Position numbers and translations under genes: made by a program. Of a DNA stretch of 64,000 nt, positions 1-64,000 are shown in pieces. Source of the DNA: an uncultured Thermoplasmata archaeon. GTDB taxonomy: Archaea; Thermoplasmatota; Thermoplasmata; UBA10834. The notes below the pieces were generated by a model, which did not search any database, had not been told where the DNA came from, and was given only the letters and a program-made list of their open reading frames with translations. Position 1 is the first letter of the stretch, and every line of letters begins with the position of its first letter. The stretch spans positions 96,001 through 160,000 of the forward strand of contig CAVRDX010000003.1 in the NCBI GenBank assembly GCA_963719945.1, in the 5' to 3' direction.

Positions 1-1141
1 GGCCATATGTGCTCAGAAGCAGCATCGCAGCAGCGAAGCAGATCAAGACCGTGACCTCGGGCCATACCTCTCCTATTCCCCAACCTCTGATCATGATGGA
101 CCTGCACCCCTCGACCGCGTAGGTCAAAGGTATGAAGTTCGAGACGGGTCTCAGGAGGTCAGGTACCGCCTCGATGGGCCAGAACACACCGGCCAAGAGG
201 ATCGAAGGGAATAGTATGAGCGGCATGAATTGAACTGCCTGGAATTCGTTCTTGGCTATGGATGACAGGAGGAATCCAAGGCCTTGATTCCCGACACCCA
301 ACAGGAATACCACGAGGAGCACCAGGAGGGCGCTGCCGACTATCTGCACCTGGAACAGAAGGATCGCAGTGGAGAGTATCACAAGCGACTGGATTAGCCC
401 TACGACCCCCAGTGCGATAGCATATCCTGCGACTATCTCCCCTTCTGTCAAAGGCGTTGTGAGCAATCGGTCGAGGGTCCCCGTCGACCGCTCGTGCACG
501 AACGATATGATTGATAGCATGAATGTCACCATCATCGCGGCGAGGCCCATGACACCGGGTGCGAAGAAGTCTATGAATTCCGCGCCCTCTCCGTATACCA
601 TGTTTTGGGAGACGATCACCGGTGATGCGATATCGTATTGGGTTAGCAGGACCTGTTGCACTGTTGTCTGGACTTCGGTGATTATCGCGCTCGCAATATT
701 CGGATTGCTCGCATCGATATAGATCATCAGTATGCCATGGATGCTCGACAAGTGATCCGCAGGTCCATCGATTGCCGATTCCACATTGCTCGAGAAGTTC
801 TGCGGGAAGACGATCACGGCCCATGCGTCTCCGTCCCTCACATTGCCTACAACGCTGTCGACTGATTGGGCATATCCATCCGGCAAGGACGGTTCGAGGA
901 TCCTCAGGACTTCCCCTGATTGTAGTTCATCGATTATCGAGGCAGATGTGGAACCGTTGACCGTTCCCTCGTCGAGATTGACGATGTATACGGAAATGTC
1001 CTTCAGCTCTCCACCAAATGTGTAGCCGAAGATGGCTATCATGAAGAGTGGCATGAGTACGAGGAATCCCGCGGTCCTTCGATCGTGCTTCAACGACCTC
1101 AGCGTCTTCCTAGTGACCGCCATCACACGTTTGAATTTCAT
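1..1141 (-). CDS. ABC-2 type transporter permease (3' end runs off the window)
   Basis: Not in the ORF track. Manual translation from ATG at 1141 gives MKFKRVMAVTRKTLRSLKHDRRT...FFAPGVMG...ERSTGTLDRLLTTPL...PLTYAVE, typical of ABC-2 permeases. ATGA overlap with the upstream ATPase stop. Confidence 0.9.
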   Translation of the reverse strand, partial: MKFKRVMAVTRKTLRSLKHDRRTAGFLVLMPLFMIAIFGYTFGGELKDISVYIVNLDEGTVNGSTSASIIDELQSGEVLRILEPSLPDGYAQSVDSVVGNVRDGDAWAVIVFPQNFSSNVESAIDGPADHLSSIHGILMIYIDASNPNIASAIITEVQTTVQQVLLTQYDIASPVIVSQNMVYGEGAEFIDFFAPGVMGLAAMMVTFMLSIISFVHERSTGTLDRLLTTPLTEGEIVAGYAIALGVVGLIQSLVILSTAILLFQVQIVGSALLVLLVVFLLGVGNQGLGFLLSSIAKNEFQAVQFMPLILFPSILLAGVFWPIEAVPDLLRPVSNFIPLTYAVEGCRSIMIRGWGIGEVWPEVTVLICFAAAMLLLSTYG

Positions 1142-1920
1142 TTCACTACCCCCTTCGAGAATGTCATGAATGCATCCTCCAAGTTGGTTGTCGATGACCT
1201 GTCCATCAGGTCTCTAGGTGATCCTTCGGCTATGAGTTTCCCCTGCCTCATCATCCCGACGACGTCGCATCTCACGGCTTCGTCCATGTAGTGTGTTGTG
1301 ATGACGACCGTCCTTCCTCGAGACTTGAGGTCATCAAAGTAATGCCAGAAACCCATCCGCAGCTCCGGGTCTACACCGACCGTAGGCTCATCCAAGAACA
1401 GAACCTCCGGATCGTGCATCATCGCACAGGCCAGCGATACCCTGTGCTTCATTCCCCCACTCAGTTGGGATGCGAGGCTATCTCCACGGTCACTGAGGTC
1501 GACCATGGAAAGTAGCTCCTCCTGCCTCTTGAGCAGTCCCTCTTGGTCCATGGAGTAGATGCTGCCGAACAGTTGCAGGTTCTCGGACACTGTGAGGTCT
1601 GTGTAGATCGCCATTTCCTGTGGCATGTACCCTATATCCGAAACCTTCACCTTCAATGGGATGCGCTCGCCGAGAACCTCCGCAGTTCCCGAGTTCGGCT
1701 TGAGCAGACCCACAAGCATCTTTATCGTTGTCGTCTTGCCAGATCCATTCGGCCCGATCATGCCATATAGGGTCCCTTTGCCGATCATGAGGTCCAAATC
1801 ATCCACTGCGACAAGGTCGTCGAACTCCTTTCTAAGCTGATGAGTCACGATAGCGTGTTCTTCGTGGGACGAGCTCTCATCGCGCGTGCCTCCCACCATC
1901 TTCACACTCCTTCTCTTCAT
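1138..1920 (-). CDS. ABC transporter ATP-binding protein (export type)
   Basis: Walker A GPNGSGKT, signature LSGGM, Walker B LFLDEPT, H-loop TTH. Alternative start ATG at 1899. Confidence 0.95.
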   Translation of the reverse strand: MKRRSVKMVGGTRDESSSHEEHAIVTHQLRKEFDDLVAVDDLDLMIGKGTLYGMIGPNGSGKTTTIKMLVGLLKPNSGTAEVLGERIPLKVKVSDIGYMPQEMAIYTDLTVSENLQLFGSIYSMDQEGLLKRQEELLSMVDLSDRGDSLASQLSGGMKHRVSLACAMMHDPEVLFLDEPTVGVDPELRMGFWHYFDDLKSRGRTVVITTHYMDEAVRCDVVGMMRQGKLIAEGSPRDLMDRSSTTNLEDAFMTFSKGVVK

Positions 1921-2543
1921 CTCGCCACCTTCTCCTCCAACCTGACGCCATTGACGAATACAGATGCGAAACCTCTGATGTAGATCTCATCCCCGACGGG
2001 GTCAAGGTCATCTCCTCCGAGCATGTACCGTGTGATGAAGTATCCCTGGACCATGCCCATCAGTGCCCTTGCAGCCACCTCTGGCTGAATCTCACGTATC
2101 CTTCCTTCTTCCACGAGCCTTGTCATCATCGCCGTGAGGAATTCGATTCCTCTTTGCATGACGGTCTCGGACAACATCTTCCTACTTTTCGGATATCGCC
2201 ATGCATCTCCAAGAACGACCATGAACAGATGTCTGTTCTTCTTAAGGATTGAGAGCACCGTTCTCACGTTGTGCACTATCAGCTCTTCGAGTGGTGCATC
2301 GTCGTCGAACCTCACATGCCCGGCGATATCATTCAGGACCGACTTCTCTGCAATGACTGCGGAGAAGAGTGCATTCTTCGACTTGAACTGCCTGAAGACC
2401 GTCACCTCATTGACTCCTGCACGTTCGGCGATCTCCTTGGTGGTGGCTGCAGTGAATCCTTTGCTTCCGAACACCTCCAATGCAGTCTTGAGTATCCTCT
2501 CCCTTGAATCTGTGGATCTCAAGCCTTTCGTTCGCCCTCTCAT
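1917..2543 (-). CDS. TetR/AcrR family transcriptional regulator
   Basis: HTH motif FGSKGFTAATTKEIAERAGVNEVTVFRQFKSK. ATG at 2543 preferred over TTG at 2555. Confidence 0.92.
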   Translation of the reverse strand: MRGRTKGLRSTDSRERILKTALEVFGSKGFTAATTKEIAERAGVNEVTVFRQFKSKNALFSAVIAEKSVLNDIAGHVRFDDDAPLEELIVHNVRTVLSILKKNRHLFMVVLGDAWRYPKSRKMLSETVMQRGIEFLTAMMTRLVEEGRIREIQPEVAARALMGMVQGYFITRYMLGGDDLDPVGDEIYIRGFASVFVNGVRLEEKVAR

Positions 2544-2550
2544 CAATGAG

Positions 2551-2568
2551 TGCAAGTACTTACTTGCA
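2551..2568. promoter_or_regulatory. Perfect inverted repeat, probable TetR operator
   Basis: TGCAAGTA-CT-TACTTGCA lies between a TATA-like element (about 2567-2574, minus strand) and the TetR start. Confidence 0.7.
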
Positions 2569-2703
2569 TATATTCGTTACTGACCGCCATGTCATATTCG
2601 ATACGACAGTCGACTCGAATGTATGGGCTGGACTGGTTATCATCAGTGAGATTCCTGGTCTGAACGATTATATAGACAAGGGATTATTTCCAAAGCGTTC
2701 TGA

Positions 2704-3216
2704 ATGCCTTCAAGAAAGTACATACTCAAGCTTTGTCTCCTCGGTGACGGTGCCGTCGGGAAGACGAGCCTTGTCCGAAGATATGTTCATGATTCTTTCG
2801 ATGACAAGTATCTGATATCTTTCGGAACCAAAGTGTCCAAGAAGACCGTCACGGTCTCGGAGGCGGACGCCGATCTTATGATATGGGATATTCTGGGACA
2901 AAAGACCCACGAATCCCTCCATTCCGCGTACTACAGAGGCGCCGCAGGCGCCTTCGCTGTATGTGATTTCACCCGAAAGCCGACGGTCGAATCCGTGGCC
3001 ACTTGGATCGACAGCCTCAGAGAGGTTGTGGGCGACATCCCGATCATAATGCTCGCCAACAAGTGCGACCTCCCGAAGGCTTTCCCGTCTGAAGAGATAC
3101 GTTCCATTGCATCATCGAAAGGCTGTGATATGATGGAAACGAGCGCCAAGACGGGAGAGAACGTCGAAGAGGCCTTCCTAGCATTGACCCGGAAGATCCT
3201 GGAGGCGAATCCATGA
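2704..3216 (+). CDS. Rab-like small GTPase (Ras superfamily)
   Basis: G1 GDGAVGKT, G3 WDILGQ, G4 NKCD, G5 ETSAK and Rab-like YYRGA. No C-terminal Cys. Confidence 0.93.
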   Translation: MPSRKYILKLCLLGDGAVGKTSLVRRYVHDSFDDKYLISFGTKVSKKTVTVSEADADLMIWDILGQKTHESLHSAYYRGAAGAFAVCDFTRKPTVESVATWIDSLREVVGDIPIIMLANKCDLPKAFPSEEIRSIASSKGCDMMETSAKTGENVEEAFLALTRKILEANP

Positions 3217-4145
3217 AGCAGATCCCGTTCTTCGTCATGCCCGGGATCGCACTCTCCCACCTGCGAGAGGAGCTCGAGATCGTCGAAGGTGAGCACCGGG
3301 CTAAACTGATGCTGTACCGATACGGTCAGAGGTGCGGTCGAGCATTGGTCCAGAGCTATGCCATGACTTGTTCAGGTTTGCTCGAGGTCAGGGCTGTGAT
3401 CGAGCCCATATGGATGGAAGCAGGTCTGAGCCGGATAAAGGTCGATTCCGCGGAGGAGTCCGACATGGTCGTGAGCCTCGAGGATTCGATAGAGGCGAAG
3501 GAGGGCAAGACATGCGAGTTCGCGAGAGGTTATCTGTCCGGCATCGTCTCCGAGCTGACCGGCAAACGGTTCGAGGTCGATGAGGTGGAATGCGCGAGCA
3601 CGGGATACATCGCATGTGTTCTCCAGGCCTACGAGGTCGTTGACAACCTCAAGCCTACCAAACAGGTCGAGGCGGAGACCGCGCGGAAGTACAATCTGGA
3701 ATCCGGCTATTCATATCTGATAAAGGAAGAGATACCTGACCAGGCGTTCGACATATTCGTCGACTCTGCAAAGCATGGCGTCCCGTGCCTTTGTGTCACG
3801 CGTGAATACCCTGAGAAGGTGAAGGAGCGGTGGGATCTGAAAGGTACCCCATTCCTTTGGTTGTCGATGGATCAGGAGAAGACATATTCCAGGGAGCCTT
3901 CGAACCTGGCTCTACTCTACTCTGACATGAAGACGTTCATCACGGAAAACAGCAACTGCGCGGTCCTCCTGTCCGGCATCGAATATCTGATCTCACAGAA
4001 CGGTTTCCAGAAGGTCCTGAAACTGCTGCAGCATCTGAACGACAAGATCGCAGTTTCAGATTCCACACTCTTCGTCCCGATAAGTCCGTTGACCGTTTCG
4101 GAACCGGAGTTGAAGATGCTCGAGAAAGAGATGAGGTCCTTCTAG
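3213..4145 (+). CDS. V4R domain plus DUF835 domain protein
   Basis: V4R pattern CEFARGYLSG...EVECASTGYIAC; C-terminal DUF835-like LCVTREYP...WLS...GIEYLISQNGF. ATGA overlap with the GTPase. Confidence 0.8.
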   Translation: MKQIPFFVMPGIALSHLREELEIVEGEHRAKLMLYRYGQRCGRALVQSYAMTCSGLLEVRAVIEPIWMEAGLSRIKVDSAEESDMVVSLEDSIEAKEGKTCEFARGYLSGIVSELTGKRFEVDEVECASTGYIACVLQAYEVVDNLKPTKQVEAETARKYNLESGYSYLIKEEIPDQAFDIFVDSAKHGVPCLCVTREYPEKVKERWDLKGTPFLWLSMDQEKTYSREPSNLALLYSDMKTFITENSNCAVLLSGIEYLISQNGFQKVLKLLQHLNDKIAVSDSTLFVPISPLTVSEPELKMLEKEMRSF

Positions 4146-4178
4146 ATGATCATAGATCTTCCAGCGGTGGGATGAGTT

Positions 4179-4631
4179 TTGAGGTACGCAGTAATCGTCT
4201 GCCCAAAGTGCAACAAGGCAAAAGGAATCGACACGATCAAGAAGACGACTACATGCCCTTGTGGAAGGGAGATCGTATTCGCGCGGGCCAAATTCTATTT
4301 CGAGACAGACTCGCCTCTCGAATTGGCCGGTGCCGTCGCTGAGGCCAATGCGCAACTGGGGGATGGGAATGTCCCTAAGATCGCCAAGAAACCCAGGAAG
4401 AGGGATGCATATTCATCCATATCTGAAAGGGTGCGGTCCATTCGCGACCCAGTCGAACGAATGCGGGTCATCGCATCGGAGCTCACAGAAGCGAAGGGTG
4501 AGTTCTGTCTCGAGGATGTCAAGCGCGTCCTGACATTGACGGGCAAAGACGCTCCGGAGGACATCATCACAAAACTGCAGAAGCTGAACCTGATCTACGA
4601 GGTCTCGGAAGGCAGGTTCAGATCGGTCTGA
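4179..4631 (+). CDS. Zinc-ribbon protein with C-terminal winged-helix-like region (DUF1922/DUF5817-like)
   Basis: YAVIVCPKC...TTTCPCG at the N-terminus; LIYEVSEGRF at the C-terminus. Confidence 0.7.
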   Translation: MRYAVIVCPKCNKAKGIDTIKKTTTCPCGREIVFARAKFYFETDSPLELAGAVAEANAQLGDGNVPKIAKKPRKRDAYSSISERVRSIRDPVERMRVIASELTEAKGEFCLEDVKRVLTLTGKDAPEDIITKLQKLNLIYEVSEGRFRSV

Positions 4632-4634
4632 TGC

Positions 4635-5357
4635 TCACTTCTTTTTCTTGAGTCCTCTGATAGAGTCTTCGACGAGGTTGGGTAGCGACTCCCTGTATAT
4701 CTTCAGATATGCGTAAATCACTACAGCCGATGCTGCAGCCAGCCCTATCAGGTTCAACGGTGGCTCGACGATTTCGAACATGAAGAACGGTACCATCAAT
4801 AGGTTGTATCCGAGATGGATCAGAAGTGCCTCGATGAAGTATCCCTTCACCTCTCCCCTCGCGACTCCCACTCCTATCAGTGTGGTCGTGGCGCCGTGGA
4901 GCAGAACGAGCTGTAGGCCGAGGAGTGAGTACGCGATCATGTCTACAGCCTGTAGGTTCTCCACACTAACCGCGCTCGCGAATATCGTAGCGAACGTGAA
5001 AGTCGCAGATATCCCAAGCCCTAGGGATAGTCCGTAGAACGCGGTATCGATCTTCCGCTGGAACCGTGGGAAGTTCAGGATGATTACCTTGAAGAGTTCC
5101 TCCATGACTGCAAAGCCGACTATGAGTGCCAGTATGGTCTCGACAGAGGACATCATCTGGCCCCAAGATTCGAAGGCGAACATGATCATCCCCAGGACTA
5201 TCCCCAGGGCGAAGAATGCGAAGACCTTCCGGTCATCGAAGAACGGTTTCTCCACCTTCGGGAAAGTGTACTCATTGAGGGTGAAGAACATCAGGGTGAG
5301 CGCTGGTGCAAATCCCGCGATTGCACTGGCGACGGTTATCATGTCTACCATGGTCAT
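4635..5357 (-). CDS. PrsW-like intramembrane protease family protein
   Basis: Multiple TM helices with EELFK, LLHG and IHLGYN motifs. Confidence 0.7.
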   Translation of the reverse strand: MTMVDMITVASAIAGFAPALTLMFFTLNEYTFPKVEKPFFDDRKVFAFFALGIVLGMIMFAFESWGQMMSSVETILALIVGFAVMEELFKVIILNFPRFQRKIDTAFYGLSLGLGISATFTFATIFASAVSVENLQAVDMIAYSLLGLQLVLLHGATTTLIGVGVARGEVKGYFIEALLIHLGYNLLMVPFFMFEIVEPPLNLIGLAAASAVVIYAYLKIYRESLPNLVEDSIRGLKKKK

Positions 5358-5432
5358 CTTACTGTATTCCTAGGACGTTGATAACTTTATAGGGTGTAGC
5401 TATGGTGACGGGATGGTAGGGAGACCGATTTA

Positions 5433-5690
5433 ATGGCTAGATGTTCGCGATGCGGGAAGGATATCGGCCCAGCGTCTCAATGTCCGAGCTGTGGATATCC
5501 CCCGAGTCAGAGCGTGGTAGGCAAGAGCATCGACAAGGCGGCCGTCGTGGCTGGCGAGGTCATAGAGAAGGTTGTGAAGGAGGCAGAACCCGTATTCAAG
5601 AAGGCGATCGATCTCGGGACGAAAGGGGTCTCAATAGCGAAAAGCAAGACCCTCGAAGTCGCTAAGGATCTGAAAGAGATGGATCAGTGA
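5433..5690 (+). CDS. Small zinc-ribbon protein with amphipathic helical tail
   Basis: CSRCG...CPSCG; upstream GGGAG RBS and TATA-like TTTATA. Confidence 0.65.
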   Translation: MARCSRCGKDIGPASQCPSCGYPPSQSVVGKSIDKAAVVAGEVIEKVVKEAEPVFKKAIDLGTKGVSIAKSKTLEVAKDLKEMDQ

Positions 5691-5691
5691 T

Positions 5692-7623
5692 TCATCTCTT
5701 CCGTTTCTTCTTCTCAACCTTCTTGGCAGGCTGTTCCATGTTGCCCGCGAGTTTGTCGAAGTAGTGTGCTACGACGCAGCTGTCCGCACACTTTCCGCAT
5801 CTCGTGCATTTCTCAGAATCCACAAATATTCCGTTGTCGACCTTTATGGCGCCCTTGGGGCAAGCTCTCACACAGATGCCGCATGAAGTGCACAGGTTCG
5901 CCCTGAGCACGGCCCTCGCAAGCTTATCGAACAAGATCGAGGATTCCTTGGGGCTGTCGGCAACGGAGCTTATCTGGCCAGCGGCGAAGACCTTTCCTCT
6001 ACCCCGGTTGGTATCGACCATGGCGACACCGAAGTCCTCCATAGTCCGCACATCACCGATGGTCTTCAACACCTCAGCTACTTGCTCGAACCCACGGGAT
6101 TGAGGCGTATCCAATACGGCCTCGATCGAGTATCCTCCCGCTATGCATGGACTGACGCCTTTCACAAGCCTCAGCGAGAGAGTGTCCGCTCTCTTCATCT
6201 CGATCTTTATCCCCAACCTTTCGGCGAGCTCCCTCATCTTGGGCGGGAGTTCTTTCCATCTCCAGAAGCCATGTGCGACGAATTCTTTGGGTAGGTCGTG
6301 CTGGTCCGCCCAGGAATTCAGTCTCATCTCCCACACCTTCGCTAGATTCGGGCTGATCCTGGATATCTCCGCACACTCGCTCGCAAGCGCTGACGGACAC
6401 ATCCAACACCCGACTCTCTCGATGTCCTCGTCGTACAATGCATTATACTGGAGCTTCCTCCAGATTATGTATAGCCAGACATCGAGGCCTGTCCAATCCC
6501 TTATCGGGTTGACGATCACCTGTCCAGGCACGAACGGATTACCATCGACCAGCTCCAGTCTGGATCTCGCGAACGATTCCAGCTTCCTGTTTCCCTCGAC
6601 TGTGATGGTACCCTGCGGAAAATTCTCTTCGATGACTTGAGACACTGGAGCGAGCTTGCATACCTTGCAGCACCATCTGAAATCTTTCGCGGGTGGACCG
6701 AATGCATCGAAATGCTCGTCAAAAGCGTTCCCGGCAGATGCAGTTATCAATCTGAGTGATAGTGAATGCCTTATCTTCTCCACATATTCCCTGGTCTGTG
6801 GATGTTCGAGACCAGTGTCGATGTAGATGGTGGTGAAATCGTTAGTGATCGAACGGACCATGTCGAGAACGACCAGACTATCCTTTCCCCCACTGAAGGA
6901 AATGGTCAAGGGCAGGTTGTGTTTTGAAAGCACATCCTTGATTTCATGCTCTGCCTTGGCCTTCTTGGCCGAGAGATACTGTTCGTTAGCTCTGACGACT
7001 GCCTTCGTCCAAGCGCGCTTGCCTGATCGGAGCGGCCCGAATTTCGCAAAATCCCTGACGCGCACTCCCTTGGGGTTGATCTTGAGCTGGGACGCATTGA
7101 CCTTGGCTGTGCCGCATCCGATGAACTTGCCCATCTGGATCACGACCTCGTCGCCTTCTCGGATGCCGGGGTCGTAGCTCTCTATGTATTCCGGGGGCAG
7201 ATGCTTTCCCTTCATGTGCCCCTCCGCCTTGCTGAGCTTGATCAACTTCTTCGTGTTCCTGGCAGCGAGCATCCTGGCGCCATCGAGTCTGAGCGTGAGC
7301 GAATAATCCTTCTTCTCCAGGTCGTAGGCGAGCTTCGCGACCCTTCGCCCATCTATGATGACCTCGTCTGCCCTGTCCTCACCCGAGGTCTTGTTGAGTA
7401 TGACGACCTCGGGCACTATCTGCTGGACCCCGAACTGCCTGAGGAAGAGGTATCTCAACCTCCTCTTCGTCCCTTCGAGCGCGAGTCTGACCTCTCCTGG
7501 CGGGGCGAGGTCGACAAACTCACCATAGTCACCGCATTTCCCGCAGTATTTCCCTATCAGTGGAACATTGCACCTGTCGCACCAGAGTAGCGGGTGTTGG
7601 GAATCGCTATGGTATGGGCTCAC
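5692..7623 (-). CDS. PAPS reductase-family protein with PUA and 4Fe-4S domains
   Basis: PP-loop SFSGGKDS, RWCCKVCK, RVGCWMCP, N-terminal Zn ribbon, PUA-like region, C-terminal CxxCxxCxxxCP. Confidence 0.88.
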   Translation of the reverse strand: MSPYHSDSQHPLLWCDRCNVPLIGKYCGKCGDYGEFVDLAPPGEVRLALEGTKRRLRYLFLRQFGVQQIVPEVVILNKTSGEDRADEVIIDGRRVAKLAYDLEKKDYSLTLRLDGARMLAARNTKKLIKLSKAEGHMKGKHLPPEYIESYDPGIREGDEVVIQMGKFIGCGTAKVNASQLKINPKGVRVRDFAKFGPLRSGKRAWTKAVVRANEQYLSAKKAKAEHEIKDVLSKHNLPLTISFSGGKDSLVVLDMVRSITNDFTTIYIDTGLEHPQTREYVEKIRHSLSLRLITASAGNAFDEHFDAFGPPAKDFRWCCKVCKLAPVSQVIEENFPQGTITVEGNRKLESFARSRLELVDGNPFVPGQVIVNPIRDWTGLDVWLYIIWRKLQYNALYDEDIERVGCWMCPSALASECAEISRISPNLAKVWEMRLNSWADQHDLPKEFVAHGFWRWKELPPKMRELAERLGIKIEMKRADTLSLRLVKGVSPCIAGGYSIEAVLDTPQSRGFEQVAEVLKTIGDVRTMEDFGVAMVDTNRGRGKVFAAGQISSVADSPKESSILFDKLARAVLRANLCTSCGICVRACPKGAIKVDNGIFVDSEKCTRCGKCADSCVVAHYFDKLAGNMEQPAKKVEKKKRKR

Positions 7624-7745
7624 GGGCCGTCCTAGACCTGATGCGGTAATTAAACTGTGCGGTCCATAGCCATCCAGGTCCGCCTAACCAATCATTTAGA
7701 GATTAGGCAATCTATAATTAGACGGTTCATCTCATTCCGTCTCCG

Positions 7746-8432
7746 ATGCGCAGGCGGCATGATGAGGCGTACACAATCGTCGAGCCAAACTACTCCTCAA
7801 GCTATACGATCGATCCCTACGGTGTGAGTTACATAGCTCCTCGCAGACCGTTCTTCAGCAAGACCGAATTGAAGAATATCGCACTTGCAGTCGGCGTCTT
7901 GATACTCGCACTCACCCTCGTTCTATGGAACAGGGACATTGTCTCACTACCATTCACCGTGACGTTAGCCATCATGGCAGTATTCCTTGGGTTCTTCTCC
8001 CATGAGATGGCTCATAAGGTTCTTGCACGAAGGTACGGGTGCTGGGCAGAGTTCAGGGCCGACATCCGCGGCCTCGGATTCGCGTTGCTCCTATCGTTTC
8101 TCGGATTTCTATTCGCGGCACCTGGTGCGGTATATATCATGGGTCGTGTCTCAAAGGAACAGAACGGCAAAATCAGTATAGTTGGCCCCGCCTCCAACCT
8201 GGTGATAGCACTAGCCTGCTTGCCCTTCTTGGATTTATGGGGCTTCGGCCTACCAGGAGTTGTTGCGAGCATCGCGTTCAGTCTATACTTCTTCAACACA
8301 TTCCTGGCGGTGTTTAACATGGTGCCCATCCCTCCATTGGATGGGTCGAAGATATGGATGTGGAATAAACCAATCTATATCGTCTGCATGACGGCCGCAG
8401 TCTTAATGTTCATCCTTGCATGGATTGCATGA
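7746..8432 (+). CDS. Site-2 protease (peptidase M50) family
   Basis: HEMAH and FNMVPIPPLDG motifs with TM helices. Confidence 0.92.
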   Translation: MRRRHDEAYTIVEPNYSSSYTIDPYGVSYIAPRRPFFSKTELKNIALAVGVLILALTLVLWNRDIVSLPFTVTLAIMAVFLGFFSHEMAHKVLARRYGCWAEFRADIRGLGFALLLSFLGFLFAAPGAVYIMGRVSKEQNGKISIVGPASNLVIALACLPFLDLWGFGLPGVVASIAFSLYFFNTFLAVFNMVPIPPLDGSKIWMWNKPIYIVCMTAAVLMFILAWIA

Positions 8433-9872
8433 ACAGTCATTCGTCTCTTCCAGGAATGCAGGGTATCTGAGCTCGTAGATTATGCTGCCCTCCCAGTCGA
8501 AGATCTTGCCCGGGTTCATTATGTTCTTTGGATCGAGCGCATGTTTGATCGCTTTCATTGCGCCGAGGGAATCCGCCCGTTCCTTCTGCATGTAAGGCGC
8601 CTTCGTGATGGACACTCCATGCTCGCCGGTGACGGTCCCTCCCAGTTCCAGGACCTTGTCATAGATCATTCCTACAGCCTTCTCTCCGGCTCGCCAGCTC
8701 TCTTTGGAATAGGGCTCCACAAGCATCTTCGTGTGCAAGTTCCCGTCCGCAGAGTGACCATATGTTCCGACGACGACCCCATTCTCCGCAGCGATCTTCT
8801 GGAAAGCGACGACCGCTTCCGGTATTCTTGAGATTGGCACGGACATGTCGTCCGCAAGCGCTACCGAGACGAACTTCTCGCCGTATCTGCTGAGCGACGG
8901 CATTATCGCCTTGCGGGCCTGGGTCCACTCATCGATCTTCTTCTTGTCCCTGGATTTCTCCGTCGAGACCGCGCCCGTGCTCCTGCAGATCTCTTCGACC
9001 GTGATCATCTCTTCATCTACTGCGACGGGATGGCCGTCAACCTCTATCATGCATAGAGCTTCGCAATCAGGAAGTCCTATGTTCATGCACTTGTTGATTG
9101 CCTTGATGCACACGGAATCCATCAGCTCAATGGCCGATGGAAGTAGTGGCTTCGCGATTATGTTCGAGACGCATTGGCCTGCGTCCTTGAGTGATTTGAA
9201 TGCTGCGACGGTCATCCCCGAAGCCTTGGGCTTTACAGTGAACCTCATATTGATCTCCGTGATGATCCCCAGGGTCCCTTCGCTGCCGACCATGAGTCTG
9301 TCAAGCTGGTATCCCGAGGAGTTCTTCAGGGTTCTTGTGCCGGTATGAATTATCTCCCCCGTTGGAAGTACGACCTCCAATCCGAGCACATAGTCCCTGG
9401 TCGCCCCGTACTTGATCGCCCTCATACCAGAGGCGTTCGTGGCGACCATGCCACCTATCGTGCATGCTTCACCGCTACCAGGAGTCGCCGGGAACCAGAA
9501 ACCACGCTTGCCGAGTTCTGCGTTCAGTTTATCGTAAATGACTCCGGGCTCCACAACGCAATATAAGTCCTCGACCCTGAGTTCTTTGATCTTGTTCATC
9601 TGGGTCATGTCGACGATTATGCCGCCTTTGACCGGTACCGTATGTCCGCACATGGCAGTGCCAGCGCCTCTCGGCACTATCGGCGTCTCCGTCCTGTTCG
9701 CCAGCTTGACGATCTCCGATACCTGTTGAGCGTTCGCGGGTCTGACGACTGCATCGGGCGTGACATGGTGTATGGATGCGTCGAAGCCGTAGACGTAAAG
9801 GTCCGCGATCTCGGTTGACACGCGTTCCTTGCCTACTATCTTCTCTAGCTCTCCAACGACCTCGTGCTTCAT
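8403..9872 (-). CDS. FAD-linked oxidase, GlcD/D-lactate dehydrogenase-like
   Basis: PRGAGT, TIGGMVATNASG, GSEGTLG, GHSADGNLH, GEHG, DPKNIMNPGK. Confidence 0.9.
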   Translation of the reverse strand: MKHEVVGELEKIVGKERVSTEIADLYVYGFDASIHHVTPDAVVRPANAQQVSEIVKLANRTETPIVPRGAGTAMCGHTVPVKGGIIVDMTQMNKIKELRVEDLYCVVEPGVIYDKLNAELGKRGFWFPATPGSGEACTIGGMVATNASGMRAIKYGATRDYVLGLEVVLPTGEIIHTGTRTLKNSSGYQLDRLMVGSEGTLGIITEINMRFTVKPKASGMTVAAFKSLKDAGQCVSNIIAKPLLPSAIELMDSVCIKAINKCMNIGLPDCEALCMIEVDGHPVAVDEEMITVEEICRSTGAVSTEKSRDKKKIDEWTQARKAIMPSLSRYGEKFVSVALADDMSVPISRIPEAVVAFQKIAAENGVVVGTYGHSADGNLHTKMLVEPYSKESWRAGEKAVGMIYDKVLELGGTVTGEHGVSITKAPYMQKERADSLGAMKAIKHALDPKNIMNPGKIFDWEGSIIYELRYPAFLEETNDCSCNPCKDEH

Positions 9873-10026
9873 GTGGACCGGACGGACAAGTGTCCAGGCT
9901 GGATAAAATTGTTTTCACAAACAATGGGTCTGTGCATTCGCGCAAGCATCAGCCGAAATCCAAGCGATTGCAGTCTTGCGACCATCAATCAATAAATACA
10001 GCATTCTCATTGTGTCGGCTGATACA

Positions 10027-10668
10027 ATGCTGAAGTTGATCATATTCGGCCCGCCAAGCGCAGGAAAGGGCACGCAGGCTCAGAGGCTTTCCAAGGAGTA
10101 CGGCATACCACAGGTCTCGACAGGAGATCTGTTGAGGGAGGCAGTCGCGAAACAGACGCCTCTCGGGATCAAGATCAAATCCTATCTTGACACGGGGAAG
10201 CTGGGTCCTGACGATCTGATAGTCCAACTCATCAAGAATCGAGTGTCCCAACCTGATGCAGCGAAAGGGTACCTTCTCGACGGGTTCCCGAGGACCATCG
10301 GACAGGCGACGGAACTGGACAAGATGACTGAGATCGATCTCGTTCTGAACATCGCAGTGGATCCCGAGATGCTGGTAGAGCGCGCAGTCGGCCGCAGGAT
10401 ATGCATGAAGTGCAACGCCGTCTACCATGTCAAGTTCAATCAGCCGAAGAAACAGGGTATATGCGACAAGTGCGGTGAGATGCTCATCCAGAGAGATGAT
10501 GACAAGGAGCAGACCGTCAGGAACAGACTCAAGGTCTACCAGGAACAGACCGCGCCCCTCATAGAGCACTTCAGAAAAAAGGGGAATATCGTCGACATCG
10601 ACGGCTCGAAGGGCATCGATGGCGTCTACTCTCAGATGACCCGCGCGGTCAAGGGACTGAAGAAGTGA
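10027..10668 (+). CDS. adk: Adenylate kinase (long, Zn-LID type)
   Basis: GPPSAGKGTQA, STGDLLR, LDGFPR, CxxC...CxxC LID, QRDDD. Confidence 0.95.
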   Translation: MLKLIIFGPPSAGKGTQAQRLSKEYGIPQVSTGDLLREAVAKQTPLGIKIKSYLDTGKLGPDDLIVQLIKNRVSQPDAAKGYLLDGFPRTIGQATELDKMTEIDLVLNIAVDPEMLVERAVGRRICMKCNAVYHVKFNQPKKQGICDKCGEMLIQRDDDKEQTVRNRLKVYQEQTAPLIEHFRKKGNIVDIDGSKGIDGVYSQMTRAVKGLKK

Positions 10669-10881
10669 CCACTGGGGTCTCTCTCAGACCCACGCCGACA
10701 CCAGTACTTTCCAGGTTCCAGAAGTCTCAATTGGCGCCTATGAGCATGCAGGTTCTGTCTTTGATTGCAGGATGGTCGATAACATGCACGCTTCGAGCGG
10801 GTGCCATGTCACGCCAGTGTTCTTAATATAGCACAATAGCGCTCCGATTCTCGTTCGAAAAAGAGAATCGGGGGAATCGAA

Positions 10882-12480
10882 TTGTTTGGATCTCGTAGTA
10901 CCATCGTGTGCACAGTGATGGCATTGGTGATATTGGTATCGAGCATCGCGTTCTCGTTCGACGTCTCGGGTGAAGGGGACACAGTCTCCGGGGCGGACCT
11001 GACGGTTTTCGACGTCATTTGGGTGGATATGTATGGGACGGCGGAATCGACAGGATCCACGCTGACATCTGGTCAGCCGTTCACCGTGCTCGCAACCATT
11101 GAGAACACAGGGACGAAGGATGCCATTGGTTTCTCCACGGACCTATACATCGATGGCACACTGCTCGGCAGAGTGGCGACCGTAGACTGTCTGGCGGCTC
11201 ACGAGACGATGAGCGTCGCCTGGACCGGGGTGATCATATCCGAGTGCCGGCAACACGAAGCTCTGATAATCGCAGATTCAGAGGACCAAGTCCAAGAGCT
11301 CAACCCGAAAGGCACTGCTGAGTCGAACAATAACATGGCTGAGGTGTTCGATATCGTCCAGGCGGAGTGGACATTTGCGTTGTACGCCGATGGCGACAAC
11401 AACCTCGAATACTACGCATACCTGGACTTCCTTGAGATGGCTCTCGTGGGAACTTCCTCCGAGGTCAATCTTGTGGCTCAGATCGATAGAATCCCTGGAT
11501 ACTCCAACGACTCGGGTGATTGGACGGATGCCAAGAGGTTCCTTGTGACCCAGGGGATGGAGCCCTTGGCAGAGAACGCGTACGAGGAGCTCGGAGAGGT
11601 CAACATGGGCGACGGGGCGGAGCTTGCTGACTTTGCGACCGACACATTCACCAGGTTCAGAGCCAAACACACGTGCCTGGTCCTATGGGACCACGGCAAC
11701 GGCTGGTACGGAGGATGCTGCAGAGACCAGACGTCATCCAACGACTCCCTCAAGACCTATGAGATGAGGTTGGCTGTGTCCGAAGCCGTGAGCAACATCG
11801 GAGCCAAGATTGACATCATCGCTTTCGATGCGTGCGTCATGAGCTCCATCGAGGTCTGCTACGCCTTCGAGGACCTGTGCGAGGTTTTCGTCGCTTCAGA
11901 AGGTCTCCTCGCAGGGACGGGCTGGCCATACGACGCCATACTCCAGAGACTGGTCGAATCGCCGCTGACTAGCGCGGACGAGTTATCCGAGATCATCACC
12001 ATTGAGCACGTAGCGGAATACCCCTCCTCATCCATAGCGACAATGTCCGCCTTCCGGGTGGATGCGGTATGCACCGAGGTGAGGGAGGCTCTATCGGAGT
12101 TCGCGGAGAGTCTCATCGCGGGACTTGACAGATACGAGAATCAGATCAAGGCGGCCAGGAACGCGGTCTTCGGCTTCGACATCATCATGATCTCGCCGTA
12201 CATGGATTCATACAGCGCGGACATCTACTCCTTCGCGGAGGAAGTTGCCTCGCGCGTTTCGGATGATACGATCAAGACTGCTGCTGCGAACCTGATGAGT
12301 GCGCTCGAGGACTCGCGGATCGCCTTCGGGCTGCACGTGACCTACCAGCCATATGGTTCCGTCTTCGGAATCATGGTCTTCTGGCCCGATGTGAACGCCT
12401 ATCTCGAAGAGTATCAGTTCGAGCGTCTCTCAATCGACACCACTTGGGACGAGTTCCTACAATCATACTACATAGGATGA
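10882..12480 (+). CDS. Secreted clostripain-family (C11) cysteine peptidase with CARDB domain
   Basis: Signal peptide, CARDB-like ESNNN, ADGDNNL, catalytic WDHG and FDAC. Confidence 0.88.
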   Translation: MFGSRSTIVCTVMALVILVSSIAFSFDVSGEGDTVSGADLTVFDVIWVDMYGTAESTGSTLTSGQPFTVLATIENTGTKDAIGFSTDLYIDGTLLGRVATVDCLAAHETMSVAWTGVIISECRQHEALIIADSEDQVQELNPKGTAESNNNMAEVFDIVQAEWTFALYADGDNNLEYYAYLDFLEMALVGTSSEVNLVAQIDRIPGYSNDSGDWTDAKRFLVTQGMEPLAENAYEELGEVNMGDGAELADFATDTFTRFRAKHTCLVLWDHGNGWYGGCCRDQTSSNDSLKTYEMRLAVSEAVSNIGAKIDIIAFDACVMSSIEVCYAFEDLCEVFVASEGLLAGTGWPYDAILQRLVESPLTSADELSEIITIEHVAEYPSSSIATMSAFRVDAVCTEVREALSEFAESLIAGLDRYENQIKAARNAVFGFDIIMISPYMDSYSADIYSFAEEVASRVSDDTIKTAAANLMSALEDSRIAFGLHVTYQPYGSVFGIMVFWPDVNAYLEEYQFERLSIDTTWDEFLQSYYIG

Positions 12481-12633
12481 TGGACTCCCGGTGGTTCCCA
12501 GACACGCGTTTCGGAAGTGTCGAACAACGGAGGTTGGTGCCGTCCTAGGTCCCGCGATATCTCTATATAGATACGTCTCGCTTCTTTGAGGTAGTATCAT
12601 CGGTCGATACCTACAGGATCTATCCGTTGTAGG

Positions 12634-14049
12634 TTGATATGGGGGAATTGGATGGCTGAATTTAGGCCTAGGATAGTGCCAGCGATATTCGTATTGATCT
12701 TCATGACCGTCACGACGGTCTTGGCTCCATGTGCGATAGGGTCGAGCCTAACGACTCTGTCTTCTGGTGAGCCAGTTGCCTCTGGGATGTGGTCGTCAGG
12801 TCCGTACCCGTACAGGGATTTTGCCACGGTCGTGGCAACTCTCGAGGAGACTGCAGCCGAACATCCCGAGATATCACGACTGGTGGATATCGGAGATGGT
12901 TGGGAGAAGACTCAGGGAATCGCCGACAGGGACATCCTGGCGATGCGGATTACGGACAATCCGGATGCGGAGGAGGATGAGCCAGACGTTCTGTTCATTG
13001 CGCGCCAGCATTCCGATGAAGCGACCCCAACGGAGATTGCACTGCAGTTGATCGAGAACATCACCGATCAGTACGGATTGGATGCCAGGATCAGCTGGCT
13101 CGTCGACAATAGGGATATCTGGGTGATACCTGTCGTGAATCCAGATGGCATGGATTACTACATGTCGACGGGTGAGATATGGAGGAAGAACAGGCATCTG
13201 AATTACGATGGGTCCTACGGCATCGACCTGAACCGCAACTACGCCGGATCGGAGAACGGAGACCCGTTTGGTGCATGGGGTGGGGTCGGCACTTCATCCG
13301 AACCGTCAGACCCGAACTACTGTGGGGAGAGCCCATTCTCCGAACCAGAGACTCAGGCCGTGCGTGACCTCGCCTGGAGCCAAGGCTTCGAGGTGGCGGC
13401 CGACTTCCACATGTCTGGGGATGGGATAGCATGGCCTTGGGGATACACCATGGAGCCGACCGAGGATGATGCAGAACTCTCACACATAGCTGATGAACTA
13501 TCGAAACTGAACGGATACTTCACGTTGTTGTCGGCAGACATCAGTCTCACCACTGGCGACTCACTCGATTGGCTTTACGGAGGCGCAGGAGTCTATCCGT
13601 TTCTGTTCGAGGTCGGAGGCTGGGACGACTCCAACCACGCGGATGACGAGTACGACAATGTCTTAGGCCAGATCGAGGAGAACATCGCTCCATCACTCCT
13701 GCTCATCGAGATAGCGGGTGACCGTTCGGAGAAGAGGTTCGACATCCTTCATACCCCGATAGCCACTTCGAAGTACTCTGATGAAGGCATCGAGGTCTCG
13801 GTCAAGATACGGGCCGAGAGAGGAGTTGACCCATCTGGCCAGTTCATGAAATACAGGGTTGATGACGGCTCGTGGAATGAGTTGGCAATGATTCCGTCGA
13901 ATGGTATCGACACCTATGCGGCGTTGATACCTCCGCAGGCTGCAGGGAGCCTCATCGACTACTACATCGTGTCGCACGACAATGGTGGTGTCGAACTCAT
14001 GTCTCCCAGGTACGCACCATATGATGTCTACTCGTTCCTGGTGATCTAG
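12634..14049 (+). CDS. Secreted M14 zinc carboxypeptidase (carboxypeptidase T-like)
   Basis: HxxE (HSDE), NPDG, WRKN, GIDLNRNY, FSEPET, DFH and FEVG motifs; signal peptide. Start may be ATG at 12652. Confidence 0.9.
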   Translation: MIWGNWMAEFRPRIVPAIFVLIFMTVTTVLAPCAIGSSLTTLSSGEPVASGMWSSGPYPYRDFATVVATLEETAAEHPEISRLVDIGDGWEKTQGIADRDILAMRITDNPDAEEDEPDVLFIARQHSDEATPTEIALQLIENITDQYGLDARISWLVDNRDIWVIPVVNPDGMDYYMSTGEIWRKNRHLNYDGSYGIDLNRNYAGSENGDPFGAWGGVGTSSEPSDPNYCGESPFSEPETQAVRDLAWSQGFEVAADFHMSGDGIAWPWGYTMEPTEDDAELSHIADELSKLNGYFTLLSADISLTTGDSLDWLYGGAGVYPFLFEVGGWDDSNHADDEYDNVLGQIEENIAPSLLLIEIAGDRSEKRFDILHTPIATSKYSDEGIEVSVKIRAERGVDPSGQFMKYRVDDGSWNELAMIPSNGIDTYAALIPPQAAGSLIDYYIVSHDNGGVELMSPRYAPYDVYSFLVI

Positions 14050-14213
14050 GCTCGATTGATACTGGCCATAACTCGACAGACCACATTGAGCCGTGACATA
14101 TGAGGCTGTGATCGGTCAGCGACGCAGATGCGATGCTTGTTCCGAATCTATCAGCGTCGCTACCGTCCTTATCTCTTAAATACAGGTAGCGAAATAGCGC
14201 CATCACCATACGA

Positions 14214-14307
14214 AGCCCCGTAGTGTAGTGGTCAATCATGCGAGACTCTGGATTGCGATCTCGCGAGGAGCGATCTTGCGACGGAGGTTCGAATCCTCCC
14301 GGGGCTA
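14214..14307 (+). tRNA. tRNA-Gln(CTG) with a 21-nt intron at position 37/38 (14252-14272)
   Basis: Acceptor AGCCCCG/CGGGGCT, T-arm GGAGG-TTCGAAT-CCTCC, anticodon stem CGAGA/TCTTG with CTG at 14248-14250. Bulge-helix-bulge formed by CTCT:GGAG with GGA and CGA bulges. Confidence 0.93.
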
Positions 14308-14417
14308 CTTCCTCTTATTTTTTTGTAGTCGCTAGTGCTGGGCGGTGTCCTAGGCCTGTCGGCCACCGCCCCAATTGGTCGTAAGAATCGTCGATTGCAC
14401 GGAGACAACAATGCAGG

Positions 14418-14618
14418 TCAGACTCGGTCTCCTCTGAAGAATGTCAACATTGCAGGGTCTCGCTCCAAGGTGTCCTTCCACCATGCAGCCCTGACCCTCG
14501 GGTTGAGCTTTGACGCAGCTGCGACGTATTGCTTGAACCTCTTCTCGGCTGAATCGACTATGCCAAAATCGTCTAGTCTAGTCATCCCATCCCGATCGTT
14601 CATCCCTTCGCGCTCCAT
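14418..14618 (-). CDS. Small hypothetical protein
   Basis: 66-aa ORF filling the gap just downstream of rnhA on the same strand. No motif recognised. Confidence 0.45.
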   Translation of the reverse strand: MEREGMNDRDGMTRLDDFGIVDSAEKRFKQYVAAASKLNPRVRAAWWKDTLERDPAMLTFFRGDRV

Positions 14619-14639
14619 TACCGTAATCGACCTGACTGA

Positions 14640-15062
14640 TTAGAAACCTTCCCCGTCCAAGGCCTCATTGACCAGTCGATCGGCTATCTGTATCCTCGGA
14701 TTCTCCCTCGGAACATACACCAGCTTGTGCCAGTGTATGTCGGCCAGTTCCTCTCTTATCTTGTCCACGAATGCCTTCAGATGCTCCGCTTTGACCTTGT
14801 ACACACCGTTCACCTGATGCACCATCAGCTCGCTGTCAGAGTGAAACTTCACTCGGTCCCGGGAGATCTTCTTCACTCGCTCGATCGCCAAGATCAACGC
14901 GTGGTATTCGGCCTCGTTGTTCGTATGGTTCCCTATGCATCTTCCTTCGCTCTCCAGGCAGCGTCCAGTTTGATCGAAGATCGCATATCCGATTGCTGCA
15001 GGTCCCGGGTTTCCCCGAGCCCCTCCGTCCGTGTAGACAAGTATTTCGAGTGGTTTTGTCAA
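14640..15062 (-). CDS. rnhA: Ribonuclease HI
   Basis: YTDGGARGNPG, TNNEAEY, DSELMV, ADRLVN. Confidence 0.93.
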   Translation of the reverse strand: MTKPLEILVYTDGGARGNPGPAAIGYAIFDQTGRCLESEGRCIGNHTNNEAEYHALILAIERVKKISRDRVKFHSDSELMVHQVNGVYKVKAEHLKAFVDKIREELADIHWHKLVYVPRENPRIQIADRLVNEALDGEGF

Positions 15063-15240
15063 CCGCGCACCGCCGGAAACGAGACCTCTATCGAGCTTAT
15101 GTGATATGAAATTGCGGGACCATCGCCGATTTCGAAGGTACGTTATTGACTATCGTTTCCAGATGACGACGGCGTGCATCTGCCATTCCTGGCCGAAATT
15201 GAAATATGCAACTCCACTGTTTTCCATCGGGGAGCAGACT

Positions 15241-17871
15241 TTGGGTAGAGCGGCCACTCCGATGATGGAACAGTACTTTCGTATCAAGGAGCAATACACG
15301 GATTGTCTCCTGTTGTTCAGGCTCGGGGATTTCTACGAGATGTTCGGCGAGGACGCGGTAGTGGGATCTAAAGCTCTCGAGATAACCCTCACCTCCCGTG
15401 ATAAGGGGAAGAAGGAAAAGACACCTCTTTGTGGGATCCCATGGCACGCATTGGACTCCTACCTCCCGAAGCTGCTCAGCAAGGGCTACAAGGTCGCCAT
15501 CTGCGAACAGATGGAGGACGCCAAGTATGCGAAAGGTCTCGTGGACCGAGATGTCGTCAGGGTCGTCACTCCTGGAACGGTTCTAGAGAGTTCAGTACTC
15601 GACAGTAGTGTCAACAACTATCTCATGTCCATATGTCGATCGAATGCGATCTTCGGCATGTCGTTCGTCGATATCTCCACCGGTGAGTTCCTGGTGACTC
15701 AGATAGATTACGAGGATGCTGAGTCAAGGGTGCTGACAGAATTCGTCCAGAGATCTCCAAAGGAAGTCCTGTTTCGCGAGGGAGACCTCTCACCTGCACT
15801 GATACAGGAGTTCTCATTGTCCGAGACCACGATGACGAGACTGGATGATTTCGCATTCATGAAAGAATCATCCGAGCCGCTTCTGAAACGTCATTTCAAA
15901 TTACAGTCGCTCGAAGGCATCGGACTCGCGGACAGAGACGCTGCAATCTCAAGCGCGGGCGCGATATTGAGGTATTTGGAGAACACTCAGAAACGATCCC
16001 TCGATTTCCTGAGTCGACCGAAATACATCGAGACCTCAGAGAAGCTCATCCTTGACCAGACCACGCTCCGCAACCTGGAAGTCGCCAGGAATGTGAGGGA
16101 TGGAAAGCAGGCTGGTACATTGTTCTCCGTTCTCGATCGGACATTGACCCCGATGGGTTCCAGGTTGCTGAGGAACTGGATAATGGAACCCCTCCTGGAT
16201 GTTGAATCGGTCAACCTGCGGTTGGATGCGGTTCAGGAACTGGCCACGGACACGATAATCAGGACCGACCTTGCGTCTTCCCTTAAGAATGTCCGTGATC
16301 TCGAGCGCCTGATCTCCAAGACGATGCATGGCAGCGCGAATGCGAGGGATCTTATCGCGATCAAAGACTGCCTGGGGACTCTGCCGGAGCTGAGGGATGC
16401 GCTATCTGGATGCAATGCCTCACTGCTAGTTGAGCTAGGCAAAGTCATTGAATTCTCGAATGATATTCCGTCGTTGATCGATCGAGCGATCGCGGACGAT
16501 CCACCGCTGATGCTCAAGGACGGCGGCCTGATAAAGGACGGTTACGATGAGACGCTTGATGAACTCCGTGCATCCGCCAGGGGTGGGAAGAAATGGATCG
16601 CCAGTCTGGAAGAGAAGGAACGCGCTCGGACCGGGATCAGGACTCTGAGATTGGGCTTCAATAACGTGTTCGGATACTACATCGAGGTCTCCAAGTCCAA
16701 CGTGAAACACGTACCAGCTGATTACGAGAGGAGGCAGACCCTCGCTACTGGAGAGCGATACGTTACGCCGGAGCTCAAGGAGAAGGAGGGGATCATCCTG
16801 ACGGCACAGGAACGATCCCACTCCCTCGAGTATGATCTGTTCATCAAGGTGAGAGAAGAGGTCGCTCGCGCAGGTCCAGGGGTGCGTGAGGTCGCGCACG
16901 CGCTCGCTACTATTGACGCACTCCGCTCGTTCGCGGATGCAGCTGTGGCGAACCGATATGTCCGCCCTGAAGTGAACGATTCAGATTCGATAATTCTAAA
17001 GGATTCAAGGCATCCAGTTGTCGAGAAGACCCTGAGCGGATCGTTCGTCCCGAACGATGTCCATTTGGACACCAACCTAAATCGGTTGATAATCCTGACA
17101 GGCCCGAACATGGCCGGCAAGTCAACCTATCTCCGGCAGATCGCCCACATCGTCATCATGGCTCAGGCGGGCTCATTTGTACCCGCATCCGAAGCGAAGA
17201 TCGGTCTTGTAGATAGGATATTCACTCGCGTTGGCGCATTCGACGACCTCGCGAGGGGACAGTCGACTTTCATGGTCGAGATGACCGAGCTCGCGAACAT
17301 ATTGAACAGCGCGACGAAGAAGAGCCTCATACTTCTCGATGAGGTCGGCCGCGGAACCAGCACTTTCGACGGGCTAGCGATAGCTTGGGCCGTCTCCGAA
17401 CATCTGTATGACCACGGCAAGGTCGGAGGCAAGACCCTCTTCGCAACACACTACCATCATCTCACCGAACTCTCGGATACATTGGAGGGCGTCAAGAACT
17501 ATTCAATGGCCGTGCGAGAACAGGGTTCGGAGATTGTGTTCCTGCGCAAGATCGTCTCCGGACGGGCAAACAAAAGCTATGGTATCCAGGTAGCTAAGCT
17601 CGCTGGGGTGCCAGCCGAGGTCATAGGCAGGGCAAGGCAGGTACTGGACCGTATCGAGGAGGAGAACGTTCTCGAGGTCAAGGCAGGGAAGAAGTCTCAT
17701 AAGCAGGCCCTTCTCGTATCCGAAGCCGGGAACCTCGGAGATCATCAGGTGATAGTCGATGAGCTACGTTCGCTCGATCTCGCATCCATCAGCCCGATGG
17801 AGGCATATCTCAAACTCAACGAGTTGAAGAAGAGGATCGGTGGATCGAATGGGAAGAATAAGGGTGCTTGA
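15241..17871 (+). CDS. mutS: DNA mismatch repair protein MutS
   Basis: TPMMEQY, GDFYEMF, TGPNMAGKSTY, STFMVE, DEVGRGTS, FATHYH. TTG start chosen after a GGGGAG RBS. Confidence 0.97.
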   Translation: MGRAATPMMEQYFRIKEQYTDCLLLFRLGDFYEMFGEDAVVGSKALEITLTSRDKGKKEKTPLCGIPWHALDSYLPKLLSKGYKVAICEQMEDAKYAKGLVDRDVVRVVTPGTVLESSVLDSSVNNYLMSICRSNAIFGMSFVDISTGEFLVTQIDYEDAESRVLTEFVQRSPKEVLFREGDLSPALIQEFSLSETTMTRLDDFAFMKESSEPLLKRHFKLQSLEGIGLADRDAAISSAGAILRYLENTQKRSLDFLSRPKYIETSEKLILDQTTLRNLEVARNVRDGKQAGTLFSVLDRTLTPMGSRLLRNWIMEPLLDVESVNLRLDAVQELATDTIIRTDLASSLKNVRDLERLISKTMHGSANARDLIAIKDCLGTLPELRDALSGCNASLLVELGKVIEFSNDIPSLIDRAIADDPPLMLKDGGLIKDGYDETLDELRASARGGKKWIASLEEKERARTGIRTLRLGFNNVFGYYIEVSKSNVKHVPADYERRQTLATGERYVTPELKEKEGIILTAQERSHSLEYDLFIKVREEVARAGPGVREVAHALATIDALRSFADAAVANRYVRPEVNDSDSIILKDSRHPVVEKTLSGSFVPNDVHLDTNLNRLIILTGPNMAGKSTYLRQIAHIVIMAQAGSFVPASEAKIGLVDRIFTRVGAFDDLARGQSTFMVEMTELANILNSATKKSLILLDEVGRGTSTFDGLAIAWAVSEHLYDHGKVGGKTLFATHYHHLTELSDTLEGVKNYSMAVREQGSEIVFLRKIVSGRANKSYGIQVAKLAGVPAEVIGRARQVLDRIEEENVLEVKAGKKSHKQALLVSEAGNLGDHQVIVDELRSLDLASISPMEAYLKLNELKKRIGGSNGKNKGA

Positions 17872-19546
17872 CGAATCCACCATAAACAAGATCGCTGCCG
17901 GCGAGGTAGTCGAGCGACCCGCATCGGTGGTAAAGGAATTGATGGAGAATTCTCTGGATGCTGGTGCTGATTCGGTCAACGTATACATCGAAGACGGAGG
18001 TCGCCAGTCCATCATTATCCGAGACGATGGTTACGGGATGTCCAGGGATGATGTGGAGAAAGCGTTCACCAGACACGCGACCAGCAAGATAACCGATATC
18101 GATGACCTGAACTCCTTGTCCTCCTACGGATTCAGAGGTGAAGCGTTGTCCTCCATCGCCTCCGTATCCAGAGTCCTCATGAGGACGAGGGAGCACGGAT
18201 CCGCGGAGGGGACCGAGGTCCGGCTTGCAGGCGGTGTGGTCGAAGCCATATCCACAACGGGGTGTCCACCTGGCACCGAGATAGCTGTGACCGACCTGTT
18301 CTTCAATATACCCGCGCGGCGGAAGTCGTTGAAGTCGAGAGCGACTGAGTTGGCCCATTGCAAGGATGTCGTGATCGATTACTTGCTTTGCAGGCCTGGC
18401 ATATCATTCTCGTTCCATTCTGATGGGAGGGCCGAGCTTGTCCATTCACCCGGTGAGGGTATGAACGGTTCTCTCGCAACGGCGTTCGGACCGCGGATCG
18501 CGGAGAACATAATGGTGGCCGATGCAGATGATGACGGGATAAGAGTCCAATCATACGTGGCGCGTCTTGAACAAACGCGGTCCTCTCCATTGGACCTTAG
18601 ACTGTTCGTGAACGACAGACCAGTGCGCAGCTCCAGGCTCGTCTCTGCGGTCGTGCGTGCATTCGGCTCGCGTCTGATGAAGGACCGATATCCGGTCGGC
18701 GCGATCAGGATATTCATCGATGGCGGCAAGGTCGATGTGAACGTCCATCCGACCAAGCGAGAAGTACGGTTCAGTGACGAACACATGATCATCTCTGTTC
18801 TCGAGAGGTGCATCGAATCGGCATTGAGTGAGCCGGACCTGTCCTTCAGGTACGACCTCACAAAGTTCGCAGGCTCCTTTGAACCTTCAACCACGGCGAC
18901 ACCATCTGAGCGGGTCGAGCAGGTGCAATCGGTTCTGAAATTGGATGAGCGGAACGCTCATGAGAGCAAGGGTTCCCCGCATATCGTTCCTCTTGCCCAG
19001 ATTATGAACACATACATACTCGCTGAATCAGCAGGCAATCTGCTGCTGATCGATCAACACGCGGCTTCAGAGCGAGTGGTGTACGAGCGGGTCCTGGAAT
19101 CTATGAGGTCCGGAAGCGAGGTCTCTCAGAGGCTGTTGACACCGCTGGTCATCCGTCTCACCGCCTCGGAGACCAAGGTCTTCCATGACAACCGAGAACT
19201 GGTGGAGAAGGCAGGGTTCGACCTGGAATCATTCGGAGATGACGAGTATATGCTGCGTTCAATCCCAACTGTCCTTGGCGTATCCCTTGGCGAGGTCGCT
19301 CTGAGGAAGATCCTGGATGACCTCTCACAGATGCCTTCACCGAAGCAGCTCGGTCAGGAAGTCATTTGGCGGGTCGCTTGCCATACTGCCATCAGGGCAG
19401 GTGAAACCCTCACAGATGGTCAGATGCGGCAGCTCATCTCTGAGCTGATGAATACCGAGAGCCCGTATACCTGTGAACACGGTCGGCCGACAATGATTAT
19501 ACTATCACCCGCAGATCTTGAGCGATTGTTCAAGAGGCGGGTCTGA
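17849..19546 (+). CDS. mutL: DNA mismatch repair endonuclease MutL
   Basis: IAAGEVVERP, GFRGEAL, DVNVHPTK, endonuclease DQHAASERVVYE, ACH, CEHGRP. Confidence 0.97.
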   Translation: MGRIRVLDESTINKIAAGEVVERPASVVKELMENSLDAGADSVNVYIEDGGRQSIIIRDDGYGMSRDDVEKAFTRHATSKITDIDDLNSLSSYGFRGEALSSIASVSRVLMRTREHGSAEGTEVRLAGGVVEAISTTGCPPGTEIAVTDLFFNIPARRKSLKSRATELAHCKDVVIDYLLCRPGISFSFHSDGRAELVHSPGEGMNGSLATAFGPRIAENIMVADADDDGIRVQSYVARLEQTRSSPLDLRLFVNDRPVRSSRLVSAVVRAFGSRLMKDRYPVGAIRIFIDGGKVDVNVHPTKREVRFSDEHMIISVLERCIESALSEPDLSFRYDLTKFAGSFEPSTTATPSERVEQVQSVLKLDERNAHESKGSPHIVPLAQIMNTYILAESAGNLLLIDQHAASERVVYERVLESMRSGSEVSQRLLTPLVIRLTASETKVFHDNRELVEKAGFDLESFGDDEYMLRSIPTVLGVSLGEVALRKILDDLSQMPSPKQLGQEVIWRVACHTAIRAGETLTDGQMRQLISELMNTESPYTCEHGRPTMIILSPADLERLFKRRV

Positions 19547-19550
19547 CCCT

Positions 19551-21005
19551 TCACGCGTGCTTGAATATCTGGCTTCCGTCGCTGTTCAATATTCCGTATT
19601 TCGTGGTGACTTCTCCCACTCTCGTGGCAGCATCCTTTTCCAGCAGCGGTGGCAAGTGTGATTCGAGTATCGTTCTTACCTTCCTCTTCGCATGCTCGAT
19701 CATATCGTCTGTCGACCTGCTGACCAGACTCTGATCGTGATGCCCAGTCACCTGCGGGATGAGCAACTCTTTTCTCATATGCTTCAGAGTGTGTGGGTCC
19801 GATAGGAACGTGCCTCCAGGGCCCTGCCTCTGGATGGCATCGAATCCGATCCTGTCATCATCTATCTCGACCCCTCTTCTCAATCTCTCGAGCCATCTCC
19901 ACGCCTCGCAGTCCATCACGAGCTTCTCCTTGGATACGATCGATGCGCGGTCCATGCCACCAAGGCCGACCATGAGGTCCGAACCGGAAAGGATCGATGC
20001 CATCGAAGTCACCCCTGTCTGAAACCCTGACTCGAACATCAGGAAACGCGAGGCGTTGGACGGCCCGCCAGCACACGATGGCAATCCGTAATGTTTCGCC
20101 ATCTCGATTGCTGCGACATCCATTAGCACTCCCTCCGGAGTTCCACAGAGGAACACGCCTGATCTGAGATCGGTGACTCCAGAAAACGACGAGTATATGC
20201 AAGGCGCTCCTCGACTTGCGACCTGCGACATCGTGATACCACAGAGGTTCTCGGCGGCGATGATTGCCACTGATCCTGCAAGGGAGACCGGGGTCACCGA
20301 CCCTGCAATCGCCATTGAGAGATGTACGACAGGGACGCCTGCCTTCGCGAGGGTGACCAAAGCCTCTGCCTCGCCACGGTCGTATCTGAGTGGGGATATG
20401 GGGGTGCACACATCGGAGAATATGGGTCGCTTCCTGAGTTCCTCCTCTCCGCCGAGAATCGCAGCTGCGACCTCTATCTGGAACCTCGCCTCCTCGACTG
20501 ACGCAGCGCCATGCTGTATGTGTTTTGAACAGTGTGTGATCGCCGCGAGGAACTCATAGAACGAGGACCGGTCGGACGGCATATCCGTTGCGACGACCGG
20601 TGGCCAGACGAAATCGACCTCAGGGAGCGCATCTGCGATCAAGCACAGGTCTATCAGATCCTTGAGTTTCGATGATCTCTTCGTCCCTGTCTCAAGATCG
20701 AATATGGCAGGAGGTTGTCCATCGGTGGATATCAGTTGGACTCCATCATCCGGGATCTCGTAGTCAGTGCCCCTTCTGGAGCATATCCTCACCTTCTTCG
20801 GCGCAGATTGAAGGGCATCTCTTATGAGGGACTCTCCGAGGTGCGCCAGCTGTTTGTCTGGATCCACCTTCGCCCCGGCTCTGTCGAGCAGTTGAAGAAC
20901 TGCTGGACTTTCCACCCTCACCCCAGTCTCTTCCAGCACTCTCAGAGCTGTCTGATGTATGGTCTCCCTGTCATCTCTTGAGAGCACGCTCATGCTCGTC
21001 GTCAT
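19551..21005 (-). CDS. Trimethylamine methyltransferase (MttB) family protein, non-pyrrolysine
   Basis: IHQTALRVLEETGV, ISPLRY, PVSLAG...AENLCG, GPGGTFLSDPHT. No internal TAG. Confidence 0.88.
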   Translation of the reverse strand: MTTSMSVLSRDDRETIHQTALRVLEETGVRVESPAVLQLLDRAGAKVDPDKQLAHLGESLIRDALQSAPKKVRICSRRGTDYEIPDDGVQLISTDGQPPAIFDLETGTKRSSKLKDLIDLCLIADALPEVDFVWPPVVATDMPSDRSSFYEFLAAITHCSKHIQHGAASVEEARFQIEVAAAILGGEEELRKRPIFSDVCTPISPLRYDRGEAEALVTLAKAGVPVVHLSMAIAGSVTPVSLAGSVAIIAAENLCGITMSQVASRGAPCIYSSFSGVTDLRSGVFLCGTPEGVLMDVAAIEMAKHYGLPSCAGGPSNASRFLMFESGFQTGVTSMASILSGSDLMVGLGGMDRASIVSKEKLVMDCEAWRWLERLRRGVEIDDDRIGFDAIQRQGPGGTFLSDPHTLKHMRKELLIPQVTGHHDQSLVSRSTDDMIEHAKRKVRTILESHLPPLLEKDAATRVGEVTTKYGILNSDGSQIFKHA

Positions 21006-21260
21006 AGGTCCTTCCTCCTCCGTCTATCGGGCGCCGCAGGATCCCCTGAGAAACTCACCTGCAGCGGTTAATCCAAGATGCATGATTACTAGATTAACGC
21101 TCCGGGCCCCCTTTGCTGACTCCCGATTTAGCCTTTGCGATATTCTTATCTTGGCTACTCTGAAACCTCGGCTCAGCCATCCCGACACGCGTTCGATGAT
21201 AATCACCCGAAAACTATTACTCCCTCGACATGGCTCACACCAACCTCAGAGGGTGCCCCT

Positions 21261-21989
21261 ATGGGTTTGAACATGGCTATCACTGAATTGAATTCAGAAA
21301 AAGCGCTGTGCAAGAAGAAGAAGATGACACTGGCCAAAGTGTATGTGGACGATCCCGCGAAGTGGGGTTCGTTGGTCGAGCTGGATAAGATCGTCGACCT
21401 GAAGAAGGCTGCCGCCAAGCTCGGACAGGACAAACTGGGCGAGATCCTGAAGAGGAGCCGGCTCAAGCCCGAAGGTGACGAGATCCACGCAGAGAAGGTC
21501 AAGGATGCCAACGACCAGAAGACGTTGGAACCATTCACTAGCGATGTGAAGACGAACTGGATCCTCATGGAGAAGGTGCCGGATTCTAAGAAGAAGGACG
21601 TGATCGCTGCTGCGAAGATGAACAACTCGGTGACGGAATGGGACCTCGTCGAGTTCGATGACATGTACGCGACCTGTGCCAAGTGTGGTCTGTCATGGGA
21701 CAACAAGAAGGGGTGCGTTGGTAATTTTGGTCCGAGTGGATCACCGGTTCCTGAACTCGCAAAGAAGAACGGATTGACTCTCCTGTCAAAAGTCAATGAG
21801 CACGCCGAGGGGAAGAAGGTGCTGACTTCGAAGGATGCCGAGAAGCTGCTGTCCGAGATCAAGGTGCTGAGGGAGAAGACCCCTGCTGAGGGTAAGATGA
21901 TGGTCCGCAGGATCGAAGGCACTCTCAACAGGCTCGAAGCCATGGCGAAGTGTGTCAAGGAATATGATGTAGGGTTCTACTTCTTCTGA
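21261..21989 (+). CDS. Lys-rich hypothetical protein with CxxC...C motif
   Basis: Genome-typical codon usage, GAGGGTG RBS, TCAKCGLSWDNKKGC. Confidence 0.75.
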   Translation: MGLNMAITELNSEKALCKKKKMTLAKVYVDDPAKWGSLVELDKIVDLKKAAAKLGQDKLGEILKRSRLKPEGDEIHAEKVKDANDQKTLEPFTSDVKTNWILMEKVPDSKKKDVIAAAKMNNSVTEWDLVEFDDMYATCAKCGLSWDNKKGCVGNFGPSGSPVPELAKKNGLTLLSKVNEHAEGKKVLTSKDAEKLLSEIKVLREKTPAEGKMMVRRIEGTLNRLEAMAKCVKEYDVGFYFF

Positions 21990-21991
21990 GC

Positions 21992-23095
21992 GTGGGAAGT
22001 GACTTCTTGGGCCACGAGGACGTCCCCGACGATGTGATGCGGCCGTCTATCTTGCGTATCGATTCCCCAGAGGGGACGCTCTCGCTCGAGATAATGCCCA
22101 TCCGGCCAGGTGTCGGTCGGGCTTTCGTCAGAAATTCCCCCAGGACGCTCAGGCTGAACTCGACCAGTTCCAAACAACTCAATGATGCCTTGCTCGGGAC
22201 AGGACTTAATCGCATATTGCTGGCGGATAACAAGAAGAGGATCGTCCAGAGTGCGTTGTCTCCTTACGGATGGTCCACGAAGAGGGCGGTCGCTCCGATA
22301 GTGGACCACAAGTGCACTGTCTGCACGACCTACGACCTCCCTTTGGACGAGAACCTTCGCGATGACAATGGCGCAATCCCACAACTCCGAGAAACGAATC
22401 ACATGATGGGTATCGGGATCAACCTTGGTATTAGTAGGACTGCGTGGGGGTTCTATACGGACGACGGAGAGACTGCTAGGATCGTTTCGGAAGGGTCGCG
22501 GAAGCAGGGCATGATGGTGGCATCGAGCGAGGAGGACCTCGAGCGAGCCGCTGAATGCCTGGTCAGGTTCCTGGCCGCTTCCAGGAAGAGATGGGCCGTG
22601 TTCTCGACCAACATGGGCAGGTTCATTCGACCCTATGACCCGATGGTCATGTGGCGAATGGTGTTAGACGATCCGAAAGGTCACAATCATTCGGTTAGGC
22701 CACTCTCGAAGGACAATCGCAAGGCTATGACCAGATTGTTCTCCGAATACTACGATGAGGGTATGTTGTCGGCTTCGATGCGCCTCAGGCGAATGTCCGC
22801 TGACAAGAACTACTCTCAGTTCGTGACCGATGGCGGATTCGTCATTGTCCGCAAGGAAGGCGAGACCGGCCTCATATACGACATCTATGTAACGCCTTCC
22901 AGACAAGGTGAAGGTATAGGTGGCGAGCTCATGCGTTGTGCTCTGTCTTCACTGGCTGGACGTACCACATCGGTCTACCTTCACACCAGTTATCCGCGGG
23001 CGAAGGCGCTATATGAGAGGTTCGGGTTCAAAGCAGTCTATTCGCAGTTGGCGGTCAGACTGGACGAATTGGTCCTGGAGCCACCCTCAACCTAG
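21992..23095 (+). CDS. GNAT-family N-acetyltransferase (C-terminal GNAT domain)
   Basis: IYVTPSRQGEGIG (motif A) and AKALYERFGF (motif B). Confidence 0.85.
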   Translation: MGSDFLGHEDVPDDVMRPSILRIDSPEGTLSLEIMPIRPGVGRAFVRNSPRTLRLNSTSSKQLNDALLGTGLNRILLADNKKRIVQSALSPYGWSTKRAVAPIVDHKCTVCTTYDLPLDENLRDDNGAIPQLRETNHMMGIGINLGISRTAWGFYTDDGETARIVSEGSRKQGMMVASSEEDLERAAECLVRFLAASRKRWAVFSTNMGRFIRPYDPMVMWRMVLDDPKGHNHSVRPLSKDNRKAMTRLFSEYYDEGMLSASMRLRRMSADKNYSQFVTDGGFVIVRKEGETGLIYDIYVTPSRQGEGIGGELMRCALSSLAGRTTSVYLHTSYPRAKALYERFGFKAVYSQLAVRLDELVLEPPST

Positions 23096-23158
23096 AAATA
23101 TCAAAACCCCAATCACTCGGTCCGTGGCAGTATCGCCGACCCAAAGGGGGAGGTCCAG

Positions 23159-24316
23159 TTGATAGGCAAGGACAAGATTCTCAGCGTCCTAGAGAGCTAT
23201 GATCTGAAGAAGGCCAAGATCGGCATGGTGGCATCCCACTCTGCTCTGGATGTATGTGACGGGGCCGTGGAGGAAGGTTTCAGGACCCTGGGCATATGCC
23301 AGGCTGGCAGAGAGAAGACCTACAGCCGATATTTCAAGAGTCAGCGAGATGCAAACGGCAAGGTGGTCCGAGGCGTCGTGGATGAGTGCTGGGTCTTGAA
23401 GAAGTTCAATGAGATGATGGAACCCAAGTTCCAGGACAAGCTGAGGAAGGAGAATGTCATCTTCGTCCCGAACAGATCCTTCACATCCTATGTCCCCCTA
23501 GACCGTATCGAGAACGAGTTCGAGATACCGCTCATGGGCACAAGGAGCCTTCTGAGGAGCGAGGAACGCGGCGAGGAGAGAGATTACTATTGGTTGCTCG
23601 AGAAGGCCGGGCTGCCCTTCCCGAAGAGGATAAAGGACCCAAACGACATCGACCGTTTGGTCATCGTCAAGCTGCATCACAAGGTCAAGAAGCTCGAACG
23701 CGGGTTCTTCACCGCGGCTTCCTACAAAGAGTACAGGGAGAAGTCTAGAGCGCTCATATATGACAATGTCATCACCGAAGAGGACCTCATGGATGCGAGG
23801 ATAGAGGAGTATGTCATCGGTCCCGTGTTCAACCTCGATTTCTTCTACTCTCCTCTGGAGAGTAAGATGGAACGGATAGAGCTCATAGGTGTCGATTGGA
23901 GGTTCGAGACCTCATTGGACGGTCATGTCCGACTGCCTGCACCTCAGCAGATGACGCTTGTTGGTCAGCAGGCCACTCCGGAGTATACTGTCTGTGGACA
24001 CAATTCTGCTACCATGCGTGAGTCATTGATAGAGGGCGCCTTCGATCTGGCCGAGAAGTATGTGAACGCGACGAAAGAACATTATCCTCCAGGGATAATC
24101 GGTCCGTTCTGCCTCCAGACCTGCGTAGACAAGGATCTGAAGTTCTTCATATACGATGTCGCACCGCGTGTAGGCGGCGGCACGAACGTGCACATGTCCG
24201 TCGGGCATCCATATGGGAACACCACGTGGCGGACAAATATGAGCACTGGACGACGTCTGGCACTCGAGATCAGAAGAGCCATCGATACCGATCAATTGGA
24301 CAAGATTGTGACCTGA
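23159..24316 (+). CDS. purP: Formate--phosphoribosylaminoimidazolecarboxamide ligase family (ATP-grasp)
   Basis: ASHSALD, VPNRSF, LERGFF, GIIGPFCLQ, DVAPRVGGGT, MSTGRR. Confidence 0.92.
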   Translation: MIGKDKILSVLESYDLKKAKIGMVASHSALDVCDGAVEEGFRTLGICQAGREKTYSRYFKSQRDANGKVVRGVVDECWVLKKFNEMMEPKFQDKLRKENVIFVPNRSFTSYVPLDRIENEFEIPLMGTRSLLRSEERGEERDYYWLLEKAGLPFPKRIKDPNDIDRLVIVKLHHKVKKLERGFFTAASYKEYREKSRALIYDNVITEEDLMDARIEEYVIGPVFNLDFFYSPLESKMERIELIGVDWRFETSLDGHVRLPAPQQMTLVGQQATPEYTVCGHNSATMRESLIEGAFDLAEKYVNATKEHYPPGIIGPFCLQTCVDKDLKFFIYDVAPRVGGGTNVHMSVGHPYGNTTWRTNMSTGRRLALEIRRAIDTDQLDKIVT

Positions 24317-24469
24317 GTCCTATCGTCCTGACTAGTCTGGCCTGCTGGCAATATCTCTAATACGCGCGCGGGCCCCCTAAAGCTTATAAAGGGGCACTCT
24401 ATTCGCCGAAATACCTTTCTCACAAGGGGGTACGTTGGTTTGAAACCCGCGGAGAGGGGGGGCAATTGA

Positions 24470-27469
24470 ATGAAGACAGGTGCAATGAGTAAGCTATCAG
24501 CCAGCATCATCGTGCTGGTAATGGCGATGTCCGCCTTGATCATCCTTCCAGGATCGAACGAGGGCGCACTGCCAAGTGGGGTGAAAATATATGTGCCCGT
24601 ATCCGACGGGTCTGGAGTATCATCGGGTGTTACGGTCACCCTGACGAACGTGCACACTGGGGAGGTCATTCAAGCTCCCTACGCTTCGCCAGGTATGTTC
24701 GTTGCCACGAACGCTCCATCGGGATATTACAGGGTAGATGTGACCTCTGGCGATCATTGGGACCTTTGGGGTGCCAAGGAGTTCAGGTACGACGGTCTCA
24801 CCAACTATACTGTCACTCCCGTCATCACTTTGGATGCATTCCCGGACAAGGTCTATACATGGAATGTGACTGTCAGGGACGCATCGAGCAGTGCCAAGAT
24901 ATCCGGCGCGACCGTCGGGTTCTACGATCCGGCCCTGGACGAGATAGTCGCTGAGGCCACCACCGATTCGCTCGGTCTGGCCTCTGTGAACATGTTCAGC
25001 TCCGCGACGCCTGGAGATTATGCGCTGTTCATTAAGGCGAAGAACTACAGGATGTATTATGATGATACGGTCACGGTCACTTCCGACAGTTTCCCAAGCT
25101 TGACTGTTGTGAAATCTGTCAGAGTAACTGGTCTCGTGACTGATGAGGATGGCCCAGCGCCAAATGTTGTGGCGTACCTTCTCAGCAACGACACGTCCTT
25201 GCCATGGATTGAGCGCTTGATGAAGAGCTCGACTGGCGGGAGCTTCTTCGAATTCGATGCGGTTCCGGGTGACTATACCCTCTGTGTCGATGCAGATGGA
25301 GTATCCGCATACATGGAATATCTGACGGTAGGTGCAACCGCGATATCGCTGACTCTCGACCTCGATGCTCAGACGCAGAGGACCGAGCAGGTCGCGATGG
25401 AATTCGGTGCTGACTACAATACTTTCTCGTTGGGTCTCGATACCGTCTGGTCCTATGATGACGCATACCCTGGCCTGAAGTACGCCGACATCGGCAGCCT
25501 CAGGATGCAGATAGATTTGAGCGCTGGATCTCCTAACGGCATGATAGATTCAGGCGAGATCGTCGCATTCACTGCAATGGTCTCGACTCAGGCCGCGATC
25601 CATGTGTCGACCGATGCGCTCATTGAAGTGAACGATACAGTGTTCAAGTCTGCTACCTCTGTAACTGGTCTGGTCGTCGGATTATCGACGGGGCTGGTCA
25701 CTTCGACCGGTGGAGTCGCCTACTCGTATGATTGTGCTTACACATCCGTCAACACATTGGATGTCGGTGCTGAGGAGTACACCTCAACCGCATACACGAG
25801 ATACGATACTGCATCCGTGGACTACGTCTACTCGATCGAACTGCCTTCCGGATATGAACTCGTCTACAACAACACCGAGGAGACCGGGGAGCATGTTGCA
25901 TCCTACGGATATCTGACGGTGGTCCTTGACCCTGAGGAGTACGTCGGCACCATGCAGGCCGTGAGCCTGGTCTTCGAAGAATGGAAGATGCCTGACGCGC
26001 TCGGAGGAGTCGATGACACCAACGTCACATATGTGATGACCGATGAGGACGGCAATGTCACTGGATATGTCGTGCGTGTGGGTTCCGAAGCGACCTTCAA
26101 TGCGACGAGTTCCTTCGATCCGAACAGCAACCCTCTGGAGTTCACATGGACCTTCGATGATGGTACCTCTGAGACTACGAGCGAGCTGACTGTCAACCAC
26201 ACATACACGACCGCATCCGCGAGCAGGACCGTGATCCTGGAGGTCACGGACGTGTCCGGCATGGTCAATCAGACTGAGATCGAGATCATCTGCGATGCGC
26301 GTGACCCGACCCCGGTGTTGAGCGTCAAGGAACTCACGGTCAACGAGACCACCAACACGCTCAAGGTCGACCAGAACGAACTCGTATGGTTCAACGCGAC
26401 AGATTCGAGTGACGATGTAGTCTCCGCAGACGACGGGCTCGGAATGATCGAGTCGTTCCAGATCGAATATGGCGAGGGCAATGTATCCGACCGTGTCTAC
26501 ATGACCGAGGATGAGAAGAACGTCTCGTATTCGTGGGAAGACTCCGGCACATACACCCTGGTCCTGAATGTCACTGATGTCGTGGGCCACTGGAAGAACA
26601 CCACGATGACTGTCATCGTCAACGACACATCGAGTCCCGATCCATCCTTCATAGTGAAGAACGAGTCATGGGGTTCGAGCCTGATCGAGGGCGAAGTCAT
26701 CATATTCAATGCGAACGCGACCAAGGACAACATCGACAACAACAGTGCGCTGTACTTCTCTTGGTACTTCAACGACGACCTTGGTGCTGATTCGTGGCTC
26801 AACGGTACTGGACTCTGGAATGTCACGCACACCTTCGAGGTCAGTGGCAGCTACGCAGTCAGGTTGAATGTGACAGACAGCTCGGACAACTGGGACGGAT
26901 ACACCAAGACTGTGACCATAAGCGCTGGCCCGAGGCCCAATGTGATCATCGACCAGATAACATTCGATCCAGTCGAGTTCACCGAGGACTCTCAGGGATT
27001 CATCGTTGTGAACATCACGAACAGTGGCAGCGCAGTAGCCACCGATATCGTGGTGAAGTTCTACATCGAGAACGCAGATGGCACTGAGGACGAGCTGGGG
27101 ACATGGTCCACCATACTGAACCGCACAACAGGCGCGACCATAACCACACTCGAGATCGACGGCACGGCTGTCGTGAAGTTCCCGTACACCTTCAGCAGCC
27201 CAGGTACATACACGGTGAAGGTCAACGTGACCTCCGACAACCAGCTAGTGGTCGATGAGAACACCTCGGACATCACGGTCAAGGAAGCCGGGTGGAAGAA
27301 GATCGCCCTATGGGGCGGTGTCGCCGCTGTGATCATCCTGGTTCCGCTCCTACTCTTCCTGCGCGGCAGGTGGATGAAGAGGGACAAGAGAGGCCCGAGG
27401 CGCGAGAAGCAGAAGAAGGAGAAGCAGCAGAAGGAAAAGAAGCAGCAGAAGGAAGAAGAACAATCCTGA
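24470..27469 (+). CDS. Large surface glycoprotein with PKD/CARDB Ig-like domains and C-terminal TM anchor
   Basis: Signal peptide, PKD motifs (FTWTFDDG...NHTY; WYFND...THTF), many NxT/S sequons, TM helix and charged tail. Confidence 0.85.
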   Translation: MKTGAMSKLSASIIVLVMAMSALIILPGSNEGALPSGVKIYVPVSDGSGVSSGVTVTLTNVHTGEVIQAPYASPGMFVATNAPSGYYRVDVTSGDHWDLWGAKEFRYDGLTNYTVTPVITLDAFPDKVYTWNVTVRDASSSAKISGATVGFYDPALDEIVAEATTDSLGLASVNMFSSATPGDYALFIKAKNYRMYYDDTVTVTSDSFPSLTVVKSVRVTGLVTDEDGPAPNVVAYLLSNDTSLPWIERLMKSSTGGSFFEFDAVPGDYTLCVDADGVSAYMEYLTVGATAISLTLDLDAQTQRTEQVAMEFGADYNTFSLGLDTVWSYDDAYPGLKYADIGSLRMQIDLSAGSPNGMIDSGEIVAFTAMVSTQAAIHVSTDALIEVNDTVFKSATSVTGLVVGLSTGLVTSTGGVAYSYDCAYTSVNTLDVGAEEYTSTAYTRYDTASVDYVYSIELPSGYELVYNNTEETGEHVASYGYLTVVLDPEEYVGTMQAVSLVFEEWKMPDALGGVDDTNVTYVMTDEDGNVTGYVVRVGSEATFNATSSFDPNSNPLEFTWTFDDGTSETTSELTVNHTYTTASASRTVILEVTDVSGMVNQTEIEIICDARDPTPVLSVKELTVNETTNTLKVDQNELVWFNATDSSDDVVSADDGLGMIESFQIEYGEGNVSDRVYMTEDEKNVSYSWEDSGTYTLVLNVTDVVGHWKNTTMTVIVNDTSSPDPSFIVKNESWGSSLIEGEVIIFNANATKDNIDNNSALYFSWYFNDDLGADSWLNGTGLWNVTHTFEVSGSYAVRLNVTDSSDNWDGYTKTVTISAGPRPNVIIDQITFDPVEFTEDSQGFIVVNITNSGSAVATDIVVKFYIENADGTEDELGTWSTILNRTTGATITTLEIDGTAVVKFPYTFSSPGTYTVKVNVTSDNQLVVDENTSDITVKEAGWKKIALWGGVAAVIILVPLLLFLRGRWMKRDKRGPRREKQKKEKQQKEKKQQKEEEQS

Positions 27470-27520
27470 TCTGTCTGAATCTCAAAACCTGCGAAACCTC
27501 TTAACCCTCCTTTTCATTTC

Positions 27521-28294
27521 TTGTCATGTATCAGCATGCGCGAACCATCTTGGCGTCTGGTCGACAGCGGCATAGTATCCCCTGCGATTTCTGGAGCCTT
27601 GGACGAAGCCATCCTGGAGGCACATTCCAGAGGACTGGTCCCAAACACCCTCCACTTCTACATACGTGCCTCGCCCACGGTATCAGTGGGCCATTTCCAG
27701 AAGGTGAACGAGACCCTGGATTTGAATGAGTGCAGGGATCGTGGAGTCAGCGTCATCAGGCGTCGTTCGGGCGGGAGTTCGATATATACAGATTCAGGAC
27801 AGCTGATCTATGCCGTCGTGCTCTCCCGCTCCGACATACCGGCGACACCGGAGAAGTCATTTGAGGTCCTGTGCACGATCATCTCCAAGGCCATATCGTC
27901 CTTCGGAATCGATGCCAGGTATCGGCCTGTGAACGATGTCGAGATCGGCGGCAAGAAGGTCTCAGGGAGCGCCCAGCTGAGGAGAAAGGGTTCGGTCCTT
28001 CAGCACGGGACCGTTCTTGTCGACACGGATTTCGGGGTCATGGACTCGGTGCTGAGGTTGGACCGAGAAAGGAATCCAGGACTATCCAGACCGTCTGATC
28101 GCATGACAACGCTGTCCCGCGCCCTTGGCATGACCCCAGATATGATGGACGTGAAGTCGCGAATGCAGAGAGCATTTTCCGAACATTTGGGATCCGAACT
28201 CGTTCGAGATGAATTGTCAAGGTTCGAAGCGGATCTTGTGAACGAACTGGTCGGAACCCACTATTCCAAGGATGAGTGGAATCTGAAGTTCTGA
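27521..28294 (+). CDS. lplA: Lipoate-protein ligase A family (catalytic domain only)
   Basis: RRRSGGSSIY, NDVEIGGKKVSGSAQ, LQHGT. Confidence 0.88.
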   Translation: MSCISMREPSWRLVDSGIVSPAISGALDEAILEAHSRGLVPNTLHFYIRASPTVSVGHFQKVNETLDLNECRDRGVSVIRRRSGGSSIYTDSGQLIYAVVLSRSDIPATPEKSFEVLCTIISKAISSFGIDARYRPVNDVEIGGKKVSGSAQLRRKGSVLQHGTVLVDTDFGVMDSVLRLDRERNPGLSRPSDRMTTLSRALGMTPDMMDVKSRMQRAFSEHLGSELVRDELSRFEADLVNELVGTHYSKDEWNLKF

Positions 28295-28295
28295 A

Positions 28296-30014
28296 CTACA
28301 TTTCATCGGGCGCGTCTATGCCAAGGCACATCAGAACATTTCTGAGCGTCCACCTGCTAGCTTCTACCAGTGCGAGCCGGGCTTCCCTGTTTTCTCCTTC
28401 CGCTTTGAGGACCGGGATATATCTGTAGAATTGATTGAACTGTGCCGCGAGCTCCTGAGCGTATGCGGCGAGGGGATGTGCCCTCCTGTTCTCAGCGCAA
28501 TCCTCGATGATCGATGGGAAGCTCGATATGAGCTTGACCAAAGCCTTCTCATGGTCGGTGATCAGGTGCCTTGCATCGAACTTGCCGCTCAGTCCATCAG
28601 CCTTGTTCATGATCGAGCACGCACGCGCGTGTGCATATTGAACGAACGGCGCACTCGCGCCTTCGAAATTGAGTGCATCTTCCCATTTGAAGACTATCTG
28701 CTTCTCCGCCTGTATCCTGATTATATTGTACCTAAGCGATCCGACACCAACGACGCGCGCGATCCTCATCATCTTCTCCTCTGAGATGTCGGGCCTTCTC
28801 TTCTTGACTTCCTCGTACGCGCGATCGGTCGCCTCTTCGATCAAGTCGTCTATGTAGACGACCAGTCCCTTGCGCGTCGACATCCTGCCTTCTGGCAGGG
28901 AGACGAACGAATAGAACACGACATCGGGTTTCCTATCCACACCCATGATCTTCAGCGCGGCCGCCAGCTCCAGCATCCCGAGTTTCTGGTCTTCGCCAAG
29001 CACGTTGATCGGTATGTCAGTCCTGCTGAACTTGTCCAAGTGATATGCGAGGTCTCTCGTGGTATAGAGTGAGGTGCCATCGGACCTCGTGAACACCCAT
29101 TTAGTCTCTCTTCCGCTTATCCCGAAGCTCTCTAGCTCGAGGTGATACGCGCCATCCACCTCGACGCAGAACTCTGATCTCTTCAGCGTCTCGATCACTC
29201 GATCGACGCTGCCATCCTGGACGAACTTCGATTCCCAAGTAGTTCCATCGTATTCGATGTTCAATCTCTTCATGCTCTTCTTTATCTCTTGGAGCACGCG
29301 CTCGCAGTTCTCTCGTGCGATGGCGACGGTCTCCTCGTCCCCGTGCTCGAGCTTGAAGAGCATCTCGTCCATCTGTTTCAGGACTGCAGGATCTTCCTCT
29401 GCGCACTTGTTCGCCTTCTGGTAATATAGGACATAACGGTAGTGGTCCGCATCCCTGTCGGGCTCCTCATCGAGCTTGAGGTGTTTCACGCCCCAGGTCA
29501 TCACAACCACCTGTCGGCCAACATCGTTCACGTAGAATTCGGTGGAGACATCGTATCCCGCCATGCGCATCACTCGTGCCAGAGTGTCGCCGATGATCGG
29601 GTTCCTCGCCCGGCCCACATGCAGCGGGCCTGTGGGGTTGGCGCTCGTGTGTTCCAACAATATCTTCTCTTTCCTCGGCTCGCCAGCGCCATATCCGTCC
29701 TTCATGGCAAGAACGTCCTCGAGGACTGATTGGGCTAACCCCTCATATTTGACATGGAAATTGACATACCCGCCATTTGCCTCGACCTTGTCTATTAGGT
29801 CGCCAGCCGGGATCGATGAGGCTAGCTCTTGGGCGATGATGTTGGGCGCCTTCCTCATCTGCTTTGCCAATGGGAAGCACGGGAACGCTAGGTCTCCCAT
29901 CCCCTCAGGGGCCCTGTCGAGCACTATAGGTGAATCGACTCCAAACTTCGCGAATGCATTTTTCAAAGCCGTCGAAACCTCAGCTTTGAATCCGCTGAAC
30001 GGGTCTGAAACCAT
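28296..30014 (-). CDS. argS: Arginine--tRNA ligase
   Basis: EHTSANPTGPLHVGRARN, MSTRKG, QYAHARACSI. Confidence 0.97.
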   Translation of the reverse strand: MVSDPFSGFKAEVSTALKNAFAKFGVDSPIVLDRAPEGMGDLAFPCFPLAKQMRKAPNIIAQELASSIPAGDLIDKVEANGGYVNFHVKYEGLAQSVLEDVLAMKDGYGAGEPRKEKILLEHTSANPTGPLHVGRARNPIIGDTLARVMRMAGYDVSTEFYVNDVGRQVVVMTWGVKHLKLDEEPDRDADHYRYVLYYQKANKCAEEDPAVLKQMDEMLFKLEHGDEETVAIARENCERVLQEIKKSMKRLNIEYDGTTWESKFVQDGSVDRVIETLKRSEFCVEVDGAYHLELESFGISGRETKWVFTRSDGTSLYTTRDLAYHLDKFSRTDIPINVLGEDQKLGMLELAAALKIMGVDRKPDVVFYSFVSLPEGRMSTRKGLVVYIDDLIEEATDRAYEEVKKRRPDISEEKMMRIARVVGVGSLRYNIIRIQAEKQIVFKWEDALNFEGASAPFVQYAHARACSIMNKADGLSGKFDARHLITDHEKALVKLISSFPSIIEDCAENRRAHPLAAYAQELAAQFNQFYRYIPVLKAEGENREARLALVEASRWTLRNVLMCLGIDAPDEM

Positions 30015-30016
30015 AC

Positions 30017-31243
30017 TCAGTTCACCCTGAATCTAAGTATGCCTGCGATGCCGCCGAAAGCCTTCTTCAACAGTTCGCCTTCTTCTGATTCTCCAGATAT
30101 GAATTCAACCTTAGTATTGTTGGCATCCGCCGTCTTGTGAAGCTCTCCGACGAGATCCTCGATGTCATCAGCTTTCATGACGGCCTGGCATTTATCGCAC
30201 TTGATATCATCTGTTGCATTCTGGGTCATCGCTTCCTTCTGGAATCCGCAGCTGGGACACGTGAGCTTGAGCCGTACCCTCCTCATATCCTCCGAAAGCA
30301 GGAGGGCATCAACGGCGCCGATCATCAGGGCGTTCCTGACATTTTCCTCGCCGTATATCGAGAGCCCACCATCCGGTTTCCTGATCTCCTCGAACAGCCG
30401 CTGCATCAGGTTCTTCTCCCTCATGAGGTCAATGTCCTTGAGGGCATCTCTTGCCTTTTCGACCAGTTCCCTGAGGCCGTACTCGTCCGTATAGCCCACG
30501 TCGAATGTGTCTATGACCTTCTTCTGGAGCTCATAATGAAGATACTCGCTCTTGACGAAATACTCCTTAGTCGGCCCAGGTCCTCCGATGAGCACTCCCT
30601 TCAGGTTCTTGTTCGTCAGAAGCGATTCGTTGACGACATCCGCTACCTTCTTGTAGAATTCGTGAGCCGCGATCTCGATCAACCGTTCGAACCTTCGAGC
30701 GGATTGACCTCCCCTGCCATGCTTGCTGGGGACCAGTGACGGTATGTTCTTGATCGGTATGATCCGCTTGCCATGCAGGAGCCCTATGGTCGCCTCTCCC
30801 CTGTCGATGACTATCAGTCCATAGGAATCCTTGTGCTCCAGCATCTGAATGAGCGGTTCTGTGAAGAAGCCGGAATCGCATCTGTATATGAATGTCTGGA
30901 CCGCATCCGGAGGTTCAAGGGTGTATTGAACCATCGACGTCTGGTCAGCAGATGTCGATTTGTGCCCCACGAAGAAGACAAGGCCGTTCTCTGGCGGCTG
31001 TCGCTGCCCCTTCAACCTCGAGAGGATCGATGATATGGCTGCTTGGACGTTCTTTCTCGTGCTCGCGCTCTTTATGTTCGAGGATTGAGAGTACTCATTC
31101 CTCAAATAGGCAGCAACATCAGAAATCTGCCTCGTAGGTGGTATGTACAGAGATATGAGTTCCGTGCCTCTACCGGAGATCTTCTCGACCTCCTCGAGGC
31201 TTCTCCTGAACTCGTATTTCTGCAGTTCCGTTAGCTCAGTCAT
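30017..31243 (-). CDS. prf1: Peptide chain release factor aRF1
   Basis: GRGTELISLYIPP, NIKS, YRCDS, HGRGGQS, FGGIAGILRF. Confidence 0.97.
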   Translation of the reverse strand: MTELTELQKYEFRRSLEEVEKISGRGTELISLYIPPTRQISDVAAYLRNEYSQSSNIKSASTRKNVQAAISSILSRLKGQRQPPENGLVFFVGHKSTSADQTSMVQYTLEPPDAVQTFIYRCDSGFFTEPLIQMLEHKDSYGLIVIDRGEATIGLLHGKRIIPIKNIPSLVPSKHGRGGQSARRFERLIEIAAHEFYKKVADVVNESLLTNKNLKGVLIGGPGPTKEYFVKSEYLHYELQKKVIDTFDVGYTDEYGLRELVEKARDALKDIDLMREKNLMQRLFEEIRKPDGGLSIYGEENVRNALMIGAVDALLLSEDMRRVRLKLTCPSCGFQKEAMTQNATDDIKCDKCQAVMKADDIEDLVGELHKTADANNTKVEFISGESEEGELLKKAFGGIAGILRFRVN

Positions 31244-31305
31244 ACGAGAATCCAGTCCGAAGCTTTTTGTACGGGTTAGAGCGTTCGTCATTATAAAGGT
31301 TGACC

Positions 31306-31989
31306 ATGATGGATGCAGTCGTTTTGTCCCTTGGCGGATCGATACTGGTGAGGGATCCAGACTCCTCTGATTTCATAAGGAAATTGTCCGAGATGCTCAT
31401 CGAAATCTCGTCGAAACACAAGGTGTACGTCGTGACGGGTGGCGGAAGGATCGCACGGTTCTACATCAATAACGGTCGAGCCCTGGGCGCAGACGAGAAG
31501 TCTCTCGACGTCATGGGCATCGAGACGACCAGGCTGAATGCGCGGCTGTTGATAACCGCGCTAGGGGCACACGCATCTCCCGACCCACCTCGGACCTACG
31601 ATGAAGCTGCAGTTGCAGGCATGGAACACAGCATCGTCGTCATGGGTGGTGTCAGCCCTGGTATCACGACCGATGCCGTATCGGCATATCTTGCGGAACG
31701 TGTCGGGGCGAAACGTCTCGTTAATGCCACATCTGTTGACGGCGCGTACACCGCTGACCCGAAGAAGGACAGCAACGCCAAGAAGATACCGAGGATGACC
31801 CACGAGGCGTTGATCGAGTTGGTCGGAACCGACCCTCTCGGAGCAGGTCCGAACATAGTGTTCGATCCCACAGGATCGCAAGTCATTGCAGAGAACAAGA
31901 TCCAATTGGCCATAGTGGATGGCACCGACATCGGCAATCTGAAGAATGCGCTATGTGGCTCGCACTTCTCTGGCACGCTGGTCGGGTGA
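31306..31989 (+). CDS. pyrH: UMP kinase
   Basis: VLSLGGS, VTGGG, TTDAV, TSVDGAYTADP. Confidence 0.95.
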   Translation: MMDAVVLSLGGSILVRDPDSSDFIRKLSEMLIEISSKHKVYVVTGGGRIARFYINNGRALGADEKSLDVMGIETTRLNARLLITALGAHASPDPPRTYDEAAVAGMEHSIVVMGGVSPGITTDAVSAYLAERVGAKRLVNATSVDGAYTADPKKDSNAKKIPRMTHEALIELVGTDPLGAGPNIVFDPTGSQVIAENKIQLAIVDGTDIGNLKNALCGSHFSGTLVG

Positions 31990-31990
31990 T

Positions 31991-32815
31991 TCAGAGTAGC
32001 TCGAACTCTTCGCTGCTCACTTCCCTGATACCCAGCGCAGCGAACCTCTCGCTCAGACCCCTGTAGATCGGTTTCGACATGCTCTTCTTGTGGAAGTAGA
32101 CGATCTTCGCGTCGTTGCTCTTCTGAGCCATCTGCAGTATCATCTCATCGCTCAACGAATCGAGTGCGTAATTGGCTGCCATGTGTCCTATCGAAACCCT
32201 TCTAGCTAGCGCGATATCGGTGTATCTCGGCGCATAATGTCCACCGCCGACTCCTACGACGGATGGATGTCCGTCATCCGATACGGCGAGTATGGATGTC
32301 GCTATGGCTTCTGCCGCATCCTCTCTTCCCCAGAGTTCCTCGTGACTTCCTATCTCGATGTAGAATGCAGGTGCGGTGAGAAGCAGCGGGCCATGGTGCG
32401 TGGTCTCGAATGAAACGTTGAATCCCATACCCTGGGCCTCCCTCGAGAGGCATCTGAGGGCTGATGTCATGAAGCCCGGATGTGTCTTGCACAACGTAGC
32501 GCTCCTGCCACCGAAATCTGCCGAGGAATAGTTGCCGATTGGATGGACCGTCAGTGTCGGTATCTTGGACGCGGCCCTGTGCCTGGAAGCGAATATCACG
32601 ACCTCTATCTCACACCCTAGGACTTGCGAAACCCGTTCATCGATATTGTCCTCATCAAGATGTATGCGGTCGACCTGCACCATCGCGAAATCATCTCTGC
32701 GGAGGACCGGATGCCCCTCAAACATGCTGCTCTCCGACCATCCAGACCTTTCAAGGAGTCTGGACCTGATGTTCATCGACGCATTGTCCTCGGAGGAAGT
32801 GACTATTATCTTCAC
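31991..32815 (-). CDS. dtdA: D-aminoacyl-tRNA deacylase (archaeal DTD2)
   Basis: ASRH, LTVHPIGN, ETTHHGP, IEIGS, GGGHYAP. GTG start after a GGTGAGG RBS. Confidence 0.9.
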   Translation of the reverse strand: MKIIVTSSEDNASMNIRSRLLERSGWSESSMFEGHPVLRRDDFAMVQVDRIHLDEDNIDERVSQVLGCEIEVVIFASRHRAASKIPTLTVHPIGNYSSADFGGRSATLCKTHPGFMTSALRCLSREAQGMGFNVSFETTHHGPLLLTAPAFYIEIGSHEELWGREDAAEAIATSILAVSDDGHPSVVGVGGGHYAPRYTDIALARRVSIGHMAANYALDSLSDEMILQMAQKSNDAKIVYFHKKSMSKPIYRGLSERFAALGIREVSSEEFELL

Positions 32816-32994
32816 GCATACCTCACCGACGATATCCGCAATAACACTTTCACTCGCCAATTGTCGAGACCATCGAAAGGGCGGAGTCGCCCTTCAGGCG
32901 AAAGATGCGATCCTCGATAGTCGCCCACTCAGGGCTGTTCCATTGCCGTATCTCGTCAGGAAAATGCCTTATATCCTTACCATGCTAGACCCAT

Positions 32995-33924
32995 TTGATG
33001 CCAGCGCCAATCAAGACCACGACCATAGGAAGCCTTCCGAGATTCTCAGACGACATAGAAGACTCTCTCGTGAGTGCGATAGAGTTCCAGCAGAGCATGG
33101 GTCTTGACCTGCTCACTGATGGCGAGCAGCGGTCCGACATGGTATCATATTTCGCCGAGTCATTCCAAGGCCTCGATGTGAAGAACGGTTTCCCTGTCGT
33201 ATCTGGCAAGATTCGTCTTCAGGGTAGACCCGAAGAATTCTCGAAGGTCAAGGATTTGGATACTATCCTCGAAAAGTTCCCCGATACTACCATCAAGGTC
33301 GCCCTTACAGGCCCGACCACTCTGGGTATGACGTGCGCCTCGAGGAAGATCGAGTCGCATTACCGAGGGCTACTCGATTTCACGCTCTATGAGGACATCG
33401 CATCAGCCCTTACACCCATAGCGGAGTCATTGATCGACAGAGGAGCCTATGTGCAGATAGACGAGCCCTTCCTCTCTCAGGGTTTCAAGGACTTGCCTGC
33501 GAGGGTGGCCCTCATAGATCGGATTGCAGAGGGGTTGCCACGGAACCATGTCAGCCTGCATGTCTGTGGCTATGTCGGTCGATTCGATATCGTGAACCAT
33601 CTCCTCGGATTGGACAACGTTTCCACTCTGAGCTTCGCATTCTCGGGCCAAATGGAGAAGAGGAATATCGAACACATAGATCGGAAGCCTTTCGAAGACC
33701 ACACCATGACTCTTGGCGCAGGATGCATCTCAGTCTCACCTTTATCCGAGAAGGAAGTCGATTCTACAGACATGGTCAAGACGAAGCTCGGTCAGATCGC
33801 TGATCGCATTGGATGGGAGAATATCGAATATGTCCACCCGGACTGTGGTTTGAGGGCAACCAAAAAGGACCTTGTCCCAATCATCCTGAAGAACATGAGG
33901 GCCGGAGCGGAGCTTTCCCACTGA
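32995..33924 (+). CDS. Single-domain MetE-like methionine synthase (MesA-type core)
   Basis: IGSLP, TDGEQR, TGPTTL, QIDEPFLS, LHVCG, PDCGLR. Confidence 0.8.
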   Translation: MMPAPIKTTTIGSLPRFSDDIEDSLVSAIEFQQSMGLDLLTDGEQRSDMVSYFAESFQGLDVKNGFPVVSGKIRLQGRPEEFSKVKDLDTILEKFPDTTIKVALTGPTTLGMTCASRKIESHYRGLLDFTLYEDIASALTPIAESLIDRGAYVQIDEPFLSQGFKDLPARVALIDRIAEGLPRNHVSLHVCGYVGRFDIVNHLLGLDNVSTLSFAFSGQMEKRNIEHIDRKPFEDHTMTLGAGCISVSPLSEKEVDSTDMVKTKLGQIADRIGWENIEYVHPDCGLRATKKDLVPIILKNMRAGAELSH

Positions 33925-33949
33925 CCCTCTGGAACCTGGTCTGATTGAC

Positions 33950-35230
33950 TTGAGTTCGCCATTGCTCGATGCGGATGCAGCGAGGCGGAATGTCAATTAC
34001 CTCGCCGGCCTCGATTTCATCATCAGCCTGGGCTTCGGCCTCATTCTACCACTCTTTCCAACTTATGTGGAGCTCCTCGGCGGAGGTGGGCTGGAGGTAG
34101 GGATACTATTTTCATCCTTCGTCCTCACGAGGGCGCTCTTTGCGACCACGTTCGGGAACCTCTCAGATCGTTTGGGCAGGAAGCCCATGATCCTATTCGG
34201 AACCATCCTTTATGCGGTTCTGGCAATCCTGTTCGTAGTCCCGAACTCATGGTTCGGCCTCATATTCGTGAGAGGGTTCCAAGGCGTGGCAAGCGCTATG
34301 GTGTGGCCAGTCACTGAAGCTCTGGTCATCGATTCCACGCCTGCCAACAAGCGGGGGGCCTCCATGGGCAAACTCGTTATGGCCTCCAACCTAGGATTCG
34401 TCATAGGGCCATTCGTTGGCGGCTCTCTCTTCATACTCGCCAGTGAATATATGGGCTACACCGACCAGGAAGCCTTCAGACTCCCGTTCTACTTCACCGC
34501 AGCGCTCTCAGTCATAGCCGCAATACTCGTGTGGCGGAAGGTGACCGATGCGAAGGTCGCTGATCGGACCAAGAAGAAACTCAGGTTGCGGGAGTTGATC
34601 CGTCCAGAAGGTGTTGAACCTAAAAGGCTCCGTCACCTGAAGATACTGTATGCGAACGCGATGATGGAAGGCTTCTCGTTCGCGAGCATCGGACCTCTGG
34701 TGGTCTTGTTCCTCGCGTTCCGCTTTTCTATGGGTGCAGGAGTCATATCGATACTGATGGGGGTGGCCATGGGATTGGGCGCATTGATTGCACTTCCATC
34801 TGGTAGGATGGCGGATCGAGTCGGGAAGAAACGAATGTTTGTCATGGGAGGATACGTCGCATTCATCGCCACGATACTTCTCCCGCTCAGTCCCGTGCTC
34901 GCGGTAGTCGTTGTCATGCTAGCTTGCAGAAGCATGGCCTTCCAAGTCTCATCACCTGCTTTGAGGGCACTTCAGGCAGACATCGTCCCCGAGAACGTCC
35001 GCGGGAGATTGATTGGATTACTCGAATCGATGACCAATATGGGATCGGTGATAGGTGCACCTCTCGGCGGCTTCCTTTGGGATACTTTCCAAGGTAGGGA
35101 TTTCGGATTTCCATCACCTTTCGACGGTTCAATGATCCCCTTCCTGCTTTCCGGAATCGTGGGCCTATTCACGATATCCATGGTGCACTTCCTCGTTCAT
35201 GAGGAAACGCCCCAGTCCCCTATGGATTGA
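33950..35230 (+). CDS. MFS transporter
   Basis: GNLSDRLGRK and GRMADRVGKK motif A; about 12 TM helices. Confidence 0.92.
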   Translation: MSSPLLDADAARRNVNYLAGLDFIISLGFGLILPLFPTYVELLGGGGLEVGILFSSFVLTRALFATTFGNLSDRLGRKPMILFGTILYAVLAILFVVPNSWFGLIFVRGFQGVASAMVWPVTEALVIDSTPANKRGASMGKLVMASNLGFVIGPFVGGSLFILASEYMGYTDQEAFRLPFYFTAALSVIAAILVWRKVTDAKVADRTKKKLRLRELIRPEGVEPKRLRHLKILYANAMMEGFSFASIGPLVVLFLAFRFSMGAGVISILMGVAMGLGALIALPSGRMADRVGKKRMFVMGGYVAFIATILLPLSPVLAVVVVMLACRSMAFQVSSPALRALQADIVPENVRGRLIGLLESMTNMGSVIGAPLGGFLWDTFQGRDFGFPSPFDGSMIPFLLSGIVGLFTISMVHFLVHEETPQSPMD

Positions 35231-35344
35231 TTTATTCACTTCAAGAAGGCAATGACGATTCCTTCGTATCATGGCAGAATTGAGAAACACGGATTGCATG
35301 TGATAATCGCCTTTATATAACGGGTTTTCGGATTAATCATCTGC

Positions 35345-37768
35345 ATGGGTGGAACGCTAACAGTTTCTGAGAGGATCATATTCCATCTGAACCAATATCT
35401 CAAACATGAGGACAAATACGAGGTTCCATTCGATGTGACTCAGGATGGGATATCGCAGGCATGTTCCATCTCTCGGGCGCATGCGGCGATCGAGCTTAAG
35501 AAGCTCAAGTCTTCGGGATTGATCGACGAGCGTCTCTCGCATGTTAGGCGAGGCAAAACGAGACGGAAAGCGTATTTCCTCACCCCTGAGGGCAAGTCAA
35601 ATGGCGCGACGATCGTCCAGTACGTGAAAGATAACGGAATCGACCCGATGGTCGACCCGTCCAAGGTAGTGCCGATGACAAATGGGGCGAAGACCAGGGC
35701 TGCTAGGAAATCATCTCCGCTGCCTTCGATCAAGTCATTCTATGGGCGGGAGAAAGAGATTGCATCCATGCAAGCTGCGGTATCTGATTCTACCAGCAAG
35801 ATCGTTTGCGTGAAAGGTATCGCCGGTATCGGAAAGACGACACTTGTCGCGAAGGTCGCATCGGATCTCGCAGGACAGAGAGTATTCTGGCACTCTGTGA
35901 AACCATGGGATGTAACGAAGACACTGATCGATTCGTTGGCGAGATTCTTTTCAGACAATGGGTGTCGGAAATTATCCGCCTATCTCACTTCGGGGAAGGC
36001 TGAACTCGGCGAACTCAGCGTTCTTCTCAACGAGGAACTTGCGGAGAACGGATTCACATTCATATTCGATGATGCTGACGCCTCCGATGACCTCGTTGAT
36101 TTCTTTATGATGTTCAGACACAGCAGCGGGTCTGCGAAGATAATCATGACCGCTGAGGGTGTCACACGATTCTATGATAAGTCCGATGTCGTGGCCAGGA
36201 ACGAGGTATGTGAAATCGATCTCGACGGGCTCGAACTGAATGCATCACTGAGGCTACTCGAAGACCGCGGTATCAAAGGCGATGTGGCGAAACAGCTTGT
36301 CTCATTGACCAAAGGTCATCCTCTCTCTCTTGAGATGATAACCGTCTCGGGTCTCAGCGAGGCCAAATCGCAGGTGTCAAAGTTCCTTGAGGAGAAGTTC
36401 TACGCGGATCTCTCCGACCAGGAGAAATCCCTACTGCAATTCGCTTCGGTATTCAACAGGCCTTTCCCTGCCGAAGCGATACCGAAGGACCTCAGACAGG
36501 TCCGGAAGGGTTCCATGCTCCGCGAGGTGGCTCCCGGTCGGTTCGAGATACATTCCTCATTGAAGAGCTTCGTTTACGACTCGATGCCATCTGATATCCG
36601 TACGTCATGGCACAGTGCTGCAGCCGATTATTACATCAAGGTCGGAGATGGCCCTGAACGGCTTCATCATCTGATCCGTGCGAACAGGCATCTGGAATCG
36701 GAGATCATGATGTCGCGGCTCGGTGAGTCTCTCATGGATGATGGCAACGTCCAGCAGTTGTGGCTCGTCATGAAGGATTTCATCCCAAATAAGACAAAGT
36801 ACGTCCAGTCGGTCACGTTGCTCAAGGCAAAGGTCGCGAACAAGGTCGGCGAGTATTCAGCATCGACGCGCCTTCTCGAAGAGCTTTCCGGATGTGACGA
36901 GGATTCCGTGCGAGCAGAGTCACTGATCGAGCTGGGGAAAATCCGGAGCAAGCAATGTGATCTGAAGCAGGCATCGAAGTTGTTCTCCGAAGCGCTCGAC
37001 TGCGCTCAGGACCTGCCTGCCCAAAGGGCAAAGGCTCTTCGTGGTCAGGGCGTGATTGAGAACAAGTTGGGCAACTTTGAACTGGCGCAGGACCTGCTGG
37101 AATCGAGCGCTCGCGATTCGATGTCCGTCATGGATTCAAAAGGCATGCTGCTGGCCCATCTCGAATTAGGGAATGTCTTCATCGGCCGTGGCCTGTACGA
37201 GGAGGCAATCTCGCATTTCTCGAAGTGCGCGGCCGGGTTCGGCCCGGTAGACCTAGCCAATGTGTATGTGAAGATGGGCATCGCATGCGCTCATCTCGGC
37301 AAGCATGCAGAGGCGAGGTTGCATCTCGAGAACGCTGTCAAGTTGGCGACGGAGACCGGGCAGCCCCGCACGAGGGCATATGCGCAGTCCTCGTTATCGG
37401 AGCTCTTGACCAAGAACGGCGACCCTGCATCTGCCAAGGAACATTGTTTCAGCGCACTCGAGGTATTCACTGAATTGAATGATAAGCTGGGAATGTCGTT
37501 GGCATATGCGAATCTGGGCAAGTCGTCTCAGCTGATGGGTGATTTTGTGACCAGCGAAGAGTACTACCTTGAAAGTCTCGCAGCCATCAAGGATGTTGAT
37601 GCACCAAGACTTCTTGGTATGAGGACGATGGAGCTCGGCCTCGTGTTGATGGACAAGGGCGAAGGGGATCGAGCCAGAAGATGTCTCGAAGATGCCAAGG
37701 CGCTGTCTGAGCGATCCGGATCAGCCGACCTGACAGCTATGATTGAAACTGCCTTGGGCAGACTCTGA
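35345..37768 (+). CDS. wHTH plus STAND-like P-loop NTPase plus TPR repeat protein
   Basis: N-terminal wHTH (TQDGISQAC...RAHAAIELKKL...YFLTPEG), FYGREKE, Walker A GIAGIGKT, Walker B FIFDD, GHPL, C-terminal TPR-like repeats. Confidence 0.85.
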   Translation: MGGTLTVSERIIFHLNQYLKHEDKYEVPFDVTQDGISQACSISRAHAAIELKKLKSSGLIDERLSHVRRGKTRRKAYFLTPEGKSNGATIVQYVKDNGIDPMVDPSKVVPMTNGAKTRAARKSSPLPSIKSFYGREKEIASMQAAVSDSTSKIVCVKGIAGIGKTTLVAKVASDLAGQRVFWHSVKPWDVTKTLIDSLARFFSDNGCRKLSAYLTSGKAELGELSVLLNEELAENGFTFIFDDADASDDLVDFFMMFRHSSGSAKIIMTAEGVTRFYDKSDVVARNEVCEIDLDGLELNASLRLLEDRGIKGDVAKQLVSLTKGHPLSLEMITVSGLSEAKSQVSKFLEEKFYADLSDQEKSLLQFASVFNRPFPAEAIPKDLRQVRKGSMLREVAPGRFEIHSSLKSFVYDSMPSDIRTSWHSAAADYYIKVGDGPERLHHLIRANRHLESEIMMSRLGESLMDDGNVQQLWLVMKDFIPNKTKYVQSVTLLKAKVANKVGEYSASTRLLEELSGCDEDSVRAESLIELGKIRSKQCDLKQASKLFSEALDCAQDLPAQRAKALRGQGVIENKLGNFELAQDLLESSARDSMSVMDSKGMLLAHLELGNVFIGRGLYEEAISHFSKCAAGFGPVDLANVYVKMGIACAHLGKHAEARLHLENAVKLATETGQPRTRAYAQSSLSELLTKNGDPASAKEHCFSALEVFTELNDKLGMSLAYANLGKSSQLMGDFVTSEEYYLESLAAIKDVDAPRLLGMRTMELGLVLMDKGEGDRARRCLEDAKALSERSGSADLTAMIETALGRL

Positions 37769-37793
37769 ATGGCTCCATTCAATTTGGTCAGAG

Positions 37794-39506
37794 TCATCCG
37801 ACCCAAGTGACATGCGTCATCTCACTCGAAGTCGGGTCATAGAGGACTGTCAGCGTATATGTCGAGGTCGAGGAGAACGAATTCGCAGTCAACGAGAGGT
37901 AATCTCCCTGGTTCAAATACCCGTTGCCTGCTAGGTCTGTCACGTTCAACCACACTACGAGTGAGCCCAGCGTCACGGATGCGTAGTTATGCTTCACGAC
38001 TGTCCCACCATCAAGATCGGACGATGATATGTTGATCCACGCAGCAGCATCCGTGCCGTCCGAGATCATTATTGATATGTCCGACCACATTGTCTCAATG
38101 CTGACCGCGGCGAAGATCAGCCTCACGCCATTAGTGATGGTCGACTTAGTCAACTGTGTTGTCGGCGTAATCGTCGTTCCATCGGTTGTGAATTGGTCCT
38201 CTGACATGATTTCGTCGAGCGGTTCATAGATGAAAGCGATGGTGTAAAGAGTATAGTCTTCGAAGGAATCAGTGTTGAGGATGAAGTAATCGGAAACACT
38301 CGCATACCCGTCCCCATCGACATCCACAACAGTCAGTCTTACCACGATATCTCCGAGCGCCTTAGGTCCGTAATCTTGCGAGTCATCAGACTCGTCATTC
38401 AGATCATCTTCAGACAAAGTGTTCCAGGTGACGGTATATTCCTCATCGGAGAGTTCCACTTCTAGGTCAGACCAGATTACCTCGGTGCTGATTCCCAAGA
38501 TGGTAAACATCACGCCGTCGGCGAGCATCTCGCCGCTGACTGACATATATGGGCAATAGAGTGAGTCTTCATTGAATGTATATTCAGCGATAATCCCTTC
38601 GGTCGGTTCATATATGGCTGAGATGACGTAATCCGTTCCATAGTAGAACCCTTCGTCATAGGCGGTGAACCATAGTGTGTCACCACAGGACATGTTGCCG
38701 TCTGCGGAACTATCCACAATCGCCAAAGCAATGATCCGGTCGCCCAAGATCGCACTGCCATACTGCCATACATCATTCGGTTCGCGGCTCAGATCATCCG
38801 ATGATGGTTCCCAAGCGCAGTCGTGATATCCATCTGAGATTGAGATTGAGATATCGTTCCATGAGGTATCAATGCTCATATTGATTACCTGCACGAAGAT
38901 CTCGTTGAAGTAATAGATCCATGTGTCCCCATCGAACTCCCCTGTCGGAGCAGATTGATACGGATCATCCGGGAAGAGATCCCCATTATCTCCAACACCG
39001 TCGCCATCTGAGTCGGATGTCTCTGACGGATCTTCAGGGAATTCGTCCTCGCCATCTCCGACGCCGTCTCCATCCGAATCTACAGATTCGTCTGGGTCGT
39101 CAGGGAAGTCATCAGAATTGTCTCCCACTCCATCGCCATCTGAATCTGCCCATTCATTCTCGTCCTCTGGAAATTCGTCTGAATTATCTCCGTATCCGTC
39201 ATCATCAGCGTCATTCCATTCAGAAACGTCATTCGGGAAATAATCAGAAAAATCTCCTACGCCGTCCCCGTCCGAATCGGACCATTCCGATGGGTCATTT
39301 GGAAAATCATCATTACTATCTGCATGGCCATCTCCATCTGAATCATGCACTGAAGCTAGAGGCGATAGTGATGGACTCATGATGACTGCAGTGAGAAGAA
39401 TCGCGGCGACTCCAACTGATACAGCTACAAGTATCAAATTCATGATGGATACTTGTCTCTTCAACGGTTTGGTGGGAATCGAAATATCATCTGACATGGC
39501 AACCAT
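37794..39506 (-). CDS. Membrane-anchored acidic surface protein with thrombospondin type-3-like repeats and three beta-rich repeats
   Basis: N-terminal hydrophobic helix, six 22-aa DSDGDGVGD repeats, three roughly 125-aa repeats each with DxxGxGx...GD and YxP. Confidence 0.85.
   Translation of the reverse strand: MVAMSDDISIPTKPLKRQVSIMNLILVAVSVGVAAILLTAVIMSPSLSPLASVHDSDGDGHADSNDDFPNDPSEWSDSDGDGVGDFSDYFPNDVSEWNDADDDGYGDNSDEFPEDENEWADSDGDGVGDNSDDFPDDPDESVDSDGDGVGDGEDEFPEDPSETSDSDGDGVGDNGDLFPDDPYQSAPTGEFDGDTWIYYFNEIFVQVINMSIDTSWNDISISISDGYHDCAWEPSSDDLSREPNDVWQYGSAILGDRIIALAIVDSSADGNMSCGDTLWFTAYDEGFYYGTDYVISAIYEPTEGIIAEYTFNEDSLYCPYMSVSGEMLADGVMFTILGISTEVIWSDLEVELSDEEYTVTWNTLSEDDLNDESDDSQDYGPKALGDIVVRLTVVDVDGDGYASVSDYFILNTDSFEDYTLYTIAFIYEPLDEIMSEDQFTTDGTTITPTTQLTKSTITNGVRLIFAAVSIETMWSDISIMISDGTDAAAWINISSSDLDGGTVVKHNYASVTLGSLVVWLNVTDLAGNGYLNQGDYLSLTANSFSSTSTYTLTVLYDPTSSEMTHVTWVG
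38949..39344 (-). repeat. Six tandem 66-bp coding repeats (TSP3-like Ca-binding)
   Basis: Six units of the DSDGDGVGDNSDDFPDDPDESV type. Confidence 0.85.
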
Positions 39507-39776
39507 TTCCTGACTTGTGACTGGAACTGGAGCTATATAAATCTCTCATTGGATGTCTACACAAATTTCTGACTGATCTATTGGGATGTTGTCGTTTGAC
39601 TTTCAAGAATATTCATTTTGGTGCGCAAACTAGCTGCCTGCAAATTGCAGACACCTGAATGGATCTCTTCTGTGCGTGGATCAGGTGGTCGATTCGACTC
39701 GTCCATTATTCAAAACCATTTATCTCACAGAACGTTAGATTTATCCAGAGATATTCGATGTGGATATTTGTCCATT

Positions 39777-41045
39777 ATGGGGGCAATTGAGAACCCAGAA
39801 GCAGAATCTAGATTGATGCGCCGTTTCTTTATGATCTGGTCCGCGCAGGCATCGTCCATCGTAGGGAGCCAGATAGTGCAGTTCGCGCTCGTTTGGTGGC
39901 TGACGATCGAAACCGGTTCCGCTACTGTGCTCGCGTTTGCGACGATGATGGCATTGCTCCCGATGATCATAATCGGGCCGTTCGCCGGACCACTTGTCGA
40001 TCGTTGGAATAGACGGCATGTCATGATATTTGCTGACGGAGGAATAGCCCTCGCCACTCTGATCATCGTGTTCCTCTTTTCGATGGGCATCGTCGAGATA
40101 TGGCACATTTACTTGTTGATGTTCATCCGGGCATCGGGGGGCGCGTTCCATTTCCCTGCGATGGCAGCCTCGACCTCTCTGATGGTTCCCAAAAGACATC
40201 TGACTCGTGTCGGTGGAATGAACCAAGCCATATCTGGCGCGGTGAACATAATCGCTCCTCCAATTGCCGCACTGCTTATCGTCCTGATCCCGATGTATGC
40301 AGTTCTATCGATCGACATCGCTACAGCCATAGTGGCTATCACCCCGCTTCTGTTTCTGAAGATACCCCAGCCAGTTAGGAGTGGGGATGTTGATAAGAAG
40401 CTGTCCGTGATAGGTGATATGAAGGAAGGGTTCAGATTTCTCAGGTCGTGGAAAGGCGCTCTCATATTGATTGCGATGGTGATGCTCATCAACCTTGTCT
40501 TCACCCCTGCGATGTCACTGAGTCCGTTGCTCATTACTCTCCATTTCGAGTTGGGTGTCCAAGAGTTCGCGCTATTTGAAATGGTCATCGGCGCATCTTT
40601 CCTATTGGGCGGGATCTTCCTCGGAATCTGGGGCGGATTCAGAAAGAAGATACTGACGATGCTATTCTCGGGGGTCATAGGCGGATTCGGCACGATGATG
40701 GTCGGTCTATGCCCTCCAGATGCTTTCTACATCGCATTGGTCGGCATATTCGTCGCGGGTTTCATGATATCTCTGGTGAACGGGTCCGCGCAAGCGCTGA
40801 TGCAGTCGACAATACCTCCTGAGATGCAGGGTCGTGTGTTCTCCCTGCTCATGAGTGCGACGACCGCCATGGCGCCGATCGGTCTCGCCGTGGCAGGCCC
40901 GGTTGCTGATTCGGTCGGAGTATCGATTTGGTACTTGGCTGCCGGGATCACGCTGACTGTGGTGATGGCTAGTGGTTTCATCATACCTTCATTGCTTCAT
41001 ATGGAAAACGAGTCGTCATGGAAGACTGAAATCAAAGAGCTTTGA
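39777..41045 (+). CDS. MFS transporter, DHA3/MefA-like
   Basis: GSQIVQFALVWWLT...TGSA, GPLVDRWNRR, QGRVFS. Confidence 0.9.
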   Translation: MGAIENPEAESRLMRRFFMIWSAQASSIVGSQIVQFALVWWLTIETGSATVLAFATMMALLPMIIIGPFAGPLVDRWNRRHVMIFADGGIALATLIIVFLFSMGIVEIWHIYLLMFIRASGGAFHFPAMAASTSLMVPKRHLTRVGGMNQAISGAVNIIAPPIAALLIVLIPMYAVLSIDIATAIVAITPLLFLKIPQPVRSGDVDKKLSVIGDMKEGFRFLRSWKGALILIAMVMLINLVFTPAMSLSPLLITLHFELGVQEFALFEMVIGASFLLGGIFLGIWGGFRKKILTMLFSGVIGGFGTMMVGLCPPDAFYIALVGIFVAGFMISLVNGSAQALMQSTIPPEMQGRVFSLLMSATTAMAPIGLAVAGPVADSVGVSIWYLAAGITLTVVMASGFIIPSLLHMENESSWKTEIKEL

Positions 41046-41060
41046 CCAGAATATTATGAA

Positions 41061-42590
41061 TCATACCTGTGGTGCCTTCTTCAACCAGTCGATGTCAGAG
41101 ACATAAATGTCTCTGATATCATCCAATCCCCAGAGTAGCATTCCGAGCCGTTCCAGCCCAAGTCCCCATGCCAGTACTGGCTCTTTCACACCCAATGGTT
41201 CGGTAACCTCAGGCCTGAAGATGCCCGCTCCTCCAAGTTCCATCCATTGCCCCTTCCACAGTATCTCTACTTCAAGAGACGGTTCTGTGTACGGGAAGTA
41301 AGCTGGCCTGATCCTCATTTCTGGTATACCCATGCGTCTATAGAATTCCTTGAGAAGACCACACAGCATGTTGAAGCTGGCTCCCTCCTCACAGACGATC
41401 CCCTCTATCTGGGTGAACTCTGGAAGATGGGTCGAGTCCATCGCCTCGCTTCTGAATATCCTTCCTATGGAGAATACCTTGAACGGGAGTTTCGGATTTT
41501 CAGCTATGTATCTCGCTGTATTGACTGTCGAATGTGTCCTGAGCAGAGCTCTCTCAGCTTCCTCTATCTTCCAGTCGTATCTCCATCCGAGGGAACCTGT
41601 CTTCCAACCGTTCTCGTGGACCTGTTTGACAATATCCACGAGTTCCCGGTCCTTGGTGAGATCTATTCTGTCAGGGTTCTTCAGATAGAATGTATCCTGC
41701 ATCTCTCTCGCAGGATGGTCCTGAGCTGTGAACAGGACATCCATGTTCCAGAAGGCGCTTTCGACATACTGCCCTCGTATCTCGGTGAATCCCATCGTGA
41801 GGAATGCTTCCCTTACACGATCGATGAGAATTGTCATCGGATGCTTTCTTCCACCGACTGCAGTGGGCGCGAACGCCTTGACATCATACTTGCGGAGGTT
41901 GACCTCTCTCCATTTCCCTGATTGTATGAGCTCGGGCGTGATCTGAGCGACCTCTTCCCGCATCTCGAATGGGCGAGCAGCCAGTTCGCATCCCTTTTCT
42001 GTCAGCGCTATCGTCCTGATGACAATATGTTTCTCATTCAAGAAATCCTTGCGCTGTTTGAGTGCTTCGAGAACTCCTTCTGGCGCATCCTCTTCCGACA
42101 GCTCGCCAGTCGCAAGCCTCTCGATTGTGAGTTCATCATCGCCTTTCTCTGATAAGGCGGCCTTGCCCTTGTCAGTCATTATTACGATGGTGTCGGGCCC
42201 TTCTTTTGTGAGGTCCCCCCAGCCTTTCCTCTTGATCCATCCAAGTGCTATCTGGATGTCTTCAATCTTCAATTTGCCAGACGCTTTCAGGTCAGCGAGG
42301 GATACTTTGCCTTCAAACTCTTGCATGACGACTTCCAGCACTGCTCTTTCGGGCAGCTTCTTGTCAGCGATTTCCTTTCGTTTCAGTGAATAGTCCTTGC
42401 GTATTACCTCTCTTATTTCGACTAGTCCCTTCGCCTGAAGCCATGAAGCTGCGTTCATGACCTCTACCACCTGGTCGAACCCACCCTCCTTCTGTATATT
42501 CTCAGGAGTGGACGTCTTGAGCGTGTGCAAGGCCTTCAAGACCTTCTTCTCGGAGTAGCTTAGCTGTTCCAAGATGTCTTCGTCTGCCAT
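41061..42590 (-). CDS. pheS: Phenylalanine--tRNA ligase alpha subunit
   Basis: HPAREMQDTF, LLRTH, FRSE, YFPYTEPS, GAGIFRPE, WGLGLER. Confidence 0.97.
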   Translation of the reverse strand: MADEDILEQLSYSEKKVLKALHTLKTSTPENIQKEGGFDQVVEVMNAASWLQAKGLVEIREVIRKDYSLKRKEIADKKLPERAVLEVVMQEFEGKVSLADLKASGKLKIEDIQIALGWIKRKGWGDLTKEGPDTIVIMTDKGKAALSEKGDDELTIERLATGELSEEDAPEGVLEALKQRKDFLNEKHIVIRTIALTEKGCELAARPFEMREEVAQITPELIQSGKWREVNLRKYDVKAFAPTAVGGRKHPMTILIDRVREAFLTMGFTEIRGQYVESAFWNMDVLFTAQDHPAREMQDTFYLKNPDRIDLTKDRELVDIVKQVHENGWKTGSLGWRYDWKIEEAERALLRTHSTVNTARYIAENPKLPFKVFSIGRIFRSEAMDSTHLPEFTQIEGIVCEEGASFNMLCGLLKEFYRRMGIPEMRIRPAYFPYTEPSLEVEILWKGQWMELGGAGIFRPEVTEPLGVKEPVLAWGLGLERLGMLLWGLDDIRDIYVSDIDWLKKAPQV

Positions 42591-42615
42591 GTCAGAGGTT
42601 CATCGAGCATACGGC

Positions 42616-43026
42616 TTATCTACTTTTCCGGGGGTCCTGGCTGTCATAGACTATCTCTTCCTCGTATGGCTTTATGTCCCAAACCGGACTTCCATTGTAT
42701 GCATCCAGCCCCCTGACCCAAACTATGTTGCCACGAACACTGACCAGTTCGACGAGGGTCAGGCCCAGCCTGTTCGGTCTCTTCGGCGACCTGGTTGCGA
42801 ACACACCCACCAACGGTCTTTCTGGATCGTGCATCGGATGCACCCTCGCAGACCATCCACGTTTCTTATGGAATCCGAAGATAACCCATATGTGCTTGAA
42901 TTTCTCCAATTTGTACAACCCTGGCACATATTCGTCCTCGAAGACGAGCCTGGATTCCACCTTGCTCCAGTCTCGAACGTCTTCTGACACAGCGTTGACT
43001 ACTGTAGCGATGGGTCTCAGCCTCAA
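42616..43026 (-). CDS. tsaA: tRNA m6t6A37 methyltransferase TrmO/TsaA family
   Basis: GVFATRSPKRPN, GLDAYNGSPVWDIKPY. Confidence 0.92.
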   Translation of the reverse strand: MRLRPIATVVNAVSEDVRDWSKVESRLVFEDEYVPGLYKLEKFKHIWVIFGFHKKRGWSARVHPMHDPERPLVGVFATRSPKRPNRLGLTLVELVSVRGNIVWVRGLDAYNGSPVWDIKPYEEEIVYDSQDPRKSR

Positions 43027-43077
43027 AGCAAATTCCCTGATGACGAAACGACTCCCTCGGTAATCATCATTGTCCTA

Positions 43078-44196
43078 TCAGTCTCTCACAAAGAACTGAT
43101 CGACTATCTCCTTGGCCGCTTCTCTCTTGGCCTGATGATTCTCGAGGAACTTCCAGACCTTCTCGAACAGGATCCCCTTGCACTCTCCGCACAGGATCTT
43201 CCCTGACTTGCACTGTTCGAACAATTGTTTCAGCTTATCATCATCCGGCTCGAAGAAATATGATTGGTATTGGTAGACTGAACAGATCTCGGGAGACCCC
43301 CCGAGTTTCCTCTGCTCATCCACTGAAACTCTGCCTCCAGTGAACGCGCTCATGACCTTCCTCTTGACGGTTTTCTTGTCATCGACTGTGAAGATCGTCG
43401 TATCCGCTTTCGACGAAGTCGACATCTTCTCCGAACCAGCGAGCGAAGGCATCAGCTTGGCGTGTATCAGCGCCGGTTTGTAGTATCCCAATCCCTCCGC
43501 GATGTCCCTGGTTATCCTGAAATGAGGGTCCTGATCTATTCCGCACGGGATCAGGCAAGGCACCTTTCTGCCCTGCTCGATAGATTCGAGGAAACAGGGG
43601 ACCGTCTGTATGCTCGTGAAGAATATGCTCCCGATGTTGTTGGAATTGTCGAAACCGAAGACCGCTTTGATCGTGGAGAAATTGATCTTCTTGGCTGCTC
43701 TGACGGCAGTCGGATACATGGTCTTGATGTATTCCGTGTCCAGGAATAGGTTCGTCAGTTTCGGATCGAATCCCAGGGCGATGATGTCCAGTGCATTCTC
43801 CATCCCCCACTTCTTCGTTTCTTCGAGCGTGAGATTGTCATAGTACAGGAACTTCTCATCGTCCGTCAGCTGGAACCACAATTTCACCTTGAAGATGTCC
43901 TGAAGATACTTGGCAAACGACCATGGCATGAGGTGTCCAAGATGGATGGGACCCGATGGACCGCGGCCAGTATAGAGCGTGAATCTGTTCCCTTTGTCGT
44001 ACTCGTTGAGGATCCATTCCAGGTCTCTGTGAGAATAGAAAACGTCCCTTCTGAGCATATGATGCACGGGCCCGTATGTGCCCATCCTCTCAAGAAGGGC
44101 CTTATCTATTCTCTTCGTGCCGAATTTCTCGATCAGCTGGTCGTAATCGACATCTCCGGTCACTCCATACGGTGTGACGACGAATTCCCCGTTCAT
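43078..44196 (-). CDS. trpS: Tryptophan--tRNA ligase
   Basis: YTGRGPS, HLGH, TDDEK, DQDPHFR, KMSTS. Confidence 0.97.
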   Translation of the reverse strand: MNGEFVVTPYGVTGDVDYDQLIEKFGTKRIDKALLERMGTYGPVHHMLRRDVFYSHRDLEWILNEYDKGNRFTLYTGRGPSGPIHLGHLMPWSFAKYLQDIFKVKLWFQLTDDEKFLYYDNLTLEETKKWGMENALDIIALGFDPKLTNLFLDTEYIKTMYPTAVRAAKKINFSTIKAVFGFDNSNNIGSIFFTSIQTVPCFLESIEQGRKVPCLIPCGIDQDPHFRITRDIAEGLGYYKPALIHAKLMPSLAGSEKMSTSSKADTTIFTVDDKKTVKRKVMSAFTGGRVSVDEQRKLGGSPEICSVYQYQSYFFEPDDDKLKQLFEQCKSGKILCGECKGILFEKVWKFLENHQAKREAAKEIVDQFFVRD

Positions 44197-44336
44197 GCGG
44201 CCACTGGCGACGGTTACAGTATCCGGCAATATATGCTTTCCCTTGGCTTTGTCATCTAGTCGGAGTCAAGTCAAAAGGTTTTTACTGCCAAATGCCGCTC
44301 CTTATCATCAGAATAAGCTTGTTGGATGGGATTTGG

Positions 44337-45278
44337 ATGAGGATATCTAGACGATATGTTGGTTGTGTTTTCGCGATTGTGTTGTCTCTTGCCTTCTGTG
44401 CTGCTTCCGTTCCGGCTGCTGCGCTCGATCGATCGAACGGGGATTACTGGACATATGAAATGTCTGTGAACTTGGGCGACTTCGTTGTCGTTGGTGAAAT
44501 GACTCTGACGGTCGTGGACGAGGATACGCTGACGGTCGGAAGCGACTCCTATGTCGTGGATGTGCTCCAATATTCAGGGAACATCTCTTGGACCGACGAT
44601 GGCATCTTCGGAGAAACCACCGCGTCTATGGTATACTCTGGGTTCACATATGAGCTCAAAGATGGACTGGCGACTGTCAAGGACGATATGTACATCTGGT
44701 CGAACATTACGTCTGACTATGGCACTGCTGAGGTCACCTATAGAACGGAATCGCAGGAAGTCACTACGACATCACCTCCGATCGGATTCGGAATGACGCC
44801 GGATGAGATGGGCGTTGGTGATTCATGGAGTGAAACGGTCGTGGAGACAACTACATCAACAGAATGGGATGATGAAGGAATATCGGATACTTCTACCGAT
44901 TCAGAAGAGAAGACCTACTCGTTCTCGATCGCAGCCACCGAGGAATCGTTGGTCACCGATGCGGGCACATTCGATTGTCTGAAGATAACCATCATGGATG
45001 ATGCAGATGACAGTTACGAAGTCAGGTGGTACTGCGACAAGGTTGGCTACTATGTCAAGATCGCGAACTATGATGTGGGAGACAGCACACCATCTGTGGT
45101 CGTCGAATTGAAGGATTACAAATACTCCGCCGCCTCGCAAGTGTTGATGATACTGGTCGTTGTAGGCATTGTAGTGGTCTTGGTGGCCATCGTCGCGGTC
45201 GTGCTCGTCATGAAGCGGAAGAAACGCATTCCGCAGCAGCCTATGCCCCCACCGCCGCCCACTCCACCGGTTCAGTGA
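44337..45278 (+). CDS. Secreted membrane-anchored hypothetical protein with Pro-rich cytoplasmic tail
   Basis: Signal peptide, GDYWTY and TDAGTFDC motifs, C-terminal TM helix followed by KRKKR and PMPPPPPTPP. Confidence 0.8.
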   Translation: MRISRRYVGCVFAIVLSLAFCAASVPAAALDRSNGDYWTYEMSVNLGDFVVVGEMTLTVVDEDTLTVGSDSYVVDVLQYSGNISWTDDGIFGETTASMVYSGFTYELKDGLATVKDDMYIWSNITSDYGTAEVTYRTESQEVTTTSPPIGFGMTPDEMGVGDSWSETVVETTTSTEWDDEGISDTSTDSEEKTYSFSIAATEESLVTDAGTFDCLKITIMDDADDSYEVRWYCDKVGYYVKIANYDVGDSTPSVVVELKDYKYSAASQVLMILVVVGIVVVLVAIVAVVLVMKRKKRIPQQPMPPPPPTPPVQ

Positions 45279-45306
45279 TCGGATTTGACGAAATCGAAAG
45301 AATCAG

Positions 45307-45804
45307 GTGTCACAAATGGATGAACGGACGGTCTCTGAATCAAAGACGATGGTTGCCAGGGTGATGATGCCACAGGATGCCAACGTCGCCGGGAATGTGT
45401 TCGGTGGAACTATCCTGAAGATGGTCGATGAGATAGCTTATGTGGCAGCCACGAGGCATGCTCGCACTAACGTCGTCACAGCATCGGTTGATCGGATGTC
45501 TTTCCTGTCTCCGGTCCATGTCGGCGACCTTCTCACGCTGAAGGCGAACGTGAATGCGGTCTGGCATTCATCAATGGAGGTGGGAGTCCGTGTGGAAGCC
45601 ATGGATCCGAGGACCGGGGAGACAAGGCACACTGGCTCTTCCTACCTGACCGTGGTTGCCCTCGATTCCGATGGAAGGCCCGTCTCCGTGCCTCAATTGG
45701 TGTTGGAGACCGACGAGGATGTCCGCAGGAATAAGGAATCGTTCGCAAGACGGTCCAGAAGACTCGAGGAGAAAGCAGTCGAGAGGTTCCGTTCGAAGGA
45801 ATAG
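45307..45804 (+). CDS. Acyl-CoA thioesterase (hotdog fold)
   Basis: DANVAGNVFGG, VTASVD, SMEVGVRV, VALD. Confidence 0.92.
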   Translation: MSQMDERTVSESKTMVARVMMPQDANVAGNVFGGTILKMVDEIAYVAATRHARTNVVTASVDRMSFLSPVHVGDLLTLKANVNAVWHSSMEVGVRVEAMDPRTGETRHTGSSYLTVVALDSDGRPVSVPQLVLETDEDVRRNKESFARRSRRLEEKAVERFRSKE

Positions 45805-45898
45805 TCTATTCGCTGGCCTGACTGGTATATCAATCTTGTCTTATTGGCGACTTCGGGGTTTTTATGGCAGTAATAGACTTAACCCTCAGGATGATAGG

Positions 45899-47356
45899 TT
45901 GGCAAAGGCAGTCTACGACCCATTGAATTCTGAACAGGAAGATGCAGTGCACCTGGAATCGATCAGGATATTGGAGAATGTGGGGATCAAGGTGACGAGC
46001 CCCAAGGTTCTCAAGATGTTGAAGGATGCTGGGGGGATTGTTGATGAGAAGACCCAGATCGTGAAGATATCAGAGGCGATGATCAAGGAAGCCTTGTCCA
46101 AAGCCCCTAAGGAATTCACGATGTGTGGTAGAGACAAGAAATGGGACCTGAGACTTCCAGCAACGGATAGGATTTATGGGGTCAATGACGGACAGCCGAC
46201 CGATGTCTGGGACATAGATACTCAGAAGAAGCGCAAAGCTACCATGAGGGACCTGATCGACCTCACGCGCGTATGCGATGCCATGCAGGAAGTGGATCTC
46301 TATTGGCCAGAAGTCGTCGCCACAGACCTGCCGCCAGATGTATCCAATAATCACGAATTCGTCGCATCGATATTCAACACCGGAAAGCACATTCAGCACG
46401 GTGCAGGCTCCATCGAGGATGCCCGGTTCCAGATAGAGGCCGCCGCCGCGATAGTTGGTTCCGAGGAGGCACTAGCCAAGAGGCCGATAATCTCGATAAC
46501 GCACACGCCCATAACTCCGCTCAGATACGAGGAGGGCGATATCGATGCCGTCGTCGAGTTCGCAAAGGCCGGACTTCCAGTCGTCCACCTGTCTATGGCA
46601 ATATCCGGCTCGGTGGCACCGGTGACGCTAGCAGGTACGATCTCCCTCGTCAACGCTGAGAACCTCGCGGGCGCAGTCATATCGGAGCTGGCAAAGCCAG
46701 GTGCGCCAATACTATACAGTTCTGAATCCGGACCGATGGATATGAAGACCGGTGTCTTCCTGTCCGGTTCGACTGAGGGCGCTTTGATCAACGCTGCCGG
46801 CTGCCAGATGGCTCGCAGATACGGCCTGCCTTCACAAGTGGGCGGGACCGCGGCGTCAGGATGTATGCCTGGTTATGAGATAGGATACCAGAAGGCGATC
46901 AGCAGTCTCCTTCCAGCGATGGCCGGCGCCGATCAGATCGTCGGGATCGGCGGTTTCGAACGTTCTGGAGTCGAGTCGGTCGAGCAAATCGTGATGGATT
47001 GCGAGTTGTGGAGAAACGTCCTGCGCGCTTGGAGAGGGGTCGAGGTATCCGACAGCACATTGGGTTTCGATGTCATATCGAGAGTCGGTCCTGGCGGTTA
47101 TTTCATGAAGGACCCACACACCCTTCGCAATTTCCGGAAGGAGATGCTCCTGCCGAAGATCGCAATGCTCCCGCCGATTATGGGTTCGGACACGGAACCT
47201 ATCCGAGTCGCTGCGAGGAACGAAGCACGGAGGATCCTAAAAGAGCACGAACCAATGGGAATCGATCGTTCTGTCAGAGGGCAGATAATCGCGCTACTGT
47301 CGAAATACGATGAGATGGCCGGCGTTTGTCCTGTTCAGGTCACATATCTTGACTGA
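45899..47356 (+). CDS. Trimethylamine methyltransferase (MttB) family protein, non-pyrrolysine (second copy)
   Basis: VHLESIRILENVGI, PVTLAG...NAENLAG, DMKTG, VGPGGYF...HT. No internal TAG. Confidence 0.88.
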   Translation: MAKAVYDPLNSEQEDAVHLESIRILENVGIKVTSPKVLKMLKDAGGIVDEKTQIVKISEAMIKEALSKAPKEFTMCGRDKKWDLRLPATDRIYGVNDGQPTDVWDIDTQKKRKATMRDLIDLTRVCDAMQEVDLYWPEVVATDLPPDVSNNHEFVASIFNTGKHIQHGAGSIEDARFQIEAAAAIVGSEEALAKRPIISITHTPITPLRYEEGDIDAVVEFAKAGLPVVHLSMAISGSVAPVTLAGTISLVNAENLAGAVISELAKPGAPILYSSESGPMDMKTGVFLSGSTEGALINAAGCQMARRYGLPSQVGGTAASGCMPGYEIGYQKAISSLLPAMAGADQIVGIGGFERSGVESVEQIVMDCELWRNVLRAWRGVEVSDSTLGFDVISRVGPGGYFMKDPHTLRNFRKEMLLPKIAMLPPIMGSDTEPIRVAARNEARRILKEHEPMGIDRSVRGQIIALLSKYDEMAGVCPVQVTYLD

Positions 47357-47402
47357 AGACTTAAGTGGGATGTAGCCGAATCACCCCCGAAGGTGTGAGG
47401 TC

Positions 47403-48521
47403 ATGCAATTCTCAGAATGCAGAGGATACGATCGTTCCCTGGTCACAGGCGCGAAAGCTGCGATCAAAGATGTCCTAGCTCTGAAGAAGGACGAGCGGAT
47501 TCTGATAATATCGAATCCGAACCGAGATGTTCGCGAGATATCGATGGCTATCTTCGATGCAGCAATGAATGTCAAGGCAAAGCCTGTCCTGATGTTCCAG
47601 CGGGAGAAGGGGCAGTTCGACTTCGCGGAGAAGGATGTCATCTCGGCCATGTCTTCGGAGCCTGACGTGATTCTGTCGATAAGCAAGGACCGGTTCGGGA
47701 AGGATAAACACGGACTTCTTGAAGGGTACATGGGGAAAAGGAAGTACAACGACATCTTCGAGATGCTATACGAGGAAGAGAAGGCTAGGGCCTTCTGGTC
47801 CCCTGGTATCACCCGCGACATGTTCAGACGAACAGTCCCGATCGATTACACGCGTCTGAGGAAGGACTGCAAGAGGATATGTGCGATTCTCAAGGGTTCA
47901 GAGACGGTCAGAGTCACCGCTCCAGGAGGAACCGATCTGGTGATTGGGTCGAAGGGTCGCATCGCCAAGATGGATGACGGGGATTTCAGGAAGAAAGGCC
48001 GGGGTGGGAATGTTCCCTCGGGCGAAGTCTATGTCTCTCCAGCATTGGGTACCACCAATGGCGTGATCGCATTTGACGGGTCCATCGTCCTCAACGATGG
48101 TGAGATCGTCATGCGTGATCCCATTGTAGCTCAAATCAAGGATGGATACATAACGAAGATAGATGGCAGGAAGGAGGCCAACGCTCTGAGGAACTCGATC
48201 CGGATCGCCAAGAGAAAAGCCCGTTCGATGGGCAATGCCGGTCTGTTGAAATCGTCGGAGGTCGAGAGCTACATCAAGAACACTGAGAGCATCGGTGAAC
48301 TGGGCATCGGTCTCAACAGGAAAGCCAAGATTGTCGCGAACATGCTCGAGGACGAGAAGGTCTATGGCACGTGCCACTTCGCAGTTGGTAGCAACTATGA
48401 TGGCGATGCAGACTCCCTGATCCATTTGGATGGCCTGGTCAAATCCCCGACGATAACAGCAGTGTCATCTTCGGGACGAGAGACCGAAATTATGCGGAAG
48501 GGGAAGCTGACCTGGGATTGA
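47403..48521 (+). CDS. M29-family (AmpS/AmpT-like) aminopeptidase
   Basis: GNVPSGEVY, GELGIGLN, EDEKVYGTCHFAVGSN, HLD. Confidence 0.88.
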   Translation: MQFSECRGYDRSLVTGAKAAIKDVLALKKDERILIISNPNRDVREISMAIFDAAMNVKAKPVLMFQREKGQFDFAEKDVISAMSSEPDVILSISKDRFGKDKHGLLEGYMGKRKYNDIFEMLYEEEKARAFWSPGITRDMFRRTVPIDYTRLRKDCKRICAILKGSETVRVTAPGGTDLVIGSKGRIAKMDDGDFRKKGRGGNVPSGEVYVSPALGTTNGVIAFDGSIVLNDGEIVMRDPIVAQIKDGYITKIDGRKEANALRNSIRIAKRKARSMGNAGLLKSSEVESYIKNTESIGELGIGLNRKAKIVANMLEDEKVYGTCHFAVGSNYDGDADSLIHLDGLVKSPTITAVSSSGRETEIMRKGKLTWD

Positions 48522-48564
48522 CCTGAGCAACCTTTAACTCCGTTTCCGTCCTTCCCTCTCACCG

Positions 48565-49347
48565 ATGGAGGAACAACTCAGAGTTGGCGCGATTGATGAT
48601 GAGACCTTTGACAGGTCCCGTCGGATTGGATGGCTTGACCTAGATGCGGTGTTCAGGGCAAAGGTCCTCATGGTCGGCGCAGGCGCTTTGGGGAACGAGG
48701 TCGGGAAGAACCTGATGCTCTCAGGCTTTCGTCATGTGACCGTTGTGGACATGGACCATGTCATGGGCTCGAACTTGAACCGATGCCTCTTCTTCTCACG
48801 AGAGGACGCTTCCAGACGAAATCCCAAGGCGGAAGTCGTCGCCCGGGGAATGAACGCCCTCTCCGAACATGCTGAAGTAGAATCGATTTCATCCATGATC
48901 GAGGAATTGGATGAAGGGATATACAAGGTCCACGACATCATCCTCGGCTGTCTTGACAATATCCCTGCACGACTTCATGTGAATTCACGATCCTATCGGT
49001 TCGGGAAGACCCTGATCGATGGCGGGATGGAAGGGTTTGTTGGCCGAGCCTTCGTCGCCAATCCTCCGAACGGCGCATGTATCCAATGCGGCATGAACCG
49101 TTCACATGCGAAGGTTGCGAACCTTCGATTCAGCTGTACTGGGACGGATATGGTATTTCATGAACCTAGGATTCCCGCCGAGATCACGACTACCAGCGTC
49201 ATATCGGCTATCATGGTAAGGGAATGTCTAAAATTCGTATCTGGTAGGATGGATATGATGCTGTCAAATGCTTTCTTCTACGACGGTCAGAGGAATGTCT
49301 CAGAAGAGCTGGAATTCGATATCGATCCACTTTGTCCAAATCACTGA
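48565..49347 (+). CDS. Ubiquitin-activating enzyme E1 (ThiF/MoeB fold, Uba3-like)
   Basis: VGAGALGNE, DMD...SNLNR, LDN..AR, IDGG.EG, CIQC, putative catalytic SCT, C-terminal CPNH. Confidence 0.9.
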   Translation: MEEQLRVGAIDDETFDRSRRIGWLDLDAVFRAKVLMVGAGALGNEVGKNLMLSGFRHVTVVDMDHVMGSNLNRCLFFSREDASRRNPKAEVVARGMNALSEHAEVESISSMIEELDEGIYKVHDIILGCLDNIPARLHVNSRSYRFGKTLIDGGMEGFVGRAFVANPPNGACIQCGMNRSHAKVANLRFSCTGTDMVFHEPRIPAEITTTSVISAIMVRECLKFVSGRMDMMLSNAFFYDGQRNVSEELEFDIDPLCPNH

Positions 49348-49410
49348 GGCCCGAGTCGTTGCTACAGGTATCCGAAAACGATATAATGTCAACAGCCGTC
49401 AGTCGTCTAG

Positions 49411-49659
49411 GTGATCTTTCTGACTTTCAGACTCAAAGTAAAGAACGCAGAGACAGGTGCTGCCGTCGAGATGGAGCTAGAGGGTGACAATACCATCGAT
49501 GAGATCATCGAGAGCGCCGCCACTTTCTGGAATAAGGACATGGGCGCATATGTCCTGAGAAAGGGCAAGAAGGTGCTTCGCGGTGGTTCCTCTATCAAGG
49601 ATGCCGGGATAATTGGCGAAGATGTGCTGGAACTCATTCCAGATCCTGAAGGCGGATAG
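49411..49659 (+). CDS. Ubiquitin-like beta-grasp protein with free C-terminal GG
   Basis: About 80 aa with a ubiquitin-like pattern (LKVK..TG...MEL...TI...GKKVL...SIKDAGI...LEL), ending PEGG-stop. Confidence 0.88.
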   Translation: MIFLTFRLKVKNAETGAAVEMELEGDNTIDEIIESAATFWNKDMGAYVLRKGKKVLRGGSSIKDAGIIGEDVLELIPDPEGG

Positions 49660-49664
49660 TAGGG

Positions 49665-50186
49665 ATGTCTCTTCCGGCTGATGTGCTCAGAAAGCGTCTA
49701 AAGAACGAGATAGAGATTTGTCAACGTGAGCTCAGGCATCATATCTCTGTCTCTGATCCGGCCATCATCTCCTTCCCTATTTTGATCAACGTGCACATGC
49801 TGCGCGTACCAGGCCCTACATGGGAGGAGAACAAGATTGTACACAGGTTCGTTCATAAGATTGCGATTCTGATAAGTGAGGAGTATCCGATCGAGAAACC
49901 GATAGTCAAGTGGCAGACACCAATCTTCCATCCGAACATAATGCCCCCTGAGGACGGCGGTTATGTGTGTACGAAATTGCTGGAGAACTGGGATTTCAGC
50001 TCGACCTTGGCTACATTCATACGGGGTATCGAATCGCTTTTGGTGAATCCGAATCCAAAAAACCCGTTCGGATGTGACACATGTACTAGAGCCGCTGCAT
50101 ACTTCAATCGTGTGAGATATCAGCCGCCTACTGTGATGGATCAGACGGACCGTAGAATCAGGATTGTGAGGGGTTCCGATGCCTAG
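49665..50186 (+). CDS. Ubiquitin-conjugating enzyme E2 (UBC family)
   Basis: KRLKNE, YPIEKPIVKWQTPIFHPNI...GYVCTKLL..W...TL...IESLLVNPNPKNP. Confidence 0.93.
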   Translation: MSLPADVLRKRLKNEIEICQRELRHHISVSDPAIISFPILINVHMLRVPGPTWEENKIVHRFVHKIAILISEEYPIEKPIVKWQTPIFHPNIMPPEDGGYVCTKLLENWDFSSTLATFIRGIESLLVNPNPKNPFGCDTCTRAAAYFNRVRYQPPTVMDQTDRRIRIVRGSDA

Positions 50187-50823
50187 GCCAAGGATCGTTA
50201 ATGAGATCCAGCTCAAGATTTCAGAGATAGCGCCGCCATCAGTTGACAGCATCAATCATCATGATTGGCTATCCGAGGAATCCCTCTCGGCATTCCATCG
50301 GGTTCTTGAGTCTGGGTCAACATTTGAAATGTACTTGTCCGAAGCTGCAAACTGCAAGATCGTGTCCCAAGCGGAGGATTCGGCTCCAAAGAGGCTCGAG
50401 GTGATGGGGTTTATGTTGGGCGAGGTGTGTTCTTGGAGAGGCGAGACTTACACGATCGTCTGGGATATCGGCACAACCTCTCTGAATAGCACGACTGCGA
50501 AGGTCAGGTTTGACCATAGGGCACTTCCGCGACTCTTCGGTGAACTCGATCGTTCTGGATTCGATTATGTCATAGTCGGCTGGTACCATTCCCATCCCGG
50601 GCACACTTGTTTCCTGTCAAAGACTGACCTCGACACTCAAAAGGCCATGTTCAATCAACCTTTTCATTCCGCGCTTGTCGTAGACCCGATAAACGCCGAT
50701 GTCAAGGTCTTCAAGCTCTCGGATCAGGGGTATCGCGAGGTTCCGTTTGCCATCACTTGCGCGGCTCGTGAAGGTAGAGCCGTGGAGAATCGTCAACGCA
50801 TTCGCCGACTCAAGACGAGATGA
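50179..50823 (+). CDS. JAMM/MPN+ metalloprotease (Rpn11/CSN5-like)
   Basis: EVMGFMLG, VGWYHSHPG...LSKTDLDTQ, ALVVDPI. Overlaps the E2 3' end by 8 nt. Confidence 0.93.
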   Translation: MPRPRIVNEIQLKISEIAPPSVDSINHHDWLSEESLSAFHRVLESGSTFEMYLSEAANCKIVSQAEDSAPKRLEVMGFMLGEVCSWRGETYTIVWDIGTTSLNSTTAKVRFDHRALPRLFGELDRSGFDYVIVGWYHSHPGHTCFLSKTDLDTQKAMFNQPFHSALVVDPINADVKVFKLSDQGYREVPFAITCAAREGRAVENRQRIRRLKTR

Positions 50824-50904
50824 ATACATATGGTATGTGGGGGTATCTCTGGAAAGGTTTTTCGTGTCGACTTGTGTTAAGGAGTCAGGAGCCGGGGATG
50901 TAGA

Positions 50905-52062
50905 GTGACGAATGCGTATCGACTTGCCTGCATAATCGCAATGGTTGCTATAGTGTCGTCATCCATCCCTGTGAACGTATCCGGGGCCGCGGACTATGCT
51001 CTCTTTGTATCCGTCGACGAGACCAAGGTGAGCATGATATCTGGCAATTTCTCTGTTGCCGTGACCAGGGACTGGCCCCGAATCATATTCTGGCATACGA
51101 TCGATCCATTCTCGCCGACGTTCGAAGCTAGTTTTCCTCGGATGCATGTATTCAATGACTCTGATGACGACGGGATCTTCTGCAGATCCGAGGCCGTTGG
51201 CACGGTGTTCTTCGACTCCAATCATGCTACCTGGAACCTCTCCTCGATAATCTCTGATTATACTCCCGATATGGGCGAATACGCCATGTTCAGCATGTCT
51301 GCGGAGACATCAGTGTACAATGTATCCGGAGTAGGCCCTGCCATCATTGAGAACTGGGCGAATGTCACTTTCTGGTTCTGCTTGGCTGAGAAATCTGTCA
51401 CCTATGAAGCGCCTTTGGGCAGTTTTGTTGTTTCTGGCAAGACTGAGATGCGAGTCAACATGACCATTAGGATCAATAATTCCACATTCGCAGATTATAT
51501 CGCACTTGAGCGATTCCTGCAAGGTGGAGGAACGACGAATTCGTTCTTGGTGACGGAGGGTGATTTCCGATCCGATCCGGTTCTCACGCTTCTGTCTGGG
51601 TGGGACGATGAGACTCTCCTCGGCGAAGACTACACGAGACCTCTCAGGCAGACAGATGACGCAATCCAGGGCATCATGTACATCAAGGCGGATAAGACCG
51701 CTCAGGCACATTTTCTCTGGGGCACGGCTGCGCTGATGAACAACAAGTCATCGTCATTTGATTATGTGCTTGGTTCATCGTGCTACACAACAGGCGCTGG
51801 TCTGATGTTGCATTCCGCCATTCCTATCTCCAATGATACATGTTCCATTGGAGACCAAACTATCATCGGAATCGATGAATCGGGGTTTGTCGGAGGAGTC
51901 AGCGATTGGATAATGGAGTATCTTCCAGTGTTCGTCGGACTCATCATAGCCACAACGATATCTGTGCTGGCATTCTATCTCATCCGAAAGAAGCAGAAAA
52001 TCAAATCAAAAACGGAATCTGCGGATGATCTCGAGACGGATGAGATTCTGGGCGGTGTCTAG
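50905..52062 (+). CDS. Secreted membrane-anchored hypothetical protein
   Basis: Signal peptide, DSDDDG Ca-like motif, C-terminal TM helix and Lys-rich tail. Confidence 0.75.
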   Translation: MTNAYRLACIIAMVAIVSSSIPVNVSGAADYALFVSVDETKVSMISGNFSVAVTRDWPRIIFWHTIDPFSPTFEASFPRMHVFNDSDDDGIFCRSEAVGTVFFDSNHATWNLSSIISDYTPDMGEYAMFSMSAETSVYNVSGVGPAIIENWANVTFWFCLAEKSVTYEAPLGSFVVSGKTEMRVNMTIRINNSTFADYIALERFLQGGGTTNSFLVTEGDFRSDPVLTLLSGWDDETLLGEDYTRPLRQTDDAIQGIMYIKADKTAQAHFLWGTAALMNNKSSSFDYVLGSSCYTTGAGLMLHSAIPISNDTCSIGDQTIIGIDESGFVGGVSDWIMEYLPVFVGLIIATTISVLAFYLIRKKQKIKSKTESADDLETDEILGGV

Positions 52063-52595
52063 ACCCAGATCGCATGCCGCTTCCTGAGGGACCCCTCGCT
52101 CTGTCCGAGTTTCTCCATCAGTTTGGCAACGATACTGTCGAGATAGATCAGGGTGGCATCCTCGAAAAGAGTTCCGAGCGGTGCGAGAGTCTTCCTATAG
52201 TCATCCTTCGGAGGGTGTATCAGCATGACTAGATTGGATGCGCTCGCTAGCTTCGAGTGAGCATTGGCGGTGATTGTAATCACTCTCGCCCCGACCCTTC
52301 GTACGATATTCGCGGTCTGGATGGCGGACATCGTCTCTCCAGTGTGCGACACGATAATCACCAGGTTTCCTTCCTCGACAATGGGTGTGATAGTCTCGCC
52401 GACAAAATAGACTTCTAACCCCATCTGAACCAGTCTTATCGCGAATGCTTTGGCTATCAGGCCGGAGCGGCCAACACCATAAATGAAGATCCTGCGCGAT
52501 TCGATGATGGCATCTACAAACTTGTCCGTTTCCTCGACTTCATTTTCGAGCGTTTGCTGAATGCTCTTCAGTATATATTCGACGCTCTCCTTCAT
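52059..52595 (-). CDS. hxlB: 6-phospho-3-hexuloisomerase (SIS domain)
   Basis: GVGRSG, FAIRLVQMG, VGETITP, SHTGET, APLGTLFE, RH. Confidence 0.88.
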   Translation of the reverse strand: MKESVEYILKSIQQTLENEVEETDKFVDAIIESRRIFIYGVGRSGLIAKAFAIRLVQMGLEVYFVGETITPIVEEGNLVIIVSHTGETMSAIQTANIVRRVGARVITITANAHSKLASASNLVMLIHPPKDDYRKTLAPLGTLFEDATLIYLDSIVAKLMEKLGQSEGSLRKRHAIWV

Positions 52596-53635
52596 TTGGA
52601 TCCGGCCTTTTCCTTCTTCGAGCTGGTCTTCACCTCTTTGGAGACCTTCTTCGCTAGAACCCTCTCAAGGATGACCTTCATGTACATGGCATCATGCTCA
52701 AGCAGAGGTGAGCCAGATATGATTGTAATCGAATCGTTCCTGTCCACGATCGTTTCGGCCAGTGGCTCGAACCTGAGATCACCTTTCTTGATCGAAGTGT
52801 ATCTCTTCTCATTGCCGTTATCATGCTCAACGCCAGAGAAATGGGTGTAATACTCCCCCTTTATCAGATCACTTGTGGAATCCAATAACGCCTCGAAGTT
52901 CTTCTGGTCCTTGAGTTGGCCGTCTTCCCTCGCGTGATAGTGTGCGAAATTGATCACCGGAACTACACCATCGATGTCCTTGCATAGCTTGGTGATTTCC
53001 TGAAGAGAGCCATATATCTCCTGTCTGCCGCTCAATTCCAGGCCTATGGGTGCAGATATCTTCTGCTTCTTGTACCAACCTGCAAGCTCCTTGACCTTTT
53101 CTTTTATACGTCTTTGTGCCAGCTTGGGATCGGTCTCGCCATATAATCCAAGGTGCGTGACGACCATGGTGCCTCCCAGCTCCTTGGCGATCACACCTCC
53201 CCATCGGATGGAGTCCATGCTCTTGAACGACAACTCGCCATCGCTCACGAGATCCATATAGTATGGTGTGTGAATCGACAGCGCGACATCCAATTCCTCG
53301 GCCATAATCTTGAGTTTCCTCAGGTCGCTGTAGTTGTTGGCCAAGCCGCTCGACAATGTCACGAGCCTGTCTTCTGCCTTTATTGGTTCATCAAGGTCAT
53401 AAATGACCTCTTCCTTCGATTCCTTCCTCCTCACGATCTCAATGACCATGTCATTGGGGAGTTCTATCGGTTTCAAACCAATCTCTTCAGGTTCTGCCGT
53501 CCTCTCTTGCACATGCGCTCTGACCAACTGCGCCTCTAGCGCGGTGAGTCCGAGATGGTGAACATCCTCGATGCCATCCTTTAAAGTACGTCCTTTGCAG
53601 GATAGTGGTATTCCTGCAGGACCAAAACGTATCAT
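52592..53635 (-). CDS. Endonuclease IV-like TIM-barrel protein with N-terminal insertion
   Basis: FGPAGIP, SIHTPYY, GLELSG, FAHYHAR, HFSG.E, SPLLEHDA. Confidence 0.8.
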   Translation of the reverse strand: MIRFGPAGIPLSCKGRTLKDGIEDVHHLGLTALEAQLVRAHVQERTAEPEEIGLKPIELPNDMVIEIVRRKESKEEVIYDLDEPIKAEDRLVTLSSGLANNYSDLRKLKIMAEELDVALSIHTPYYMDLVSDGELSFKSMDSIRWGGVIAKELGGTMVVTHLGLYGETDPKLAQRRIKEKVKELAGWYKKQKISAPIGLELSGRQEIYGSLQEITKLCKDIDGVVPVINFAHYHAREDGQLKDQKNFEALLDSTSDLIKGEYYTHFSGVEHDNGNEKRYTSIKKGDLRFEPLAETIVDRNDSITIISGSPLLEHDAMYMKVILERVLAKKVSKEVKTSSKKEKAGSK

Positions 53636-53879
53636 CTGAAATCCCTGAGCCCAGCTGGGTTTCCCGTGTATTACTTACTCCGTATATATTTTCTGTTGGA
53701 CCGACATATAATTGTTGCTACGGGGATTTGCTCCATGTCGAAGGTCCTTCAATGGCCGGTTCATGAATGACATCTGGCTCTGTCCAGATAACATGGACCA
53801 GTCTGCTCCCACAATACAAAGCTTTATAAACCGTTCCCACATTAAGACGCCTGCTCTCTGGTTGTCGGAGGAGTCAGAT

Positions 53880-54245
53880 ATGGGAAAGAAAACTAACAAG
53901 ACAAATCCCAACCTCGTGAGCCTGATACAGCGTCTGAAGGACGCAAGCAGGACTAACGAGGCACCTGTCTGGCGAGACATCGCAATTCGTCTAGAGGGAC
54001 CAGCAAGCAACTGGGCTGAGGTCAATGTCAGCAAACTCAACCGCTACGCGGAAGAGAATGATGTTGTCGTCATCCCTGGAAAGTTGCTCGGGTCCGGCGA
54101 TCTTGCGAAGCAGCTGACCGTCGCGGCGTACAGGTTTTCGGGACAGGCCAAGGATAAAGTGAAGAATGCTGGTGGACAGAACATGTCCATAGATGAGCTC
54201 ATCGCAAAGAACCCGAAGGGCTCCAAGATCAGGATTATGGGGTGA
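53880..54245 (+). CDS. rpl18e: 50S ribosomal protein L18e
   Basis: KTNPNL, AEVNVSKL, PGKLLGSG, NPKGS. Upstream TATA TTTATAAA at about 53823. Confidence 0.96.
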   Translation: MGKKTNKTNPNLVSLIQRLKDASRTNEAPVWRDIAIRLEGPASNWAEVNVSKLNRYAEENDVVVIPGKLLGSGDLAKQLTVAAYRFSGQAKDKVKNAGGQNMSIDELIAKNPKGSKIRIMG

Positions 54246-54249
54246 TCTG

Positions 54250-54675
54250 ATGGCGGTTATTGATGCTGATGGACTCGTCCTGGGAAGATTGTGCACACAT
54301 GTCGCAAAGCGTCTTCTCAACGGTGAGGAGATCTCTGTAGTGAACGCCGAGAATGCCATTGTCTCTGGAAACAGGGTCCAACTGCTCGCATTCTACAAGC
54401 ACAGGAGATCCCGAGGTAAGAACACACACGGTCCTTACTATCCGCGAAATGCGGATATGATACTCAAGCGCTCAGTCAGGGGCATGCTCGAATACAAGAA
54501 ACCCTCTGGACGAGCCGCCTATAAGAGGCTAAAGGTGTATGTCGGCGTCCCTGAGTCACTCAAGGGTCAGAAGCCAGAGACCCTTGAGAGCGCGAAGAAG
54601 CCACACCTTGTCAAGTACGTGCAGCTTAAGGAAATTACACTTGAACTGGGCTCTAGCAGGGAGTTGAACAAATGA
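54250..54675 (+). CDS. rpl13: 50S ribosomal protein L13
   Basis: IDADGLVLGRL, VNAE, GPYYPR, RSVRGML, LKVYVGVP. Confidence 0.96.
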   Translation: MAVIDADGLVLGRLCTHVAKRLLNGEEISVVNAENAIVSGNRVQLLAFYKHRRSRGKNTHGPYYPRNADMILKRSVRGMLEYKKPSGRAAYKRLKVYVGVPESLKGQKPETLESAKKPHLVKYVQLKEITLELGSSRELNK

Positions 54676-55070
54676 AGGTTGTTGTTGCTAGCGGCAAGAG
54701 GAAGAGCGCTGTCGCGCGCGCAAGCGTCAAGAAGGGCAAGGGTCTGGTTCGAGTGAACAACGTTCCGATCGAGATATTCGAACCGGCACTCGCTAGAACC
54801 AAGATCATGGAGCCATTGACACTCGCCGGCGAACTGTCATCGAAGGTAAACATCGATGTGAATGTCCAGGGCGGAGGCATAATGGGACAGGCCTCAGCTT
54901 CAAGGACCGCGATTGCCAAGGGCATGGTGCAGTTCCTCGAGGACAAGGACCTCGAATCGATGTTCATGAAGTACGATCGTTCGCTCCTTGTGTCGGATCC
55001 GAGGAGAAAGCTTCCAAAGACGCCTTTGGGAAGAGGTGCAAGGAAGAAGCGCCAGAAATCGTACAGGTGA
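54672..55070 (+). CDS. rps9: 30S ribosomal protein S9
   Basis: GKRKSAVARA, GGGIMGQ, GARKKRQKSYR. Confidence 0.97.
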   Translation: MKVVVASGKRKSAVARASVKKGKGLVRVNNVPIEIFEPALARTKIMEPLTLAGELSSKVNIDVNVQGGGIMGQASASRTAIAKGMVQFLEDKDLESMFMKYDRSLLVSDPRRKLPKTPLGRGARKKRQKSYR

Positions 55071-55076
55071 TCTACC

Positions 55077-55265
55077 TTGATAATACCCGTCAGATGTTTC
55101 ACTTGCGGAAAGGTCATCGGCAGTGCATACGAGGAATTCGTTAAGAGGGTCGAGATGGGAGAGCCGGCGAAAGACGTCCTCGATGCTCTACACCTCGACA
55201 GATACTGCTGCCGAAGGATGATCCTCACGCATGCGAACCTGATAGACGAAGTGGCTCCCTATTGA
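55077..55265 (+). CDS. rpoN: DNA-directed RNA polymerase subunit N (Rpo10)
   Basis: [12 protein letters not shown]...RYCCRRM. Confidence 0.97.
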
Positions 55266-55300
55266 AGATAGGGAGCCCCCTTCCAAAATTTTTCCTTCTC

Positions 55301-55373
55301 GGGCCCGTGGGGTAGCTTGGTATCCTTCCAGCTTGGGGTGCTGGTGACTCGTGTTCAAATCGCGACGGGCCCA
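55301..55373 (+). tRNA. tRNA-Pro(GGG)
   Basis: Acceptor GGGCCCG/CGGGCCC, anticodon arm CCAGC-TTGGGGT-GCTGG, T-loop TTCAAAT. Confidence 0.92.
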
Positions 55374-55394
55374 CTCAAGTACTACACATTATTC

Positions 55395-57233
55395 CTATTT
55401 CGCCAGTCTGTGTTCCTTCCTTTCTGAAACCTTCTCAAGCATGACGACCATTGTAGTGCCCTTGGTATGATCACCTGGCACATGGTTTTCTGCCCAGATG
55501 ATTCCTCCACAGGCGTTTGCGATCTTTCTCACCACGTGAAGGCCCAGGCCGGTTCCAGACACTGCGTTATCCCCTCTGAAGTATCTTTCAAAAATCTTCT
55601 CCTTGTCTTGGTCCTGGATACCTTTTCCGTTATCAATTACTCTGACGCACCAGAACTCCTTGTTCTTATGAGTCTCAGTCTGAGCCGTGACCTTGATTCT
55701 TACATCCGGTTTCGAATCGAATTTGACCGCATTGGTCAGCAGATTGACGAATAATCGACCAATGAGTGGATTGGCTTTAGCGTAGCATCCGTTCCTCGGG
55801 ACCTCCATGGAGATTGAGACCTTCCTATCGAAGAATATCGCCTTTGTCTCATCAACCGCCTCAGACATGACTTGGGATAGATCCCTTGGTTCACTCTCTT
55901 CCCCGTCGAGCGCATCCGCTTTTGACAGATCGCGGACGACGGCAGCCAATTCATAAGCTCCCTTGATATTCTTGACAATCACACCGACAGCCTTTCTATC
56001 CTTATCTGAAAGGTCAGCGGACTTCTTCACGGTATCAAGGAAGTGCATTGAAGCGGTCATGTAGTTGATGATGTCATGAGACAATAGGTCGTTGAAGAAC
56101 GCAGAATCATTCATCGCCTGCTCCATCTTTGTGCGCAGAATACTCTTCTCAGAAATATCTCTAATGACTAGGTGCACGCATTTCTCAGAGTGAATTGTGG
56201 TGAATCGAGCGGATATGTCTCCGACGATCTTCCGGCCGTCTCTGCCAATAAAGACCATAGTCCGGCCCTTGGCGATCCCTTCCTTATCGATCTGCCAGAC
56301 GCATCTGTCCCAGGCATCCTTTCCGTCCAGAAGGTAGGTGTCGATCCCAGCGTTCACGGGTCCATCGTCTGATATGTAGCCAAGCATCTCATTTGCGGCT
56401 TCATTGACCGTTTTCATCACACCATCGAGGGTGCATATAACAATCGGGTCCGGTGAGAGGTCGATCAGGGATCGGTATTTCTCTTCGGACCTTGACAATT
56501 CCTCAGTCCTCTTCCTGACCTGTCTCTCCAGGTCAAGGTTGAGATTCTGCAGGTCAAGGTTCCGCGATAGGATCTCTTCATTCAGCCTGAGCGTGTGCTC
56601 GGATATAGATTCCCTCACTGGCTGGATGCTCAATCCCATCTGTGCCAGGACCGATTTCGGGGCTACGATGAATCTACAGATATTATCTCCTTTGGAGACA
56701 CATTCGAGTTCCATTCCGAGGATCTCGTCATCTCCTTCCTCCTTGCCTTTCACAGGGAAAACCAGTTTGCCTATTCCTGCCAGGAATCCAGATATGTATG
56801 AACAGGATGGGCTCCTCTGGATCTCTCCACTTTGCAGAAACCCTATGGTCTCCACAGAATCATGACATGTGAATTCGATCAGCCGATAAATCGGGTCTAT
56901 TCGATGGACTGCTATCTGGCCGAAGCCATCCCTGATGCACGCATCCACTATCGATGCCAGGAATTCTTGGGGTTCCTTTTCTTTCCGTGATGCGACGAGC
57001 TCGCCGAGGCATTGTGCGGCCGATTCAAGGCCAGCACGGTATGTTAGTTCCCTCTCGAAGTAGCCGACATCCACGCCCAAGACCCGCTTGAGCGCGCATA
57101 ATCCATAGGCTGCGGTGAGAGTCTTCCTGTCCCGATTCCCGGGAGTCGATTGCCCCTGCTCTCTCGGTCGATCATTGACCTTAGTGGGGCCGTTGCCGTT
57201 CTCTTGCTCCTTCATAGGAATCACCTGGTTCAA
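55395..57233 (-). CDS. Sensor histidine kinase with V4R and PAS domains
   Basis: V4R (CSYISGFLAG...ECVSKGDNICRF), coiled coil, PAS (SPDPI...RDISE), H-box SHDIIN, NLLTNAVK, DNGKGI, GTGLGL. Confidence 0.9.
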   Translation of the reverse strand: MNQVIPMKEQENGNGPTKVNDRPREQGQSTPGNRDRKTLTAAYGLCALKRVLGVDVGYFERELTYRAGLESAAQCLGELVASRKEKEPQEFLASIVDACIRDGFGQIAVHRIDPIYRLIEFTCHDSVETIGFLQSGEIQRSPSCSYISGFLAGIGKLVFPVKGKEEGDDEILGMELECVSKGDNICRFIVAPKSVLAQMGLSIQPVRESISEHTLRLNEEILSRNLDLQNLNLDLERQVRKRTEELSRSEEKYRSLIDLSPDPIVICTLDGVMKTVNEAANEMLGYISDDGPVNAGIDTYLLDGKDAWDRCVWQIDKEGIAKGRTMVFIGRDGRKIVGDISARFTTIHSEKCVHLVIRDISEKSILRTKMEQAMNDSAFFNDLLSHDIINYMTASMHFLDTVKKSADLSDKDRKAVGVIVKNIKGAYELAAVVRDLSKADALDGEESEPRDLSQVMSEAVDETKAIFFDRKVSISMEVPRNGCYAKANPLIGRLFVNLLTNAVKFDSKPDVRIKVTAQTETHKNKEFWCVRVIDNGKGIQDQDKEKIFERYFRGDNAVSGTGLGLHVVRKIANACGGIIWAENHVPGDHTKGTTMVVMLEKVSERKEHRLAK

Positions 57234-57372
57234 GCATTTCTTACATCTCTGCTTGTGTCGCAGGCACCGTGCCCAAGATGTCTATTTGTGGTGATTGGAA
57301 TGGTCGACAGAGTATATACTTTGGTGCTTACAATTTTCGAATCAATCATCCAATATGTTGACAAAACATCCA

Positions 57373-58239
57373 TCACTCATCCGCCTGGATGATCGCATGA
57401 GCGACTTTCAATGCCCTCACCGTCTCAGGAACATCGTGGACTCTGACAATGTCAGCACCGTTCCTTATCGCAACGACTGCGGCTGCGATCGACCCCTCCA
57501 GTCGCTGCTCTGGTGGCAGTCCCGTTATCTTCCCGATAAACGATTTCCTTGAGACGCCTATCACGATCGGCTTTCCCAGACTTCTGAACTCTCTCAATCT
57601 GGACAGAATCTGCAAGTTGTGGTCCAAGGTCTTGCCGAAACCGATGCCAGGGTCGACCATTATCTTCCTGGATCCTATCCCATCATTCTCCGCTTCTTCA
57701 ATCCGATCGCTTAGGAATGCCTTGATTTCCGCGACTACATCTCTGTATCGCGGCCTTGTCTGCATGGTTTTAGGCGCTCCTTTCATGTGCATGATGATCG
57801 CAGTCGCATCATGATCAGCGACGACCTTCCTCATTTCGCTGTGACGGAGACCTGTCACATCGTTGATGATGGTTGCTCCAGCATAGATCGCGCTCTCCGC
57901 GACCCTCGGTCTGTAAGTGTCTATGGAGATTCTTCCTGGATGCCGCCTTGCAAGCGCTTCCACGACTTCGATAGTCCTGCGCATCTCTTCTTCCTCTGAT
58001 GTTGGTTCAGAACCTGGCCTGGTCGATTCTCCACCTATGTCAACGATGTCCGCTCCTGAATCGAACATCATCTCTCCTCGTCCGATTGCAGTGAGATTAT
58101 CCCCAGCGATTCCGTCTCCTGAAAACGAATCCGGGGTGACGTTCAGGATTCCGATGACCCTGGGAACGTCCAATCTCAACGTGCAGGTGCCGAGTTTCAT
58201 AGAATCTGGTGAGCTATTCGTCCTCTTCTTTTCAGCCAA
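57373..58239 (-). CDS. folP: Dihydropteroate synthase
   Basis: GILNVTPDSFSG, DIGGESTRPG, DPGIGFGK, SRKS, RVHDV. Confidence 0.95.
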   Translation of the reverse strand: MAEKKRTNSSPDSMKLGTCTLRLDVPRVIGILNVTPDSFSGDGIAGDNLTAIGRGEMMFDSGADIVDIGGESTRPGSEPTSEEEEMRRTIEVVEALARRHPGRISIDTYRPRVAESAIYAGATIINDVTGLRHSEMRKVVADHDATAIIMHMKGAPKTMQTRPRYRDVVAEIKAFLSDRIEEAENDGIGSRKIMVDPGIGFGKTLDHNLQILSRLREFRSLGKPIVIGVSRKSFIGKITGLPPEQRLEGSIAAAVVAIRNGADIVRVHDVPETVRALKVAHAIIQADE

Positions 58240-58255
58240 GGTATCCTCACCGTCA

Positions 58256-59365
58256 TCATTTGACGAGAAGGTCATCGACTATCTCAGCTATGTCTCTTAT
58301 CTCTACATCGACCTTGATCAGGTCATTTCCGAACCTAAGGTTGGTCACACAGAATGGACATGAGGTGATCAGAACATCAGCAACATCCGAGGCTGCCTTC
58401 ACTCGCCGTGAAGCAATCCTCTGAGCTGCGCTTGGATCAGCTGAACGCACTCCTCCTCCGCCACCACAGCATTTCGCGGAATCCTTGCTATCCTTCAGCT
58501 CCACATAGGTCGATTCCGGAATCATCTTCAATATCTTTCTGGGCGCATCATAGACCTTCAGATGCCTTCCCATGTGGCATGGGTCGTGGTATGCGATCCT
58601 CTTCTTGAATGGTCTGAATTCGAGTTCTTTCCTTGCAAGGAACTCTGTGAGATGGAGTGCTTCAAAGCCCAGTTCCATGTGCTTGGGGTACTCCTTTCTG
58701 AACATCTTGAGGCATCCAGCGCATGTGAATATCAAGGTCTTCACGCCTAGCCGCTTCACTGCCTCGACATTCGCCCTCATCAGTTCTAGGGCGAGTTTAT
58801 CCTCCTGGCCAGTCCTTCTGAGCGTGCTTCCGCAGCAGACCTCATCGACCATCGTGAAATCGACTTTGAGCTTCTTAAGGATCGAAATGGTGTGTCTGGC
58901 AATCTCGGGAAGTCTGTATCTTGCAGTACATCCCACGAAATATCCTACCTCAGCTTCTTTGATTGGCCATTCAAAGTCGACCTTTGCGGATTCACCATAC
59001 GGGTTCCCGGTCTTCTTCACATTCTCCTTGATCTTGGTATGTGCATCCAGTCCACAGCCAGCTTCGACTATGTCTGCTCTGACCGCCTCGACTATGTCGA
59101 CTACTTGGATGTTGGATGGGCACCGTCGTTCGCAGTCTTTACAGGTGGTGCATTGGTAGAGTCGCTTAACGACAGATTCGTCAGCGGGTATCTCGCCGCG
59201 CACAAGGCCGTATGCAAGAATCACTTTGCCTCTCGCGACTGATGGATCCCATTGGTTGTCTTCGAAGTAGGGGCAGACGCTCTTGCAGAAACCGCAGAAA
59301 GTGCAAGTTAGCATCTCCTTCTCGAGTTTCCTTGCCCGGTCCGCCTTTATCTTCTTGCCAACCAT
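58256..59365 (-). CDS. Fe-S oxidoreductase (GlcF/HdrD-like, CCG domains)
   Basis: Two CxxCxxCxxxCP motifs, CCG, YHDPCH, CCGGGGG, CPFC. Confidence 0.9.
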   Translation of the reverse strand: MVGKKIKADRARKLEKEMLTCTFCGFCKSVCPYFEDNQWDPSVARGKVILAYGLVRGEIPADESVVKRLYQCTTCKDCERRCPSNIQVVDIVEAVRADIVEAGCGLDAHTKIKENVKKTGNPYGESAKVDFEWPIKEAEVGYFVGCTARYRLPEIARHTISILKKLKVDFTMVDEVCCGSTLRRTGQEDKLALELMRANVEAVKRLGVKTLIFTCAGCLKMFRKEYPKHMELGFEALHLTEFLARKELEFRPFKKRIAYHDPCHMGRHLKVYDAPRKILKMIPESTYVELKDSKDSAKCCGGGGGVRSADPSAAQRIASRRVKAASDVADVLITSCPFCVTNLRFGNDLIKVDVEIRDIAEIVDDLLVK

Positions 59366-59399
59366 ATGACTCGCCGATCGGTGATGAAGCCAGTAGCGT

Positions 59400-60642
59400 T
59401 CACTGGACCTGTGGGACTGTAATCACAGCGTCCATAATAAAGGTCACCTTGGATGATGGCCCTAGTTCCGATATTGCGGCATCGATCGCTTCCTGCAGAG
59501 TGGCCATAGGTACCATATGAGCTTTCTTGGCGATCGCAGGGTCCAGTTTGGTCACGGCCATCATCTTGCACTTGAGGCCTATCTCAGCCATCTTACCTGC
59601 TTTGTGATACCCTAGTTTGTATGTGTGGGATATCTTGTCTAATACATCCTTTGGGGTATTTGCGCTCCCAAGGAGATTAAGGAATGTTTCCGGACCCACC
59701 CCGGTTCTGCAGGCGCTGACCAGTATGATTACCCCACCGTCTCGCACTGCGTATTTTGCATTGTCCAACGCCTTCTGCGATTGATAAAGGTCGATATCAT
59801 ACGGGAACGCGGTCACCGCCACCACGACATCTGCTTTCTCCTTGAGCTTGATGACGAATACCTCATCCGCCTTCTTGACACCGCCTCTGAACGCTCGTTT
59901 CAGGTCACCGGCAGATGCATGGCATATCTTGTGATGCTTGTCCAGAACAACCATTATTGTGAAAATGCGTTTATCTTTCAGAGCTTGGACGACTTCCTCC
60001 ATATCCTCATGTACGGGGTTCCCTTTCAATCTAAGGGACTGAGCTTCCATCTTAAGAGCCAGCTTATGGTTCTGCTCTATAGTCTCATATGCTGCCACGC
60101 CTGGCAGGAACGATTTCCTGCCCCCGGTATATCCTGCGAAGTAATGTGGCTCGACGCTGCTTATCACGAGGATCCTGTCTGCATCCATGACCTTACGGTT
60201 CAATCTGAGTTCCGTCCCGTTCTTCGAGGTCCCGATGAATATCATTTCGCTATTCCTCGAATCGTGGGCTTCTACCCTGTCCTTGATCCGATCATACATT
60301 TCCCCGAAGATGAACCGATACTCTTCCTCCGTTGGGGCCCGATGCATGCCAGTCGCTATGAGATAACTGACATCCACATTTCTCAAGATGTGCGTCGATT
60401 GCATCGAGTATGCGTCCTGTCGGAGTGGGTCTGGTCGCATCGTTCACTATCACTAAGACGTTCTTGGCTCCTTTCAAGAAGTTATCGAGGTTGTCCGAGC
60501 CAACGGGGTTGGCTATTGCGTATTCGAGAAGTCTGCCTTCATCGACTGGTGGCAACTCCTTAGGGTGCACAATCTCGCCGATGTTCGCGTCCGGGAGATC
60601 AACGATCTCCTTTCCGTCCCCATACTTAACTTCTATGCGCAT
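59400..60642 (-). pseudogene. larA: Nickel-dependent lactate racemase LarA family, split by a frameshift near 60380
   Basis: N-terminal half (VNDATRPTP) is in ORF 60292-60642; the rest (ATGMHR, PHYFAGYTGGRKS.LPG, DLYQSQK) is in ORF 59400-60440. Confidence 0.8.
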
Positions 60643-60766
60643 GCGGAATACCGGCGAGCAATAGAGCTTCCTGTATTAGTACGTTAAGGTTTGTCACGGT
60701 AAGCGTAGGGGCTCCTCGGTCAGGTCTTAAGAAGGCTTAATTACGTCATATGAATCTGTATCGCTC

Positions 60767-61744
60767 ATGAAGACTCTCGGGACCCTTGGTGAGCGCGAGG
60801 CCATAAGGGTTATCGACAGGATCGTCAAGAGCGATGTCCCTGTAGGTATCGGGGATGACTGCGCAGCTATGGACATTGGCGACAAGTATCTGCTGGTAAC
60901 CACGGACATGATGGTCACCAAGACACATATCCCGAAGGGCATGGGTCCCTATGACATCGGCTGGTCGCTGGTGGCCGTGAACCTGAGCGACATCGCCGCA
61001 ATGGGTGGCAGGCCCCTGGGCTTAGTGACTGCAATAGGCATAACCAAGGGCCATCCAATTGACTTCCTTGAGCAGATGGTCGATGGGATGAATGACTGTG
61101 CCCTCAGGTTCGGTACTTCGATTGTGGGCGGAGACACCAAGGAACACGAAGATCTGATTCTCTGTGGAACGGCGGTTGGTGAGGTCGACAAGGACAAAAT
61201 CCTGCTCCGGAAGGGCGCGAGGCCGGGGGATTTGATTGTAGTCACTGGTTGTCTTGGTAAGGCAGGCTCCGGATTCTATTCATTAAAGCGTGGTCTCAAC
61301 CTGAAGGAGGCTGAGGACAAACTCAAAAGACCATGGCCGAGGATAAAGGAAGGTCTGGCGCTGGGAGCTTCGGGTTATGTCACTTCCTGTATGGATATCT
61401 CAGATGGTCTTTCTGCATCCATATTCGAGCTGTCCAGAAACTCGGGATTGACCCACGAGATTGACTATGCTCTGGTTCCAAAGGCTTCAGAGGTTTGTCA
61501 GGCATTCCAGGATGCCGAACGCCAGAAGGACCTGGTACTCAATTTCGGTGACGATTTCGAGCTTCTGTTTACCATAAAGAGGGATCACGAGGCCGACCTC
61601 GCAACTCTGTCAGAACAGATTGGCTGCCCTTTGACAGTCATTGGCAAAGTGACGAGTGGTGAGGAGAACATACTTATTGACAATGGAATGAGGGCGAAAC
61701 TGGAGAATCTCGGATATGAGCATTTCCGAATTCGCAAGGCATGA
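60767..61744 (+). CDS. thiL: Thiamine-monophosphate kinase
   Basis: GIGDDCA, NLSDIAAMGG, VGGDT, MDISDGL, DFELLFT. Confidence 0.95.
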   Translation: MKTLGTLGEREAIRVIDRIVKSDVPVGIGDDCAAMDIGDKYLLVTTDMMVTKTHIPKGMGPYDIGWSLVAVNLSDIAAMGGRPLGLVTAIGITKGHPIDFLEQMVDGMNDCALRFGTSIVGGDTKEHEDLILCGTAVGEVDKDKILLRKGARPGDLIVVTGCLGKAGSGFYSLKRGLNLKEAEDKLKRPWPRIKEGLALGASGYVTSCMDISDGLSASIFELSRNSGLTHEIDYALVPKASEVCQAFQDAERQKDLVLNFGDDFELLFTIKRDHEADLATLSEQIGCPLTVIGKVTSGEENILIDNGMRAKLENLGYEHFRIRKA

Positions 61745-62744
61745 AGCACTCCATTATTCGGTCGAGGGGGACAAGGTCCGATGCAGCCTATGTCCTCATT
61801 CCTGCTTGATCTCCAACGGCAAACGAGGGATCTGCGGAGTGCGGGAACATCGTTCATCCAAGCTCTATTCGTTGATATATGGTAGAGCATCCTCGATCCA
61901 TCCTGACCCTATCGAGAAGAAGCCGCTGTTCCATTTCCTTCCGGGGACGACTGCAATCTCATTCGGGAGCGTAGGCTGCAACCTCTCATGCAGGCATTGT
62001 CAGAATTATAGCATCTCCCGAGCGGATCCATTCGATTCAGAGCTGGTAACCATTACGCCGGATGATGTGGTCCGCTATGCCAAGGATACAGGCGCGTCTT
62101 CAGTGTCCTGGACATACAACGAACCCATAATCTGGCATGAATTCACAACGGTTGCCTCCAAGGTCGCTCACGCCAATGGCCTGAAGACTAGCTATGTGAC
62201 GAATGGTTTCATACAAGAGACTCCACTCCGGGAACTCCGTGGCCTCATAGATGCCATGAACATCGATGTGAAGGGTTTTAGAGAGGCGTTCTACAAGAAT
62301 ATCTGCGGAGCCAGTCTTGAACCGATTCTCAGAACATGCGAGATAGCTCATGAGATGGATATTCACATAGAGCTGACATATCTCATAATCCCAAAGCATA
62401 ATGACACAGAAGCGGAGCTAGGTGAGTTCTCCCGGTGGGTGAACGACAAGCTGAGTCCCGAGATTCCAGTTCACTTCTCGGCTTTCCATCCTGATTACAG
62501 ACTCATGGACGTTCCGCGCACGCCGATATCCACATTGGATCGAGCGTATCGAATCGCGAAAGCTTCTGGTCTGGAATACGTGTATCTGGGGAATATCCAT
62601 GCAGCTGACAAGGACAACACATACTGTCCAGACTGCGGCTCTTTGATGATCGAACGCGATGGTTTCGTTGTATCAACGAACAAAACCAAGGACGGTGTCT
62701 GCAGCAAGTGCGGCAGATCGCTGAACCTGATAGTTGCACGCTAG
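61716..62744 (+). CDS. amrS: AmmeMemoRadiSam system radical SAM enzyme
   Basis: CSLCPHSC, DPIEKKPLFHF, GCNLSCRHCQN, TYNEP, YLGN, CPDCG. Confidence 0.9.
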   Translation: MSISEFARHEALHYSVEGDKVRCSLCPHSCLISNGKRGICGVREHRSSKLYSLIYGRASSIHPDPIEKKPLFHFLPGTTAISFGSVGCNLSCRHCQNYSISRADPFDSELVTITPDDVVRYAKDTGASSVSWTYNEPIIWHEFTTVASKVAHANGLKTSYVTNGFIQETPLRELRGLIDAMNIDVKGFREAFYKNICGASLEPILRTCEIAHEMDIHIELTYLIIPKHNDTEAELGEFSRWVNDKLSPEIPVHFSAFHPDYRLMDVPRTPISTLDRAYRIAKASGLEYVYLGNIHAADKDNTYCPDCGSLMIERDGFVVSTNKTKDGVCSKCGRSLNLIVAR

Positions 62745-62759
62745 GAGGATCATTCTGGG

Positions 62760-63410
62760 ATGGATGTTCAGTACGTCATCGAGGTCCTTAGAATGGAGTA
62801 TGGAGGGGATGGATGGTGGCCTTCCGAATCAGTCTTCGAAGTCACCGTGGGCGCCATACTGACACAGCGCGTATCCTGGAAGAACGTCAATATGGCCATT
62901 GCCAATCTAAAACGCGTCCATGTACTCGATCCACGGGCAATAATGGCGCTCGATGAATCGCGCTTGCAGGAACTGATCCGCCCATCGGGATTCTATAGGC
63001 AGAAATCTAGATATCTGAGGACATTCTGCGAATACATCCTCGATCGATATGATGGAGATCTCGATCGCATGAAGGGTATGCGGACAGCCCAGCTTCGTGG
63101 AGAACTGCTGTCGTTGGACGGTATCGGTCCAGAGACTGCCGATACGATACTCCTTTACGCGCTCGACCATCCAAGCTTCGTGGTGGATTCCTATGCATTC
63201 CGCCTCTTTGGTCGGCTAGAACTTGGTCTGGGTCGGTCATATGACAAGGTCAAGAACGAGGTGGAGGATGCGATTGGCAGAGATGTTCGAAAACTCTCCC
63301 TTGCGCATGCACTTGTCGTGACTCAGTGCAAGACACATTGTCTTTCAACCCCTCTATGTCTGGGTTGTCCACTTTGCGGGGATTGCCCTTCAGAGGTTCA
63401 TGAGGGGTAG
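62760..63410 (+). CDS. Endonuclease III / HhH-GPD DNA glycosylase family
   Basis: GAILTQ, PSGFYRQK, GIGPETADTI, VVD, C-terminal Cys cluster. Confidence 0.9.
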   Translation: MDVQYVIEVLRMEYGGDGWWPSESVFEVTVGAILTQRVSWKNVNMAIANLKRVHVLDPRAIMALDESRLQELIRPSGFYRQKSRYLRTFCEYILDRYDGDLDRMKGMRTAQLRGELLSLDGIGPETADTILLYALDHPSFVVDSYAFRLFGRLELGLGRSYDKVKNEVEDAIGRDVRKLSLAHALVVTQCKTHCLSTPLCLGCPLCGDCPSEVHEG

Positions 63411-64000
63411 AAGTATATTGCCCACTATTGTCGTGAACACCAGACTTGCGAATATCGGGATGATGAAAGGCACCTTTGGAGTGACCCAGAGACGTTCATG
63501 ACCGGCAGCGACCAATTGCTCAACCTCCAATGCAAGCTCTTCCTTTCTCCGCGGTCTTGTGTGTCGTACATGGTTTCCGTCGACGATGTGTTCCATCAGC
63601 CAGACATGTTTCCCGCCGATGTCATCTGCATCCATCCTGTATCCGAGGAACGCATATGGTAATTCGAATTCTCTAGATGCGATGTTCTTCACAACGAATA
63701 GGATCGGGAGGAACACAACCAGAATCGCAGCGTTCACCAAAACGATGAACGAGAACGGGAAGAAGACCTCAGTATACCAATCTCCCAATGCAATTATCGG
63801 GAAGATATCGATCTGCGGATAGAATGGGAACATGATTGAGAGCGCAATCAATGCCTTCGCATCCGCCCCTCCGCGGATGATGTCGAAGGCATACATGACT
63901 ATTATCGCGAACATCATCACTGGGATTGTCAATAGGTGGAGGAAATATTTGTCATCCTTCCACATGTATGCGAGGATTATTGTGGATGCGATCGCGCAGC
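63390..64000 (-). CDS. Prepilin/preflagellin peptidase (A24, PibD/FlaK-like); 5' end outside the window
   Basis: GGADAK catalytic motif, WVTPKVPFIIP, multiple TM helices. Confidence 0.88.
   Translation of the reverse strand, partial: CAIASTIILAYMWKDDKYFLHLLTIPVMMFAIIVMYAFDIIRGGADAKALIALSIMFPFYPQIDIFPIIALGDWYTEVFFPFSFIVLVNAAILVVFLPILFVVKNIASREFELPYAFLGYRMDADDIGGKHVWLMEHIVDGNHVRHTRPRRKEELALEVEQLVAAGHERLWVTPKVPFIIPIFASLVFTTIVGNILLPLMNL

Follow-up and report, generated by a model that had tools for sequence, protein, structure and literature searches.

The window, a 64,000-nucleotide stretch of DNA from an uncultured Thermoplasmata archaeon, contains four contiguous, co-directional genes on the forward strand that together could form a ubiquitin-type conjugation system. 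They encode a minimal ThiF-type Ubl-activating enzyme, or E1 (48565..49347, 260 aa), a ubiquitin-like (Ubl) modifier (49411..49659, 82 aa), a UBC-fold E2 (49665..50186, 173 aa) and an Rpn11-like JAMM/MPN+ metalloprotease (50179..50823, 214 aa). The genes are separated by 63 nt and 5 nt and the last two overlap by 8 nt, spacings that the ORF list gives exactly as the original prediction, made from the letters alone, had them. The identities assigned there to E1, E2 and JAMM are borne out by Pfam matches to ThiF (1.5e-43, 149 bits), UQ_con (4.4e-14, 52.7 bits, cut-off 27) and JAB (3.6e-11, 43.3 bits, cut-off 22.5), all above gathering cut-offs. HMM searches had been proposed for all four proteins; they succeeded for ThiF, UQ_con, JAB and Prok-JAB (1.2e-6), but the Ubl matched no Pfam family, ThiS/MoaD (PF02597) included.

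The modifier has a core of approximately 79 aa out of the 82 counted from its GTG start, and terminates in ...IPDPEGG with the stop codon immediately 3' of the di-glycine, so that it is translated in its mature form. The C-terminal P-D-P-x-G-G is invariant, with G81 and G82 present in 42/42 aligned sequences. Among 70 relatives, 48 likewise stop at GG, 20 carry one or two extra residues and 2 have longer tails; in these 22, therefore, a protease is needed to expose the GG end. An AlphaFold2 model (pLDDT 85.5) shows a beta-beta-alpha-beta-beta-alpha-beta grasp, and its top Foldseek matches in the PDB are SUMO1, ubiquitin, Caldiarchaeum ubiquitin and NEDD8 (TM 0.77-0.85; TMq 0.85 on Caldiarchaeum ubiquitin, 6fno_D). 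Judged by this model, the protein is a ubiquitin/SUMO-like beta-grasp modifier, and the earlier claim of a Ubl ending in GG stands. Every source that names it calls it a 'hypothetical protein'; with this label and no Pfam domain, it will be missed by automated surveys for archaeal ubiquitins. Given the ending ...P-E-G-G, digestion with Glu-C should leave a di-Gly remnant on any modified lysine, after which K-GG enrichment in its standard form should work for Ubl conjugates.

The E1 possesses the GxGxxG motif (G40/A41/G43), R17, D62/D64, N70/R73, K88 and D131; conservation of these and of C191 is 97% or higher in an alignment of 64 sequences. C191, within an RFSCTG motif, is the predicted catalytic cysteine, and C172-x2-C175 ... 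C257-x2-H260 a predicted zinc site. Against PDB sequences it scores best with the E1s for NEDD8, SUMO and ubiquitin (2e-22), MoeB and ThiF reaching only 2e-12, and it falls far under the cut-offs of the NCBIfam MoeB, ThiF and UbaA models (56.7 bits against 450 for UbaA). Pfam finds no rhodanese domain on it. The nearest relatives are E1s of approximately 400 aa from uncultured prokaryotic E1-Ubl-E2-JAMM operons (152 bits; eukaryotic UBA3 gives 83 bits). In alignment these run on for approximately 130 aa beyond C257-x2-H260, where the window's E1 stops. The ubiquitin-fold domain of canonical E1s serves to recruit the E2. A C-terminal ubiquitin-like domain is also described for archaeal E1-like proteins (PMC5654768). 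The protein here is devoid of any such UFD-like C-terminal domain, and searches of the 87%-complete genome for a detached copy came up empty (lowest E 0.029 by tblastn and 0.015 by HMM). The brevity is general among relatives, 62/63 being 254-281 aa in length and the remaining one 214 aa. In the tree the short E1s form one clade of 29 rows, separate from the approximately 400-aa E1s (SH-aLRT 98), which points to a single origin.

As originally predicted, the E2 has an intact HPN motif and catalytic cysteine: H89-P90-N91 (within IFHPNIM) and Cys102 are invariant in 31/31 aligned sequences. Cys19 and Cys140 are likewise invariant, and W109 and P129-N130 are further features of the protein. The UQ_con alignment covers only residues 63-141, hence the N-terminal third is divergent, and the HPN-to-Cys stretch carries a three-residue insertion relative to what we take to be the spacing in common eukaryotic E2s. 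Eukaryotic E2s are its top PDB sequence matches (3.3e-13, 53 bits). The active-site residues of the JAMM protein (E74, H137-x-H139, S147 and D150) show at least 97% conservation across 73 sequences. In the PDB this protein matches best the Caldiarchaeum Rpn11-like protein 6fjv/6fju (4.7e-17, 65.5 bits), with Rpn11 of yeast and human and CSN5 next. It is the sole JAB match in the genome, and is predicted to act as a de-conjugase and, in relatives with a tailed Ubl, as a processing enzyme.

A conserved promoter-like element occupies the spacer between E1 and Ubl (49362..49387, forward strand). It reads, in order, CTACAGGTA, GAAAAC (BRE-like) and an ATATAAT/TTTAAC box (TATA-like) whose centre precedes the Ubl start codon by approximately 27 nt. 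Of 20 relatives inspected, 9 have a matching motif (ctacaggta...gaaaac..tttaac) at an equal distance upstream of the Ubl, and Methanomassiliicoccales loci have the variant gaaacctttaac. This putative promoter implies a separate Ubl-E2-JAMM transcript, possibly leaderless.

The cluster is embedded among housekeeping genes, namely TrpRS, a thioesterase, an MttB-family gene, an M29 peptidase, a SIS-domain gene, a TIM-barrel gene and the ribosomal proteins L18e, L13 and S9. GC content is flat across the region (0.50-0.54) and no mobile-element genes occur among the flanking genes read, in agreement with the setting first described. The same neighbourhood (TrpRS ... L18e-L13-S9) surrounds the cluster in most of 80 Thermoplasmata loci, across orders. 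In these 80 loci, all holding the E2, tblastn recovered the Ubl and the JAMM 76 times each and the E1 65 times; the SIS and TIM-barrel genes were found in 60 and 58 loci, and L18e, L13 and S9 in 46, 45 and 43 respectively, many of the misses being contig ends. The cluster is single-copy, with a fixed core-genome position beside L18e-L13-S9; synteny across Thermoplasmatota was among the checks originally proposed. Related genome records are consistent with the assignment of the DNA to that phylum. The E2 is present in 32/41 of the nearest genomes and in 131/301 sampled genomes of the class Thermoplasmata, and a profile search recovers the Ubl in 96/401 genomes of the phylum, other classes included. 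Within families the cluster can be near-universal (37/39 in f1, 4/4 in f26 and 14/14 in f35). Of the four genes the Ubl is the most conserved, with a median identity to the window of 81% in near and 61% in far relatives; corresponding values are 77/53 for E2, 65/49 for E1, 54/42 for JAMM and 80/66 for ribosomal protein S9. All four genes are present in a Methanomassiliicoccus sp. MAG, whose E2 (locus L079) is 51% identical to the window's.

No RING gene lies among or between the four genes. Genome-wide, matches to zf-RING_2 are all sub-threshold (best 23.9 bits, and 19.5 bits on a 339-aa protein; cut-off 27.3), and there are three unlinked C4HC3 RING-like domains. A fold search with the RING-like domain returned only RING E3 domains (E 3e-3 to 3e-2). 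Such unlinked domains are found in families where the E2 is not (15/16 against 0/16 in f25; 6/7 against 0/7 in f10), and we regard the three proteins as weak E3 candidates. Also away from the operon are a second, MoeB-like ThiF (254 bits) and three ThiS/MoaD genes. Also encoded in the genome are two 20S proteasome subunits and two ATPases of the Cdc48 type.

We consider that the cluster probably encodes a resident, vertically inherited protein-tagging system of the ubiquitin type in Thermoplasmatota, with an E1-to-E2 thioester relay and de-tagging by the JAMM protein. The genes, their folds, the conservation of their catalytic residues, their synteny and their distribution are the observations from which we infer each chemical step, the targets and any E3. 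The E1, presumably a homodimer like MoeB, ThiF and Uba5, would bind ATP-Mg and adenylate the C-terminal glycine of the Ubl, which would then be taken as a thioester by Cys191 of the crossover loop and handed to Cys102 of the E2. The E2 would place the Ubl on target lysines, either directly or aided by the unlinked RING-like proteins. The Rpn11-like JAMM would remove the tag, and would expose GG where a relative's Ubl carries 1-10 extra residues. The original prediction had likewise read the operon as a thioester-relay system for tagging and de-tagging; the gene set shows all the sequence features that an ATP-dependent relay and de-tagging by JAMM would require. The system may plausibly be linked to the Cdc48/VAT ATPases and the 20S proteasome.

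Rather than a conjugate, the Ubl might be solely a sulfur carrier, adenylated by the E1 and thiocarboxylated for cofactor or tRNA thiolation in the manner of ThiS, MoaD, SAMP2 and Urm1. At 260 aa the E1 is of ThiF/MoeB size, shares their zinc-site layout and does score against MoeB and ThiF models, and archaeal SAMPs and Urm1 combine sulfur transfer with protein conjugation. However, an E2 with invariant HPN and Cys and an Rpn11-like JAMM, neither of which serves sulfur transfer, are strictly co-located with the Ubl (76/80 loci each). The E1 bears no rhodanese domain and stays far below the family cut-offs given above, a MoeB-type E1 and three ThiS/MoaD proteins are encoded elsewhere in the genome, and the Ubl resembles ubiquitin and SUMO in fold without matching the ThiS Pfam family; we therefore hold this explanation to be highly improbable. 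An artefact, through chimeric assembly of the contig or through eukaryotic or bacterial DNA binned in error, deserves mention since the assembly is a draft, in 4 contigs and 87% complete. Its probability is negligible: dozens of independent assemblies, among them CP070736.1, CP070767.1 and OY970070.1, which are titled as complete chromosomes, show the four genes in this order and with these neighbours, GC is flat across the region and contamination is estimated at 0.91%.

Bil/Bub operons have a role in defence, and a system of that kind would conjugate the Ubl to virus proteins upon infection instead of to host proteins. An E1-Ubl-E2-JAMM set without an operon E3 characterizes many uncultured prokaryotic operons, which supply the closest E1 relatives outside the clade. 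Four of them (L156, L112, L177 and L180) share the gene order, one such outside E1 is titled Bryobacterales, and HMMs derived from Thermoplasmata detect the E2 in 50/80 and the JAMM in 51/80 of these metagenome loci. The E1 also gives partial matches to CBASS E1-E2 models (4e-13) and to the 6A-MBL cap2_3 model, and matches the PDB entry 'Citrobacter BubCD' with an E of 4.7e-6. Yet only the E1 half of the fused E1-E2 defence models is matched, and PADLOC returns nothing for the E2 or Ubl and only weak JAB matches. A single-copy cluster at a constant core-genome position across orders, near-universal inside the families listed, with a Ubl conserved like S9 and no mobile-element genes in the flanks read, does not behave as a defence island. 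An antiviral system in place of a resident one is accordingly unlikely, though a part in virus defence may come in addition, and the resident role originally favoured over a defence island fits this embedding. Returning to a resident tagging system, one may tentatively go further and suppose a pared-down cascade that has descended vertically from an early Thermoplasmatota ancestor. It would combine an E1 without UFD, a cryptic ubiquitin conserved like a ribosomal protein, an E2 and an Rpn11-like protease, with no E3 dedicated to it in the operon, and would provide a housekeeping proteostasis tag read by Cdc48 and the proteasome. If so, archaeal E1-E2 tagging of the ubiquitin type was established outside TACK and Asgard archaea, which would probably place its origin before these parted from the euryarchaeal lineages, and cultured Methanomassiliicoccus would allow the pared-down form to be studied in vivo.

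To our knowledge, archaeal E1/E2 ubiquitin cascades have been reconstituted only from Caldiarchaeum and Asgard proteins. PMC5654768 describes the reconstitution from uncultured Caldiarchaeum. Thermoplasmatota had been portrayed in the original prediction as a lineage not classically credited with such a system. We found no description of the whole four-gene operon in the literature, but an E2 clade of Thermoplasmatota is mentioned in a 2023 preprint (bioRxiv 10.1101/2023.07.25.550441), and the claim of novelty was overstated. For Methanomassiliicoccus luminyensis, single genes only have been noted in print: the MPN protein WP_019177758 was called a PSMD14/Rpn11 orthologue in 2015, in section 10 of PMC4453063, where the E1, E2 and Ubl of the species go unmentioned, and is presumably the orthologue of the window's JAMM. 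The E2 orthologue, WP_019177757.1, is named 'ubiquitin-conjugating enzyme E2' in RefSeq, and the consecutive accessions would fit adjacency of the two genes. Since the cascade occurs in this cultured methanogen, its function can be tested in vivo, as can the transfer of cargo to an E2 from an E1 without a ubiquitin-fold domain. In simpler form, a cascade of the same kind would belong stably to the core genome of a large phylum of euryarchaeal grade, with implications for the age of the E1-E2 relay.

Sampylation in Haloferax (SAMP, UbaA and HvJAMM1) employs a GG beta-grasp modifier, a ThiF-type E1 and a JAMM deconjugase, with no E2. The window's system is similar in modifier, E1 size and JAMM, and differs in having an E2; against the NCBIfam models NF047750 and NF041370 its JAMM scores 32 bits, where the desampylase cut-off is 130, and its E1 falls as far below the UbaA cut-off as noted above. 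Membership of the E1-only sampylation and sulfur-carrier class (SAMP-UbaA, ThiS-ThiF, MoaD-MoeB) is contradicted by these low scores, the Ubl's lack of a PF02597 match, the E2, and the separate MoeB-like and ThiS/MoaD genes. The operons with approximately 400-aa E1s (loci L111-L190) have the same gene content, often the same order, and all E1 motifs; that at L156 encodes an E1 of 406 aa, a Ubl of 89 aa ending ...AGG, an E2 of 175 aa and a JAMM of 253 aa. Their E1s, unlike the window's, bear a C-terminal domain with Cys pairs, their Ubls show no detectable similarity to the window's (0/80 loci), and their E2s and JAMMs are only weakly similar (up to 45 and 58 bits respectively). They probably overlap the bacterial Bil/Bub type and the published 'prokaryotic antecedent' operons. 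With Bil/Bub and CBASS Cap2/Cap3 the window shares the E1-E2-JAB-Ubl gene set; the defence-model match (PADLOC) and the patchy, island-like distribution (synteny, families) were not found. The term 'eukaryote-like', applied to the whole operon at the outset, suits the E2 and JAMM by their top PDB matches but not the E1, which is closer to prokaryotic E1s than to UBA3.

A close described counterpart is that of Caldiarchaeum subterraneum, in which ubiquitin, an E1-like, an E2-like, a small RING finger protein and an Rpn11-like JAMM are clustered. Common to both are a GG beta-grasp modifier, a ThiF-type E1 with adenylation domain and Cys, a UBC E2 with HPN and Cys, and an Rpn11-like JAMM with its active site; PDB entries 6fjv and 6fju, the window JAMM's best match, are from Caldiarchaeum, as are 6fno (ubiquitin) and 6fnn. 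Relative to this Caldiarchaeum/Asgard type, the Thermoplasmata operon is without a RING-type E3 encoded with the cascade and its E1 without the C-terminal ubiquitin-fold domain. According to PMC5654768, Caldiarchaeum ubiquitin carries a 9-residue propeptide and its JAMM gene is juxtaposed but divergently transcribed, whereas here the Ubl ends at GG and the JAMM gene is co-directional and overlaps the E2. The host, finally, is a euryarchaeal-grade Thermoplasmatota archaeon as opposed to a member of TACK or Asgard.

The operon consists of four co-directional open reading frames on the + strand, encoding an E1 (48565-49347; 260 aa), a ubiquitin-like protein, or Ubl (49411-49659; 82 aa), an E2 (49665-50186; 173 aa) and a JAMM protease (50179-50823; 214 aa), which are spaced in that order by 63 nt, 5 nt and an 8-nt overlap. 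In HMM searches the E1 matched ThiF (1.5e-43), the E2 matched UQ_con (4.4e-14) and the JAMM protein matched JAB (3.6e-11), all above the curated Pfam cut-offs; the Ubl matched no Pfam family. The PDB sequences nearest to the E1 are those of the NEDD8, SUMO and ubiquitin E1s (2e-22, 83 bits), with weaker matches to MoeB/ThiF (2e-12) and Citrobacter BubCD (4.7e-6). Eukaryotic E2s are nearest to the E2 (3.3e-13), and the Caldiarchaeum Rpn11-like protein (6fjv/6fju) is nearest to the JAMM protein (4.7e-17), followed by yeast and human Rpn11 and CSN5. The operon is real, and sequence evidence gives good support to its functional reading.

Residues of all three enzymes are strongly conserved among relatives. 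The IFHPNIM motif, Cys102, W109 and P129-N130 of the E2 are invariant in 31 sequences. Across 64 E1 sequences, conservation of at least 97% applies to the nucleotide-binding residues G40, A41 and G43, to R17, D62, D64, N70, R73, K88 and D131, to the zinc-type ligands C172, C175, C257 and H260, and to a loop cysteine, C191, in the motif R-x-S-C-T-G; the same level is reached by E74, H137, H139, S147 and D150 of the JAMM protein (73 sequences). Two more cysteines of the E2, C19 and C140, are likewise invariant (31/31 sequences) and possibly form a disulfide or a metal site. The Ubl terminates in ...IPDPEGG, with the stop codon directly after. An alignment of 42 relatives shows no variation at P77-D78-P79 or G81-G82, and hardly any at K42 and K53. 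Hence the gene set and spacings of the original prediction, its Ubl ending in GG and its E2 with intact HPN and catalytic cysteine all hold up.

When folded with this alignment, the Ubl gives a confident beta-grasp model (pLDDT 85.5) with 794 structural matches at E <= 0.001, headed by SUMO1, ubiquitin, Caldiarchaeum ubiquitin (TMq 0.85) and NEDD8. Among the homologues listed (120 of 378 matches), all are without a Pfam domain and those with a name are called 'hypothetical protein'. At the 3' ends of Ubl genes from 70 relatives, the stop codon follows GG immediately in 48, one or two extra residues intervene in 20 and longer tails are present in 2; in about one third of lineages, then, the GG end has to be freed by a protease. 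These tails fit a modifier with a reactive C-terminus, for which the adjacent JAMM protein is the predicted processing enzyme. The spacer between the E1 and Ubl genes holds, at 49362-49387, a conserved element that recurs in relatives and comprises, in this order, CTACAGGTA, GAAAAC and an A/T-rich box that lies some 27 nt ahead of the Ubl start codon. It resembles an archaeal BRE/TATA promoter, and may thus direct a separate Ubl-E2-JAMM transcript.

A search of 1.84 billion representatives with the E1 returned 11,270 matches at E <= 0.001, of which the top dozen are 250-315 aa long and are followed by many proteins of approximately 380-450 aa. These long E1s combine the ThiF domain with a C-terminal region of about 130 aa that has no Pfam name. 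Every E1 motif is common to the two forms in alignment, and the window E1 ends at a C-x2-H ligand pair, where the long E1s continue. The short form is typical of the related loci, since E1 lengths in 63 of them lie between 254 and 281 aa, with one exception of 214 aa; a detached copy of the long C-terminal domain was not found in the window's own genome (87% complete). The short E1s form one clade (29 entries, SH-aLRT 98), separate from the long E1s, in a tree made by a quick method with a very long MoeB-like outgroup branch (4.24), for which the 63 locus E1s were restricted to 250-285 aa and every third taken, and in which 7 entries of the short group were chosen by length. Eukaryotic, Asgard and Caldiarchaeum proteins stood outside this tree, and bit scores served for comparison instead.

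In 80 metagenome loci with long E1s, HMMs derived from Thermoplasmata picked up E2s in 50 and JAMM proteins in 51, and the Thermoplasmata Ubl HMM matched in none of the 80; several (e.g. L156, L112, L177 and L180) show the order E1-Ubl-E2-JAMM, with an unrelated small protein ending in GG at the Ubl position. Since the long-E1 loci carry E2 and JAMM genes, often in the same order, the architecture is widespread in uncultured prokaryotes; one long E1 record is titled Bryobacterales. The window E1 is nearer to the long E1s (up to 152 bits) than to UBA3 (83 bits). By contrast with eukaryotic E2s (53 bits), the E2s of the long-E1 operons score at most 45 bits against the window E2, and their JAMM proteins at most 58 bits against the window JAMM protein, compared with 65.5 bits for that of Caldiarchaeum. 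One high-GC metagenome operon of the form E1-...-E2-JAMM (L164) has reading frames at 5203-5562 and 7087-8361, between and after the enzymes, with C-P-Y-C-R-F...C-x2-C...H-x2-C-W motifs resembling RING/PHD-type zinc fingers, which raises the possibility of an E3-like partner in some operons of this outgroup.

Scanning one genome per species, we obtained 164 stretches encoding E2 relatives, and the best 80 of these are all titled Thermoplasmata, Thermoplasmatota, Methanomassiliicoccales or older euryarchaeal names. In these best 80, tblastn located the Ubl in 76, the JAMM gene in 76 and the E1 in 65. The surroundings recur also: among the same best 80 of 164 loci, a SIS-domain gene (60) and a TIM-barrel gene (58) lie downstream on the opposite strand, and L18e (46), L13 (45), S9 (43) and an upstream TrpRS gene (34) are shared; many of the misses, for operon genes and neighbours alike, are contig ends. 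In a few loci other genes separate E1 from Ubl, or the E1 does not adjoin the Ubl; three Methanomassiliicoccales-type loci (L056, L058, L061) have a conserved 275-aa opposite-strand gene in this position, with a membrane protein in addition in L058 and L061, which shows that the E1 need not stay coupled to Ubl-E2-JAMM. Directly upstream of the window E1, after a 43 nt gap, is a co-directional M29-family aminopeptidase gene (47403-48521), syntenic in nearer relatives only (34 of the best 80 of 164 loci), and before it an MttB-family methyltransferase frame without internal stop (45656-47356). Downstream of the JAMM gene, beyond 81 nt that include a T5 run at 50858-50862, a 385-aa protein without Pfam match (50905-52062) has, on visual inspection of its translation, hydrophobic segments at both termini. 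It too is limited to nearer relatives (34 of the best 80 of 164 loci; median identity 41%), and is therefore not part of the core system.

The E2 family is present in 32/41 of the nearest genomes, and in 131/301 sampled genomes of the class (71/199 of those of high quality; 40/88 genera). It is near-universal in some families (e.g. 37/39 in f1) and was not found in others among the 301 genomes (f11 0/37, f19 0/33, f25 0/16). A Ubl profile matched 96/401 sampled genomes of the phylum, other classes included (families f35 14/14, f52 5/5), and almost none in three large families of the same sample (f38 0/36, f46 1/53, f49 0/24). Of the four products the Ubl varies least, with median identities to the window of 81% in near and 61% in far relatives, compared with 77% and 53% for the E2, 65% and 49% for the E1, 54% and 42% for the JAMM protein, and 80% and 66% for ribosomal protein S9. 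Distribution and conservation fit an old, vertically inherited and strongly constrained system with losses, not a mobile defence island. The genomes counted are related to one another, so the counts are not independent. Genomes of one family (f4: G029, G054, G063, G072, G081; 2.3-5.2 Mb) have up to four E2 paralogues each, some scoring 78-84 bits against UQ_con where the operon E2 scores about 53; these may reflect growth of the same system or a second system of more eukaryote-like character.

The reading best supported by the sequences is a relay in which the Ubl would be adenylated by the E1, form a thioester on Cys191 and be handed to Cys102 of the E2, from which aminolysis would transfer it onto lysines, the JAMM protein removing the tag and processing precursors where needed. 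That the Ubl is solely a sulfur carrier is unlikely: the window's genome (1.78 Mb, 4 contigs, 0.91% contamination) carries a separate MoeB-like E1 (254 bits) along with three ThiS/MoaD genes, the operon E1 lacks a rhodanese domain, and neither E2 nor JAMM protein has a place in sulfur transfer. An antiviral role like that of Bil/Bub operons is disfavoured by the core-genome synteny, by the ubiquity of the E2 within families and by the lack of a PADLOC match for E2 or Ubl; synteny and ubiquity, together with the constraint on the Ubl, agree instead with the resident role originally proposed. An assembly artefact, including the chimeric contig against which that proposal had cautioned, is excluded, as the operon recurs in dozens of assemblies, among them records titled chromosomes. 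For the relay itself, a link to degradation through the Rpn11-like JAMM protein is possible, because genes for two 20S proteasome subunits and for two Cdc48-type ATPases are present in the genome.

The operon contains no E3 gene, and RING matches in the window's genome (G000) are all sub-threshold. They correspond to three proteins (G000:C1:26424-27440, which is L002:769-1788, minus strand; G000:C1:674603-674770; and G000:C1:457118-457243) with a C-x2-C-x(9-12)-C-x-C-x4-H-x2-C-x6-C-x2-C (C4HC3) domain that falls short for zf-RING_2, Prok-RING_1 and zf-C3HC4_2. A model of the domain (pLDDT about 85 in the core, 70 overall) has only RING E3 domains among its top 50 PDB matches, at E values of 3e-3 to 3e-2, none <= 0.001. 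Folding the E2 (alignment A2) with the domain (residues 48-112 of alignment A3) gave a complex score of 0.49 against 0.00 for the best control, with contact agreement of at least 96% between runs and partner pLDDT of at least 72, which weakly supports a pairing. In calibration the mark was reached by 58/80 solved complexes and 2/110 mismatched pairs; scores <= 0.60 account for 7 of the 80 and for both mismatches, so that a pass in this range more often proves false than true, except where the pairing had been probable from the outset. As E2-RING complexes have been solved many times, the pass may reflect likeness only.

One RING-like protein, of 339 aa, has about six zinc ribbons in addition, and its gene adjoins an FtsZ-like frame (named by reading alone), with a gene for a 20S proteasome subunit about 5 kb away. 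Its N-terminal 130 aa occur in 181/301 genomes of the class, with clear orthologues (E < 1e-40) in family f1 only; co-occurrence does not single it out as the E3, because families without a detected E2 have it also. In many relatives (e.g. G004:C1:149371-149562, G018:C1:688307-688492) the domain belongs to frames of about 1500 aa with a single in-frame TAG, which may be read through or encode pyrrolysine there. In the window's genome a TAG closes the second RING-like paralogue immediately behind the domain, and read-through was rejected there because the downstream frame is closed. The three proteins are E3 candidates, nothing more, and direct, E3-independent transfer from the E2 is equally possible.

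Individual parts of the operon are already on record. A 'Ca. Thermoplasmatota E2' clade is placed deep in the archaeal E2/UEV tree in part of a 2023 preprint (bioRxiv 10.1101/2023.07.25.550441). Passages of PMC4453063 recognise just two PSMD14/Rpn11-like MPN proteins in archaea, Methanomassiliicoccus luminyensis WP_019177758 and that of Caldiarchaeum, both nearer to eukaryotic Rpn11/Rpn8 than to SAMP-cleaving JAMMs, and these passages make no mention of neighbouring E1, E2 or Ubl genes. WP_019177757.1 bears the RefSeq name 'ubiquitin-conjugating enzyme E2', and the consecutive numbers suggest adjacent genes. In the relevant sections of other papers, a marine group II euryarchaeote, with UCH and RINGs, is all that PMC4327156 lists, and complete operons are described in Aigarchaeota (PMC6053391), in Aigarchaeota with an addendum on Loki (PMC4571572), and in Aigarchaeota and Asgard (PMC5654768). 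The novelty originally claimed for the lineage is thus lost for the E2 clade, the Rpn11-like protein and the E2 name, but may stand for the whole operon, of which no description in Thermoplasmata or Methanomassiliicoccales was found in openly available full-text literature; supplements (PMC5654768 Fig. 1 'Cluster III'; tables of PMC4453063 and PMC4327156) and the preprint's tree figure may show it. Its main value is a cultured host for the study of an archaeal E1-E2 ubiquitin-type cascade, and it is also a data point for an origin of such cascades outside TACK/Asgard. Compared with the known archaeal ubiquitin-type cascades, the system of the window is simplified, its E1 being without the C-terminal ubiquitin-fold domain (UFD) and its operon without a RING gene, and it is further marked by a Ubl that is cryptic yet highly conserved, and by a fixed position in the core genome.
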